Shown here one piece after another: positions 1-64,000 of a DNA stretch of 64,000 nucleotides; within the stretch, counting starts at the first letter, position 1, and every line of letters begins with the position of its first letter. The position numbers were made by a program, and so were the translations under genes. This stretch comes from Curvularia clavata (lineage: Eukaryota): NCBI GenBank assembly GCA_023920165.1, contig CP089274.1, positions 3,100,001-3,164,000 of the forward strand, in the 5' to 3' direction. The notes under the pieces are model-generated. The model was not told the origin of the DNA, did no database searches, and saw only the letters and a list, made by a program, of their open reading frames with translations.

Positions 1-1222
1 AGTAGTGTAGAGGGCCTTTCCGGCGGAGCGACTCGGGACCGTGTACTGAAACTAGCCTGGTTTGAGAAAAGCTGTGTTTTCCGATGGGAAACGACTAGGC
101 GAGGAGAGAGGGCAAAGAAGGATAACTACATAGGAATCAATAGAGGCTTGCTGCTCTTGGGGTGCTAGACAATGATGTAGGTGTCACGACGTATCCGTTG
201 TGCACGCCGAGCTACTCCTTCTATCATGGCGGGGTAGAGTTATGCACATGTCTTCGAAGCACATACGTGCGAAGGAAAATGCGTTTCTTGGGCTTGTTGC
301 TATGAAGAGCACATCGACGCAGTAGAGACGCGCCTGTGTACACTGTACAGGCCGAGTTGTTGAGCATCCCAAAGAGCGCCAGCAGGACAAAGGTACAAGC
401 CGTCTCTGATTGGCTGGATGCAAGCGGCATGCAGGGCCGCGACCAGACGCATCTAGTGTGCTTCCGTCTTATCATGCGCACACATCAAGTGATGGCGGTG
501 AGTGATAGCTGCTGCACCTGCAATAACCGTCGCCTGCAAGCTGAAGTCAAAGTCTTTCTCCTGCACAACATGTCGATGGAGACGAGCAGCAGGGAAAAAA
601 AGGAAAAAAGCAGAGCTTGCAATGCTGACGTTGCGCCAGCTTGATGTCACGGCGACGCAGGAGAGCCGCCAAACCGACCAAGCGGCTCTTCCGAGCCTGT
701 TACGCTAGCCGCTTTGGGAACTGCTACCGCCACTATGTGGGGTCGCAGAAGGATTTGAGCAAGGTTCCCCGACGCGCCACGCGAAGACGATATGGGGAAA
801 CCATTGGCCTTGCGACACTCTGGCTGCCACGGAAGCACACTTGTGGCTTCGGAAATACGTTGCGTAGTTCAATAAAGGCGGGCAGGCTGAGCTAGGGCAG
901 TTGATCGAGGGTGAGACGAAAGCCTGCCAAGCGACGTTTGCGAAATTTGCCGATCATACCCGTTTAGTGGCTGCCCTAGGACAACATTGACCCAGAAAGT
1001 TTCCTCAGACCACCGTCTTTCTCCTTCTGCTTTCCCGTATCCTAACACACCACCCGCCTCTCTTCCATAGACTTTCCAGCACTCTTACTTCTCTCTGTTG
1101 TTTTGCGGGTGAATACAGGCCAAACGCAGGAAAAGCTCTACTGACCCAGCAGCCCACGCGACACTCGAGCTGAAGGAAACCTGCGTGTTGGCGAAGCCGT
1201 AAGATTCATACCAGGTTACAGA

Positions 1223-3076
1223 ATGCCATTTCTCACAAAAACTCGAAGAAACAGTCCCCAAGATGCCAACGCCACTACCAACCCCGACGACCAATTTCCC
1301 GCCGCCCAGCTCGGCCTTCTAGGTACCCCTTTCCTTCTCACGCGGCCCTCGTCACATGCTAACATGTCCCCGCAGCACTGGTTCGAGTCGCTGAACCAAT
1401 TGCTCTCACCTCAATCCTTCCATATGCCTGGAAGCTCGTCTCCAACTTCCATGTCGGCTCCGAAGCAAATGCACCCTTCTTTGCTGGCCTGCTGATTTCT
1501 GCCTTCTCGCTCGCAGAGGCATGCAGCGGCATGTACTGGGGCGGCGTTTCTGATCGCATAGGTAGGAAGCCCGTCGTCATACTTGGATGTCTTGGGACCA
1601 TGTCGTCCTTGCTACTTGTCGGTCTAGCCCCCAACTTTTGGGTCGCGCTCGTCGGTAGGATCATCGGCGGTGCGCTCAATGGCAACATTGGCGTCATCCA
1701 GACCATGGTCGGCGAATTAGTCAAGCGACCTGAACATGAGCGTAAGTGATGCAATGTACGCTGCAAAGAGATCAGACACTGACTAGTCACTAGCAAAGGC
1801 GTACGCCGTCATGCCCTTCGTGTGGAGCATTGGCACCATCATAGGCCGTAAGACAAAAACCCATCCTTTGTTTCTCAATCCTCGAATGCTAACTCTCTTC
1901 AGCATCGATTGGCGGCTATTTCTCTGAGCCCGCGCATAACTTCCCTTCCGTCTTTAGCCCTACGGGACTGTTCGCCAAGTTCCCTTACCTTTTGCCAAAC
2001 ATCATCTGCGCTTCTCTGCTTTTGCTCTCCATTGTCATGGCCTACTTCTTGTTGGAAGAGACTCACCCAGACAAGCAGCCACGAGGATTCTTCGAACAGT
2101 ATGACGCGGCAGTCGCAGAGACCCCACTCCTGCCCGCTCAAGGCGCAACCGCCGATTCTGCGGCAAACTTGACCGCAGATTCGTACGGAACCTTCAACTC
2201 GGTTGAGCGCGACGAGATCTGGCGGGTGCGGTCCAACGGAGACTGGATCGAATCCCCAACTAGTGAGAAGGTCTTCACGCGACCGGTGATTATGTTTGTA
2301 ATAGCATTAGGCATCTTCACGTACCACTCGGTAAGTCTAAAAAAAGGGGGGGCATTGCAGCATATCGATTAGGGCTGACCACTCTGCAGATGACGTACGA
2401 TCACTTGCTTCCCATCTTTCTCCAAGACAAGCGCGCCAATGATGACATGAATGCACTGGATGTTGCCTCGTCCTCGCTCAGCGGTGGCCTTGGCATCCCC
2501 ATCCAGAAAGTCGGTATCATCCTTTCTCTGAACGGCGTTATTCAGCTTGCTATCCAAGCACTTGTATTTCCTGTGCTGGCTGATTGCTTTGGCGTGTGGA
2601 GATTGCTGCTCATTGTCACCGTGGCGCACCCGATTGCGTACTTTATCGTACCATTTTTACAGCTTTTGCCGGAGAACTTGCTTTACCCTGGTCTCTTCGC
2701 TTGTCTTACTGTGCGGAATCTGACATCGATTCTAGCATTCCCACTGCTGCTCATCATGATCAAGGAAGCCACCCCCGACAAGTCACATCTTGGCAAGATC
2801 AACGGACTGGCTGCCTCAACAGGCGCTGCCTGTCGCACAGTTGCCAGCCCTATTGCAGGCTTGCTCTACGGTCTGTCGATTGAATTGCGGTTCACGCCTT
2901 TGGCTTGGTGGGGGTCTGCCTTGGTCGCCATCTGTGGAGCGCTTCAAGTTCCGTTCCTGAACCGCGCTGCTCACGAGTGTCACGCCCAAGTCCGTACGGC
3001 AGCCCGATGTTGCCTTGTTAAAGAGCGTCGGCGAAGCGAAGTTGTCCACATTGTGGTCGAGGACGAGGAGTCCTGA
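1223..3076 (+). CDS. Major facilitator superfamily transporter (DHA1 / YCR023C-ZIFL-like), 5 exons
   Basis: Exons 1223-1322, 1376-1741, 1794-1847, 1903-2330, 2390-3076 joined by GT..AG introns with CTAAC/CTGAC branch sites. MFS motif A (WGGVSDRIGRKPV), GGALNGNIGV, GKINGLA, and many hydrophobic helices. Confidence 0.9.
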
Positions 3077-5094
3077 AAGCATGGTTTTGGGACCGCAATG
3101 CTTGTTGATAAAATTTCAGGGCAAATTGTTATTTCTTTTTAAACATACTTTTGTTTGCATTGCTTGGCTCTGTAGACGGCGGGCCAAGTGCGAACGGCGT
3201 TTTGTGATATACGATACCAGAATGGCATTGGCGTTGGGTATGGATAGTTTGGAGTTCGGCATGGATAGTTGGGCGAGTTCTATATTTCCTGATGCATCTA
3301 TAGATGGTAGTGGTTCGCAAAAACCTTTTTTGTGACATTAATAGCACTCCGACAAGTTGACTCCTGGACAAGTTCTTGCCCAAGTACTTTTTTGATTAGT
3401 TTGGTGATCGCCCACGGAGGACATGCCTGCTCGCATGAAGAGGGTGGTTCATGCAAAGCCCAGTAGTGGACGCAGCACAGCCTGGCTTCAACTTGAAACT
3501 ACGGGGCCATTATGTAAACGCCGAGTGGCCAAGCAAAGAGCAGCAGACATGGTTCTCAGTGATGACATATGCCTAGGACATGCCGTATACCGTTCTTCCT
3601 CGTCGCCACCAAAGATGGATCCGTAGTCCGTCCGGGGGCTGACACAGCCATTGCCATGCACTGTGTTTGGCATGTCCCTGTAAGGATACCCGCGACTATT
3701 GACATACATCCACAATGCCGTGCATGTCACTGAGAAATCTGCCGAGCATCCTTGTGTGGTGTTGGGATCAAGGACAGACAGAGTCTGCTTGTCGACAGCA
3801 CTTCTTGGAAAACGCATGTCTTTGTATTGAGGGTCTCCGTCCGCGTTAATCACGACAGGAGTCGGAATCGTGCTCATGCTTTGCCCATGGGTCGTGTCCT
3901 TGCCTGCATCCGGGGTGCTTGTTCTCGATGGCGCACAACGGGCGTGGCAAGCTGAACAACAAAATCCAGCACCTACGTCGAGCAATCCCATTGCATCGCG
4001 TTTTCTTATCCGGAAGCCCCTTCTAATTTGGTACCCAGAGCACTCGAGACGCACGGCGCCGATGGCCCCAGACCCGGTGTCGCGCGAAGCTTGTTGTTCC
4101 TGACGCTCGTTGGTCGCTACATGGGTGCAAGCAGGGCTCCACGTGAAACACGCTTAGGCGCCTTCTTTTGGCCTACAGCGTCTCGCCTCCAACCAATCCG
4201 TCCCCAAGGATCGGCCCAGAATACTGCAATAGGAAATACAGGTGACACCGGATAAGTTATGTGGAAACCGATACAGGCATGGGTGGATGCAGGAACAAGA
4301 GACAGTAAGCTGACGGCGGGAAGGGGTTCGAACTTAATACAGAAAATAGAACACGGGCAGCGTCTCTCTCCTGCACACCTCACATTCGCCTTTCAACACT
4401 GTTGATTACCGCTGCGGAGAAAAAGGCGTATGGTGGCGGCGATCAGCCCACGGATAGCTGGGCGGCAGCTTGCGGGCCAAGAAAAAGCAGTCGCTGGTGG
4501 CCCAATCGAGTGCGTATTGGACAGTTCTCTAGACGCTTGCTCGTACCTTGCATAGCAGACGATCTAGAGGAAACCACCTAGGGCGTTTCAGAAGCACCCC
4601 ATGCGTGGGCTGAGGCGATGCGACCTGGCTGCCACCACCATTCTGAGGCCGCCTAGCAACCCACGGCAGTGCAGCCATGTGGGCCTGCAGAGCGCGCGAC
4701 AAAGCCGGCCAGGAGGCCCGTAGCCATCCGTTCGTGGCTGAGCATTCCAGACCTCACTGTCAACCAATACATTGAATGTGTTTCAAGCTTGCTTGTTTTG
4801 TCCCTGTGGTGGGTTGGACAACTATAATTTACACGTCCATGCCATCTCCCCTTGGCCTCTTCACCAACTTCGTCTTTTTTAATCAGCACAGCTGTTTCAT
4901 TCGCTTACCCAGGTGGAATATATTGCCCTCTTCCAGGCTTCATTCTCTTGTTTAGGCCATCCTTCGCTTCGGTCTATCCATATTTTTTACTATATTCGTA
5001 TCGACGTTCTTTAGGTCTTGCTTCGATATCTTCTTCGACATCGTTTGCAGGCCACACGTACTATTTGCTACTATTCTTCAATTCTCGTTCCAAC

Positions 5095-7047
5095 ATGAAG
5101 ACTACTTACGCTCTTTTGGTCGCCGGCCTTGCTTCCCAGCAGGTCGCTGCCACCTGGAACTTCTTCGACAACTATGGGACTCCCAACTACAGTGACAACA
5201 AGTGTAGCGACAAGCAACAGGGCGGGTTTGACTGGTCTGACCTCAACGACGGTGACTCGGTCGGCAACTACGGAGACTTTGATTTCTCGGGCGGCTGGAA
5301 GTGCTCCAACTCGTTCGGCAAGCGTGACGTGTTGACCAAGAGGACCTTTAAGAGCAAGTGCATCAAGAACACGGTCAGCAAACAGAAGCCTGCTTCATTC
5401 GGCTGCTCCAAACGTGGCTTCTCCATCAGCCACATGGATATCTCTGCGGAGTTTGATGCTGAGCTCGAGCTGCACTACACCATGCAGGACGGATCTATCT
5501 GCAAGCAGCGCGGCAGCTGCTCTGCTGGTGGCTCCACCCTCAAGAACACTCAGTGCGGTGGTGCCAAATCCGTTCAGGTCTACCTTGGCTCTCACTACCA
5601 GGGCAGCAAGGAGTCGTGCGAGATCGGTTTCCACAACATTGGCTTTGACTGCAGTCCCGAGACGCCTTACACTCCACCTACACCGCCTAAGGCTCCTTCT
5701 ACCACCAGCATGGTTCAGTATCCCTCTTCTCCAGCGGAGAAGCCTTCTACTCCTGCCAACGAGTGTGGACAGTACGGTGGCAAGGACTGCAACTCGAAGC
5801 CAGTTCAGACTCCTACTGGCGGCTCTTGCGAGGGTAAAGATTGCTACGCAACCTCTACTCCTGAAGCATCCACATCGGCAGTTAAGACACCCACTGGTGG
5901 CTCTTGCGAAGGTGGCAACTGCTACGCTACATCTACCCCTGAGGGTTCCACCTCGCCGGTTGAGAAACCCACCTCTTCCGCTCCACAGGTTCCTGTTTCT
6001 TCGCAGGCTCCCTACACCAACACTACTGCCCCTATCTACTCTCCTCCCGAGATTCCTTCTTCTGTTGTGAAGAGCAGCACTGTGACCCCTCAACCTGAGA
6101 CCTCATCTGCTGTTGTTCCCCCAACTGTTGAGAGCTCTGCTGCTCCTGGATGCGGTTATGGCCAATCTTGCGGTCAGTCCTCTGCTGTCGACTCTTCTGT
6201 TGTCCCCAGCAGCACTGGCACTCCTCTCCCTGCTACCAGCTCTCCCGCTCCTCAGCCATCTAGCCCCAGCTACCCTCCTGCCGACGTCACCGACTCTGTT
6301 CCCAAGTGCATGAACTCGTGGCTTCAGATCTCTGCTCCTGGCTGCAAGGACAACACTGACTCCAAGTGCTACTGTGTCAAGCCCGAGTTCACCAAGAACG
6401 TTATCGACTGCCTTACAGCTCGCTGCGGAAACGACGATGAGACTCGCAAGGCGCTTCAGTACTTCATTGGTATCTGCGCGGAGCACATCCCCCAGAACCC
6501 CCAGATTGTCGGCGACTGCCCTTCATACATTCCTTTGAACCCTACTCCGGCTGCTCCCACTGGTGGTGCTTCAGTTCCCGTTCCCGCCAGCAGTGCTCCC
6601 GCGGCCGCTGAGAGCAGCTACGTTGCTGTCCCTCCTGGTGGCGGTGCGTCTGCTCCTCCTACCATCACCATCCCTGTCCCTGCGCCCCCTGCTGAGCAGA
6701 CTCCCTGCACTACCATTACCTACGGTACCACTACCCTTACTGTACCTCAGGTCCACTTCACCACTTCACCTAATACCCCTGGTGCTACCCCAACTCAGCC
6801 TGTTGCCCTCGTACCTGGCACTGCTCCAGCTGAGACCCCTGCTGCTACTACTACTGCCCCTGCTGGTGGTGTTGGTGCTCCCTACCCCACACCTACTACC
6901 ATGGGCACTGCAACTGTTCCCTTTGGTTCTGGCACGGGTGCTATCCGCCCTTCATCCCCAGCTCAGTTTACTGGCGCTGCCTCGCCGCTCAGCGCTGTGC
7001 CCAAGGGCGCCATGTTCGGAGCTGTCCTCGCCTTGTTTGCTTTGTAA
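5095..7047 (+). CDS. Secreted GPI-anchored CFEM-domain cell-surface protein, Mad1-adhesin-like
   Basis: ATG at 5095 gives signal peptide MKTTYALLVAGLASQQVAA. Cys-rich N-terminal domain, S/T/P-rich stalk, CFEM Cys pattern (PKCMNSW..CKDNTDSKCYC..VIDCLTARC..GIC), and hydrophobic C-terminal GPI signal (AMFGAVLALFAL). Confidence 0.85.
   Translation: MKTTYALLVAGLASQQVAATWNFFDNYGTPNYSDNKCSDKQQGGFDWSDLNDGDSVGNYGDFDFSGGWKCSNSFGKRDVLTKRTFKSKCIKNTVSKQKPASFGCSKRGFSISHMDISAEFDAELELHYTMQDGSICKQRGSCSAGGSTLKNTQCGGAKSVQVYLGSHYQGSKESCEIGFHNIGFDCSPETPYTPPTPPKAPSTTSMVQYPSSPAEKPSTPANECGQYGGKDCNSKPVQTPTGGSCEGKDCYATSTPEASTSAVKTPTGGSCEGGNCYATSTPEGSTSPVEKPTSSAPQVPVSSQAPYTNTTAPIYSPPEIPSSVVKSSTVTPQPETSSAVVPPTVESSAAPGCGYGQSCGQSSAVDSSVVPSSTGTPLPATSSPAPQPSSPSYPPADVTDSVPKCMNSWLQISAPGCKDNTDSKCYCVKPEFTKNVIDCLTARCGNDDETRKALQYFIGICAEHIPQNPQIVGDCPSYIPLNPTPAAPTGGASVPVPASSAPAAAESSYVAVPPGGGASAPPTITIPVPAPPAEQTPCTTITYGTTTLTVPQVHFTTSPNTPGATPTQPVALVPGTAPAETPAATTTAPAGGVGAPYPTPTTMGTATVPFGSGTGAIRPSSPAQFTGAASPLSAVPKGAMFGAVLALFAL
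5803..5958 (+). repeat. Two 78-nt (26-aa) tandem Cys-containing repeats in the adhesin stalk
   Basis: VQTPTGGSCEGKDCYATSTPEASTSA / VKTPTGGSCEGGNCYATSTPEGSTSP. Confidence 0.9.
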
Positions 7048-7551
7048 ACAGGTGTTTTTAGAACAGAAGGAAGTCTTGTAATGTGGGTCATTGCAACCCG
7101 ATTTTTCTTATGTACAGTTGTTTTGTGTGTCGGGCGTTGAGTGTACAGGTATATAAATGACGCATGGGCTTTATGTTAATGGTTGGTTGTCATTATAATG
7201 CAAGAGCGCTGGTTTCCTTGGATGTTCACAAAGTAGAAAAAAATATACAAGTACTTTGAACGCACATTCATCCTTCCTAATGAGCACCATTCTCCGCGTC
7301 TCCGCATAACTTTTCTTCTTGGCAATAATCCTGTAGGCAGTTTAGTCCGTGGACAATGCACAATGCGGGGGAATTGCATGTGAATCTTTATATTAGGGGC
7401 CGACTGCATAAGCCGAGGTCTGTCATACCGTCCCAGGGATCATGAACATCAGCTAGCCTACTCTTACCCCAGACGCCCAGATGCCGAACACAACAACAGC
7501 AGAACCCCCCTCACGTCATGGTCCCGGCTCGCACAACACCAGACGTACAGC

Positions 7552-9233
7552 ATGTCGTCGGCTAGCGCACCGCAGCCCTCACCTCCACCCGGCAACCCGA
7601 AGCCGATAGACCCGATACTGCGAAATGCGCTGCGCTACACCATCTCGGCCAAGGAGTACCAGCTGCTGCATCAGTACCTCCTTTCACGTGCGCCCGTCGT
7701 CAAGAAGCGCAGCATACACCCAAAGCGATACGATACCATTGTCAAAGGTCCGGATGATTACAACGTAGCTGCTTTCCGCGCCGCATTGCGCTTGGGCCTG
7801 GTGACGTTGTCTGGATTGAAGGCGTGGGAGGTAATCAAGGCGAAGTTCTTGTCGCGAGGAACTGTCAAGAGGTGCGTTTGCCATCTGTCTTCTCTTGAGA
7901 CGAAAAAGAAGAATGTGTCTGAAAGTGGCTTTGGTATTGACATTCTGGCAGCAATCAACCACGTGTACCCATCTGGAAATCCCCCAATGTCCGTCTCAGC
8001 AGTTCCCTCGCGCTCATACTGCTCTTCCATCGCCTCCTACGACGCGTCTTTTTGCGCATCCGCGAGAGTCTTCTCAGCAATGAAGCGCGCGCCTTTCGAC
8101 GGCGGAACCCGCGTATATCGCGTTCGCTGACGTCCAGGCTCGCCCCAGCTATCGGGTCCAGTCTCGCAGGCTTCTTCCTTGCTGTGTATCCCGGTGACCA
8201 ACTGCGCATTACCATGGCAATCTATGTCATGACAAAAGCACTGGAATTTGCCTACAATCATCTGGAAGAGCTGGGTTACATGAAGGATAGACCTAGTTGG
8301 TTCGGATCATGGCTGCTCATGCCTATTGCCTGTGGCCAATTGCTTCACGCCTTCGTCTTCGACCGCGATTGTTTCCCCTCTGGCTTGAGCAACCACGTTC
8401 TCAATAATTCACCCGAGTACATCCAGCACCGGCCCGCAGACTACCCAAAATCCGCACCTTGGCCAGGAATCTTTGACATTGTGGACAACCTTGCTGAGAT
8501 CTCGCGCCAGCGCTGGCCACCTTTTGTATCTCCCATTCTCTTCCCAGACGCAGAAACGCTCCCCAAGCGCCTTAGCTCCATCTCCCCCATTACATCGCCC
8601 GCCCATCCCGCTATCAAATCCCTCTCATGCGCGCTTCTCCACCCGCAAGACCCGTCATGCCTCCGCACCTACATCCAATACTGGATCCAAGCCTTCCCCA
8701 AGATCGCCCGCCTCTTCACCATCTTCTTCGCCGCCCTCAGCCTACGCAGCTACAAGTCCTTCCTTGCCTCGCCCATCGCCTCGCTCAACAACATGGCCAA
8801 AAAGATCCTCCGCATGTCTCTCTTCCTCTCTGGCTCCATCGGCACAGCCTGGGGCTCCATCTGCCTGCTCCAAAACATCCTGCCTCGTACTTTCCTTGCG
8901 ACCCAGCGATGGTTCCTGAGCGGCATGCTCGCTGGCATGTGGGGTTTCCTAGCCCGCAAGAATGGGAGAGCCAATTTCCTCTACACGGCGCGCATGTCGT
9001 TGGATTCGCTTTGGAAAGTCGGTGTTAAGCATGGGTGGTGGACGGGCGTTAGGAACGGTGACGTCTTGCTCTTTGTAGCGAGCTTGGCGCTTGTTAATAC
9101 CCTGTATGAGATTTCGCCTCGCTCGGTGGATAGCGGTGTTGTGCGAAAGGGGCTGGGGGTGATGAGGGGAGAGGGTTGGGTTGATAGAGCTTTGATGCCT
9201 AAACAAGACCACGAGAAGGAGAGGGAGGAGTAG
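7552..9233 (+). CDS. TMEM135-like multi-pass membrane protein
   Basis: Exons 7552-7871 and 7952-9233 (intron GTGCGT..CAG) form one frame. Motifs GQLLHAFVFDRDCFP, CALLHP..PSC and GDVLLFVASL. Confidence 0.75.
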
Positions 9234-9649
9234 AAGAGACATCTGGTTTATTGCTTCAATTCGTTTTTTTTCTTCTCTTGAACTCTGCATTTTACACTTC
9301 TAGAACTTGGGGGCTTGCTGTTGTAATATTTGAATGACGACGATGATGACCAACGATGGATGAAGACGGGCGTGTAATATTAGGAACATACATATAATGT
9401 TCCTGTGACTGCTTAGATGGAGAAGGTTGCAACAGTATTTTTTAAGGCATGCCTGAGCATACAAGAGAACGATGTGTGAATTGAACTGAGTAGAAGTAGA
9501 AGAAAATATTGGGTATATAGGAGGCTTTACGCAGAAGCTCCTGTTGCTAGACGAAAAGAAGGGACAAAAGATTCGCTCGCTTTCTCCTGCCATTACGCAC
9601 ACCTTCGTCACCGAAGAAGTTTACCTCCTCTCACATCCCGCAGCACCAC

Positions 9650-10988
9650 TCAAGCCATATTCATCGTCTGCGCACACTCGGCCAACTCTGGCTTCTCACC
9701 TCCATAGCTCTTCGGCACATTCTTTCCCAACTCAGTCGCCAGCCTGTTCCCATCACTCAAGACGAAAAACTTCCTCGTCGTCTCCTTTGGCAGAACAAGC
9801 TTAATGGCGTTGAAAACCCAGCCCATCATCGCCGGCACGTTGACGAAGAACTTGCGGGACAAGGTCTCTGGGTAGTGAGCGCCGAGCGTCTCGATAGTCT
9901 TGTCTGTGGCTGCCTTGACGAGGGGATCACGTCGGATGAACGAGACTTGGAGGTAGTCGTGGATCTGGAAGCCCTGGTAGGGGTCTGGTCCTTCACCGTA
10001 GTTGGGGATGGGGGTTGTGGCGGTGGAGAGGGAAAGGGCTTGGACGGATTTCTCCATCAGGCCGACACGCCATCGGAGAAAGCTGTTATAATTAGAGACT
10101 TGTTAGCGTCATGCCCCTTTTCCATGTGTCTAGAAGAGATCCTAGGGGGAATTGAATAACTTACCCATCCAGATCGCCAAACGTGGCCTTGTTATCCTTG
10201 ACAGCGCCGTAGATGTTAAAGGTAGCAACATCCTTCTTGTTCGGGCTCTCAGGGACACCTTCAACTTCCAATACGTAGCCAAGTCCTTCGAACCGGCTCT
10301 TCTCGTACGTCTCGCCTGCAGCCTTGATCGGGTCGAATGTCTTCCTCCACTTGAGCGTCTCGAGGAGTTGCGCCTTTGCCTTTGTCAGGTCATTCTGGTT
10401 CGCGCGCAGGAACTTTTGCAGTATGAGCTTGGTGTGGAACGCGTTGGACTTGCTCAGCTCGATACCATAGACTTCGTTGTGTTGGGCTTCGGTGACGAGG
10501 GCCTCAAACGCGTCATAGAACTTTGTGAGGGGGTGTTCGGGCGCCGTTTCGGGCCACACGGGACCGTTGGTGGGTTCTACAGTGCTAGCTTCGGGCTTCG
10601 CGTCGCTTGCGGATGCGGCAGCGGGTGCTGTTGTGTCAACTGGTGCTGCTGCTTCTGTCTTGCTTTCCTCCTTGACTTCCTCCTGTTTCTCCTTCTCTTC
10701 CTCCTGTTTCTCCTTCTCTGCCTCCTTTTCCTCGGTCTCCTTCTTTTCCTCAACGTCCTTCTTCTCCTCCTCAATTTTCTTCTCCTCTTCTGGTTTCTTC
10801 TCAGCGACTGAAAGATCGGCTACTCCCGCAGTCGCGCTGTCAACAGCCTCTGTGTTCTCCTTCTTCTCGGCGGGCTCGGTGGGCTCGGCCGTGAGACCAG
10901 CTTCGGGCTGCTTCTCTGGCACAGCGTCATTGAGAAGCCCGGCACCCTGGGTGGCTATTGGGGTTGTTTCTTCTGGTTGCGCTGCCAT
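9650..10988 (-). CDS. SFH5: Phosphatidylinositol transfer protein Sfh5 (CRAL-TRIO)
   Basis: Exons 10988-10165 and 10082-9650. Motifs ILQKFLRANQ, FLRWRVGLME, QIHDYLQVSFIR and HYPETLSRKFFVNVP; acidic/Lys-rich N-terminus. Confidence 0.9.
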
Positions 10989-11498
10989 GTTGTGCTTGTA
11001 TCGATCTTCGTGAGTGCAATGCGCTGTTTGTACGGTGGTTTTGGAGATGTTATGAGGTGGACGGAAATCACACCATAATCTCCGAAACCGCAACCGTTAT
11101 ACGAACACGCGCGTTCACGTGCCCTCCACCAGCAATGGAAACATGCGTTACCAAACGATTCGAGTATGTAATGAGACTAGAGTAGACTAGATTGTTCAAT
11201 GGGCAATGGCACACTTGGAAAGATAATGCATACAATATTCTTATCAAGCTATGGACTTCTACGCTCGACAGTGTGATGGCGGTTGCCCATATCCCCCCTC
11301 TCTGACCCATGTCGATACTGCACGTACCCAGGCGCTTCTTGGGACCACCAATACAACAAAGCCGGGTAACTTGCTCTGAAATGACGGTAAGTCCCATAAG
11401 GCCGACATTAACAAAGCGCGACAAGCACTAAAACAATCTGTATCCTGATTAGCACAAACTCAAACTTATTACGTTGTGCAAGGATCAGAATAAAAAAG

Positions 11499-11589
11499 CA
11501 ATCAGTCGAAAGATGAAAAGTCTCGAAAAGTTTGTCAATCAGTGGGGCGAACCCCTCTGAGTTAGCATGAATTGGTGTTCATCATAGCA
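11499..11589 (-). ncRNA. Box C/D snoRNA (C), guide to LSU rRNA domain I
   Basis: C box ATGATGA 11585-11579 and D box CTGA 11505-11502. The guide CTTTTCATCTTTCGA directly abuts D and is complementary to 28S TCGAAAGATGAAAAG (15 nt, recalled consensus). Internal hairpin TCAG-A-GGGG-TTCG-CCCC-A-CTGA. Confidence 0.8.
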
Positions 11590-11741
11590 AATAGCAAGTA
11601 GAACAAAATAGATATTTACCTTTTGATCGAAAGCTGGTTGCTGAAAGTACTGAGTAATCAAGAACTAATTAGACATCTAGCATGGAGTCAGCGACATGTC
11701 CTCTGTATGTATGTTGCGACTGAGAAATGCATGTAGATAGA

Positions 11742-11818
11742 TATTCAGGTAATCGAACTAATTTGTTCCCCATGGGTAGGTCGGTATTTGATAATACACT
11801 TGATTGCTCATCATTGGA
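11742..11818 (-). ncRNA. Box C/D snoRNA (B), double guide (18S and 28S)
   Basis: C box 11814-11808. D' box CCGA 11784-11781 is preceded by the complement of 18S TATTTGATAATAC (13 nt). D box CTGA 11748-11745 is preceded by the complement of 28S TAATCGAACTA (11 nt). Confidence 0.8.
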
Positions 11819-12117
11819 GACTAGGTGTTGGGGGTGCCAAGGGGGTATTCTAACCTTTTCTACCATATCATAGCCTCACGAAGCCTTCCGCATACCACGC
11901 ACACTATATTGCTGCTTTCAAACACCTCGAGCCGTGGGCAGTGGATGCGCAGTACGTAAAAGGCTTCGTGAAGCTATGATAGGCGCGTCGCTACTAGACC
12001 GCGCCAGCGCATGCATTGCGCTCACAAACGGCGAACCATGGCAGACGGTCGAAACCTTTAGAACATGTTAGCAGTGATTCGTGAGAAACTTTTGCGCAAC
12101 AATTCGGTGAAGATTGA

Positions 12118-12198
12118 GATATCAGCAATCCCGTTTGGCTTGGGTGGTCGATCACCATAGAGTGTATGATAGGGGCGACACGTGTATTCATCATGATA
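12118..12198 (-). ncRNA. Box C/D snoRNA (A), snR60/U80-type guide for the LSU Gm908-equivalent site
   Basis: C box 12194-12188 and D box 12125-12122, C'-like GTGATC. Guide TCGCCCCTAT, complementary to 28S ATAGGGGCGA, is followed by a degenerate D' box CATA (12168-12165). Confidence 0.7.
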
Positions 12199-12486
12199 AT
12201 GACGGTGAAAAGGGAAAGGGGGAGGTGAACTTACCAAATGTTGCGTTGTGATGTAGAGAATGAGAATGGCTGAGCTCCAAGTTTTGTACGGGAACTTTTC
12301 GCGGCGGTTTTTTGTTTCGCCGGGCGGGAATGTGGTCCAAGCTTTTGCCTTAGCGTGGCTGTACCCATCGACGCGCTCGCCCGCTACTCTAGGTCGACAC
12401 TCACGCGCTTCCTTTCAACACCTCAACCCCACTCTCGCCGCGCCGAACCTCAACTTGCCGAACCTCACTAACTGCCGCCGTACATC

Positions 12487-13363
12487 ATGGTCGCCCCGAC
12501 TAGCGTATCCTTCGACGACTTCGTCAAGCAGACGAGGGAGAAGAAGAAGAACGAGGTCCTCGCCCAGCAGTTTCTGGGCGGTGGAAGCCGAGGACGGAAA
12601 ACTAACGCATCTGGCGCAGGCGCAAAGTCCCGTGTGGAATCCGAGAAGCCCTCTCTGCTCAGCCGAATCAACGGCGGCGCCGGCGTTCAAAAGCGATCAT
12701 CGAGTGCGAAGCCAGCCGGCAGCATCGACGGAAAGTGGCAGCACGATCTCCACAAGCTCAACAACCCCCGCGGTGCCAACAGCAGACACTCTCTTCCGCG
12801 CACGGCCTCTACATCGCAAGTAGAGCGTAACACGAAAGCATTCGACAAGTTCGCTTCTATCAACCGCAACGACGGAGCGGGTATTAGCATTCGCGGTGTT
12901 GCCAATGGCGGACCGTGCACTGTTATCGCAAGCAACTTTGCGCCTGGAACAACAGCTGCAGACATTGAGGCCGTCATGAGCCCCATTGGAGGAGAGACAC
13001 TGGGATGCAGGCTCTTGTCCGCGAGCCCAACTGTCATGGTAGAGCTGCAGTTTGCGACCAGGGAGGGTGCCGAAAACGTCATTGCGACATTCAACAACCA
13101 AAAGGTTAGCATATGTGACCATTGAAACGAGCGAGGCTAACACGATTGTCTAGGCCGATGGCAGGCTTCTCTATGTGTACATGAAGGACGTCCCTGCGAG
13201 CACTCATCAGTCGCTGTCCCGAGCACCTGCTCGCCTTACCCAGTCAGTCGACGACATGGACATTGATACTGGCGCACGGTCTGGTAGTTTCCAAGATGGT
13301 CGATACGGCTTCAACGAGGGTGGTCGTCGAGAACCGCCACGAGGTCCTCGCCGTCGCTACTAA
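12487..13363 (+). CDS. RRM-domain protein, probably nuclear/nucleolar RNA-binding
   Basis: Exons 12487-13104 and 13154-13363. RRM-like segment (TVIASNFAPGTTAADIE..ELQFATREGAENVIATFNNQKADGRLLYV), KWQHDLH motif, RG-rich tail. Confidence 0.75.
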
Positions 13364-13662
13364 ATGCTTGGAACACTTAGTCCAACCTTCTTCAAATTCA
13401 TCCTGTACGATACCCTTTCATGAACGATAGCGACGAGCAAAAAGCATTTCCCAAATAAAAACAATGGAGATCCTGATCTCCACAACACATGTATGAAGCG
13501 GATTGCTCAACCTGGGAAATGGCTTCTTAACTTTGGCAACATGAGCGTGGGATCACGTGAAACAAACGTCAAGCATGACCTTTGTGGAGACTGCCGAGAT
13601 AGGACATAGTATACTTCTAATGATACTTCTGAGCGGACACGGCCTTCTACCAACAAGTTACT

Positions 13663-15609
13663 TTAGCTGCTCTTCCATCCCTGAATTGCAGCGTCAACCT
13701 CATTCCTGTACCTTTGCTGCCCCTCGCACTGCTCCAAAAAGACCTTGTACTTGGCGTCCAACAGCTTCTTGACTGCCTTGTCGCCTGACGGCTTCACCGT
13801 CTTACCAGGCTTACTGAGCCTATCCATGATGTCCCAGAGTGGCTCGCTGTTACCGTCCTTGTCTGTACTAGCAGCTTTGGCGCCCAGCATTGCTGCGCCA
13901 TGCACGACGGCGGCATGTACATATCGTGGGATGAGCACGGGCATGTCGCATGCTGTGGCCATGAGCTCCATGAGCAGGCCATTCTGACATTGAGATCCTG
14001 ACATGAATATAGATGAGATGACGTGTCCAGATTTGTTCATTGCAGAAACAATCTGATGCGTCTGCAAGGCAATGAACTCCATTGTGGCATAGTAATAGAG
14101 CGCCAGGCCATCGAGACTCTTGTCGGAGCTCAGACCGATAACAGAACCCTTCATGTTGGGATCGGCTATAGGTGAGCGGTTTCCGAACAGGTCGCCGTAG
14201 AAGAAAAAGTGGCGACCAAGCCATGAGATGTGTGGTGCCTTTTCTTTGTCGGCCATTTCGCGCAAGTGTTCATTGAGGTAATCGTAGATGTTGGTGTTGT
14301 AGGTTTCAGCAACGGAGACAGCCTCGTTAAAGGCAGGGTGTGTCTCAATTACGTGCTTGAGCAGCTCACCTGTTGCACTCTGTCCGCCTTCTGCCATCCA
14401 ATAGCCCGGTAATAGGACGTCTCGGTATGGGCCCCAGACGCCGTCTACGAAAACGGGATCGCGAGACATGGCAAGGTGGCAGGTCGAGGTTCCTGCAACG
14501 GCGGCGAGACGCGTGAAGGCTTGGGAGACGTCGTTCTTGGGCTGGTCCATGTCAAGGGTATCCTCGTCGAGCTTGACTTTGGCGCCAACGGTACCAATCC
14601 AGCCAGCATAAGCATCGATGACGCCGCTGCCCACTGCGATGCCGGCTGGAAGACCCATCTCCTGTGCAGCCTTCTCGCTGAGCGTGCCGACGAGCTCACC
14701 GGCAGTGAGATAACGTCCGTTCTGCCCAGAGGTCAGCTAAAGTTTAGAAGTCTCAAGGTGATGGACAAACCACATTATCAACACCTCCCATGCGTTTGAA
14801 GTTGTCTTCGCATAGTTCCTCAAGCCCAATCTCCTTCAGAAAATCCTCCTGCCAGCCCTTGACACTTCCATCGACGCCCACTGGTACGAAGCCTTGCTTA
14901 CAGACGACACTGCAATAGCTCCGGCTCTCGCTTCCGGTAGCAAGATGTGTGAGAGCGTCGGTCAAGTCATAGAATTTGCAGCGATCGAATAACTCCTTTG
15001 GCATGTTGTTCTTGAGCCAAAGCACCTTTGGGATCTCCATCTCGATTGACATCTTGCCTCCAACATAGCGAAGCAAGTTGTGTTTCGTAGCATTGATCTT
15101 GTTTGTCTCCTCTACCGGTCGGTGATCGAGCCAAAGAATGACATTGCGGTCGTTGCCGTCTTTGTTGTCAAAGTTGGGTCCGGTGACTGGAACAGGTTCG
15201 TCTGTGTCGTCTCTGAAGACAGCAAGGGAGCATGTGGCATCGAAACCAATACCCCGGATGGTGTTCTGATCAATGTTGTGTTGGTCCATTGCTCGACGAA
15301 CCGAGGAGCAAATGCATCTCCAAATGTCCGTTGTGGATTGTTCCTGCCTTAATTTAGTTCTCGTTGACATGCTTCACCCGAGACAGCATTAATTACGTAG
15401 TAACCAGTCTGTGGCTGCCAGAGACCAATGTTCTCCGATGCCAGCCCTACAATATCTCCCTGATCGTTCATGATGCAGGCTCTGGCGCTGCCCGTACCCA
15501 CATCGATACCAATGTAATGGTCGACTTGAGGGTGGAGCTCATTGCGAGGGTCAGTCGACAGTTGCCGCGACTGCTGGCGGTGCTGTGTTTGTCTGAACGG
15601 AAGAGCCAT
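13663..15609 (-). CDS. FGGY-family pentulose (D-ribulose/ribitol) kinase
   Basis: Exons 15609-15397, 15343-14771, 14721-13663. Motifs YIGIDVGTGSAR, GFDATCSL, WLDHR, VIDAYAG, AGTSTCH and GNRSP. Confidence 0.92.
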
Positions 15610-16192
15610 GGTGTTTTTCTGGCGCGTGTAAAAGGAAACAGAGGTGCAAGAAAAGGGGAGCAATAGGAAATCAGCGGAGATCTTGTACTTTCGCAAGACA
15701 ACGCTGAGCAACCAGCTGTAAATGCGGGATGAGCTCATACGAGCTCCCGAGAAGCTCTAGCATGGTGGGGGTGGGGCAAAGGACAGCTCTAGCTGCCCAG
15801 GCCCTCTATCTAATCGGGCTACTTCTCCCTCGGGTCGCGGGTTGAATGCCGATCTGCTCGCGAAAAGGTTGGAGATAGGTGGACATTGTGAAATCGGATC
15901 CACTTGTTTTGGTATGCCGGCTGCTGTTGAGTGCGCGTAACGCCACCCAAAGGCAAGTTTGAGTCTTGGAGATGACTTATCGGTGCAATTCCGGATCAAG
16001 CGGAGAAGCGGCATGAGTCAATGCCTGCGCGCCTCGCAAGACGTGGAGAGAGGAAGAGGGGCTTTAAAATCGAGGGTCCGATGCAGGAGAATGCTCCTCG
16101 GGGATACGATTCGCCGCACGCTAGCCAAGCAAGCTTCAGCCTCCAACACCAATGGGCATACCGACAGTAGCTGTTTACACGGATACGTCAAC

Positions 16193-16799
16193 ATGTTACT
16201 CTCCAGACTTATTTGGTTGCCCTTTGCAGTCGCATCCTCGGTGACTGTCTACGTATCTCCTGTCCCCGCCTCTGGAAACACGGCCGCGATCGCTTCACCA
16301 GTACCCCTCGCACAGATCGAATACGATGCGGATCAGTCTGTCGGCACCCTAGTCTCCTATACACCGCCAACAGGATCTTACGCCGCAGACCACTTGCTAC
16401 GCGTCGGTATTACAGATGCGAAATCGGACACGTGGCGCGGCGTTGTGACTTCAGCAGCGAGCTTCTCTGAGCAATACCACAAGAAGTTTGTCATTCACAT
16501 TGATGACAAGGGCGAACCATTCCATGTTGGCTTCACCACAAGGACAAAGGGTAGTGAGAATGAGATAGAGGTTGAGATATTGAGGAAGAACGCTGGACCG
16601 CAGCCAGTGCTGAACAAACCTATTGTGTTGAATGCAGATGGAAAGCTTGGTTCAGAAGAACCAGAGAAGACCTTCCTGCAAAAGTGGGTGAAATGGCAAT
16701 TACTACGGGAAGGTGTTTCGCTAACAATCACACAGGTACTGGTGGGCTATTGCACTTTTCCTGCTGGTTCAGTTGGTCGCGGGTGGCGGAGAGAAGTAA
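16193..16799 (+). CDS. EMC10: ER membrane protein complex subunit 10-like
   Basis: Exons 16193-16683 and 16736-16799. N-terminal signal peptide and characteristic C-terminus GPQPVLNKPIVL..EKTFLQKYWWAIALFLLVQLVAGGGEK. Confidence 0.8.
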
Positions 16800-17077
16800 A
16801 GATTAAACAAGTCCTACGACTACATAAATGCCTTGATGAAAACAAGAGGTACACAATTTCCATTGTTGGTGCCGCTGTTCCGCCCCAACTTTTGTTTCAA
16901 ATCGCAGTGTTTTCCATCATGTGCATGATTTGTTCTTGGATCAGCTGCTACTGCTGGCCGGCAGGAACAATCTTCCTATTGAAGGTAAGAGTCGTGAGCT
17001 AATATGCATGTCTCGTTCTCATGTTGTCCTAAAATCTATTGATCATATTGGGTATAATACATGAATCAAAGGTCCCC

Positions 17078-18077
17078 TCAAGTAACTGGGGTGGCAGTTG
17101 CTGGGCGGGACTCGGATTCCACAGTGACAATGCCCTTTGGTAAAGACGATAGAGTAGGAATCGATCCAGTGGAGGCTGACTGGGCGGGCGACCGAACATC
17201 AGATGAGGATGCCGACTTTGGCTGGTGGACATCCATGGGTAGGATCTCAGTCTTCAGCTCTCTTGTCTTCTTCTGCTTGGGTTCTGGAGCCTTTTCATTT
17301 TCTTGAACATAGAACTTTCGCAGCAGCATGATTGCTTCTTCTCGAAAGATACCACCAGTGACGGGATATGGCTGGTCGACACTGGGACTGTGAGATAATT
17401 AGTGATTAGGACTTTAGCGTAAACCCTGAGAGAGATGGACATACTCAGAGTGGATGGTCAGCACTCCTCCTGTTCCACCAAACCGCTCATTCCAACAGCC
17501 AAAGTAGACGGCGCGGATGCCATACTGGCGAAGCATAGACGCACACATGACGCACGGCTCGACGGTCACATAGAGGTCCGTCTCTTTGAAGACGCTGATG
17601 GGATGCTGCGACAGGATACTAGCAATGGCCACGAACTCGGCGTGTCTTGTACCATTCAAGGTACGATTGGTCTCGTTCATGCCCCGGCCGATGATCTTGC
17701 CATCCTTGACAAAGACACAGCCGACGGGAGTCTCATCGCTTGTGAGAGCCAGTTCAGCCTAGATAATAGGATGAGTCAGCAAATGAGCTCGTTGATTACA
17801 GTGCACAGAAAATCTGTGACATATGCAAGGGTTGTTTTACCATGGCGATAGCCTCTCGCATGAATCCCTCGTGATACGTCCTCTCCTCGGGATCCATGTC
17901 TTCTGTTTCGCGCACTGCTTCGTAGTCTTGGCGGTGCTGTTGATTCACGGTGGAGTGAGATGAACTGTTTGTCGTGGTTGATTGCTGGACAAACAGCCAG
18001 TAGAGGGCCAGGCCGAGGCCGGCAGAGGCAACGACCAGAGGCTGCCATGATGCCTTCACCTTGAGAATTGCAGTCAT
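17078..18077 (-). CDS. TAD2: tRNA-specific adenosine-34 deaminase catalytic subunit
   Basis: Exons 18077-17841, 17758-17445, 17387-17078. HAE and EPCVMC zinc motifs, ETPVGCVFV, NERFGGTG, LLRKFYVQEN. Start codon uncertain (18077 or MDPEE at about 17897). Confidence 0.92.
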
Positions 18078-18530
18078 GCCCGTTTGAGGCAGCGGCGACG
18101 ACGAGCAATGTTCTGAAACAGAAAGTGCATGTCGGAGATTCTCTGGCTTGTGGTGCCGACCAAGACGGTTTCGGCAAGCGCTAGCCGCTCTAGTTTACGT
18201 GGAAGCCGCGCCCGACCGAGGGCTGAGCGTACCAAAGGAAAGCAAACAGGTGTACGCATTGCCATCGCAACACAAGGCAACAACCAACACCCGCTATACC
18301 CCAACCCGGTCTCTTCACTGCACCGCCACAACCGCATTACGCAGTCGCAACGTACATCTATCCACGCCTCACACGACTCTATACAAAACCCACACGGAAG
18401 CGCGCCCGGTCCATCGTCCCATAGCTCCATCCACACATCAGCTTGCGCCGTCCGCAATCCCACCCAGCCTGCACTTCACATACCCCCCATATACGCTTGA
18501 AATCACTCAAGTCTCGATCCCACAGCAAAC

Positions 18531-19297
18531 ATGACGCTCGCAGAAGAGTTCAAGTCGCGGAATTTCAGTAAGATGTCCGCCGCCGGCGCTATTGCATTGT
18601 TGCTGACTTGGCTTCTTTGAAGGTATCTACGGTCAATGGTCAGTCGCATCCCTTCAACCCCCCTTCCCCACGCCGCCGAAGACTTCCGCAAACGTGGCCG
18701 AGACAGCTTCAGGAGAGACGGTCAAGCATCAGCGGCGCTGACAAGGTGTCTCACGATCACACGGTGTGCTGGACTCTGACATTGTCGAATGAACTATGCT
18801 ATGCATGTTTGCTGTTCTCTAACATTTCCCGCTGACTTTTTTCTCTAGGACCGGAGTGCTATGTATATTCCTATGCTTTGCGCTAGGCATTGCCAACATC
18901 TTCCATGCCAACTTTGTCATCGCATTCAGTATTGTTTGCCTGTACGGCTCCCACCTGTTGTGTCGTTCTGAACTCGAAACCTAACAAACATGGCAGGGTG
19001 TGCTCCTTCATCATCATCTTTATTGAGATACCACTCCTCCTCCGCATCTGCCCGACGTCGCCAAAGTTTGACGAATTCATCCGAAAATTCAGCTCCAACT
19101 ATATGCGCGCTGCCATCTACTTTGTCATGAGCGCTATCCAGTGGATCAGCATCTGGCCCATGGCCACTAGCTTGATTGTGGCAGCCATCTTCCTGCTGCT
19201 TGCGTCCGTTTTTTATGCGCTTGCCGGCTTCAAGGGCCAGCAGTTCCAGGGCAGCAAGACGCTTGGTGGACAGGGTGTTGCGCAGATGATTATATAA
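18531..19297 (+). CDS. TVP18: Golgi membrane protein Tvp18
   Basis: Exons 18531-18567, 18623-18638 (16-nt micro-exon), 18849-18941 and 18997-19297 give MTLAEEFKSRNFSIYGQWTG..EIPLLLRICPTS. Confidence 0.88.
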
Positions 19298-20860
19298 AAG
19301 AGGAAGACTGTACCGACAGAAACAGTAGGGGGCCATAAGAATGTGGAGGAGATTTAGGCAACGATTGTGAACGTACCACCCGTTTTTCGGGTACACTGGG
19401 GAACCAAGTGCGAGACGAACTACTACATCATCACGGCGGTGTCTCTGTGTCAGGTCCCGGTTTGACCTCTTTGTATCATGGATGAACAGCCAGGCGTTAT
19501 TGGGTGCTATATCTGTCCGAGAGACTGCTTAGTCCTAGGCATGTGGCTCAACTTGAGAAGCAAAAGAATGCGATATTGTGTTGTGAATTTGTGTGCTGTT
19601 TGTTTGACAATCGAGTATTGGTCATGACGGAAGAACTAGCATCGTGATCGGGTGGGGAGAACATACGTAACGGTACATGTGGGGACTGGCGCAGGGCCTA
19701 CCGGACGACGTACAGAGTTCTAGAAGCCACGGCGGAGTGGTAACGGTATGGAAATACCGTCCTTTGCAAGACGCATTAATTCACCGGTGCTTCGAATGCA
19801 ATCTCGCATACGAGATGGATCACATGTGGAGGGATGCGTCAGCCCAAGGTCACGAAAAAAAACTACTGTCGTTCAGCGGACTTGTGCTCGCCTTTTGCAT
19901 GACGATGACTGGCTGCTAGGGTCTTGCCAGGAACCACACTGGCTAGGCGCGGGGAACACTAGCGCCTTAGTTGTGCCAGAACTCGCTCTCATGCTGAAGA
20001 TCCTGCAGAATGCCTCGCAGCTGGACAACAAGTGTTGGCCGGCTGCTGTATCCAGTCCCGCTGGCTTCACCAGACAGTCTGCGAAGCTAGCCAGATATTT
20101 GTGGATAGCCCAGAGCTTTCACGCTCCAAAGGCTTCCACGTAGGTCTTGTTGAAGTCGCAAAGTCCCCGATGCAGCATAGTGGCTGGGCATCCATCTCCA
20201 GCGCGACAGTGACAACAACAGCAACAGATCGACAGCACTCAGCTCAGTGCCACAGCTTTTAGTCAACTGCATGTGAATACCAGGAATCGCAACATCAATC
20301 AACCTCAGTCGAGCAACGAGCGGGCACACATGCCGGGGGGCGTTCATCATGGCTGCCGCGTGCCAGACGCCAGACGCCAGCCGCCAGGGCCCCATGCGCC
20401 CTACCCAGCCATGATGCAAATGCGGGTCGCAAAGCTGTCTGCTACATAAGTGCACCACCCCGGCTTCACAGGGCCATTCCCACATTGCGCCATTTGGCAA
20501 CACCATACTGACCCGTCGAATTTTCCTCTTTAGCCTCACTTTCTCCGTCGCTCCTAATTGCTTGTCCTGAGGTCAGTCTACACTATAAATCCCGCTCTGT
20601 CCCGCAGCATTGGCCTCTCATTCTTGCTCGCCCTCATTGGCTGGCTACGTCTTGGTGGAGCTCCCTCACCACCTCTCTATCTTTGTCCATTCCGCAACCC
20701 AGTCAATGCCGCCGTGTTTCTGACGCTCGACGTATCAAGCGTTTCGTGGCTATCCAACCTGTCACTGACATTGGCCCTCTTTTAGCCTACAGACCCCCTC
20801 ACAGCCTACATACGCGACGTCTCTACCCCACATAGCCATCGAGCAACGGCTACGCATACA

Positions 20861-23800
20861 ATGAGTGCTCCACCAACAATACCTCCGCGCCCATCGCGCT
20901 CCCAGAATAGCCCTTCTCCGGCGCAGGGAACTCACATGGACGTTCCAAAGGTCCCTCCTCGTCCCAATCGCGGCATCGAACGCTCGGTTTCTCCAAGCGG
21001 GGACAGATATGCTCCCTCCCCGCTCAATGACCCAACCTACGTACCTGGTGCTCCACCCAAAGACAACCATCGCCTCAGCACTGAACTACCACCCCGCCCG
21101 CCCAGTGTCTCTCTGCCTTCGCTCGGCGAGGAAGGCACCGAATACGCCAGTTTTGAGGACCTGTCCAAGACTCTTCAGGAAGATAAGGAGGGTGGTTCTC
21201 CACAGCACATGAAGAATGTGGCAGGGGACTTGCCTCTGCATGCTCCGACCGCCTCAGTTCCGAGTTCCACCGCAAAAACCAGGATCCAAGCTGTGACTCG
21301 AACCGATTCGCAGACAGCAGCAGCAGCTGGTTTTGGCTCGCAGCTGTCGGTTGATGACAAGAGTTCCCAGGCCAAGTCCGGTCGTTCTGGCTCCTCTGCT
21401 GGTTCGCGCCCCAGCTCAATTTACAACGACAAGGACGAGCATGGTATTCCAGAGATTGGCGTCCAAGTGCCCATGTTCCGCAATGCCGGAGACGTACAGG
21501 CTCCAAGCCCAGCACCATTTGCGCAGCAGCCCGGATCCCAAGGAATCGGATTCAATCAGAAGCCTGGTGGTCGCCACCATGGACGTACCAAGAGCGGGCG
21601 CGAGATCTTCCATGGACCTCCTGGTAGTTATGGCATGCACGGCCACGGCAAGATATCCACAGATGAATTCGAGCAGAAGTGGTACGAAAAACACCCTGAT
21701 GACTTGAAGCGTGAGAAGGCTGGCGAGTACGGCCCTCATATTCAGGAAAACAGAAAGGACTACCACTGGCGTGCGGATAACCTGGAGAAATTGGTGCACG
21801 CGAGGTCGCAAGATGTTGGAGTGGGTACGTTGCTGGATTCCAGTAGACAATCGTGAGTTTGGTACTAATCTCATTGTACAGGAACTAGCCGAGATGCTGT
21901 CAGCACTCCTGACGAGCAAATTGGGTACAGGGCCACAGAGGAATACGCCTCAAGGATGGCTTCTCCTAGACCATCATCTTCTGACCCTGCTGCCTCCAAA
22001 AAGGCTGGTTATGTTGACTCCCCACTTCGCAATGAGGCTGGCCAAGAAATCAATGATAAGGGGGAGGTCATCCATATTGACCCGCCTTCGCATCGTTCTA
22101 GCAAGGTTCATGGCGGCGGTTACGATCCACCAACTGAGGACCTTGGGCCTCGAGGTGGGAACACCGCGGACGAAGGTGGATGGGTTACCGAGCGTGGCTA
22201 TGGCACACCTATTCTTGCCTCCGATGAACTGAAGAAACATCCAGATGCTGAGTGGAGACAACCTGCCGTGTCACCTGAGCTTGAGCGCCATGGCGACGAA
22301 TACATTCTCAATGAGGACGGCACGCCGCAGTACCCCCCAAAACAGCGTACCCCTAGCAGGAGCTCAAGCAGGAACAACAACAAGCAGCAGCGTGTCATTC
22401 CCAGCCCGGCCCAGTTTGAGCATAGCAGCACCCCGCTTGAGTCGCATAAAGAATACGAACCCCTCTTCCCAGAGGATGAGGAGACTAAGAAGCCGAACCC
22501 AGCCGTTGAAGGTCTTAAGCGTCCTAGTTTTGCCCGCCACCACTTCCCTAGTCAAGATGTCTGGGAAGACACGCCTGGCAGTCTGCAACTCGAGACTACA
22601 GTCGACACTCCACAGGAGCCTGAGGAGCCTCAAACTGCAGTTAGCAAGGGAGACATCAGCCCTGCCAAAGCTTTTGAAAGCCCGGAGACAGAGGAGCAAC
22701 GCAAACGCCAGATCACTGAGGAAGACCAAGAGTCGTTCCTGTCTGAACATACAAAGCAATTCGCTGCCGAGAACAAGCTCCTTGGAAAAGTACGCGACGA
22801 CGGCTCAGGCCGTCCTGGTATGCAACAACGTTTCCCAAGCCAGGATATCTGGGAAGATGCCCCTTCGCACGGGCACCTTGAGACTACGGTCAGCACGCCG
22901 CAGATGGAGGAAACAAATGACTATGCCGAAGAGACACCAGTTGATCAGAAACCTCCTGTGCCTGCTCGACCTACTGTTCCCGCTCGACCTGCAAAGAGGG
23001 AGCCATCCACGGAAGGAAGGAAGGCGCCTATCATTCCAGAGCGGCCAAAGCCTCAAGTTCCAGCACGACCAAGTAAGCCGTCTGCAGGCTCTTCTGAAAG
23101 TGCTTCAGCAAGTGAGCCACAAAGCACCGAGAAAGTGAAGCCACCAGTGCCTGCTCGTCCAGCTGGTTCCAAGATCGCCGCTCTCCAGGCTGGGTTCCTC
23201 AAGGATCTGAATAGCAAAATTGGCCTCGGCCCGCATGCTCCTCCTAAGGTCAAGGAACCTGAGCCAGAGGAGGAAGAGAAGGAGGCAGCGCCGTTACAAG
23301 ATGCCAGGAAGGGCAGAGCCAAGGGTCCACAGAGGAGGAAGCCTGCTTCTTCCCCAGCTCCAGGCAGTGCATCCGCAGCAGTTGCCGCACCAGCCCAGAA
23401 ACTCAGCATCGGCCCTGTGACTGCAATCTGGGGTCTTGTGGAAGACGGCAGCCTTGACGTCCCAGCCGCCAAGGTTGCTGCGCAAATTCAGAAAGCACTC
23501 GACGCCCCGGCACCAACTAAGGAGCCCACTGCTTTCGAAGCCACTGCTCCAGAGGCCACAACTGAGAAGAACGCCCCGTCGGAACCAGAAAAGCCGCAAC
23601 CGGTCCAGGCTTCTTCCAAGGAAGACACTGAGCCTGCTCCTGAGACCGAAGTAAAGACGGAGAAGACCTCCTTACCCGAGAAGGTATCCTCCACTGTGAC
23701 CGAAGCTCTCGACACAGTCACATCCAAGGCATCCTCCGCCTTGAAACCAGAAGAGACTCTCGTCACTGAAAAAGCACCCGGTTCTTCCGACGCCCCTGGT

Positions 23801-23923
23801 GCCTTTCCCGGCTCAGGCCCCGACCTACTCGATGAAAGCAGTGCCAAGGCCGAGAAACCTGTAGACGACCTGGTCGCTAGTGCATCGACCGAGGAGAAGC
23901 GTGATGAGGTATCCGCTGCGTAG
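20861..23923 (+). CDS. AIM21: Aim21-like proline-rich actin-regulatory protein
   Basis: Exons 20861-21824 and 21882-23923. GIPEIGVQVPM..AGDVQAP, KPPVPARP repeats, KIAALQAGFLKDLN, and capping-protein-interaction-like motif LQDARKGRAKGPQRRKP. Confidence 0.75.
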
Positions 23924-24520
23924 AACGGGGGGGAGTAGTGTATGCCAAGGGAACATATACGTAGTAGAAGTTGGGCTTCGTTTTTTTTTCTGTTCTGCGT
24001 TTGGTTCGACGTGCGCAACGTGGGAGCTGCAAGCTAGAAATAGGAATGGAAGTATCGCTGTAAAACCTTTTTTTAAACTATGTGATTTTGACTTGAAGTG
24101 AAGATGTTAAGTGATGGAGATTATGCTTTTCCTCTGTTGGCGTGCGTATCACGTCCTTTTTGTACTGACTCTTTTTAGTCAGTGTAGAGAAGGTTAATGA
24201 TGAGTCCGGATGAGTTAGCCTTGTTGATGATTATACTTTTATATTGGCTGGAGAGTGTGCTGTCCTTGTTCTCTGGCTCTCATGAAGTGTTTTGGTCTTG
24301 CCAAGTACGTGTAAGGGTTTATTGATATGGGTATTGTGTATTTTTGGGAGTTAAGAGGCATATCATGTCTGTGTATATAACTAATTGAAAGCGAAAATAG
24401 GTATGTCCCAGAAAAAGGGGCGCGGTTACTTTGATCATCTGTTGCTAGACGCAACATAGTTCAAAAATAAAACCTGAGATAGATTGCGAGACTAGGAAGA
24501 TTATTGGTTGTATTGCAGTG

Positions 24521-25805
24521 CTAGACGTTGTTGTAACTTCTAAAAAAAGCAGATAACACACTCTCACCAGAGTCAGAAGATGTTTCGTCGTCAGAAGAGG
24601 TATCGCTAGAGGAAAAGACTTGTATGTCCCGTATTTCAGCCAGGTCTTCTTTTGCGTCTAACAGCAGAGTATGATCTGCTCGAAGATTACGAGTTCGAAC
24701 ATCAACAACATGCTCTAGCATTGCTATTGCCTCCTCTAGCTGCCCATTTACGTCATACGTCAATGCGAGTGAATGTTGTGACATGGTAGTGTCTGGGTGC
24801 TCGGGCCCTAGCACTTTCTCCTGTATTTGAAGAATATGTTTTAGTAGTGACATCGCCTCCTGTATCTGCCCGTCTCTCCTGTATGCTACTGCGAGCTCGT
24901 ATTGTGACACAAGCTGGTCTGGATGTTCTGGCCCTAGCACCTCATTCTGTAATCGAATGACGTATTTTAGGAGCGGTATTGCCTTCTCGAGTTGTCCATC
25001 TTCTTTGTACGCCGTTGCGAGCTCGTGCTGTGATGTTAGTAGTAAGAGATCATATGGTCCTAATGCCTCTTCTGTTTTGACAATGTATTCTAGTAGCGCC
25101 ACCGCCTTCTCCCGTTGTCTGTTTCGAGAATATGAGATTGCGAGCGCTTTTTGTGACATCAACCGTGCGGGATTGTCTGGTGCTAATCTCTCTTCCACTT
25201 TTACAACGTGTTCCAGTAGCTCTATCGCCTTTTCCAATTGTCCGTCTTCTTGATAGGCTTTTCCGAGCATATATTGCGATACTCGTCGTGAGGGATCATC
25301 TGTTGCTAATGTCTCCTTTACTTTTACGACGTGCTCCAACAAGTCTATCGCCTTCTGTAGTTTCCCATCTTCGATGTATGCCCTTGCAAGCTCGTGTTGT
25401 GATAACAATCGATCTTTGCTGTCTTCACTTAGATGACTGTTTAGGTCATTCGACCTTTCCAGCCATACTACCGCCTCTCTGAACCTGCCGTCCTCTAACA
25501 AACAGCATGCTACCCGCCGACACAACACGGATTGTCCTTTTGGACTGCTGTTTTGTACCATATCAAGCAGCCGTAGTGCATGTGGCAAATAAGCTCTCCA
25601 TATGGCCCGGCTCTCATGTTCTATATATGGAAAGGTATGCGCAACATGCTCAATCGCGTCTTCCACAACATTCTTAGTGGAAGAGTGGGTTTTGACCCAG
25701 ATCTGGGTTGCCAGGTGCACAAGTCGGTGAATGTCGTACCACTCTTCTTCTTCTTCTTCTTCTTCTTCTTCTTCTTCTTCTTCTTCATCTTCATCTTCAT
25801 CATCA

Positions 25806-25837
<32 letters not shown>

Positions 25838-28114
25838 TTGTTTGTCCCCGTATTTATCTTCTCCCTTATCATCTTCCCTCTCCTCCTCCTCTTCTTCTTC
25901 TTCATCGTCATCATCATCCTCCTGCTGTTCTTTTTTATCCTCGCCTTCACCCTTGTCTTTCTTCTCTCTCTTGTCCTCTTCTCTATCTTCTTTAAATTCT
26001 CGCTCTTTCTTCTCTCCCTCCTCCTCCTCTTCTTCTTCTTCTTCTCCTCCCTTTGCTTTAATATCTAATTCGCTGCCTTGATTACCAGTGTCGCGTCTGA
26101 CCAAGAATGAGTATCCACACAGCGTGCCAATGGCCGTCTCCATCTGCTCTGCTGATTCCGGCTCTGGAAGCAGCGACCGTGGTATGGCTTTCCACTCTAT
26201 GCAGGATATGAACTCCAGTAAATCTGCCGCTGCTGGGTCGCGTTCACGCAGTTGAGTAAACGATACCACCCATGTTGTGGCCACTGCATTCGCAGAGCCT
26301 TTGTATCTTGTATTGTCGCGAAACTCTTTGCTTAGCAGTCCAATCAGGTCCCTTTCAGTACTGTGGAGAAGCTGCAGATACTTTGCAATTGTGGTCTTGT
26401 TCATATTGAGATACGCAGCCGCCTGTGCAATTGCAAGTGGAAGACACGTTAGCTCGTCTAGCAGCTTGTTCGTCATGTGGTGGTCGTTCAGAATTTCTTT
26501 CTTGATCAATGATTTGGAGAAGAAGTCAATCGCATCCTGGCGATTCATCGCCCCCAGCCCCAGAACATCGGACTGTGTTAGTGATACGGCTACGTCCATC
26601 GTGCGTGTCGTGTATACTACTACGCCAGTGTCACTCTTTGGCAGGTAGTCGACGATACCTGGTGATTCTGCTGTTCCGAACAAGATGTTAGGGTCGTCAG
26701 CATTATCCACCACCATGAGCCACTGTCCTGCTCGACTCGAGCTCAGGTATCGTTTCACCAGTTCTTTAACGTCTTCTTTGTCGTTTGCCACTTGTGGCAG
26801 ACCTAATGCTCTTGCAATGCTTACGCATGCTTGCTCAAAACCTTCCACACTTAGAGTAGGAACCCAAAATATTGAATACTCTGGCCAACTTTCTTTCACG
26901 CTGTACGCAAACTGTAGGGCAACCTGTGTCTTGCCTGTGCCACCAAGCCCCACGATAGAAAGCTCTTGGCAGTCTTGATTCACCATTAGCCTCTGCTGCA
27001 AAAGTTGCAACTCTGTTTTCCGTCCAACAAACCGTCGATTGATGAGAAACGGGAGATAATATGTGGGCTTAGGCAAGTTTCCTACTATTGTATCAGTACG
27101 CGATCACATTATGAAGTACCACATGACTGCTGCGGTACACTAACCATTCGTCTCTTTGACGACTTCCTCTGCTGTACGAGACTTGGCCAGTTCTGCTGGC
27201 GGTATCATTGATAACACCTCTTTTGCATACGCGGCCGCTGTCCCTGCTGCGAAGGGTTGCCACCGTTTGTTTTTGTGTGAATCTGCGTAGTCACAAATTC
27301 CACGGACGACAAGACATGGAAAGCTATTCATCAACCCTGCGGCCTCCATCTCGAAACACAGAACCTTGCCAAATTCAGTGCTAACTTTGTCCCGTTCGGC
27401 GGCACTTCGTAGAACCTGGTTGCCAGATGCGATAGTGCCATAGTGTATTGCTACTTCTTCCCCGATGTCGCGCGCTGGCCGGACTTGGTATCTATCAGGG
27501 CTGCATCCATCGCACGTGTGCCCACCAACATGGTCGTATGTTGCTTCAAACAGAACGTCAGGCCCTGCCCTACTGCGTTGAAATTGGGCGATTCCCTCTA
27601 GCTTAGAGATGTGTTCAGTTAGCTTGCTTCTGCCGCGTAGCTGGTTTGCCTTGACTCGCGCGACAGCTGCCAGCAATATTTGTGGTGGTGAATTAAGTGA
27701 CCCTGTGCGTTCAAAGCCACTTGGTGTCGTCTTTCCCATATCATACTGTACCACGCCAGCAGATTGTCCAGAAGGTTGGCTAACCACCACGTCTCCCAGC
27801 CGGACATCTGCTTCGGCACTTGGGACGCCACCGCCAATGCCTACCATCAACCCAAACTGAATCCTTTTAAATGTTGCGCGCATTTGCGTTGCTACTGAAG
27901 CCGCTGGGTTGTTACCAATTCGACCAGCGGGCAGGCACACAATAACAACATTGTGTCCGCTGATGGAGCCCAGAGCATACAGGTTCTCGTCGTTGTCGGC
28001 CAAGTCGAGGTCAGGATGTTCTTCGTCGAGCATCTCCTGCGCTGCCGCCATCTCGACCGGCAGCGCGCACACCCACCCCACCGTGTAGTCCTCATGGCAT
28101 AGCTTACGTGTCAT
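24521..28114 (-). CDS. Fungal NLR: PNP_UDP nucleoside phosphorylase/nucleosidase effector + NB-ARC + TPR repeats (~1176 aa)
   Basis: Exon 28114-27145 (YTVGWVCALPVE, LMVGIGGG, YGTIASG, CFEMEAAG, RGICDYADSHKNK) splices in frame through intron 27144-27082 to exon 27081-24521. That exon carries FVGR, Walker A GLGGTGKT, Walker B WLMVVDNADD, LPLAIAQAAAY, DIHRLV and six 41-42-aa TPRs. Confidence 0.92.
25743..26050. repeat. Compound trinucleotide microsatellite (TTC/TCA/TCG/TCC runs) encoding an acidic insertion in the NLR
   Basis: Long (TTC)n, (TCG)n and (TCC)n runs translate to poly-E/poly-D on the minus strand. Confidence 0.95.
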
Positions 28115-28485
28115 TCGCGGTCGTTATAGCTGAGCTTGAGTTGAAGTAACTGCGATATTTGGGATGGTATAGGAAGAGTCGCAGCCTCGCTGCATAGCCG
28201 CTGTTCAGCCTGACGACCTGCATGGCGCTCGGCTGCTCACATGTCGTAAGCCGAAGGCTGTGCATGACAGAGTGGGCTATTGGCGTAGAGCAGATGTCGC
28301 TATAATCGAATGTAGGCAAGGTGTGGGGGCGAAACAACAACTTGCTCATTGGTTCCATATTTAGACTGGGCGGCTGGTGCAGCCCAACCTCTTACTATCT
28401 TGCAACTTCGTATACAAAGACACAAATTTATCTAAATACTCGCCCATCTTTTCCAATCAAGGGTAATGTACAGGACCAATCCACT

Positions 28486-29760
28486 TCAAGTACTCTCTCC
28501 ATATGGGGCGCCCTCAATCTTGAATCCACCCGGCCGCAGCTTCCGGGAAACAGTCATAGGATCATATTTCTTGGAAATTGACTTTAGCCTTGCCAATCTT
28601 TCATTGCCATAACTTAAGATTACGCTCTGGTACAGGTCTTGTTTCTTTGCTTCCATTTTTGCTGCCTTGATAAAATCTTGGGCGGCTTTTCGGAGCTTTT
28701 TGTCTTCGGTCGATACATCTTTCGCTGCTGATGGCTTGAACATGCAAGCTGGATTTACCAAAGCTGCCTGTTTAGCCAAACATCTATTGTGAATGCGTCA
28801 TAACATGCTACAGGAGTCTGAGAAAAGTAGTATACAACTACTCGACCGCTACGTGCGGGGACTAATTCGGATGGAACCACTTTCTTTAGTCCCGTAGCCT
28901 GATTCCTACTTGATAGCCTCTCTGGTGCGGGATCTGTAAGGCATCTCCACTGGTCTATAGTAGTGCTACACTAGATGCGTCTGGCGCGCCTCTGATAGGG
29001 CATCGGGTCTCGACCATGATAATGTAGCGTACGGTAATCGCCTGGTTGTAAGACTTACCAGCATAGGTCCCGTCTTGTCCCTCGTCTGAACAAGTCAAGA
29101 CGAACAAACGCATTACAAGCATCACAAAACTTCCTTGGAGAGGCAATGCTGCCGCAAAAGCCTGACCATTCTCGAGTTTTCAATGATCTTTTTATACGGT
29201 CCAGCTCACGGCCACCAAATGGCTGCCGGTTGCCGTGTCAATGCTGATACAGCAAGTTCTTAGCCCCCATAACGAAACGCAAGCTCTGCAATGTACTTCT
29301 CCTAACGCTGTCACTGTCGCAATATCTCTTGATTTCTGAGAGCAAATTCAGGGTCCAAGCGTCAGTGCTCCCTACAGGTCCTAGTGACAACTATGTTGAT
29401 GCCGCCACCAAACGCTCTGCAATGGATATTGGACTCGTCGCTCTACAGCCTCCATAGACACAATGCGAAACAACTATAGGCTCCAGTTATTGTTAAAGTG
29501 CTATGTAACTCAAAAATTGGGCGAAACTAAGTACAACCATCCCTAGTAGGCAATAGTGCAATGAAAGTCGACTACTACCTCGTTGGAAGCTGATGACGAA
29601 ACACCCACCGAGTACCTTCTGGTAAACCCCGGCAGTTGAACCAGTTTACGCAGTCTTGCACATCCGCGGCACTCATTTGGTTAACCTGATTCCATAAAAG
29701 GATATTGACACGGGTCAGATGGGATCAAAGCAGGGAAAATGCAGGTCGGATGCCCGATAT
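28486..29760 (-). pseudogene. Decayed FAD-linked (BBE-like) oxidoreductase
   Basis: C-terminal signature SYGNERLARLKSISKKYDP..LRPGGFKI (ORF 28486-28779). Upstream fragments RAFGGGINIVVTR (~29380-29420) and PTCIFP (~29730-29750) are separated by stops and frameshifts. Confidence 0.55.
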
Positions 29761-30162
29761 AGTGGGGGGTTGTAGATCATGATCGCTCTAGGTGTCGCGT
29801 TGAACATGGCTTTCCTGAGATTTCCATGTTCGCCAGAATGCCCAAATCTTCAATTTCCCTCACACAGCACACAAAATGCATCAGGACTTGTTTTGTTCTT
29901 TGCAGAAACTTAGACTTTACCTCATCAAGGTTTGAGCACAGGTCAAAAGGTCAAGGGGCAGGGTTCAGCGCGTCCAGTGTCATCGCCGCTGATGGTTGTG
30001 GCTTGCCCGTTCGCTAGTGCGTGCATGACGTAGTGTGCCATTTCAGCCTTGCGCGTGTCTCTTGGTGTAATTATGAGCACAAAGAAATTGCATAACCCCT
30101 AAGACCGCCTCGTCCTCCATCTGGAATCCTTCCAACATTGATTCTCTAATTTTTTGCCTGAC

Positions 30163-32348
30163 ATGTCGACCGGGGGTGTGGTCTACAAAGACCTCCTACC
30201 TATTCCCGATACAGATCCTACACAACATGAGGGAAAATCGAGCACGCTACGTGATGCACCTACGGATAGCCACGCGCTAGCTCTGGAGGGTGCTAGGCCG
30301 CCACCTACAGAAGAGAAGGGGGCAGCGCAGGTAGAGCACGGAGAAGAAGTGGTTGACTTAGGATGGAATGAACCAAAGGAACATGTCGCCAAACCTCTAG
30401 TAGGAGGACTTGACAATGAGGACGTCTGGATGCTTATCCGGCGCTTCAACAGGGTGAGAGCCATATACATGTAATGCAAAGCTCTCGTGCTAATTTCCCA
30501 CAGCAAATATACCAGGTCAAGGAGATTCCAACAGCACCTCCTGGAGGCTTGGATATGAACATCTCGGACGATGAGGAATTCTCGCCGGACAAACTTCGTG
30601 CCAATATAGAGCGCTTGTATATGACTATTGTAAGCTGCCTTAGTGTAAGAACTGACAAAAACAGCCTAACCATCTTAGGGTATCGGCCTCATAGCTTTTG
30701 GCAAACATATCGCTCGCATTCGCTCGTGGCGGGAGACTCAGCGCACTGCATGGTTTTGTACAGCGTACTTCGCCGCTTGGTCCCTTGACATGATCATGCC
30801 GTTAATCTCAGTGACTTTGCTAACGCTGATTGTCTATCCTCCGGCTCGCGGTGCAATGTTTCCTCCTGCCCCGATTGCTCTTGTCAGCTCTAGCGGAGGC
30901 GTTCAAAAGCCAAAATCTGGAACTCTTGGAAGTACCGATAGTGTCACTGGAGCGCCTGAAAACCACAAGGGTGAGGCTGTAGAACAGGAGGCCACTAACT
31001 TCGTCTATGGGGTTGCTACTATTGCACTGTCGAGCGCCACTGGGAAGAACCCGGAGAGTGAACCCGGAGAAGCAGAACCGGATGACAGCAGCTCCCCGGA
31101 TGTCACTCGAGTTGCTATCGGCGTTGCCCATTCAAAAGACAAAGCTACGGGTGTTAAACCCGACAAGGACCATGACAAGACCAAAGTTCCCATGGAGACT
31201 GCCATGTGGGAAAAGATGAGGCCAATCATGCATGGGATTGCAGAAGTTGCAGATACCTGGGAGCGCTTCGCAAAGTGAGTGCGTCTTCATGAGGGCATTT
31301 GACTGATTGCTGATTCGTGAATAGTCTGCTTAATCCGACTCCCCCATTCCCAACAAACAAGTTTCACTTCCGCCTCGCAGCAGTTATCGCTCCCCTTGTT
31401 CTTTTATCATTGCTTGTATCGTCCTATATGTTCATGAAGGGCGTCACCTTTGGTATTGGATTTGGATTCTTCGGTGACCCAGTCATCCAACGAGGCCTTG
31501 CGCTTCTCAACAGGAAATTCCCCCACTGGCAGAAACTACTTGAACTCCGTAATACGCTTCTGAAAGGCGTTCCTACCAATGCTCAACTAGCAATCACCTT
31601 GCTCCGTCTCGGCGAAGCGAACAAAGCCCCGTTACCACCTCCACCACACGTTACACGACCACCAGCTGAGAAGACCTCAACCATCGACGCAGAACAGCTT
31701 CGTGCCGCAGGCTCAGACCTACCGCTCAACGCCACGCAAGAAGAGCTCGACGAAGCCATCTCGTACGACCCTGGAGTTGGACACGCTGCAAGCGACGAAG
31801 GCACTGATGATACCAAGCGCGGCAAAAAGAGTACCAAGATCCTCAATCTCTTCCGCGGCACCATCAAAGGCGGCGTGGAGACAACACGAGGTGCTGACAA
31901 AGTCAAAGCCCTAGCTGGCTCCATGCACGCAAAGAACAGACTTGGTGCCTTGCCTCCTCGAAACGCCGACTTGACATCTGGACCCGTCGAGTTCAAAGCC
32001 CGCTTCGAAGGCAAAAAGGGACACGCGTATATCGCTACTAAATCAACCATTCCGTGCATCGCTTTCTCGACCGACAATACAATTGAGAAGATTGGTAGTG
32101 TGGACAGAGAAGACTTGCATCCTTTATGGAGTATACCAGTTGGCGACATTCTGGAGATCAAGAAAGTGGGTGGATTTGGGTGGAAGGCCAAAATGGTGGT
32201 GGGGTGGGCTATGGATCGCGAGGTGGCGGATGGGCTGGTTATTACTGATAAGAAGTTTAATCAGTATCGACTTATGGCGCTGCCGCTGAGAGATGAGCTC
32301 TTTAATCGGCTGATAGCTATGGGTGGGCAGAAATGGGAGTGTTGTTAG
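30163..32348 (+). CDS. Conserved fungal membrane protein (DUF3292-like)
   Basis: Exons 30163-30453, 30504-30629, 30679-31274, 31325-32348. Motifs EEFSPDKLRANIERLYMT, HIARIRSWRE, LKGVPTNAQL and RDELFNRLIAMGGQKWE. Confidence 0.8.
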
Positions 32349-32732
32349 TGGTTTGTGACCACAAGGGAGTATGGGAACATAATACAGGGCATTATAGGTG
32401 TTTCCGGGTTGGGTTTGATGTAGCATGAAATCATTCGGGTAAGGATGGGTCACTTGTTTTGATTCCGAGAGATACCTTGTGACTGCACTACTTTTCTTTA
32501 TACCGCCTCATAGCGATCCAACTGACAGTAAAAATATTTTCCATTTCACATTTTTCCACTGCAGTCGTGAATCAAAGCCAGATCGTATTGCTCCCACAGA
32601 ATACAAGCTCTTCATTCATACGCCACCAGTATTCAAAGTGACTGAATCGTCATCCTCTTCCACCACCATCTGATCATCGCCTTTCTTTCCTCCCTTAATA
32701 GGACTAGTACTAGTACTAGAGCTAGAGCCAGA

Positions 32733-34342
32733 TCATGTACCAGCACCAGCACGCTTCCCAAAGGACTCACAATCTCGCGCTGTCGCAAGTGCAAGCCGAT
32801 ACTTCAACACCGTCTTCGTTCCCGTGACATTCAGCCCTTTTTCACGACACATGTTCTTCAAATTGTTCAGACTCTGTCTTTCGTCTGCATTTTCAAGCGA
32901 TTGGAGTAGAGTGGTTTTGTTTCTTGTAGATGGGAGGCCAATATTGCGGTCCTTGCAAAGTTTCTTTAGATCAGCGAGAGAGAGCTTGGTGCGTGGGTCT
33001 AGAGTCTCTGGAGTTATAGGTGTGAGTTTGCTTTTAGCCTTGGAGGCTGATACAGTCGTGTTGCTCGTGGTTTTAGTCTTTTTGATAGGGACAGCGGCGG
33101 GAGCAACGGCGGGAGCAGAAGCAGGGTCAGGGGCAGGATCGTCAATGGGAGATGGCGTAGTAGGGGTGGTTCTCTTATCCTTTTGAGTTGTTTCCTTCGT
33201 AATCTGAGCTTTGCGGTGGGCTTTCGACTCTTGAACCTCTCTGGCACGGGCAGCGCGGATTTTGGCCTTTTCGGCGCGTTGTGCGGCACGCTGTGCCTTT
33301 TCCTCTGCTCGCCGGGCGCGCTTATTAGCAGATTCTTTTGCCTTTTGTGCTTTGTGGGATTTCTTTTCAGCTTTGAGCTTAGCTTTGGCAGCTTCTTTAA
33401 GAGCCTGTTCTGTCTGCTCCTTGTGACGACTCTTTTCGCGGGCTACACGGTAGGCCTCCATTTCAACACGGCGCGCCTCTGGGTCATCATCCAACGCCGT
33501 AGGGATACGTGCTGTTCCTTCTACGAGGGCGTTGTAGCGCTCGCGACAAGCATTAGCGGAAAAGAGGGCATTCTTGTTCAGGCGGCGCATGTGATCGGAA
33601 ACTTTGCGGAAACGCCATGCCCGGATACGCTCTATTTCGTAGTTGATCTCAATATCAGCAAGAGCATAGGCCTGAAGCAGAAGCTTATCCTGGGTTCCCA
33701 GTCAAGTTAGCCATCGATCAAGACACTATACGTTACTTAACTAGCAACCTACCTCCTCATATTTCCACTCCTTGTATCCTTCTTTCAGGAGAAATTCGAC
33801 TTTTTCTGCTTTCGCCTGACGGATACGCACGATGCGAGTTGAGATGGACTTTTCGTCATAACGGACACGTCCCTCTTTCTGCAGCCTTTGGGCAATCTGG
33901 CGGTCGGTGAAGCCATTCTCACGCATCTGTAGCATAAGTTCGTCATCCGAATCCAGTTCATCAGAGATACGCTTGCCACTGAAAGTAGACCTCTCGATGT
34001 TGTTGCGCTTTTGAGTGTTGGGGCCACAAGAGGGTTGTTTGTTCGAAGAATCGTTATCTTCCTCCAGATTGAAGGTTGCAGTGTCATTAGGCCGAGACTC
34101 CTCGGAGACACACGACTGAGAACGCTTACGCTTCCGGCCCGAGACAATGTTGTCGTGTTCGATATCAGATAGATCTTCACTGGTGTCTCGTCCTCGTTTG
34201 GGGCCATTGTAGCCGTCGAGCTCGAGATCATGACCACTGACCTGAACCAGTCAGTAGATGTATGGAAACTCAAACATGACGATGCACTTGCAGCTTCAGC
34301 TACGCCTCCGAAGCTGTCGGTGACTTCATTGTGAGTAACCAT
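32733..34342 (-). CDS. Putative nuclear protein with Myb/SANT-like helical region, basic coiled coil and C-terminal SAP-like motifs
   Basis: Exons 34342-34292, 34241-33753, 33689-32733; the first intron is GC-AG. Motifs ELDSDDELMLQMRENGFTDRQIA, WRFRKVSDHMRR..ACRERY and LKNMCREKGLNVTGTKTVLKYRL. Confidence 0.7.
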
Positions 34343-35398
34343 GGAATCTTGGTCGTTCTTGCAGTTTTAAAAGCCGATCTGATTGAGTTAGTCGTCGCTT
34401 TAGTGGATGTGAGCCTTTTGCATACATCAGAGAAGTGCAAGTTTACTTGCTATGTGACATAGAACCTTGAGTCGTCGTGCTGTTGAATTAACAGTGCAAA
34501 TACAGTGATCGTAGTTGTGAAGTAAGGAAGGACTGAGCTCTAGGGGAGTGGTTGTTTACAGCGAGATGCATATTTGGAGTTATTGTACCAGGGAAAATAG
34601 TACGGTAGCATCCATAGATAAAGGCAAGCGTCGAAGCCCACTCGTCTGGTGGCTGGTTGGCTCCCGTAATGCTGTTGATATTATCATGGGTTCCATTTAC
34701 ATCTGAGAGAAAACTTTGCTTACATTCGAGAGCATTCTGTTTTACTTTTGAGGGAAACACATCAAAGTAGGGATGAGGGAGACGCATTAAAGTGGAGATG
34801 AGAAATTACTATAGTGAGAGGCTCCATGGCACAGGATAATAGTAATGTCATTGGACAGGGCTGAGGGTTCGCGACACGTTCATCTGAAATGAGATGTGGC
34901 GACGTTTCGCCGGGTATGGTGACTTCGACACCAATAAAACCCTATATTAGAATATATCCATATCCTGAATGCGAGTTTCATGGTTCAAAACACGTGACAG
35001 CAAAGCTGCCCACATCATCAATCACCCACATCTGGAAATTTCCTAGATTTCATCACAATCATGTAAGACTAGAGAAAAGTAAAGTGATGCTGGTGTGGCA
35101 AGGTACCGTCAAGGTTGGTCTGGAGGCGAAACAAGGATGTTGCGATGGCGCCCGCCCTATCCCTGCCCAATGACGCAGTGCTCCGCGTTTACTGCGGGAC
35201 GGGAATCAGGGCTTCAGCGCCGCCTTCGACGACATACTGAGCACCGCCCAGCCTTTTAGAAGCGCCGCTGGGAATCACATGTCAGATCTGATCTGCCATA
35301 TTTTATTTTCCGGGACCCTTCACACTACGAACGCCACCCCTCAACTCAACCCCTCCTCGACCCGCTCTCAGCACAACACCCACACGTCAACAGTTACT

Positions 35399-36978
35399 AT
35401 GGCGTCGTATCTTGAGAAGATGCGCCGGCAATCCAAGCAACTGTTTCCACAGAGCAAGCAGAAGCCTGGACCACCGCCAATTGAAGACCCTCCCAAGGTT
35501 GCTGAATCCTCAACACCGAAAGCGCAAGACGTTGTCGTTCCCAAGATTGAGGAGCCTGCTCCAGCAGAGACCGCTTCAGCAGGGCCCAGTGGACCAGTCC
35601 CCTCACCACCTGCAGCTGCAGTCACAGAAGCAAGCGAGGAAATAGCCAGTGACCCTGTTCTGGATGCCGAAGATCAGAAGTTCCTCGAGCGACTCGCTGC
35701 TATTGCCGCAGAGCCCGAAGGCACACCCCCGCCCCTGCCGCAGCGCACGCCTGTGCCCGAAGAAGAAGCAAGTGAGAAGAAGGTCGGCAAAGATGCGCAG
35801 GAGGCGCTTCTGGACGGCGCAGACAAAGTCGCTCTCCCTCAAAGCCCACCCGAGACCGCTGCTAGCGCTACCGACAAGGGCAAGGGAAAAGCTACCGAGG
35901 GCGGCCTAGGTCGCAAGAAGAGCGTGTTATCATATTTCCAACTTCCCAGATTCAACAAGAAAGACGGTGAAAAAACCAAACCAACCAAAGACAAGAACAC
36001 CACTATCACTGACAAAGACCGCGCCCAATTGGCAGACGACCTACAGGCTGCCGCTACATCTGCCAAACTCACCGAAACCCAGCAGCAAGACAAAGAACTC
36101 ACCGATATTCTGGATCAACTCAACCTCTCTGCCGTCAACAACCGCGTCTTCAGCTTCAGTAAAGAATCCGAAGACCTCCTCAACAAATTTAAACAAGTCC
36201 TCAAGGACCTCGTCAACGGTGTGCCCACAGCCTACAACGACCTGGAGAAACTCTTCACAGACTACGACAACCAGCTCAAGAAAATGTACGCTAATCTGCC
36301 TCCGTTCCTGCAGAATCTAGTCAAGAGTCTGCCGGCGAAGTTGACGGCGACGCTGGGTCCAGAGATCATGGCTGCGTCGGCGGAGAAACCGGGGTTCGAT
36401 GCGCAGGCTGCGGGTAAGAGCAAGGGTAAGAAGGGCATGCTGCCGCAAGTTCCTAGCTTGAAGTCGCTGCTTTCGGCTCAGGGAGCGGTAGCGACGGCGC
36501 TGAGGAGTATTGTCAATTTCTTGAAGTTTAGGTTCCCTGCGTTGGCGACGGGAACGAATGTTATCATGAGTTTGGCAGTATTTGGTAAGTCTTTTCTCCC
36601 ATCCTCCTTCCCATTGCTTCTTTAAAAAAATGAGAGATTGAGCACGAACTAACTTATATATTAGTCCTTCTCTTCGTCTTCTGGTACTGCCACAAGCGCG
36701 GCCGCGAAACACGTCTGGAGAAAGAACGTCTTGCGGCGGAAGAAAGCCAGAATGCTTCTGGTGGTGCTAGTGGCGCTTCTTCTATCAACGGCGACGTTGA
36801 TTCTATCTTTGGGTCTCAAATCAAGACGAAAGAGGGAGACGGTGCGGCGACACCGACCCAGGAGCCGCTTATTCTGAAGGATGGGAAGGAGGACGACGCG
36901 AAGGTGCAAGATTTACCTAGCGTGGCGCATCTGCCAGATCCGAAGGGGGGCGAGGCACCGTCGGCAGGAGAGAAGTAG
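35399..36978 (+). CDS. Conserved fungal hypothetical membrane protein
   Basis: Exons 35399-36584 and 36665-36978. Motifs LNLSAVNNRVFSFS and KDLVNGVPTAYNDL; TM segment followed by WYCHKRGRETRLEKE. Confidence 0.75.
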
Positions 36979-37188
36979 AGCATTGGATATGAAGATGGAT
37001 GCTTTCTTGTGGGATTAGATTGACGATTGTGTTCATATACCCTGGTTTTGGCTTTGATTACATACATATATGCGCTAATAATCAACGACATGACGACACT
37101 ACATGTTTCCCGTGTGGTTGCAATCGACGGCAATTGTGGTATTAAATGGCGGCCCTACAACTGCTTCTTTGTTCATGTCCCTGAAACT

Positions 37189-38490
37189 TTATGGCTTCCG
37201 CGCATAAATCACCACGACTTCGAAATATGCGTGCACCCTCCTTTCTTTTACACCATTTCGGAACTTTGCAAAGAACACTTGCGCTTCGTCGACTGACCAG
37301 CCCATGACCTTCGTCAGCAGGTAAAGCCCCCAGCCCTCAGCACCCTGAGTAATATGCAGTAGGTTCCACTTGCCAAGTTCCTTCATATGGGGGTCGGAAG
37401 GCCAGCTGTTGACAGGTACCTTGTACACATACTCATGCACATCCTGAAATCCCGCATTACGAATATAGGTCGAGAGGTTCCAGACCTCGTAGAAGCTTTT
37501 GCCAAAGCGCTTGCTGGCCTCATGGAAGATGTCGCTCCACTGCGACAGGACGTGGTCTGGTTTCAGGGTGCCGTCGTCACTCTTGAACTGGATGGACATT
37601 TCAAGCTGGTGCAAGTAGCCGCCGGGGGTGAGGTTCTGGTAGACTTGGTCGTAGAGCGCCGGCCAGGATTGGATGGAGCCGTAGAGCGAGCGGATGTTGA
37701 TGAAGTCAAAGGGGTTTGAGTAGGTCCAGGGGAGGGTGACGTCGTCGATTTCGAATTTACAGTTGGGAGGTGTGAAGGAGGGCTGGATGGGGGAGAGGTC
37801 GACGCCGATGATTTCGGCGCCAGGGTGTTCTGTGTTTTTTTGTTTGTCAGTAAAATGGTTATGAGTAGTAGAGTGGAAGAGGAAGACGCACCGTCAGCCA
37901 TGTCCATACACCAAATTCCGGTTCCGCAGCCCAGATCCAGGATGCGCTTAGGGTCCTTGATGGGCGCGAGATGCAGCTTCTGGCCCAGCAGGATCAAAAA
38001 CATGTGATGGGCAATGTCAAGCTGGTCATTTTGCAACTCATCATTAGGACCCCAATAGTCATTCTCGCCTTCGCGATACTTGTGGTAGCGACGGCCATTT
38101 TCGAAGCGGCCTCTGTAAATGGAGGATGCAATTGAAGTCGTGTCACTAGCCGCATCATCGTCGCCTAGCGCCGAATCTGTATCGTCCTCTGAATTGTCCT
38201 GGGCATGTCAGAACTGGGCAGGTGGTAACGTGACTTGTACCACTTACAGCTGAGACGTGAGGATTGATGACCTGGGCGAGGGATGAGGGGCCTTCTGTTT
38301 CCGAAGGCAATTGTGCTTGAGGTGGTGGTGAGGCAGCTGGAGTGTCTGCGCGGCGTGATGAGGCTGGTGGTCCAGAGGCAGGCACAGCACTGGTAGAGCC
38401 ACTTGCAGAGGGGGCAAAGTCAGCAGCAGGTGGTGTTGTTGCTGCCTCGCCCGTGATCTCCCTTTCTTTGCCCTTGGCAGTAGTTGACAT
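37189..38490 (-). CDS. SAM-dependent methyltransferase (LaeA-like/TAM family)
   Basis: Exons 38490-38248, 38198-37892, 37829-37189. Motifs ENGRRYH, GPNDE, ILDLGCGTGIW, GVDLSPIQP and PGGYL. Confidence 0.9.
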
Positions 38491-39688
38491 TGTGAGAGAT
38501 AAGTCTGTCTGAACGGATGGAGAGGATGGTCAGTAGGGGCAATGGGGTCCAATTAAGTAGTTGGAATGTGATAGCTGCTGTTGGTTCTTTGTCAACGTCA
38601 GGGTGTGCAGGGGCTACTGCGCCTCATTCATCCATACATACACCAACGGGCCGGGGCGAGTGCACCCGTTCGATAAGCGAGCCTGTCAAAAACGCTCAGA
38701 CACTTGGGGGGGTGCCGCGTTGCTCCAAAGGTAGTTCTGGGTTGTATTGTACGGCCAAGGAGAGCAGGCTGTGCTTATAAGAACAGAGTGCGAGTCGTAC
38801 GACGCTGCTGGAGGGGGCTGAAGAGCACCAAGAGTACAATGCTGTTTATGACGATGCCCCTGTCGACAAGTGGACGAAATCAAGACTGACATGGGGCGGC
38901 ATGTCCCCGACTGCAAGCTGCGAGCAGGGAAAAGAAAGGCGTGGCCTGTGGAGACTTCTGGATGCATATCAGCGACCTGCCACACCGTTCTAGGTCGAGG
39001 GCTCTGTGATTGTTCATGGATTCTACATGTAAGTCATCCCCGCAACCTGATTCGCTGAAGAGAATGGCCAAGGCGGCGCCTCTGATGTATTCCGGACCAT
39101 GGATTCTGCGGCCACCTGGGCAAGCGAAGACAAAGACTGTCATGGTAGTCTGCAGCAGAGAAACGCCCTGTGAAGTACGGACAAACTCTGCTCGTATTAG
39201 CCCACGGCCATACCAGCGGCAGGGCAGCGCTAACATCGACCAACTCAACTGTGCCTTTACCATCCCGATTGACTTTCGCTAACCCCTCTCCCCCCGCTGC
39301 TCCCTGTCAGGAACCCGATATGGCGCTCAGCTGGTACCCTAGCATGCCTCTTCCCGGCCCTATCGCTCGCCGGCGTGCCTCAACCCCAGCTTGACGTATC
39401 TCCTTGTGTCTCCGTGTCCTGCTACATCTACTCCTCTACCCTTCACTTTACCTCCTCGCGGCCCGCCACCCCGCTGGCCAGCGTCCAAGACAAGTGCCTC
39501 GCCCTCATCCTCCTCCTCCAAGCTCCAGATCGAGCTCACTCCACTCTTTTGCTCGTGTTGTCCCCTGCCCTCCTGCACGCCCTCTCCCACTGTGTCGGGA
39601 GCTGCCCCACTGGCCACAACAACTCGTGATCTTCGTTCGCTATCAACAAAAAGCAAATCCTTGCCCCCCATCTCCACTGCGCCCAGCC

Positions 39689-41405
39689 ATGGACTCTGTT
39701 GCCGAGGCCTCCAGCAACGAGCATGTCTCACGACGCCTGCACGTCTTTCTATTCGCCCTGCTGCTATTCTTCGTCCTTGGCCGCATCCGCCAGTACTGGC
39801 GTCTGAAACACTTTCCCGGTCCCAGCACAACGGGTTTCTCGGGCTTGTGGCACACCAGAGCCGTTATCGGCGGCGAGTCGCCTAGGTACTATGGCGAGAT
39901 ATGCCAGCAGTATGGTATGTCTTCATCTCTAGTCTGGCACCTGACGAGTATTCATCTTCTGTAGGGCCGATTGCGAGAATCGCTCCGAACCACCTCATCA
40001 CGTCTGACCTAGACTTCTGGACACGCATCAACGCAGTCCGCTCGCCCTACAAGCGCTCGTCTTGGTATTACCATGCCGCCCGCTTCGAGCCCGGCAAGGA
40101 CAATGTCTTTACCGAATGCGACAACGACCGCCATGACGCCCGGCGCAAGAAAATGGTTGCTGGCGTAAGTCAATTCCTATTTGAGACGGAAACTGTCCAA
40201 CTGACGCTCCACAGTACTCTGGCAAGGAAAACCCCACGCTAGAGCCGTCCATTGACCAGCATGTCCGTGAACTCGTAGACCTGGTTCGCCAGTATGCATC
40301 CGCCCCAAGTTCCAAAACCCCGTCAACTTGCATGGATTTGGCAGAGAAGATTCCCTTCTTCACCCTAGATGTCATTAGCCATGTCGGTCTCGGACAAGCA
40401 TTCGGTGACTTGAAAGCCGACCAGGATGTCAACGAATACATCAGATCCTCGGAAGAGGGTCTGAAAATTGGTAACACAGCATTCGCCCTGGGAGTAGCCT
40501 GGCTCAAAGACACCCCCATCATTGGACCCTTGATCAGCCCGTCTGAGAAGGACGAAAATGGCTTCGGTCACATGATGGCTCAAGTGCGTAAGATTGTCGT
40601 TTCTAGACAGCAAAAATCAACCCAGGAAAAATCAGACATGTTTGCATCCTTTGTGCGCCACGGCGTGGCAGGCGATGATCTTTGTAAGTGTTTATGGAAT
40701 AGTCTGTTTGTGGGCAGTTTCCTAACCGTTTTAGTCCAAGAGGTGTTTGAGCAGATCCTGGCTGGTTCTGATACAACCGCTGCAGCCATACGGACCATAT
40801 TGCTTTATATAATGAGCCACCGCCGAGTTTACGCAAAGTTACAGGCTGAGATTGATGAGGCGGTTAAGAGCGGTAAGGCCCCTGCTGCTCCAGGTATTGT
40901 GTCGGATGCAGAAGTGCGCCGCCTGCCATACCTAGGCGCTGTCGTCCGAGAAGGAATGCGCATGCAGCCTCCCGTTGCCAATATCTTCTCTAGGGTCACA
41001 CCCGATGAGGGAGATGTTGCAGTTATCGGCGGCAAGGAGTACCACATCCCCGGAGGCACCCTAATCGGTTACTCAGCTTTGACAATGCACCGAAACAACC
41101 CCAGCATCTATGGAGAAGATTGTACTGTATTCCGACCTGAGCGTTGGCTCATCGACACTACCGACGAGGCGGCAAAGGAACGCCTGCATAAGATGACAAG
41201 AACCAACGATATGATATTTGGTTACGGTCGCTGGCTTTGCCTGGGCCGCAATATTGCGCTGATTGAGATGCACAAGGCTGTGTTCGAGCTGTTCCGAAAC
41301 TTCGACATGACTTTGACGTATCCGCTCGACCCGTGGAAGACATTCAACTCGCTTGGACTTTGGCAAATCAGTGATATGTGGGTGGATGTGACACTGCGGG
41401 AGTGA
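39689..41405 (+). CDS. Cytochrome P450 monooxygenase (pisatin-demethylase-like)
   Basis: Exons 39689-39914, 39965-40164, 40215-40683, 40735-41405. N-terminal TM anchor, AGSDTT (I-helix), EGMR (ExxR), FRPERW, and heme motif FGYGRWLCLG. Confidence 0.93.
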
Positions 41406-41836
41406 TGAGTCCTGTTTAGCAGATTAGACGGATATTTAGTCTCTGTTTTGCTTGTTGTAGTCACAATTGTTGCAAGGGTAATATTGCTCCAAGGACGAAT
41501 TGGGTTGCTGCACCACAGACATATACTAGTTGGAATACACGGTAGATTCAGGTACGATTCTACAACCCAATCCATACTGCCCAACATCTTGAACCGAGCT
41601 ATATTATTTGCAGACGTTATTGTTAACAGCCCCATCCGCCAAGGTTGAGGCGTGATTAGAGCGCCGCAAAAGGAACAAGGCTCCACAGTATAGGCAACAT
41701 GACGGTCACCTCCCGCCGGCGTAGCAACTTGGACGAATCCCCCACGTACAACCACGGCGTCGCCCCGGCCACCCCACCGCTGCCCTACCACGCCTTTGCG
41801 GCATCGCGCCATCATGTCGCCGCCCAACTCGTCAGC

Positions 41837-42801
41837 ATGGCCCGGTATGAGGATGACGAGTTGCCCTGCGTCAATGCGCAAACGTCCCAGATGAGCGCCG
41901 ACGGTCAGCCACGCGAACACAGCGACTCGCTCGACGACGACGACACGCCAACCAAGCGGCAGAAGCTGCATCATCCTTCTTCGCCAGGCTCACGGCATGC
42001 TTGTATGATTACTGGACCAGCACCGTCAGCGCCATATGCGGGCCTCCCGCCCGGCCCAGCGCGCATGAACGCGCCAGCCAAACACTTCGACATGCTTCCT
42101 CCACCCGACTCAGTCCACGGCTCATGGCAGGCTCTCCACGAGTATGCGCAGTCGCATGCAGCCGAGCACGGATACGCCCTCAGCATCAACACGACAGCCA
42201 AGAACCGGTCACGCATCAAGCTCGCCTGCGTCTGCTACGGCCAGCCCAAAAACACACACAAGCTCACGGCCGAAACACGGGTCCGGAAAAACAGAGTCAG
42301 CTACAAGACGGGCTGTAAGATGTGGGTCGAGGGCAAGAAGCTCGAAGATGGGACTTGGCTTCTGCGTGTGGGCGAGCCACTGCATAATCATCCAGGCCGG
42401 GACAGCGCAGGCTGGGCTGTTCAGCGGAAGAGGACATGGGGTCTTGTGGGGGGACGTATCGGTGTGGGAGGCGTCACTGCGAAAGAGGAGCTTGCAAAAC
42501 GGAGTCAAGACGCCGCAGAGGATGCCGTAAACACAGTCGATGGTGGAGACGAATACACGCAAGCCAAGTTCCCGCTCGAACGTGGCGGACTCGTCTGGAA
42601 AATCGTCGAGCAGGAGATGCTGCGGAAAAACAAGCCCAACCACGGCCGCGATCGCGGCGTAGGAAGGACAGTGGATGTGCTTCAATTGCGGCTCCCAGGA
42701 ATACATATTCTCAAGCGCGATGTGTATAATATCCGCGCGCAGATTAAGCGGGCGAGGAAAGCGGCAGGTCAGCAATTGGGGGATGGCGTTGATAGCTCTT
42801 C

Positions 42802-42832
<31 letters not shown>

Positions 42833-43240
42833 AACGGCGGCGATGATGAGGCTGATGACAACGAGACTCACGATACCCTTGCTACCAACCCCGCTGGCCC
42901 ACCTCCGAAGCAATCTCGCCCCGTACCATCACAGCCTCAACCACTCTCTGCAAGCTTCTCCAATCCCCTCCCCGCGAGAATCCCTGCCCGCATTGACCCC
43001 TCCCTCAACCTCCACGCCGACAATCAGGATACCACTCCCCCATCTCAGTCTCCACCTGATGCCGCAAGCAATACAGAACTGGAGCAACTCCGCCGTGAAA
43101 ACGCTGAGCTCCGCCGCTTACTCGCCGATAGAACGAAAGAAGTCAAGGAGAAGACGATTGAGATGGCCGGGCTGAGAAGTCAGGTGGAGCTGTTGAGTAA
43201 CATTATGTTGACGAGTGGGAGGGGGATGGTACCGCCGTAG
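41837..43240 (+). CDS. FAR1/WRKY-like (Mutator-transposase-derived) DNA-binding protein lacking a DDE domain
   Basis: HAAEHGYAL..KLACVC..SYKTGC..W...HNH zinc-binding pattern and KRDVYNIRAQ helix, then poly-D and a C-terminal coiled coil. Start may be 41699 or 41837. Confidence 0.75.
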
Positions 43241-43716
43241 GTAGTCGTAGATTTCCGTTGGTGTGAGGATCGAGGATGAGAGAGAGAGAGGGGGGGGGGG
43301 GGGAATGGGCGTGTATGATATGATATCCGGGTTTCTCAAAGTCCACTAGCCTATAATTACGAGTTTTTTTGCACCAGGGTATATTAAGTATCAGGGTACA
43401 TCAAGATATCAAGTATAATGGTAATAAGTAAATCAATAATGATATAAAGCATTTGCCATAGCAAAAGAGGTATCAGGTAGCTCAGAAAGCACTGTGTATC
43501 GTTCGTCGTCAACCCAGACAACACCAGATCCAACGCCATCATTATGTCGTGAAGAAGCCAAAAACCAGAAAACTCCACCGAATCGAGTTTGCCAACGTGA
43601 AGGGGGATATATAAGCTTCGTCAAGGCCAGAAGAACAGGGGATATCAAGAACGAGAACAAGAGCGAGAACAAGAGCAAGAGCAACAAGAAGGAGGAGGTG
43701 GAAAAGAGGAGTACTC

Positions 43717-46123
43717 TCACGCACCCTCCATATCAACATCCCTCTCCTCGCCCTCTTCATACTGATCATACTGCTCCTCCTCTTCCGCAGCAAGCTGATC
43801 CTGTTCCTCACACGAGCGCTCGACCTCATCCGCGATAAACTGCTCGTACTCCTCGAGCGACTTTTGAATGTGCAGCTTGAAGCGTACAATATCATCGAGC
43901 ATGCGCTCGATTTCCGTATGGAGTTCTTCGCGGAGAGCGTTGGCGCGGAGTTGGAGTTGTTCATATCTAAGCCAGGGTTAGCAAACTGATTTTTTTTGGT
44001 ATACAATTGTTAAGGGGAAGAATGAAAAAAAAAACTTACTCAATGTTAACAGCCATCTCGCGCTGGACCATTAGTTGGACAGACTCGCCCAGTCCACTAC
44101 GCATACGACCGAGCTCCTTCTCCATACGCTCAATTTGCGCATCAGACTGGCTCTTCTGCGTGTTTGTGATTTCTCGCAACTTCTCTAGCTCTTCTTCCGC
44201 TTGCGCAACACGGTGGCCTAGAGCCTCAACCTCGGCTTGCTTGTCGTCCATGGCTTCTTTGATCTTGTCAAGGAGGTCATGATTATTCATATCAGCTTCT
44301 AGTGCTTGGTTGCGCCGCTCGGCAATTTCCTTGCGTAGTGAAAGAATATTTGCTTTTACTGTGCCTCGGAGGTCGAGATTCAAGAGGTGACCTGGGGAAT
44401 AGCCTGTTCCTGAATCGTGGAGGAGACGGTCCGAGGCGTCTTGGGATGAGCCGCCCATTTGCGAACCAGAGAAGTTGGGCGCGTCGGTTATGGTAAGCAC
44501 AAGCTCGTACTCTTGTCCTTTTGCGTTCGCGGCTGTAGAGGGAATGACACCAATTTGATAGCCAAGGTTGTTGTAACGCTCAATTGTCTGTTCGAGTTCG
44601 TCGAGCTTTCGTGAGGCGGCAATCTCCTTCTCAGCCACGCGCTTCTTGGACTCTTCGAGACGAGCTGACGTCGCCTGGAGAGAAGAGTCAAGACGATCCC
44701 GTTCATTTGCCATGCGGTCAATGTCCGCAATCGTCATGCCTCGGCCATCAATAATGGCCTGAAGCTCTTGCTGCTCCTTCTCGGAAGCCTCCAGCTCAGC
44801 CTCAATCTCCTCAATCGACTTTTCCAAAAAGGCGCAGCGGTCAGTGTACTTCTTAACCTTTGACTCCATCGAGTTATTATAGTTCTCAAACTTGACGCGG
44901 TCCTCTTCTAAGATGCGGATTTGCTCCTCGAGCTTCTGTATCCTTGGGCCGGACTTTCCTAGCTCTTCAATCTGATCTTGCAGGTACTTGTGCTCGGCCT
45001 CTAGAAGCTTCACTTGCTCGAGATGCTCGGCACTTGCTGCATCAAACTTGGCGGCCATAGTCCGGATGTGAGGCTCGATGTGCCTCTTTTGCGCCTCTTC
45101 GTCGTCTTCATCGTCATCCGCTGATATCCAGGTATTGTATGCATCTGCCAAGAAGTCGAAAATGATGCGGTGACCAGTGTTATCGAAACCTGCCTCCAAG
45201 CACGCATCATCGTACGTTCCCGCTTCAAATGCCTGCATGAGACGTGCGAGCTGCATCATCCAGTGAAGTAGACCCAGGAAAGTGTACCAGTTGTTACCGC
45301 CAACAGCTGCAATTTGCGACTTCATGATGGACTTTTCAAATGGGTAACGCATCTGCTTTAGAAGCGCAGGCACTTCTTGGTCAATGGACTTTTGGAAGCG
45401 GTAGCTGGGATCAATGCGGTTGTATAGCCATTGAAACATGCAGTTGAAGTCTTTCTGGGTGGGTGAAGTCATGGCCTTGTTTGAAAGAACATGCTTGGAT
45501 TCCATCTCAAAGTTGTTCTGCGTCAAGAACTCCATCAATTCTTGTGCCATGTGCGAGCGCGTGTTCGGATCCTTGAGTCGCCGTGGGTCCGCGGGAGGCA
45601 CTGAGGGCATAGGTGCTGTCTGAAAAAAAGATTGCTTGATGCCAGATGGCGTAGGTACATGCGATGCCCGGGACTGGAACACACTACTTCTCCGCTGTGC
45701 GCTTTGTTCAAATGAAGGACCGGAGGACTGCGCTGGTGTTTGGAAGACGGAAGCGCCTGGCGCAAAGCTCTTGCGCGCAGCACTCGAGCGCTGTACCGAC
45801 TGGAAACCATCGGCGAGATTTGTACCGGAGGAGGAGCGTTGGAACAGCTGCTGGCTGGGGCGACCGGGTGCGAGGGACATTCTACTTCCGCTCTGCGACC
45901 GCGCATGGTTCGGAGGGAACTGATTTATTTGCATATTGTGTACGGAGCTGTTGCGCTTCATGGCGGAAGCTGGCATGGGAATGGCAGAGACGTTGTTGTT
46001 AACGGGGCCCAAAGTCTGCGCGTCGTGTTAGAGGAGTCGAGGAGGAAAGTAGGAAGATGCGACAAGAGGGGGCAATAACGAACTTACCTGGCGGCGTACC
46101 GAGAACATGCCCGGGTCGGCCAT
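43717..46123 (-). CDS. NDC80: Kinetochore protein Ndc80/HEC1
   Basis: Exons 46123-46088, 46015-44040, 43966-43717. Motifs [22 protein letters not shown] and [28 protein letters not shown]; long coiled coil. Confidence 0.95.
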
Positions 46124-49100
46124 TATTTTTTGTGGTATTGCAATAGTCCTGGGATTGTTGTTTTCTTGACGGCTCGGAAGACCAAAAATTAGGGTATACA
46201 GAGTGCGATAGGGCTGGTGTTGATGATTGCACATGCAATTGTTTGTTGTGATCAGGGTTTCCGCGCTAACCATCCCCAGCAACGCGCGACGCCCGCGCCA
46301 CGTGGGGTATTTCTATTGTTTACATACACTCCCTGCGCTGTGTTGGGGGTATTGCTACGTCATTCCGCCTCCTCGTTTGTCTCCTAACCCTCAGACGAGA
46401 TTTGAATAAGGTTGTCAAACTATGTCGCTACTCCATTCATCAACTTCATGCAGACCTGCTCGCCATAGCAACCCAAACAGCGTCAGGCAGTGATGGTTGC
46501 CAATCGAACTAAATATATTTGAGGCCCAATTGGGCACTTTTTAGGATTGTAGCCTCACTCACAGGTTGTACCATGTGGGCACAGTTACTAGGTTGAACTA
46601 TTCCAGGGGCTTTGGCCTGTGGCCTGCTCATGCGCCTGTCGGCACGTTCCGCAGGCTGAGGTATTGCAGCCCAACGGGCAAGCAATAGACAGCGAGCAGG
46701 TTTTTGACAACTATTCAAGCGGTACAAGCATTCTTCTGGGACTATGAGATTCGGATGATATTAGGATTGAGCGTCAGGCAACTCCTGGTATCTGCCACAT
46801 TGGAAAGTTTCGCCGACCTCAGATGCACAATAGTCTCTTGCTCCGGGGGTATTCAGATACGCGTGGTTTGTACTATCGCTGCCAGAAGAAGTGCAGGGAC
46901 TTTTGAACCGTTCGAAGCCGGTTCATGATGTTCATCTTGCCTGATTGGTCGCTTTGCTCTGTCCTGTTTGAGGCATAATTGGCGGTGCAAACGTGAACGG
47001 TGATCAGAACCTTTGAGGTGTATGAGACGTTGAGTGATGAGAAGAAACTAAGGCCGCAAAATGCAAGTTTCGAATCATTCCATGGTATACTGTCGACTGT
47101 TACTGTATATGTTTCTGTGAAAAAGTTAAATCTGGTGTCTCAGCGAGTCCACTCGATACCACAGTAATCATCCTAAAACAAAAATCGAAATCGTTTTCTG
47201 CCTTGCTAATACAACACCCAAGACGACCCTCATCAATTTATAGCCACTTACATTTCCTTTATCCTCCTGTTAACACACTTTCTCGCTACACCTGCGTCAG
47301 CATGATCAAAACAAGTCACCTGTCCATGAGCACGAGATTGAGAAGCAGGTTGCTTTTGGTCGGTACCATTTCATCATCAACGGGGACACCGAATGCGGAA
47401 GACTGGTTCGATGCGGTTGACGGATCATGCTCTCGAGTCTGGACCCTCAATCGCCTGTATGTACGTCAATGGCAGACGCAACAACGAGACACCGTGCGTA
47501 GGCTAGTCAGTACCATGGGGAATTGGTTCCCAATATTGCCATTCTTCCATCTGATAAAGCATTGGCATTGTCTTTGAAAGCACTTGCGCAGTATGACGAC
47601 ATGCCGTTGCCAGTGCCTGCATACCAAGCTTTGACAAGCTTCTCTCTGCACGGAGTCCTCATCAATTTTTCCTGCTCTTGAAGAAAGCGACTAGCGTTGA
47701 GTGAAAATTCATTCTCAAACAACAAGGGCCAATGGCACGGGAGGTTGTGCTTAGTGATGCACGAAGGAGTTCGGCTACGCGATCAGAAATCAACAGGGGT
47801 CGGTGGAGATATCGTGAAAAGCCGGCAAGGACGGGAATGTCAGCAAGACGCATGAGGACAGTAATAGAGAGTGCATGAAGGAAGCATGTATAGAAGCATG
47901 CAGAGTGACGCAGTGACAGGGAGGTCTAGTCAGTGTTGGTGGAAGGTGTGCGGCTTCCAGAAGAATACTAGAAGCGGAAGCAAGGAAGCGTGGCTTGCCG
48001 GTTTTCCAGCCACGGGCTGAATTTGTCCGGCATCAGTGCTTTTGCCTAAAAGAGTATTTTGAGTGGGAATGTGTCATGTTGGAAACGCGCTTATGGGTAC
48101 GATGTGCGAAGTATGCGGAGGAGGCTGAGCAAGGCCGACGCGAATACGGTCGCGTTCTCTTTTTGAGCGCAGGCAGCGGTAATATATTGATTGACGCGGT
48201 GTTGTGGTTGTCGTAAATAGGTGGTGGCTTAGTCTTCCTAGTGTGGTATAGATACCAAATGCAGTAAGCGGTCGACTCATCATGATCGCGAAGTCGCATC
48301 GCAGCATTGCGTTGCTATGGTGCCGCAGCGTGTGCATATACGACACGCGGACCGCCAGGACTCGGCGTTGGCGTTGGCAGTCTTGTGCCCAGCCTCGCAC
48401 AAGTTCAGCGGTGAAGTCGGTAGCGGATACGTGTTGTGGGCATAGGCTGAACCGGTGCACACGAATCCGGTGTGGGCAGCGAAGGCTGGAGGGACGAGAG
48501 GTACGCCATGCTCGTTTAGGATCGTTCGTCCTGGTACCGGCGGGCCAGGACAGTGGACAGGGCGGAGCGGGGACAAGGTGTTGACGACGCACCGACCACG
48601 ACGTGCCTGGGCGGTACCTGGATCTGACTCTGGCTCTGGCACGGCGCCGTGGGCACAGGTCTCGCAACCGTCGAAGCCCAGCGTGCCAGATGGAAGCCCG
48701 CTGTTACAGCATGCCCGACGGGCTGCGATTGCGGGTCGCAATCAAGGCCAGAGTCAAGCACGCAATTAACCGTTACAAAGCTGAAGGTGCGCAGAAGCAA
48801 GAAAACGATTTTCTAGTGGTTCGCGCAAGATTTGCTCATTAGCGGCTTTGTCAGATGGCATTTTTCAGCACACATGACAAAGCGGGCAGGCTCCACCAAT
48901 CCCGCAGGCCCTGCAAGCTGCGGTGGGGACAGGTGTTTGTAATCGAGCACAGTATGCTGCCATTGCAACCGTCGACGATGAGACAGACGGGTCTGGGTCG
49001 TATCGTGACGGAATGGCCAAGCGCGGGGGTGCACACACATGTTGCGTATGCGCATTCAGGCAGAGGTGCCATGTGACGTGCATGGCGGCGTGTCGCGACA

Positions 49101-50240
49101 GCGGACGAAAGCAGTGCAGTGTGGATAGCCGGAAGGCCGAGTAGGCTGGCAGGTGCTGGCGTACCCAAGCCTGGCAGACTCTCAGGTCAGGCTGTCGGCC
49201 GAGGCCTGCTTTTCCGTACCAACCGTGCCGTGTAGGCGAGCCAAGCCAGTCACCGGTGTGGCTGGCATGCAGCATGTAGTAGTATGTTACAATGTTGCTG
49301 CCTGAGTAATAGGAGAAAGCAGTGGCCGGAGACAAGCAGTAGTCGTGGGGTGGCTAAGTCCGCGAGGCCCAACCTCAAACGGGTATGTAGAATGAAGGGC
49401 GCAAGAGGCCGCCTAAGCGAGACACTGGTTATGGACAGCACTGTGGCAGCCACAGATGAAAGGCAGACCGCCATGGCTGTGGGGGGCCCGTGGCTTAGCC
49501 TTACGACAGCGCATCCTGGAACCACGGACGGGCAGCCAGCCAAGCAGGCCCTCTAGGCGGACAGCGCACCACGACGGCCAGCGGGGTCCTGCGCAGGGGG
49601 AGCGAGAAAGCGAGAGAGCGAAAAAACCAAGGCAGCTCCGTCGAAAAAGAAAGCCTGGCGGGGGTAAGTGATCCATGATGCAATGCATCGTCGAGTGTTA
49701 GTAAACGCCGACGGAGGAAATCAGGGTGCGAGTACGGCGATTAGAGAGCCGCGCAGGGCTCGGGCTCCGCGCATGAGTGGGCGTCGACGGCGTGGGCGTG
49801 GACAACGGGCGAAAGTGTTTACGTCCGACGGAGACAGGCAGGGTAGCGTAAGCCGCGCTAAGACCCCGGTCGCCTGAGTGTGAATCATAGTCGTGCTAGC
49901 TCACCGCTGAGCAATGCTCGGCCAAGAGCGGTGGAAACACGCCAATAATCCCGGCCGCCCGTTGCTCCATCGTGGTCATCCAGAGAAACATAAGAAACAC
50001 GCTTGCCCACGCTCTCCGATTTTCCAACTCCACATACAAACATCTCGTCCCGCCTCGACTAAACCATCCGCTACGACAACTAGCCTTGCACATCGCCAAT
50101 CGTCGACAGCTACCCCAAGCTCGCATCACCTTCCCCCCGATTAGGCTACTGCACTACTGGTTCGTCATACCCCGGCAACCATCCAGTCACCAACCAACTG
50201 ACTCACATTTTTTAGGCATTCATATATACTCTTGCCCGCC

Positions 50241-51005
50241 ATGCCTTCTTCATCGCACCTCCGCATTCAGACCTCGTTTGAGCCTTTTACCGCAGAGACA
50301 ACCCGCTCCCACTTTGTCTCGTCACCACCACCAAAAAAGCAAAAGATGTCTCTCACCCAGACCTACTACATCGCCGCCTCCGCCCGCTCCAAGCTGGGCA
50401 AGGAGGCCTGCAGGGCCGACCACGACCTCCGCCTTCTCGTCGGCCACGCCAACCTTCTCGACAGCCTCATGATCGAACTCCAGGACGCCGAGCGCCAGCA
50501 GGAGCAATGGTTCAACCAGACCATGGCCAAGGCCTCCAAGGCTGAGGAGCCCCGACACATCCAGTGGGCAGACAGCATTGCCGAGGAGCTCGAGGAGGAC
50601 GAGGAGGAGGACGACGTCTCCGACTCCGACTCGGACAACGAAGACGACTTTGATCTCATTCCCATGCCCCGCCGCATCGCACAATCGCCCGTTCAAATCA
50701 GCACCATGGAGGTTGACGACGACTCGGAGGATGAGGATGACTTTTACGACGATATGGAGGACGACTCGGAGCTCGCTCTCACCCGCGTGCCCTCGCAATC
50801 ACAATCACCGCCCGAGCTCACATTCGAGGAAGAGTCGGACGACGAGTCGCCACCCACCTCTCCACCACAGTCGACACTCAACTTTTCAGAGAAGGAGGGC
50901 ATGCTCACAACAACCTTCTACGACGCAAAGTCACAATCAACATACATGGAGGATGACCAGCCGCTGTTCATCGACTCGACCACTCCGCTCATCACAAGTT
51001 ATTAG
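50241..51005 (+). CDS. Ecm13-like acidic protein
   Basis: Intronless ORF with conserved YYIAASARSKL..ADHDLRLLVGHANLLD motif and an acidic tail. Confidence 0.75.
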   Translation: MPSSSHLRIQTSFEPFTAETTRSHFVSSPPPKKQKMSLTQTYYIAASARSKLGKEACRADHDLRLLVGHANLLDSLMIELQDAERQQEQWFNQTMAKASKAEEPRHIQWADSIAEELEEDEEEDDVSDSDSDNEDDFDLIPMPRRIAQSPVQISTMEVDDDSEDEDDFYDDMEDDSELALTRVPSQSQSPPELTFEEESDDESPPTSPPQSTLNFSEKEGMLTTTFYDAKSQSTYMEDDQPLFIDSTTPLITSY

Positions 51006-53634
51006 GCCCGCATCCACTGCGACCTTTTGATTTCTGATCCAGCATTTTTAGCGAGCGAGTCCTTTTACAGCATAGCGTGGTGTTTCTCCTGAGCATGATA
51101 TCCTTTTTCTTGTAGTTTGTTTTTTGTGATTACTTTCCTTTGTTTACATACGCGAACATGGACCGCAGGGCGGTGAAGATGTTGCAAACGATATTGAGCG
51201 AGCTAACTCTACTCTGGCATGGACGGAATATCTTGGTAAATGAAGCGGTTCGAGTTCTCCCGAAAAGCAAATGGTCGAGACTCCCGCGATTAGCTAGAAA
51301 ATCCAAATCTTTGATGATGAATCACGGGTCCTCTTTGCCAGAAAAAGTGATCTGCACAGCGTCCCTCAGGTGACAGCCACCATGCATGCATACTCATCAC
51401 ACCACTGCACGACTACTCAAATTGGCGTCCTCAGCAGGCAGACACATACACAACGGCGCGGGTATAGCCTGGCCCCTCGGTGTGGTCCTCACCGTACTGT
51501 AGGAAATTTGTGTTTGACCGACTTTTGGCCAGTGCATAGACCCTGGCCGAAGTGGATAGGGCGGGCGGCGGGGCGCGCGCACGCCTTGCCTGGCGAGCGG
51601 AGGGGGCTTGTTTGGCCGATGCAAGCCTCGCATCGCTGAAGCCTTTGGGAAAAAAGGGCGCGCGTGCTTTTCCGGTGAGGCAACAATGTCCTGTTGGCTC
51701 CAGGCATACCTAACAAAGCGGACATATTTTGGCATCAACAACAAATCCAAGGACGATTCCGGACCCAGACATACAGAGCATGTGACGCACGACATCTGTC
51801 CTGAACCCATGGCATGTGCAGCACACATACACACATGCGGGCCAGCCGAGTTATTTCGACCGCCTTACTTGCTGTCTCGAAAAACATACGGACGTAATCA
51901 TCCAGCAGGGTACATGCGAACACGGAATGCGGATTGCCCTCGCATGGAGATTCGGAGTCAAGTCGATTCCGAGCGGACTGGAAGGGGCCAGGGGAGGGTC
52001 GGTAGTCTTGATGCTCCGATCGGGCGAAACGCGGGAAAAGAGCACTGGGCACGCCCAGCCAACGGAACTCATGGAACGCGGTGATCCGTAGCCCAAACAC
52101 ATGCCATCATTCATTTGGCGTCTGATCTAGAGAAACCAAGCATCAGCATGGCCGTCGTCTCTACTCTCTCCGCACTTTTGTCAGAAGTTGACAAAGGACC
52201 CATCTCGACCGCCCTCTTTTCACCCTTCTCGCAATTTCTTCCCCACAGCAAATTTATAATGCCGTACCCGCTTCTTCTTGTTTCCATTATGCGACACGGG
52301 TCTCGAAACAACAACGTGGCATAGAGCCATCCATGATCAAACATGCTGCACACTCTGCTCCGCCCAGCACCTATGTACGCGAAACAGGGCTGTGTATGTG
52401 CGCGCGCGTGTGTGTGTTGTACTCTGCAAATTAAAGCAAGTTTCAACGCTTTGTTTCGGCGGTGTACTAGCAGCCAGCGCAAGTCCTCATGCACTGGGAA
52501 AAGACATGGCTACTGCCTCACCTAACTCTGCTGCATGAAATTCGACTAAGTGGCCGAAATTCGCGGCTATCTCGCAAGGCAGGGCTTTGAATGAAGCGAG
52601 GCACATCCACTCCTCTGATTCGATATGATTCTCTTTCAATGCGCTGGCATTGCGCCTTCATCAGCTTTGGTCGGGTTTCGCTTACCAAAAGCCACCCCTA
52701 TAATTCCCCCTCGAAAGCTGATTATTTTGGTACCTGGCATCAATACTGTGAAGGGGGCCTGGCTCGCCCAAATAAGGCAATGCTTCGCACATCGCTTCAG
52801 GCAGCCCCCCGAATCTGACAATCACATCAGCTCCATATTAGCGCCTTTGCCCCAAACGTGCGTGGGCACTGCTCGACCAAACAAAGTGCTATTTTGCTAA
52901 GACTCGCTGCGGTTTCGATAAACGCCACTGCTCATCTTTGTATGTTTTGCCCTGGTCATGCCGAGAAGGGTGCGAGTGCGATGCGCGTCGGCACAACTGC
53001 CTCGCTGCAGGATGCCTAGATAGCGACAAGGTGTACAAGTAGCTTGGACACCTCTTTGTCCGAGATGTCTGCGACAGTCAGACAAGCAGCATGTTAGCGC
53101 GCAGTGTCAGACGTCGCTTGGTGCAGATCATGTGGCCCGCCGTGGGGTTGCGGGCTTTAGGCTTTAGGCTTTAGGCCATCGCGGAGAAAAAAGGCCAAGC
53201 TCGGCGATAACACCTTCTGACACTATCGCATGTACGATAAGCAAATAGATCACCAGACGACACCATACATACACACACACACACTGTCTCTCCAATATGT
53301 CTCAAAGCGCTCCAAGTGTTTCGATAATCAATTCCCTCAAAGAGGTGTCGGTGTCCAGGCTTATTCCCGCTCGCTTCCGGGCGTGTCGTCTAGTCTCCAT
53401 CAGCAACACTGCATCATGACCCGTATGCATCCGCGAGGCAAAGTCATAACTACATCCCAGTGACACACACGACTCTCCTCGCCTCGGTTTCCCGAAGTCA
53501 CACATGCTGTGGGAGAACCATCGTTCCCGCGTCTGGTGATCGACACATGACGTAGTCAATGCGGACATGGCTGTCGATCCGCGCCCTCGGCTAAACTGCT
53601 AGCCATAACGGTGGTTGCGGGTAAGGCTGCTCTC

Positions 53635-53660
53635 TTATCGATTATCGATAATCGTTATCG
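53635..53660. promoter_or_regulatory. Clustered GATA motifs around a 16-bp perfect palindrome
   Basis: TTATCGATTATCGATAATCGTTATCG contains four GATAA/TTATC cores; palindrome CGATTATCGATAATCG at 53639-53654. Confidence 0.4.
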
Positions 53661-56600
53661 TTGCCAGATCTTGGATGGTCACGTGAGGGCAGATTACCGA
53701 AGTGTCAAAAACAGCACAACCCCACGGATATGTCAACAGCCTCCGTCCCTCCTTTTCCGAGTCCCGAGGCCAAAGAGCATTTTTCTCGCTACTCGGCTCA
53801 CCGCAACGTCCTTTTGCGATGCCGATGTCACACCACGTTTTTTTTTCATGCGTAGTCGGATTTTTTTCCACACCTTGACCCTGGTTTAGAGCTTCCCTGA
53901 GCCGACCCGTAGCCGAGGCTGCACGTGTTCGTGTCTTGCACATCTCATGCTTGTCTAGTCAAACTCGCACGAGGCATACAGAGTGGATCTGTACCCCTTC
54001 AGCGCTCTAGCAGCGGGAAGAGAAAAACGGGAGTGCAAGTTTTTTCTCGCGCGCTAGAACAACAGGGCACCTCCCAGCCTAGCCCAACGGGCAAGGGAAA
54101 AAAAAAGAGGGAGAGACGAAGACACACAGACAATAAAAAAACGCACAGAGCCTCTTCCCTTTTTTTTCCTTCGTTGACAGGCTTCTAGAAACCCCTCTTC
54201 TCCTTTTGTTCTTTTCCGCCACAGCCAACAGGAATTTTGGGCAGTTTGGCCTAGTATCCCCGATCTCGTAAATGCTGGTCGGAAAACTTTTCCACCACGA
54301 CTACATACACCTGCCACCCATTCCATTCTGCCCATCCTATGCAAGCTAAATTCCAATAGTGCCATGTTTCCTATGTGTCAAAACAAGCTTTCTTGCGGCT
54401 CCTCGAAATCATGTGAGCAATCTGGCTGCAACGACCCATATCACACCATTTATCGCGCTATGTTAGCGACGAGGTTTGGGACCTGGTGTGTGGGGGTCCA
54501 CTTGGTGTCCCATGAATACATGCTTGGCGGGTCGAATGGTGTCGTGTGGTGTGGGCTTGGGCAGCAAAGGCGGGTGTTTGGGATACGAGTGTTTAGTCTC
54601 GTTGCCTCGTAGCCTCGCTTTGTTTCGGGTGTTGAACGGATAAGTATATGCGTGGCTAGTTGGCGGGAGCGCAGTAGTGTGGCAGGGCTCTTTCGGACGT
54701 GTCTGCCTCCCCTTTTCCCTTTGTGGGTGTGCTGTGTTGTGTTAATGTACGTGTCTAGCCTCCCTCATTTTCGTGGTGGGGATGATGAGAGAAGGTCTTT
54801 TCTCCATTCCGCTAGTGGGGTAGGAGTTGGATTGCTTGAGTGCTGTGCCGTGGCCTCCAGACTCTACAGCAAGTAAATTCTCTTTGCGTTGCTTGCAACT
54901 GAGAATCCAAGGTGTGCATCTGCGGCTTTTGCACATAATGCTAATACTCAGAACGCTGCAGTGCAGTCTTTTGACCTCACATTTTTGGGAGTACTTCTTA
55001 ATGCGTTGTAAAATCAAACGACGGGACCTGTTAAGGTCAACTGGCTTAATTTGAGGAATAATCAAGCGCCAATATTGAGGTCGGATGTCAGCATATACAT
55101 CAATATAACTGACCATTTCTCATGGAACAAGGTCTCAGTGCGCCCAACTATGCTCTTCGACGTATTTGATAATGCTACGTTGGCCATCTAAGCTGCATCT
55201 CGCTGTCTCAATTAACTGTATATTATATACATCCTGCAATATGAAAGAGGTGGCTGTTGGGTCTAACAGTGACAGTGGGGGTCAACCTTAAGACACATGA
55301 GAAAGCATCATCCAACAGCTCTTCACTCTGTTTCTCAAAGATAAAACCTCCACGTCCCTTTGTCCCCCTTTTTAGCCTTATCTTATCTATTCTCTATTCT
55401 CCTCTATCTTACCTACTCTAACCACCCCTCCTCTCAAAAGTTTGGTTCACTTCACTATTACTCTGGGCCCTATATTACTCTCTGTATCTAACTATCTGCT
55501 TCATCTCCTTGGCACAAATACCTAAATTATCTCTTCTCCACTTATTAAACGAATCCGTTTCCCTTCGTGAAGTAAAAGAGTGGGGGACGAGTAACAACAT
55601 GACACTGCGTTATTCGATCCCACTAAGTTTGAAAACCCATGAAATGGAAAAGAGCTATGGGTGTGATCGGAAAGCACGATTATTTACGTGTTCGAGTTCG
55701 AGTAGCAAATATCTGGGAAGAGAGTGGTAAACTTTCTTAGGGTTGAAATTTTTGGAGTCTGAGGGAGAGAGAGTAGGATGCGAAGATCGAACTCACATAC
55801 AAATAGTAGAGCTGATAAAAAATAGAATTCAAGTGATTACATCACTACTATAGCTACTTCCTTATAACAAGGGCCGTAACAAGGACATGTATACTGGAAG
55901 TAGAGTTGCCATAACACAAATCCAGGTATATAGCGATGAAAGTATTCACTTCTACTAAGTCTTATCAATCCCCTGTGAATCCGTCACCTGCGATTTCTCC
56001 CAAGAATAAATTTGCTACCAAACGATGCTGTTAGCATCTAGATACGGCCTTTCTCTAACAATAAAAGCACGATATCCTTCCCTTATGTCACAATGAGACA
56101 TATGAACATAGTTAACGTTGTGCCAACAAAAGCGCACTTGCCGGTCGTGATTCTCAACAATCGTTTCAGTAAGCCAACGGTTGAGCCCCTCGCTCTCACC
56201 ATGAATGAGCCCATTGATCTTTTGGACACGAAGACTAACGGCGCAGACATTCTTTCAATCAGTAACTCGATCCGTATGAATCACTGGACGCTTCGGTCAG
56301 AGATTTGTGCACATATTCTATCGCTTCTCTTAGAACTTGGAACCAAGGTTCTGAAGTATTTCTCTCAAGTAGGTCCGCGAAGGTAGCAGTCGGGGTCTCG
56401 GGATCTACCGTCTCCTAATGCAGTCACTTGCGTTTATAGAAGCAAGACATAGTCACTTGGAATAGGTTCATAGCGGATGTCATTGGGCTATAGTTTATGA
56501 CAGCTTTAGTATGTCGGGCTTGCAAGATATAATTCCGTTCCTGCTAAGAGCCTCTTGTTCTCTTAGGAATTGATAAGTAGAATCTCTGGATTCGCATCGG

Positions 56601-57082
56601 GATTGGGCCGGACAGCATGGCGGTAAAGAGAGAAAGTGACCGGCTTGCTAGTGATAGATCTCAACTTTTGGGCTATTTTCTTTTGCATGTCTTGCGTGAG
56701 CTGGTCTTATTGGTGAGAGAAAACAGCGCTGCGATGCGAGACTAATGACATGATCAGCAATCGGACGATCTAACCATCGACAAGCAGATTCCCGTGTCAT
56801 GTTTCTATGAGCTGACCTGTCACTGCTAAGTCACGAAGTAAATCGCCCGCGCTAGATGCCACGGCAAAGTTGATTGTAGAGGTGGAGTGTCAATTAACGG
56901 ATAATTTGAAGAGACTTGAGCATCTTAGGAGAGATATAAATCCAATGCTTCATCTGCTACTTCAGACTCTCAAGTTGAAATCAAGCGCATTAGAAGTTAT
57001 GTAGTCTTCTATATATAACTGTACCCTACCTCCTAGATTTGATGACTTCCCCGCACGTCTCATGCAACAAACGCCCAGCACT

Positions 57083-59614
57083 TCACTCCACGACAATCTC
57101 GCCCTCAAGCCTCACGTCTCTACTGCTCGCTCCAACCCAAACCGCATACCGCCCCCTCTGCAACTCCCAGTCTTGCGCCTCCACATTCCAAACACTAAAA
57201 TCACGTCGTTGTAGCCCAAACACCACTTCCTTGCTCTCCCCCGGCTTTAGTATACCCACGCGCTCGAATCCCCTCAGCTGCTTCTGCGGTGCATTGAGAA
57301 TCCCAAGATACAGCTGCGGTACCTCGTGGCCCGCTATGTCGCCCGAGTTTGTGATATTGACGGTAACGCGGTATAATTCGTCCCAGAGCTGCGGGTGTCC
57401 TCCCTGCACGATGGGCACGTCGGGAGACGGGAAGCGCGCGAGAGAAACGTTGGATCCAGCCTCGGCCTCGATGGATAAGTTAGAGTACGAAAAAATCGTA
57501 TACGACAGCCCAAATCCAAATTCGTACTGCGGCGTGATATTCTGCTTGTCAAAGTGACGGTAATCAATGTATAAGCCCTCTGTAAAGTTCGACTGGAGGA
57601 AAGCTGGGATAGAAGCGTCGAAAGTCGAGTTCAGCAGGGATCCGTAGTCGGATTCGGAGCGAGCAACGGTGTAAGGGAGGCGGCCGCTGGGGTTTACGTC
57701 GCCGAAGAGCACATCTGTGATGGCGTTGCCGCTTTCCTGGCCGGGGACGCCGGCGAACAGGATGGCGGTGACGTTTGGGTGATCGTTCCAGGCGTCGACG
57801 GTGCGGATGCCGGCGGAGTGGATGACGACGATGGTGTTGGAACAATTCGTGGCTACGTTGTTGACGAGCTGGTCACTGAATTCGTCGGTGAGCGTTGTGC
57901 GATCGAAGCTTTCGGATGCGTAGGCGTTGATGAAGACGAGGCATGCGTCGGCGTTTGCGTAGACGGTGGGATTAACGCCCCAGAAGTCCCAGCGGAGGGT
58001 TCCGCGGTTTGCAATCATGCGGTCTTGCAGTGCCTTGAAGGGGCTAATCACATATGGGGGTGTGCTCGAGCCCGAACCGCCTCCGGTTATCAGGGTGCCG
58101 TTTAAGGTGTTCCAGCCAAAGTTTTCTTCGTAGCCGCCGCCAAAACGACTTGGGTTGTTCCATGGCGAGGCCTTGACCTCGGCGTCATAGCCGTAGATGT
58201 TAAGGAAACGAGGATTGCGCAGGGGTAATGTGTTATTCACATTCTTCACAAGAACCGTACCTGCAGCTCCAATCTCCCTGATCAAAGAGGCGTGGTCTTC
58301 CATTACGTCGACAATCTCGTGCTTCACGTTGTACGGATAGACGCTCGTCTCAAATTCGCCTTCATCCTGATGAAGATAGTAATAGGCTGCAAGGAGTCGA
58401 GTGTTCATATCGTCAAACCTCTCCGTAGTCACTGAACCGTTGTTCACGGCGTCAGTGAGGTTTTTGCCCCAGAACTTCGCCACAGGCATGACTACATCGA
58501 GGCCGGCATTTGCTGATGCAACACCTGCATGTTGCGCATCCCAGTCAGAGACCTAGATGAATGTGAGTACAGCAATGGAAAACATATCGAAATTACATAC
58601 CACGAATCCCTCGAATCCCAGTTTAGTCTTCAACACTCCGTTGATAAGTGCTGAGTTCTGGCAACCATAACTGGATGATGGGCTTGTCAGTAGTTTTCTC
58701 ACGTGTATAGACTATTTCGACTAGGTTGTTACTTACGAGTTGTTGATTCTCTGGTACGAGCACATGACGGACGCCGCGCCTTCACGCAGCGCATCCATAA
58801 ATGGCCAAGCATACAGTTCGTGTAGCGTGCGATCATCAATGTTTGACGAAACCGCTTCGCCTTCGTCTCCAGGCCTACGCCTATATTCTTGCTCTTGTGC
58901 AAGCCAATGCTAACCAACGTCAGCCTCAACGTTTCCCTTGATACCGAAACACGAGTAGGGGCTCCTTACCTTTGGAGTCGCCATCACGCCCGCTTCTTGA
59001 GTACCTCTGGTAAGCAAACCACCTCCAACACCGCTGAGGTACGGATCAGCACCTAGACCTTCCCAATTCCTTCCGCCTCTTGCCACGCGTCCCAATGGCC
59101 CAACAAAAGGACCCAGCGCAACGTGAATACCCTTTCCTCTATACTCGCGTCCTAGAGCCTGGCCATACTTCAACATGAGCTCTTTATCAAAAGTAGCACC
59201 AAGATGAATCCCCGCCGGGAAAGCCGACACGAATTCCTGACCTCGAATACCAGCCGGTGCATCCGCAAAGCAAATCTGAGGAATATTCAGTCGAGGCAAT
59301 GCACCGGTCTGTCCGACGCATGGCCCTGTGACACCATGTGTCAAGTTGGACTGCTCTTCCTGCGTCAATTGCGCTACAATGGCTTTTGCGCGGGCATATG
59401 CTGCTGCCCACGCGGGAGACGTCGAGCCATTTCCCTGAGCTACCCATTATCAATATTTCTCCAGCCAGAAGCGCAGGCTGTAAGACTCACGCGTAGGATA
59501 TACAGGCGGCGAAAGCCCGTACAGAGGGACTTCTGATTGATTGGTGTAACCCTGGGAGACTGAAGGGCTAGGGAATAGGGCAATGCCCAAAGCTAAGGCG
59601 TCAATGTACCTCAT
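57083..59614 (-). CDS. Secreted GH3 beta-glucosidase
   Basis: Exons 59614-59491, 59439-58970, 58909-58737, 58670-58601, 58552-57083. Signal peptide, GGRNWEG, KH, VMCSYQR, nucleophile motif VVSDW, GQESGNA, and a FnIII-like C-terminus. Confidence 0.93.
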
Positions 59615-60575
59615 GCTTTCAACCTGAGCAATATCGACTGATAGAAGCGTGCTAAGCTCGAGAAAAAAAGCGTCCAAGGCATTACTTCAAGGCCCTCTTG
59701 TATAAAAGGCCCTCTTGCATTTTGCATGCAGCTTCCCGTTACTGATGTCATATCCTGTTGAAAAAGCGACATCCATTCGACCTCGTGACGAGAGCCAGCA
59801 CCGGAATATTGCCGGGGCAGGAAGCCGTTCTCCGCATTGGTACCTGGATGGGCATAGTGCACTGTGGAGACAAGCGTGAACGGGGCGGATGTGATTGAAC
59901 GGGTATGCCGGGGGTGGCAGATACCGAAGTTCTCCCGAGACACCTACACACTGCAGCCGATGTCGTTGAGCTGGGCTTGTCGTTTGATACTCGACGGTGG
60001 TGAAGGTTTTGGTAAGCCGAGTCGAAGAGGAACAGTACACTGGGCAAAAGGCATTGAGAGGCGTTCTAAGGAAGGATGTTCGGCACCGCAATTGATGTTC
60101 AGACTCTGGCGATACCCCATCGAAGACGGAAGTTACATCAAGATGCAGCGACAGCACCCATCGCCAAGGATTACCGGGTAGCTTACCTTGTTAACTACGA
60201 GTCAGGAACCCATGGCACGCTGTCGTGTAACCTGCTTTTGTCTACATCCCGTCAATCACGGCAAATAGCACGACTACATTCATAGCATCCGCCCGTTAGC
60301 TCCTCAAAACCCTTGCATACTTAGAAAAAGAAATCAATTCAACTCCGTATCCGATAGCTTCGAGCTCTATAATGTATCGTAGCAATAATGCCTCTCAGTT
60401 GGTTCTTGCCCGAACCACACACCGCAACACCTTCTAAAAGATAGCAATCATCCATAACAAAGTATCTCTTTGCCCGTTTATGCAAAAGACGCAGAAAATG
60501 CATCCAGAACACCACCATGCCGCCTCTTCAGAAGTGATCGAAACCAACCAGGTCCGAGCTTACCTATACTCCTCT

Positions 60576-63500
60576 TTACGCCTTGTCATCATCCATCATT
60601 GGCGGGGGTAGATTAGATGGACTAATGTCCTTGAGTCCAGAATGCCCTCCCATAACGACCTCGTTGGGGGAAATCATCTCCCCCTTCGCGTTTGCAATCG
60701 GTAACAAAGAAGCACCTTCTGACCTCTCTTCTGTTCTACCACGCTCCTCTGTCTCAGTCATGTTGTGCTCCTTGCCCTTGCCATTGCTACGCTCAAAAGC
60801 CTCGGGCACCTTTTCGCTGAGGTCAATTGCGACAAAGGATTTGGGTAGTTTGACACTAAGAACACATTAATGACAGGTCTCATAGCAGAAAGAATGGACA
60901 ACTTACGTGTGAAACTTCGCGCGCAGCGTCTCCAGAACCTCTTTCCAGTCCTGGTGAAGGGTGAGACTGCGACGAGGTGCAAACCCAATCATGTGTCGGG
61001 AGTCAAGTTGCCTATCTATGTCAGTGGTGTTGAAGCATGATGCGTGGAATACTTACACGTCAAGAGGAGCAAAAGCATGGCAGCCTGGCGACAGCGTAAT
61101 GCGGATGCTGTAGTTGAAAGTATGCGGCTGGTCGCCCACGCTAGCGTTTTCTGACTCGTACAGTTCAAAGTTGATCTGAGACAAGTAATCGAGCTCGGGA
61201 ATAGCGTTGCGTTCGATCTTTGTCTTGATGCCGCCCTCCAAGATACAGTTGAGCAGAGTGTAGATGTGTGACTCCTTGGTAAAGTAGAAGAAGCTCTTTG
61301 GCGTGTCGGATGCTTGTAATTCTTCCAAATCCCCCACAATCTCCTTGAGCAGGGGGAGGGACGTGAGCAATCCGATCTCCAACTTCTCCTCACTCTCGAT
61401 GCCGTACTCCTGAGGACCAATGTAGTCGAAAAGAACCTTGCAGAGATGGTACATCTCGCGGAGCTTGACAAGACGCGCGTCCGTCTGAGCCTTTGAAGAA
61501 GCATTTCCAACGCCAGAGTACAACTTGAAGTACGATTCGTGAGCGTAGGATGGCGCTGTGGCCGGCTTGATAGCGACTTCAGACCTTCGCCGGAAGCCCA
61601 TGCGATGAGACAGACTACCTCGCTCTTGAGGTTTCTCAGCATTTTGCTCTTTCGCTTCCGCTTTTAATTGGGCTTCCGATGGAGTTGGACCGACTGGTAT
61701 TGATTTGGCAGAGGAATTATCAGGTGTCGTCTGCTTCGAGCCGTCGGCGACGGATTCCTCATCTACGAAAGTAGCATCTGGCGTAAACACCCACTCGAGA
61801 AAGGCGCGATTGTGGAGAGCGTCAAACTTCATTGTATCGTAAAGCTCCGATATTTTGCTGGGATCAACCTTATCAGCGTCGCCAAATTCCTTGAAGAGCT
61901 TCTCCCAACGTTCCTTGAACAGCTCAGGGCCTTCATTGCAGCACCAGCGAGACTGGATGTGGCTGACGTTGGTGTACTGGGATTGTTCTGATTGCGACCC
62001 AGACATTGGTGATGCCAATGCAGCCAGTGATGACATGGCATTGGTCTCGATTTTCTTGAAGTTGTGGTTCATGACGCGCTGGTGGAACTTGATAAGATCT
62101 ACCACCTGTCGGACAACAAGATATGGCTCTGGCACATCCTTGGGCCAAGCAAATTGTGGCGGAGCTTTGTCGCCAGCACGCAGCAGAGTCTTGAGCTTCT
62201 TCTTGACCTTGTCCATGACATCTTTGGCAGCGTTAGAATCGTCAAGAAGATCTTTGCGAACCTGGATGTGCTCGGCCAGATACTGGTCCCTGTCCAAGAA
62301 AGATGCACCGAAGATCTGCGCACTGGTAGTCACTCGGCGCTCGGAGCTGCTGAAGATGTGAACATCATCGAGCACATCTCTGTTCATCAGTAAAAGATCG
62401 TTGCGGAAGTTTGCACCCATATCTTGGGTCTGGTGCCGAGCAGAATGAGTTGGCTCGCCTCCCCATTTGATAATCAGTTGTAGCTTATCTAGAACCATGT
62501 TGTTGTCTTGGGCGGTGATGCGAGATAGAGTAACCCCAGACATGGAATCGCTGCGGTTCTTGAGCATCTCAGGTTCGCCGTCCTTGTCAGCATTACCTGT
62601 TGCCTCCTGGCCTCCAGCATCTATCGGGTTCGGCTTTTGTGTTTCAGGTGTGTCCTCAGGCAGGGTTTCTCCTGGCTGCAACTCTTCCTTCCTTCTCTTT
62701 CGGAACATTGGCTTTATCTGAACCTTGGTGCCGGGCCACGCCCCCTTCTTGGTCAGATATAGCTGTAGTTCACGCAACTTCTTTGGATCCTCTATGCCTT
62801 CCTCCATGGCGACCTTTACTGCATCACTGACGCTTTGCAAGGCCGCTTCACCAATCAAAAGCACTTCCTCCTGATGCCCTTTTAGCAGGTCAACAAAGGG
62901 TTTGGAGTGAAAAGTGTATTTGAATTTTTGCTTGGGCGTGCGGTCAGCGTGGCGAATGACTGAAACGACGCCCTTTAGTTTCCATTGCGCTGCGGTGGCA
63001 GGAGGCGGCACATCAACATGATCGGTCGACATGGACCTTTCAGGTTCCAGTTCGAGGTCGTCATCCTCGAAAGCAGACGGAAATGCTACCTCAGGGTCAG
63101 AAGCTACGCCTTCAGATACTGTTGTAGGAGTGGCTGTTGTCGGACTGAGCAGTGCGGAATTGGGTTTCTCAAGCCCGGGCGAGGTCGCGACAGGTGTTGT
63201 GCTCAACGACATCTCAGGCGAAGAAGGCATTGTACTAGATTGCCTCATGTGTGGGAGATGGGCATGGATAGGGCCAGGGTGCACCATCTTGGACATACTA
63301 GGGCTCTTGAAGAGCCTCCCCAAAGTCTTGCGATGACCTGATGCATTCTTTGAGCCAACACCAGATGTAACGTCTGCGCTAGCTTGTGCATCGGCAGCGG
63401 CATGTTGGGCAGCGTTCTTGTGTTGCTTGCGTGCAATCTCCTTGAGAAACATGTCCTTGAGGATGGAAGCTGCTCTGTCATAGTAATCGCCGTTATCTTT

Positions 63501-64000
63501 TACAAAACTCCATCCGTTGACATCGATGACGTAGCTCTGCTCCCCAGTACGAAGCAAGTCGAATCCACATACTCGTTGGCCGAATCCCTCTGATATCTTG
63601 GATGCGATAGCCGCCTCTGCTTCGCTCAGTTTGGTTACGTAACGGACTTCCTTGCCACTTGGGTTTCTTTTAACAAGACCGTCGACAACGGGTGATTTCC
63701 TTGTTTCGGCGTGGCAGAAATGGGGCCCGACCGTGTATGCCTTGACATCCTCGGAGTTTTCGACCCGCAAAAACTGTTCGTAGATGTAGCTGCTACCCGG
63801 TTCGGTAATAGCTCTGGGGACTTCAAGAGTGTCGTCCTTTTCTGAGCTCTTGTTGTTGATTTTCCTGAACAGTCTTCTGCCACCACCGCCATCCTTTTTG
63901 TGGAAATAGATGTGAATGTTGTGGTCCTCACCGCTCACAGGCTTTTCTACAAAAGGCTTGGTAAGTGTGGCACCATCTACGCAGATGGTGTTGCCGTCGT
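60576..64000 (-). CDS. VIP1: Inositol hexakisphosphate/PP-InsP5 kinase-phosphatase Vip1/Asp1 (5' end outside the window)
   Basis: Exons >64000-61057, 61011-60907, 60855-60576. Kinase motifs HAETRKSPVVDG, VCGFDLLR and DVNGWSFVK; acid-phosphatase motif RHADRTP. Confidence 0.95.

Follow-up and report, generated by a model that had tools for sequence, protein, structure and literature searches.

In Saccharomyces cerevisiae, the snR67-snR53 unit is intronless and is cut by RNase III (Rnt1). It is listed among the yeast polycistrons (bioRxiv 10.1101/352906), and sections 27-28 of Canzler 2018 equate CD_26 with snR67 and CD_11 with snR53, section 27 giving SSU A796-type and LSU A356/359-type targets for snR53/CD_11. 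In Neurospora crassa, Nc CD26 and Nc CD11 were reported as intron-encoded C/D snoRNAs, 77 and 79 nt long and located on one chromosome, and Table 1 of that report assigns 18S-Am793 and 26S-Am356 to Nc CD11 (Liu 2009, PMC2780460). As that paper describes the N. crassa clusters, each intron holds one snoRNA and the host exons have short ORFs only, a layout that it compares with mammalian UHG and GAS5, in which conserved intronic snoRNAs lie between non-conserved, ORF-poor exons.

A locus on the minus strand of Curvularia clavata CP089274.1, lying in the window (the whole 64,000-nucleotide stretch that was analysed), appears from its sequence to correspond, in Pezizomycotina, to the yeast snR67-snR53 polycistron, and not to be a new kind of locus. 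Both flanking families of the yeast unit occur here in the identical 5'-to-3' order, and the snR67-type D' guide, the accessory GCCAAAC-type element and the snR53-type D' guide are all kept. However, compared with yeast, each snoRNA has an intron of its own, a third snoRNA lies in between, unit 3 carries a D guide to the LSU A356-type site in addition, and the snR67-type D guide for U2724 is missing, as Canzler 2018 describes for species outside Saccharomycotina. The guides of units 1 and 3 are the same as those of N. crassa CD26 and CD11, whereas the unit 2 guides occur in none of the 55 C/D sequences of that species and the exons here run on into a protein-coding gene. Also, UHG and GAS5 are stand-alone non-coding transcripts, while here RNA contigs run from the exons into the coding exons of SFH5. 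The cluster order is thus snR67/CD26-type, an unnamed middle snoRNA, and snR53/CD11-type, and taken as a whole, the locus is explained best, with moderate confidence, as a filamentous-ascomycete snR67-snR53 cluster with three intronic snoRNAs whose exons are spliced onto SFH5. The features, in window positions and in the order of transcription, are as follows.

12235..12412, minus strand: putative exon 1 and promoter region, the promoter being common to a divergent plus-strand gene
12056..12234, minus strand: intron 1 (179 nt), donor GTAAGT, branch CTAAC, acceptor AG; houses snoRNA 1
12118..12199, minus strand: predicted snoRNA 1 (~82 nt), snR67 / Nc CD26 family; C box 12194-12188, D box 12125-12122
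11855..12055, minus strand: exon 2 (201 nt), non-coding; spliced RNA contigs extend over it
11862..11985, minus strand: long hairpin (~35 bp) in exon 2, ending ~8 nt short of the weak intron 2 donor (GTTAGA)
11677..11854, minus strand: intron 2 (178 nt), donor GTTAGA, branch CTGAC; houses snoRNA 2
11741..11819, minus strand: predicted snoRNA 2 (~79 nt), no named family; C box 11814-11808, D box 11748-11745
11620..11676, minus strand: exon 3 (57 nt), non-coding, with confirmed joints on both sides
11438..11619, minus strand: intron 3 (182 nt), donor GTAAAT, branch CTAAT; houses snoRNA 3
11498..11590, minus strand: predicted snoRNA 3 (~93 nt), snR53 / Nc CD11 family; C box 11585-11579, D box 11505-11502
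11234..11437, minus strand: exon 4 (204 nt), non-coding, poorly conserved
11187..11233, minus strand: intron 4 (47 nt), no snoRNA; joint 11186>11234 in run X1
10165..11186, minus strand: exon 5, a 198 nt leader followed by the SFH5-like coding sequence from the ATG at 10988 (ORF and translation)

The three long introns measured 179, 178 and 182 nt, each with one ATGATGA..CTGA unit, so that the near-equal lengths and the one-unit-per-intron layout given in the preliminary description were borne out. They are unusually long, since the other introns of the window confirmed by RNA contigs are 47, 82 and 49 nt. The C boxes (ATGATGA) at 12194, 11814 and 11585 lie 40, 40 and 34 nt past the donors of introns 1, 2 and 3, and the D boxes (CTGA) finish at 12122, 11745 and 11502, leaving 54, 57 and 53 nt to the branch adenosines; the distances first proposed were 34-40 nt and about 50 nt, respectively, against 34-40 and 53-57 nt as measured. 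Units 1-3 each have a C box (RUGAUGA) on the 5' side and a D box (CUGA) on the 3' side, ~70-100 nt apart, as expected of box C/D snoRNAs. When the unit guides were compared with rDNA, antisense elements of at least 10 bp adjoining D or D' were found that place an rRNA nucleotide at the fifth position.

Guide pairing was scored on eukaryotic rDNA contigs that contaminate bacterial assemblies, found by an LR0R primer search, and not on the rDNA of Curvularia clavata itself. Only L051/L057, L023, L041 and L050 extend over the whole rDNA unit. The contigs that look fungal (L019, L043 and L048) end inside the LSU 5' half, and a search of the five assemblies concerned for the LSU 3' half returned only bacterial 23S-like matches or short pieces.

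snoRNA 3 consists of the D' guide TTCATGCTAAC, a small internal hairpin, a C'-like TGATTGA and the D guide CTTTTCATCTTTCGA. Its D guide pairs perfectly over 15 bp with LSU rDNA (0 of 300 shuffles as good) and is identical to the Nc CD11 D guide (Liu 2009 Additional file 1), while its D' guide pairs over 10-11 bp with the SSU (5/300 shuffles as good). The two predicted rRNA targets, one SSU A796-type and one LSU A356/359-type, are the same as those of Nc CD11. Homologues were recognised in 59 of the 80 metagenome matches fetched, with the boxes conserved in 52 distinct ones. These results identify snoRNA 3 as a predicted member of the snR53/Nc CD11 family. Among the Rfam matches at E up to 10, the snR53 model (RF00338) had no row for snoRNA 3. 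Afu_263 (RF02402), in which a short guide stretch resembles the snoRNA 3 D guide, was rejected as its family (30.3 bits, E = 0.051, half the gathering cut-off); Afu-263 differs as an snR60 homologue targeting 26S Am815 and Gm906. A second CTGA at 11488-11485 was also rejected as the D box, as in each of the 59 homologues the guide is followed immediately by CTGA, a position that was itself part of the search pattern.

snoRNA 1 carries the D' guide GTGTCGCCCC, a C'-like TGGTGATCGA and the accessory element AAGCCAAAC. The D' guide pairs over 10 bp with the LSU P-loop GGGGCGGCAC (the yeast 25S-2619 region), a pairing only marginal against shuffles (matched by 30/300), and the accessory element pairs with GTTTGGCT, adjoining the P-loop guide target. 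Its D guide does not exceed shuffles (254/300 reach it), the rDNA used being without the fungal LSU 3' half. Compared with the Rfam snR67 model (RF01177), snoRNA 1 gave a weak match (18.1 bits at E = 0.79, the cut-off being 55) that spans both conserved elements, and its three-nucleotide spacer before D' agrees with the snR67 consensus. Further, sequence blocks in common with Nc CD26 (Liu 2009) were recognised by eye, and 38 distinct homologues keep the boxes. Taken together, snoRNA 1 is identified as a predicted snR67/Nc CD26 family member.

The middle unit, snoRNA 2, has the D' guide GTATTATCAAATA followed by CCGA, and the D guide TAGTTCGATTAC followed by the D box. The D' guide forms 13 bp with SSU rDNA (2/300 shuffles as good), and the D guide 9 bp with LSU TAATCGAAC, a length reached by 64/300 shuffles on the rDNA without the fungal LSU 3' half. 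In homologues, a D guide pairing of 10-12 bp with the LSU site could be read off the sequences, and because they keep GGTTCGATTAC, which fits best at LSU TAATCGAACC, the latter is the probable D guide target. Two other D guide targets were considered but not retained, one in the SSU that involves two G-U pairs and one in the LSU that adjoins the unit 3 target. Both guides are conserved, as are the boxes in 28 distinct homologues. snoRNA 2 had no Rfam match, its guides were absent among the 55 N. crassa C/D sequences (Liu 2009), and its guide strings were not found in the full text of papers, a search that covered main texts and not supplements. Nc CD39 was rejected as the N. crassa counterpart, its guide being different and aimed five nucleotides away. 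snoRNA 2 is best regarded as a conserved, predicted third snoRNA of the cluster, with no family name.

The metagenomic relatives retain this arrangement. All 36 relatives with at least 950 nt of upstream flank have, on one strand, an snR67-type guide followed downstream by the snR53-type snoRNA, and 22 of these 36 also have the unit 2 D guide. Compared with close relatives, the snoRNAs are 82-94% identical, the intron flanks 41-68% and the exons 21-55% (exon 2, 38-55%; exon 3, 44-54%; exon 4, 21-40%), as had been predicted from the sequence, namely conserved boxes and guides between unconserved exons. The putative exon 1/promoter region is 60-74% identical to three close relatives, above any host exon. 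The proposal that the units are rRNA methylation guides likewise agrees with the 15-bp, 13-bp, 10-11-bp and 10-bp rRNA pairings. The suggested Rfam check, on the other hand, gave 0 matches at the gathering threshold in the whole window, and 0 matches at E up to 0.05 in 12 related loci; two leads, snoZ159 and SNORD18, were rejected with E above 7. The snR67-snR53 cluster persists with a one-snoRNA-per-intron layout in many uncultured fungi, the third snoRNA being present in ~60% of the loci.

The RNA evidence consists of assembled contigs from four long-RNA runs (X1, X5, X9 and X11) of four studies, three of the runs being only guessed to be RNA. The intron 3 joint (11437>11620, 182 nt skipped, CT..AC) was present in all four runs, and the intron 2 joint (11676>11855, 178 nt skipped, CT..AC) in two of them, X1 and X5. 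The intron 4 joint of X1 was matched in X5 by a loose contig end, 10 letters of which equal window 11234-11243. These results demonstrate that introns 2, 3 and 4 are spliced. The junctions first proposed were accordingly recovered for introns 3 and 2, while for intron 1 no joint was found in the contigs of the four runs; intron 1 is probably spliced as well, as its canonical signals and conservation suggest.

The exons were also connected to the downstream gene, which encodes an SFH5-like protein with CRAL_TRIO_N and CRAL_TRIO domains. Contig X1-1 spans 9600-10082, 10165-11186 and 11234-11439, running from the SFH5-like coding exons through the whole of exon 4 to the intron 3 acceptor, and contig X5-15 connects exons 4, 3 and 2. 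In this genome, then, the host exons seem to make up the 5' leader of SFH5 or, failing that, to overlap its transcript. The preliminary description had taken the locus for a hidden non-coding host gene; the exons do lack a credible ORF, as it held, with a longest upstream ORF of 57 aa, but contigs splice them onto SFH5-like coding exons, so that this description was borne out only in part. The spliced leader ahead of the SFH5 coding sequence is ~660 nt long with 13 upstream ATGs. As in UHG-like hosts, the exons have no conserved ORF and each of the three long introns has one snoRNA.

The cluster would be transcribed by RNA polymerase II from the promoter region common to the divergent plus-strand gene, for which contigs start at 12413-12416. 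One snoRNP would assemble per intron, and splicing, debranching and exonucleolytic trimming would then be expected to free RNAs of ~80-93 nt. Judged from the guides, unit 1 would direct 2'-O-methylation of the LSU P-loop G (the yeast G2619 site), with a second use possible at a G908-type site, unit 2 that of an SSU U near position 121 and of an LSU U lying 14 nt 3' of the G908-type site, and unit 3 SSU A796-type and LSU A356-type methylation. The exons would be a disposable carrier, ORF-less and fast-evolving, and here the leader of SFH5 instead of a separate hidden gene. For annotation, this means that ORF-based pipelines miss three conserved snoRNAs and likely mis-model the SFH5 5' end; the biological gain is modest.

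Whether the leader and the coding sequence belong together is the point on which the nearest alternative turns. The host may be a separate non-coding gene that ends in or just after exon 4, with SFH5 starting within exon 4 or beyond it and two overlapping transcripts merged in the contigs; we regard this as rather unlikely, though it deserves serious weight. The junction depths of the snoRNA host and of the SFH5 coding sequence were nearly equal in two studies (80-87 vs. 85 in X1, 49 vs. 61 in X5), and splicing of the 47-nt intron 4, which separates exon 4 from the exon with the start codon, is seen in X1 and also in the X5 loose end; both observations argue against a separate host, as does the unbroken run of contig X1-1 from the coding sequence to the exact intron 3 acceptor. 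A contig bridging two genes is, however, no proof of one molecule, and de Bruijn assembly does not phase exons that lie far apart. Run X9 had a host junction depth only ~15% of that at the SFH5 junction (2.6 vs. 17.9), which suggests that many SFH5 mRNAs start elsewhere and speaks for separate transcripts. A leader with 13 upstream ATGs and a ~35 bp hairpin is hostile to translation and should support SFH5 translation poorly, a point against the leader model.

Comparison with relatives cuts both ways. The three closest relatives have SFH5 in the same orientation and at the same distance as in the Curvularia clavata window, as the SFH5 leader model would have it. In L105, L085, L114 and L124, by contrast, the SFH5 homologue is convergent with the cluster, its C-terminal end lying 533-706 nt past the unit 3 guide; as SFH5 is inverted in these more distant relatives, the host there must be an independent unit that terminates by itself. 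Of the six N. crassa clusters in Liu 2009 (PMC2780460), I-V are also described as UHG-like non-coding hosts. In Curvularia clavata we still infer that leader and coding sequence are on the same molecules. The tandem and the convergent SFH5 arrangements offer a natural pair for what happens when a non-coding snoRNA host meets a coding gene.

Exon 2 contains a feature of its own. Its long hairpin has an MFE of -94.1 kcal/mol, with z-scores of -6.9 and -4.8 in two shuffle runs. In five related loci, 91% of the cells pair, vs. 34-47% when the partners are slid, and nine pairs are changed on both sides, a number equalled by 2 of 500 shuffles. Across the cluster loci, a structured exon (z below -2) was found in 9/24, all from two clades. 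These results indicated that a structured exon is not general to the cluster, and that the exon 2 hairpin is conserved within its clade, which flags it as a possible player in snoRNA host processing. MIR2950 (Rfam) was rejected for this hairpin, as it scored 32 bits vs. a cut-off of 76 and matches in shape alone.

A reading that joins several of these points, and that we consider improbable as a whole, is that an ancient stand-alone host was captured as the SFH5 leader after an SFH5 inversion, combined with a hairpin acting as an RNase III site and a new middle family. The hairpin would then be an entry for an RNase III of the Rnt1/Pac1/Dicer type, and a working relic of yeast polycistronic processing. 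If this capture occurred, a ribosome-biogenesis-type promoter would govern SFH5 output and the 13 upstream ATGs would throttle it, hairpin cleavage could free snoRNAs without splicing or destroy the leader-bearing transcript, and the middle snoRNA would represent an undescribed family with two fungal rRNA methylations absent from yeast.

Less probable still is that unit 1 is not intronic, and has its own promoter or derives from the 5' end of the primary transcript, the mature host RNA beginning near 12056. Exon 1 and intron 1 had no contig cover in any of the four runs, with depth zero at 12141-12382, and contigs ended exactly at 12056, the predicted intron 1 acceptor, in X5 and X11, and at 12051 in a third run; clusters whose members have putative promoters of their own are reported by Liu 2009 (PMC2780460). 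The missing depth and the stops at 12056 are a weak hint at most. Against a non-intronic unit 1, GTAAGT 40 nt before the C box, CTAAC 54 nt past the D box and the AG that follows reproduce the geometry of the two confirmed introns, and a strict donor motif 31-70 nt upstream of the unit 1-homologous C box is kept in 34 of 39 loci vs. a base rate of 0.075. Further, that two independent runs stop at the exact acceptor is what a fork between spliced and unspliced forms would give, not a ragged start.

That the box motifs are chance matches within ordinary long introns, with no snoRNAs made, can be dismissed as extremely improbable despite their frequency in the window and the Rfam result at the gathering score, given the anchored 15-bp and 13-bp rRNA complementarity, the boxes and guides kept in dozens of divergent loci while the flanks drift, and the direct likeness to the cloned N. 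crassa CD26 and CD11; the three intron-encoded box C/D snoRNAs with rRNA-complementary guides are, as candidates, to be taken as real. On both strands of the window, ATGATGA occurs 22 times, in 8 of which a CTGA follows 55-105 nt later, and units 1-3 are three of these eight pairs. The box pattern alone is therefore not rare, and it is splicing, guide complementarity and conservation that lift the units above chance.

Reading the minus strand from 12500 to 11200 and cutting it at the splice sites put forward in the preliminary description gave three introns, each with a single ATGATGA ... CTGA unit (units 1, 2 and 3, respectively).

12234-12056, minus strand: intron 1, 179 nt, GTAAGT ... CTAAC ... 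AG
11854-11677, minus strand: intron 2, 178 nt, GTTAGA ... CTGAC ... AG
11619-11438, minus strand: intron 3, 182 nt, GTAAAT ... CTAAT ... AG

The distance from the donor to the start of the C box is 40, 40, and 34 nt, and that from the end of the D box to the branch adenosine 54, 57, and 53 nt, in introns 1, 2, and 3, respectively; the coordinates and spacings originally proposed proved correct on this re-reading. The box pattern by itself is weak evidence for a snoRNA: ATGATGA occurs 22 times in the window on both strands and CTGA follows 55-105 nt later in 8 of these.

Rfam gave no match on the window at gathering score, and at permissive thresholds unit 1 resembled snR67 with both conserved elements covered (18.1 bits) and unit 3 resembled Afu_263 (30.3 bits); the latter was rejected as the family of unit 3, as Afu-263 is an snR60 homologue. 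Compared with the printed Neurospora crassa sequences (PMC2780460), unit 1 shares with CD26 the D′ guide and following UAUCAUACAC, the UAUGGUGAU block and AAGCCAAACG, and unit 3 shares with CD11 the D′ guide core and the whole D guide. CD26 is assigned to family snR67 (CD_26) (Canzler et al., 2018, PMC5824354), and CD11 is a 79-nt intronic snoRNA that targets 18S-Am793 (snR53 homologue), U6-Am47, and, by 15 bp, 26S-Am356 (Liu et al., 2009, PMC2780460). snR67-snR53 is one of five yeast polycistrons (bioRxiv 10.1101/352906), conservation from yeast to Neurospora is reported for five clusters with UHG-like hosts (Liu et al., 2009, PMC2780460), and CD26 plus CD11 would be one of those clusters. 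None of the 55 N. crassa sequences (PMC2780460) was a counterpart of unit 2, nor was one present in the passages of the A. fumigatus snoRNA table consulted, and the unit 2 guide strings occurred in no paper in searchable full text. The locus is thus the already known fungal snR67-snR53 cluster plus a third snoRNA without a named family.

To assess conservation, a metagenome scan was made with a 19-mer of the unit 3 guide plus D box, and 80 of its 103 matches were examined. CD11-type snoRNAs made up 59 of the 80 and came from 56 distinct loci; the remaining 21 were rejected, being either chance matches or an unrelated gene of bacterial appearance. The same 19-mer lies by chance in a conserved, apparently bacterial coding sequence at L084, L091, L106, L122, L123, L125, L129, L132, L143, L151, L159, and L160. 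Thirty-six distinct loci had an upstream flank of 950 nt or more. All 36 had TGTCGCCCC 303-897 nt upstream, 22 had GTTCGATTA, the D guide of unit 2, between -225 and -317, and 16 had both guides of unit 2; loci without unit 2 had the spacing of two snoRNAs. In 34/39 loci the unit 1 C box was preceded at 31-70 nt by a strict donor motif (base rate 0.075), and a branch-like motif plus AG followed the unit 1 D box in 39/39. Alignments of units 1, 2, and 3 (38, 28, and 52 distinct sequences, respectively) placed conservation on the boxes and guides, the motifs used in picking the sequences being conserved by construction. Identity to the three closest loci was 82-94% for the snoRNAs, 41-68% for the intron flanks, and 21-55% for the exons, which is the pattern that had been predicted, namely conserved boxes and guides but not exons.

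Guide pairing was evaluated on rRNA from eukaryotic rDNA contigs present as contaminants in bacterial assemblies. Such contigs, partly fungal-like, were seen in many bacterial assemblies or MAGs (L019, L043, L048, L053, L051/L057, and others), evidently as contamination. In the anchored test the duplex starts at most 3 nt from the box and covers position 5, and 300 shuffles per guide were run on the L051 rDNA.

Unit 3 D guide: 15 bp to LSU TCGAAAGATGAAAAG, reached by 0/300 shuffles
Unit 2 D′ guide (box CCGA): 13 bp to SSU TATTTGATAGTAC, reached by 2/300
Unit 3 D′ guide: 10-11 bp to SSU GTTAGCATGGA, reached by 5/300
Unit 1 D′ guide: 10 bp to LSU ATAGGGGCGA, reached by 30/300

The D guides of units 1 and 2 had no significant target in this test on L051 rDNA (254/300 and 64/300 shuffles, respectively). 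For the unit 2 D guide, fungal-like LSU fragments offered a 9-bp pairing with TAATCGAAC, and the form of this guide in homologues, GGTTCGATTAC, makes the duplex 10-12 bp. For unit 1 the lack of a D target is explained by the U2724 D guide of snR67 being limited to Saccharomycotina, as passages of Canzler et al. (2018, PMC5824354) state. Without anchoring, the unit 1 guide has a further pairing, to the P-loop stretch GGGGCGGCAC, and internal AAGCCAAAC pairs with adjoining GTTTGGCT. The unit 1 D′ guide (12160-12185, minus strand) can form 10 bp with each of two LSU sites, P-loop and G908-type, which have GGGGCG in common; a TAT after CCCC lengthens the second pairing and is kept in homologues. 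The D′ target of snR67, yeast 25S-2619, is kept in Dikarya save three classes, where it is switched to alignment position 25S-1898 (PMC5824354), and arithmetic on the coordinates of that paper leads us to equate 25S-1898 with the G908-type site. The dual pairing resembles a halfway state of the target switch described for this family by Canzler et al. (2018, PMC5824354). Units 1-3 are real, conserved snoRNAs and predicted methylation guides.

For splicing, contigs of four public runs from four studies (X1, X5, X9, and X11) were placed on 9600-13200; X11 is the only run recorded as RNA, and for the remaining three an RNA origin is a guess. The joints, all GT..AG, were as follows.

11437>11620, minus strand: intron 3, 182 nt skipped, 4/4 runs
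11676>11855, minus strand: intron 2, 178 nt skipped, 2/4 runs (X1, X5)
11186>11234, minus strand: snoRNA-less intron, 47 nt skipped, X1
10082>10165, minus strand: coding-sequence intron, 82 nt skipped, 4/4 runs

RNA junctions of the proposed introns 2 and 3 were thereby found. A loose end of X5 at 11186 has 10 letters identical to window 11234-11243, so X5 too backs the 47-nt intron. Intron 1 had no joint in the contigs of the four runs, all of which had zero depth over 12141-12382. The upstream contigs end at 12056 (X5, X11), 12051 (X9), and 11998 (X1), and the ends of X5 and X11 at the predicted acceptor give a weak hint toward the putative intron 1. Unspliced X1 contigs across introns 3 and 2 (11410-11884, minus strand) had a depth of 35-38 vs. 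80-87 for spliced ones, i.e., about 40%, and X1 had no unspliced contig over the 82-nt coding-sequence intron; the snoRNA introns may be slow to be removed, or retained. On the plus strand, a 49-nt GT..AG intron (13103-13151) of the divergent gene was spliced in 4/4 runs; the first exon of this gene (12487-13101) had no Pfam match at E up to 0.001, which leaves its earlier label 'RRM' unconfirmed.

The downstream minus-strand gene, with its ATG at 10988, encodes CRAL_TRIO_N and CRAL_TRIO domains, consistent with its earlier label "SFH5". Contig X1-1 (2157 nt; 9600-10082, 10165-11186, 11234-11439) links its coding exons, via the spliced 47-nt intron and entire exon 4, to the intron 3 acceptor, and contig X5-15 spans 11219-11437, 11620-11676, and 11855-12056. 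Once spliced, the leader measures about 660 nt between the start of exon 2 and the ATG, with 13 upstream ATGs and a longest upstream ORF of 57 aa. Depth at leader vs. coding-sequence junctions was 80-87 vs. 85 in X1, 49 vs. 61 in X5, and lower, 2.6 vs. 17.9, in X9, contig-derived depth being a poor measure of abundance. The contigs are compatible with two overlapping transcripts, while one transcription unit of host exons and SFH5 is the simplest reading; a proximal SFH5 start is probably used alongside the leader-bearing transcript. Of the "hidden non-coding host gene" of the preliminary description, the non-coding, fast-evolving exons stand, but the contigs here splice them on to SFH5, and "leader exons" is the more fitting term. 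At 10676, in the Glu/Lys-rich region of SFH5, 21 window bases are absent from the X1, X5, and X9 contigs, a length polymorphism that keeps the reading frame and lies within the protein's low-complexity N-terminal part.

The order divergent gene, cluster, SFH5 is kept in eight loci. As in the window, SFH5 lies after the cluster and on its strand in L090/L118, L101, and L139 (80-87% identical); it is convergent with it in L105 (73-77%) and in L085, L114, and L124 (61-63%), its C-terminal end lying 533-706 nt after unit 3 in these four. The SFH5-like gene is thus flipped between lineages (tandem vs. convergent), while the divergent gene and cluster stay put. Where SFH5 is convergent, the host must form a unit of its own; therefore, the joining of host and SFH5 in the lineage of the window is probably secondary.

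Exon 2 contains a long hairpin of about 35 bp (about 11985-11862, minus strand; MFE -94.1 kcal/mol, z -6.9 and -4.8), ending about 8 nt short of the weak intron 2 donor, GTTAGA; that it serves as an RNase III entry site is speculation. It was also found in L101, L139, L090, and the L085 group, and was absent from L105 by folding. When the five sequences were aligned, 91% of cells pair vs. 34-47% with partners slid, and nine pairs changed on both sides, a number reached by 2/500 shuffles. Strongly structured exons occurred in 9/24 loci vs. 0/22 control segments, limited to the window's clade and L099/L135, whose hairpin is a different one.
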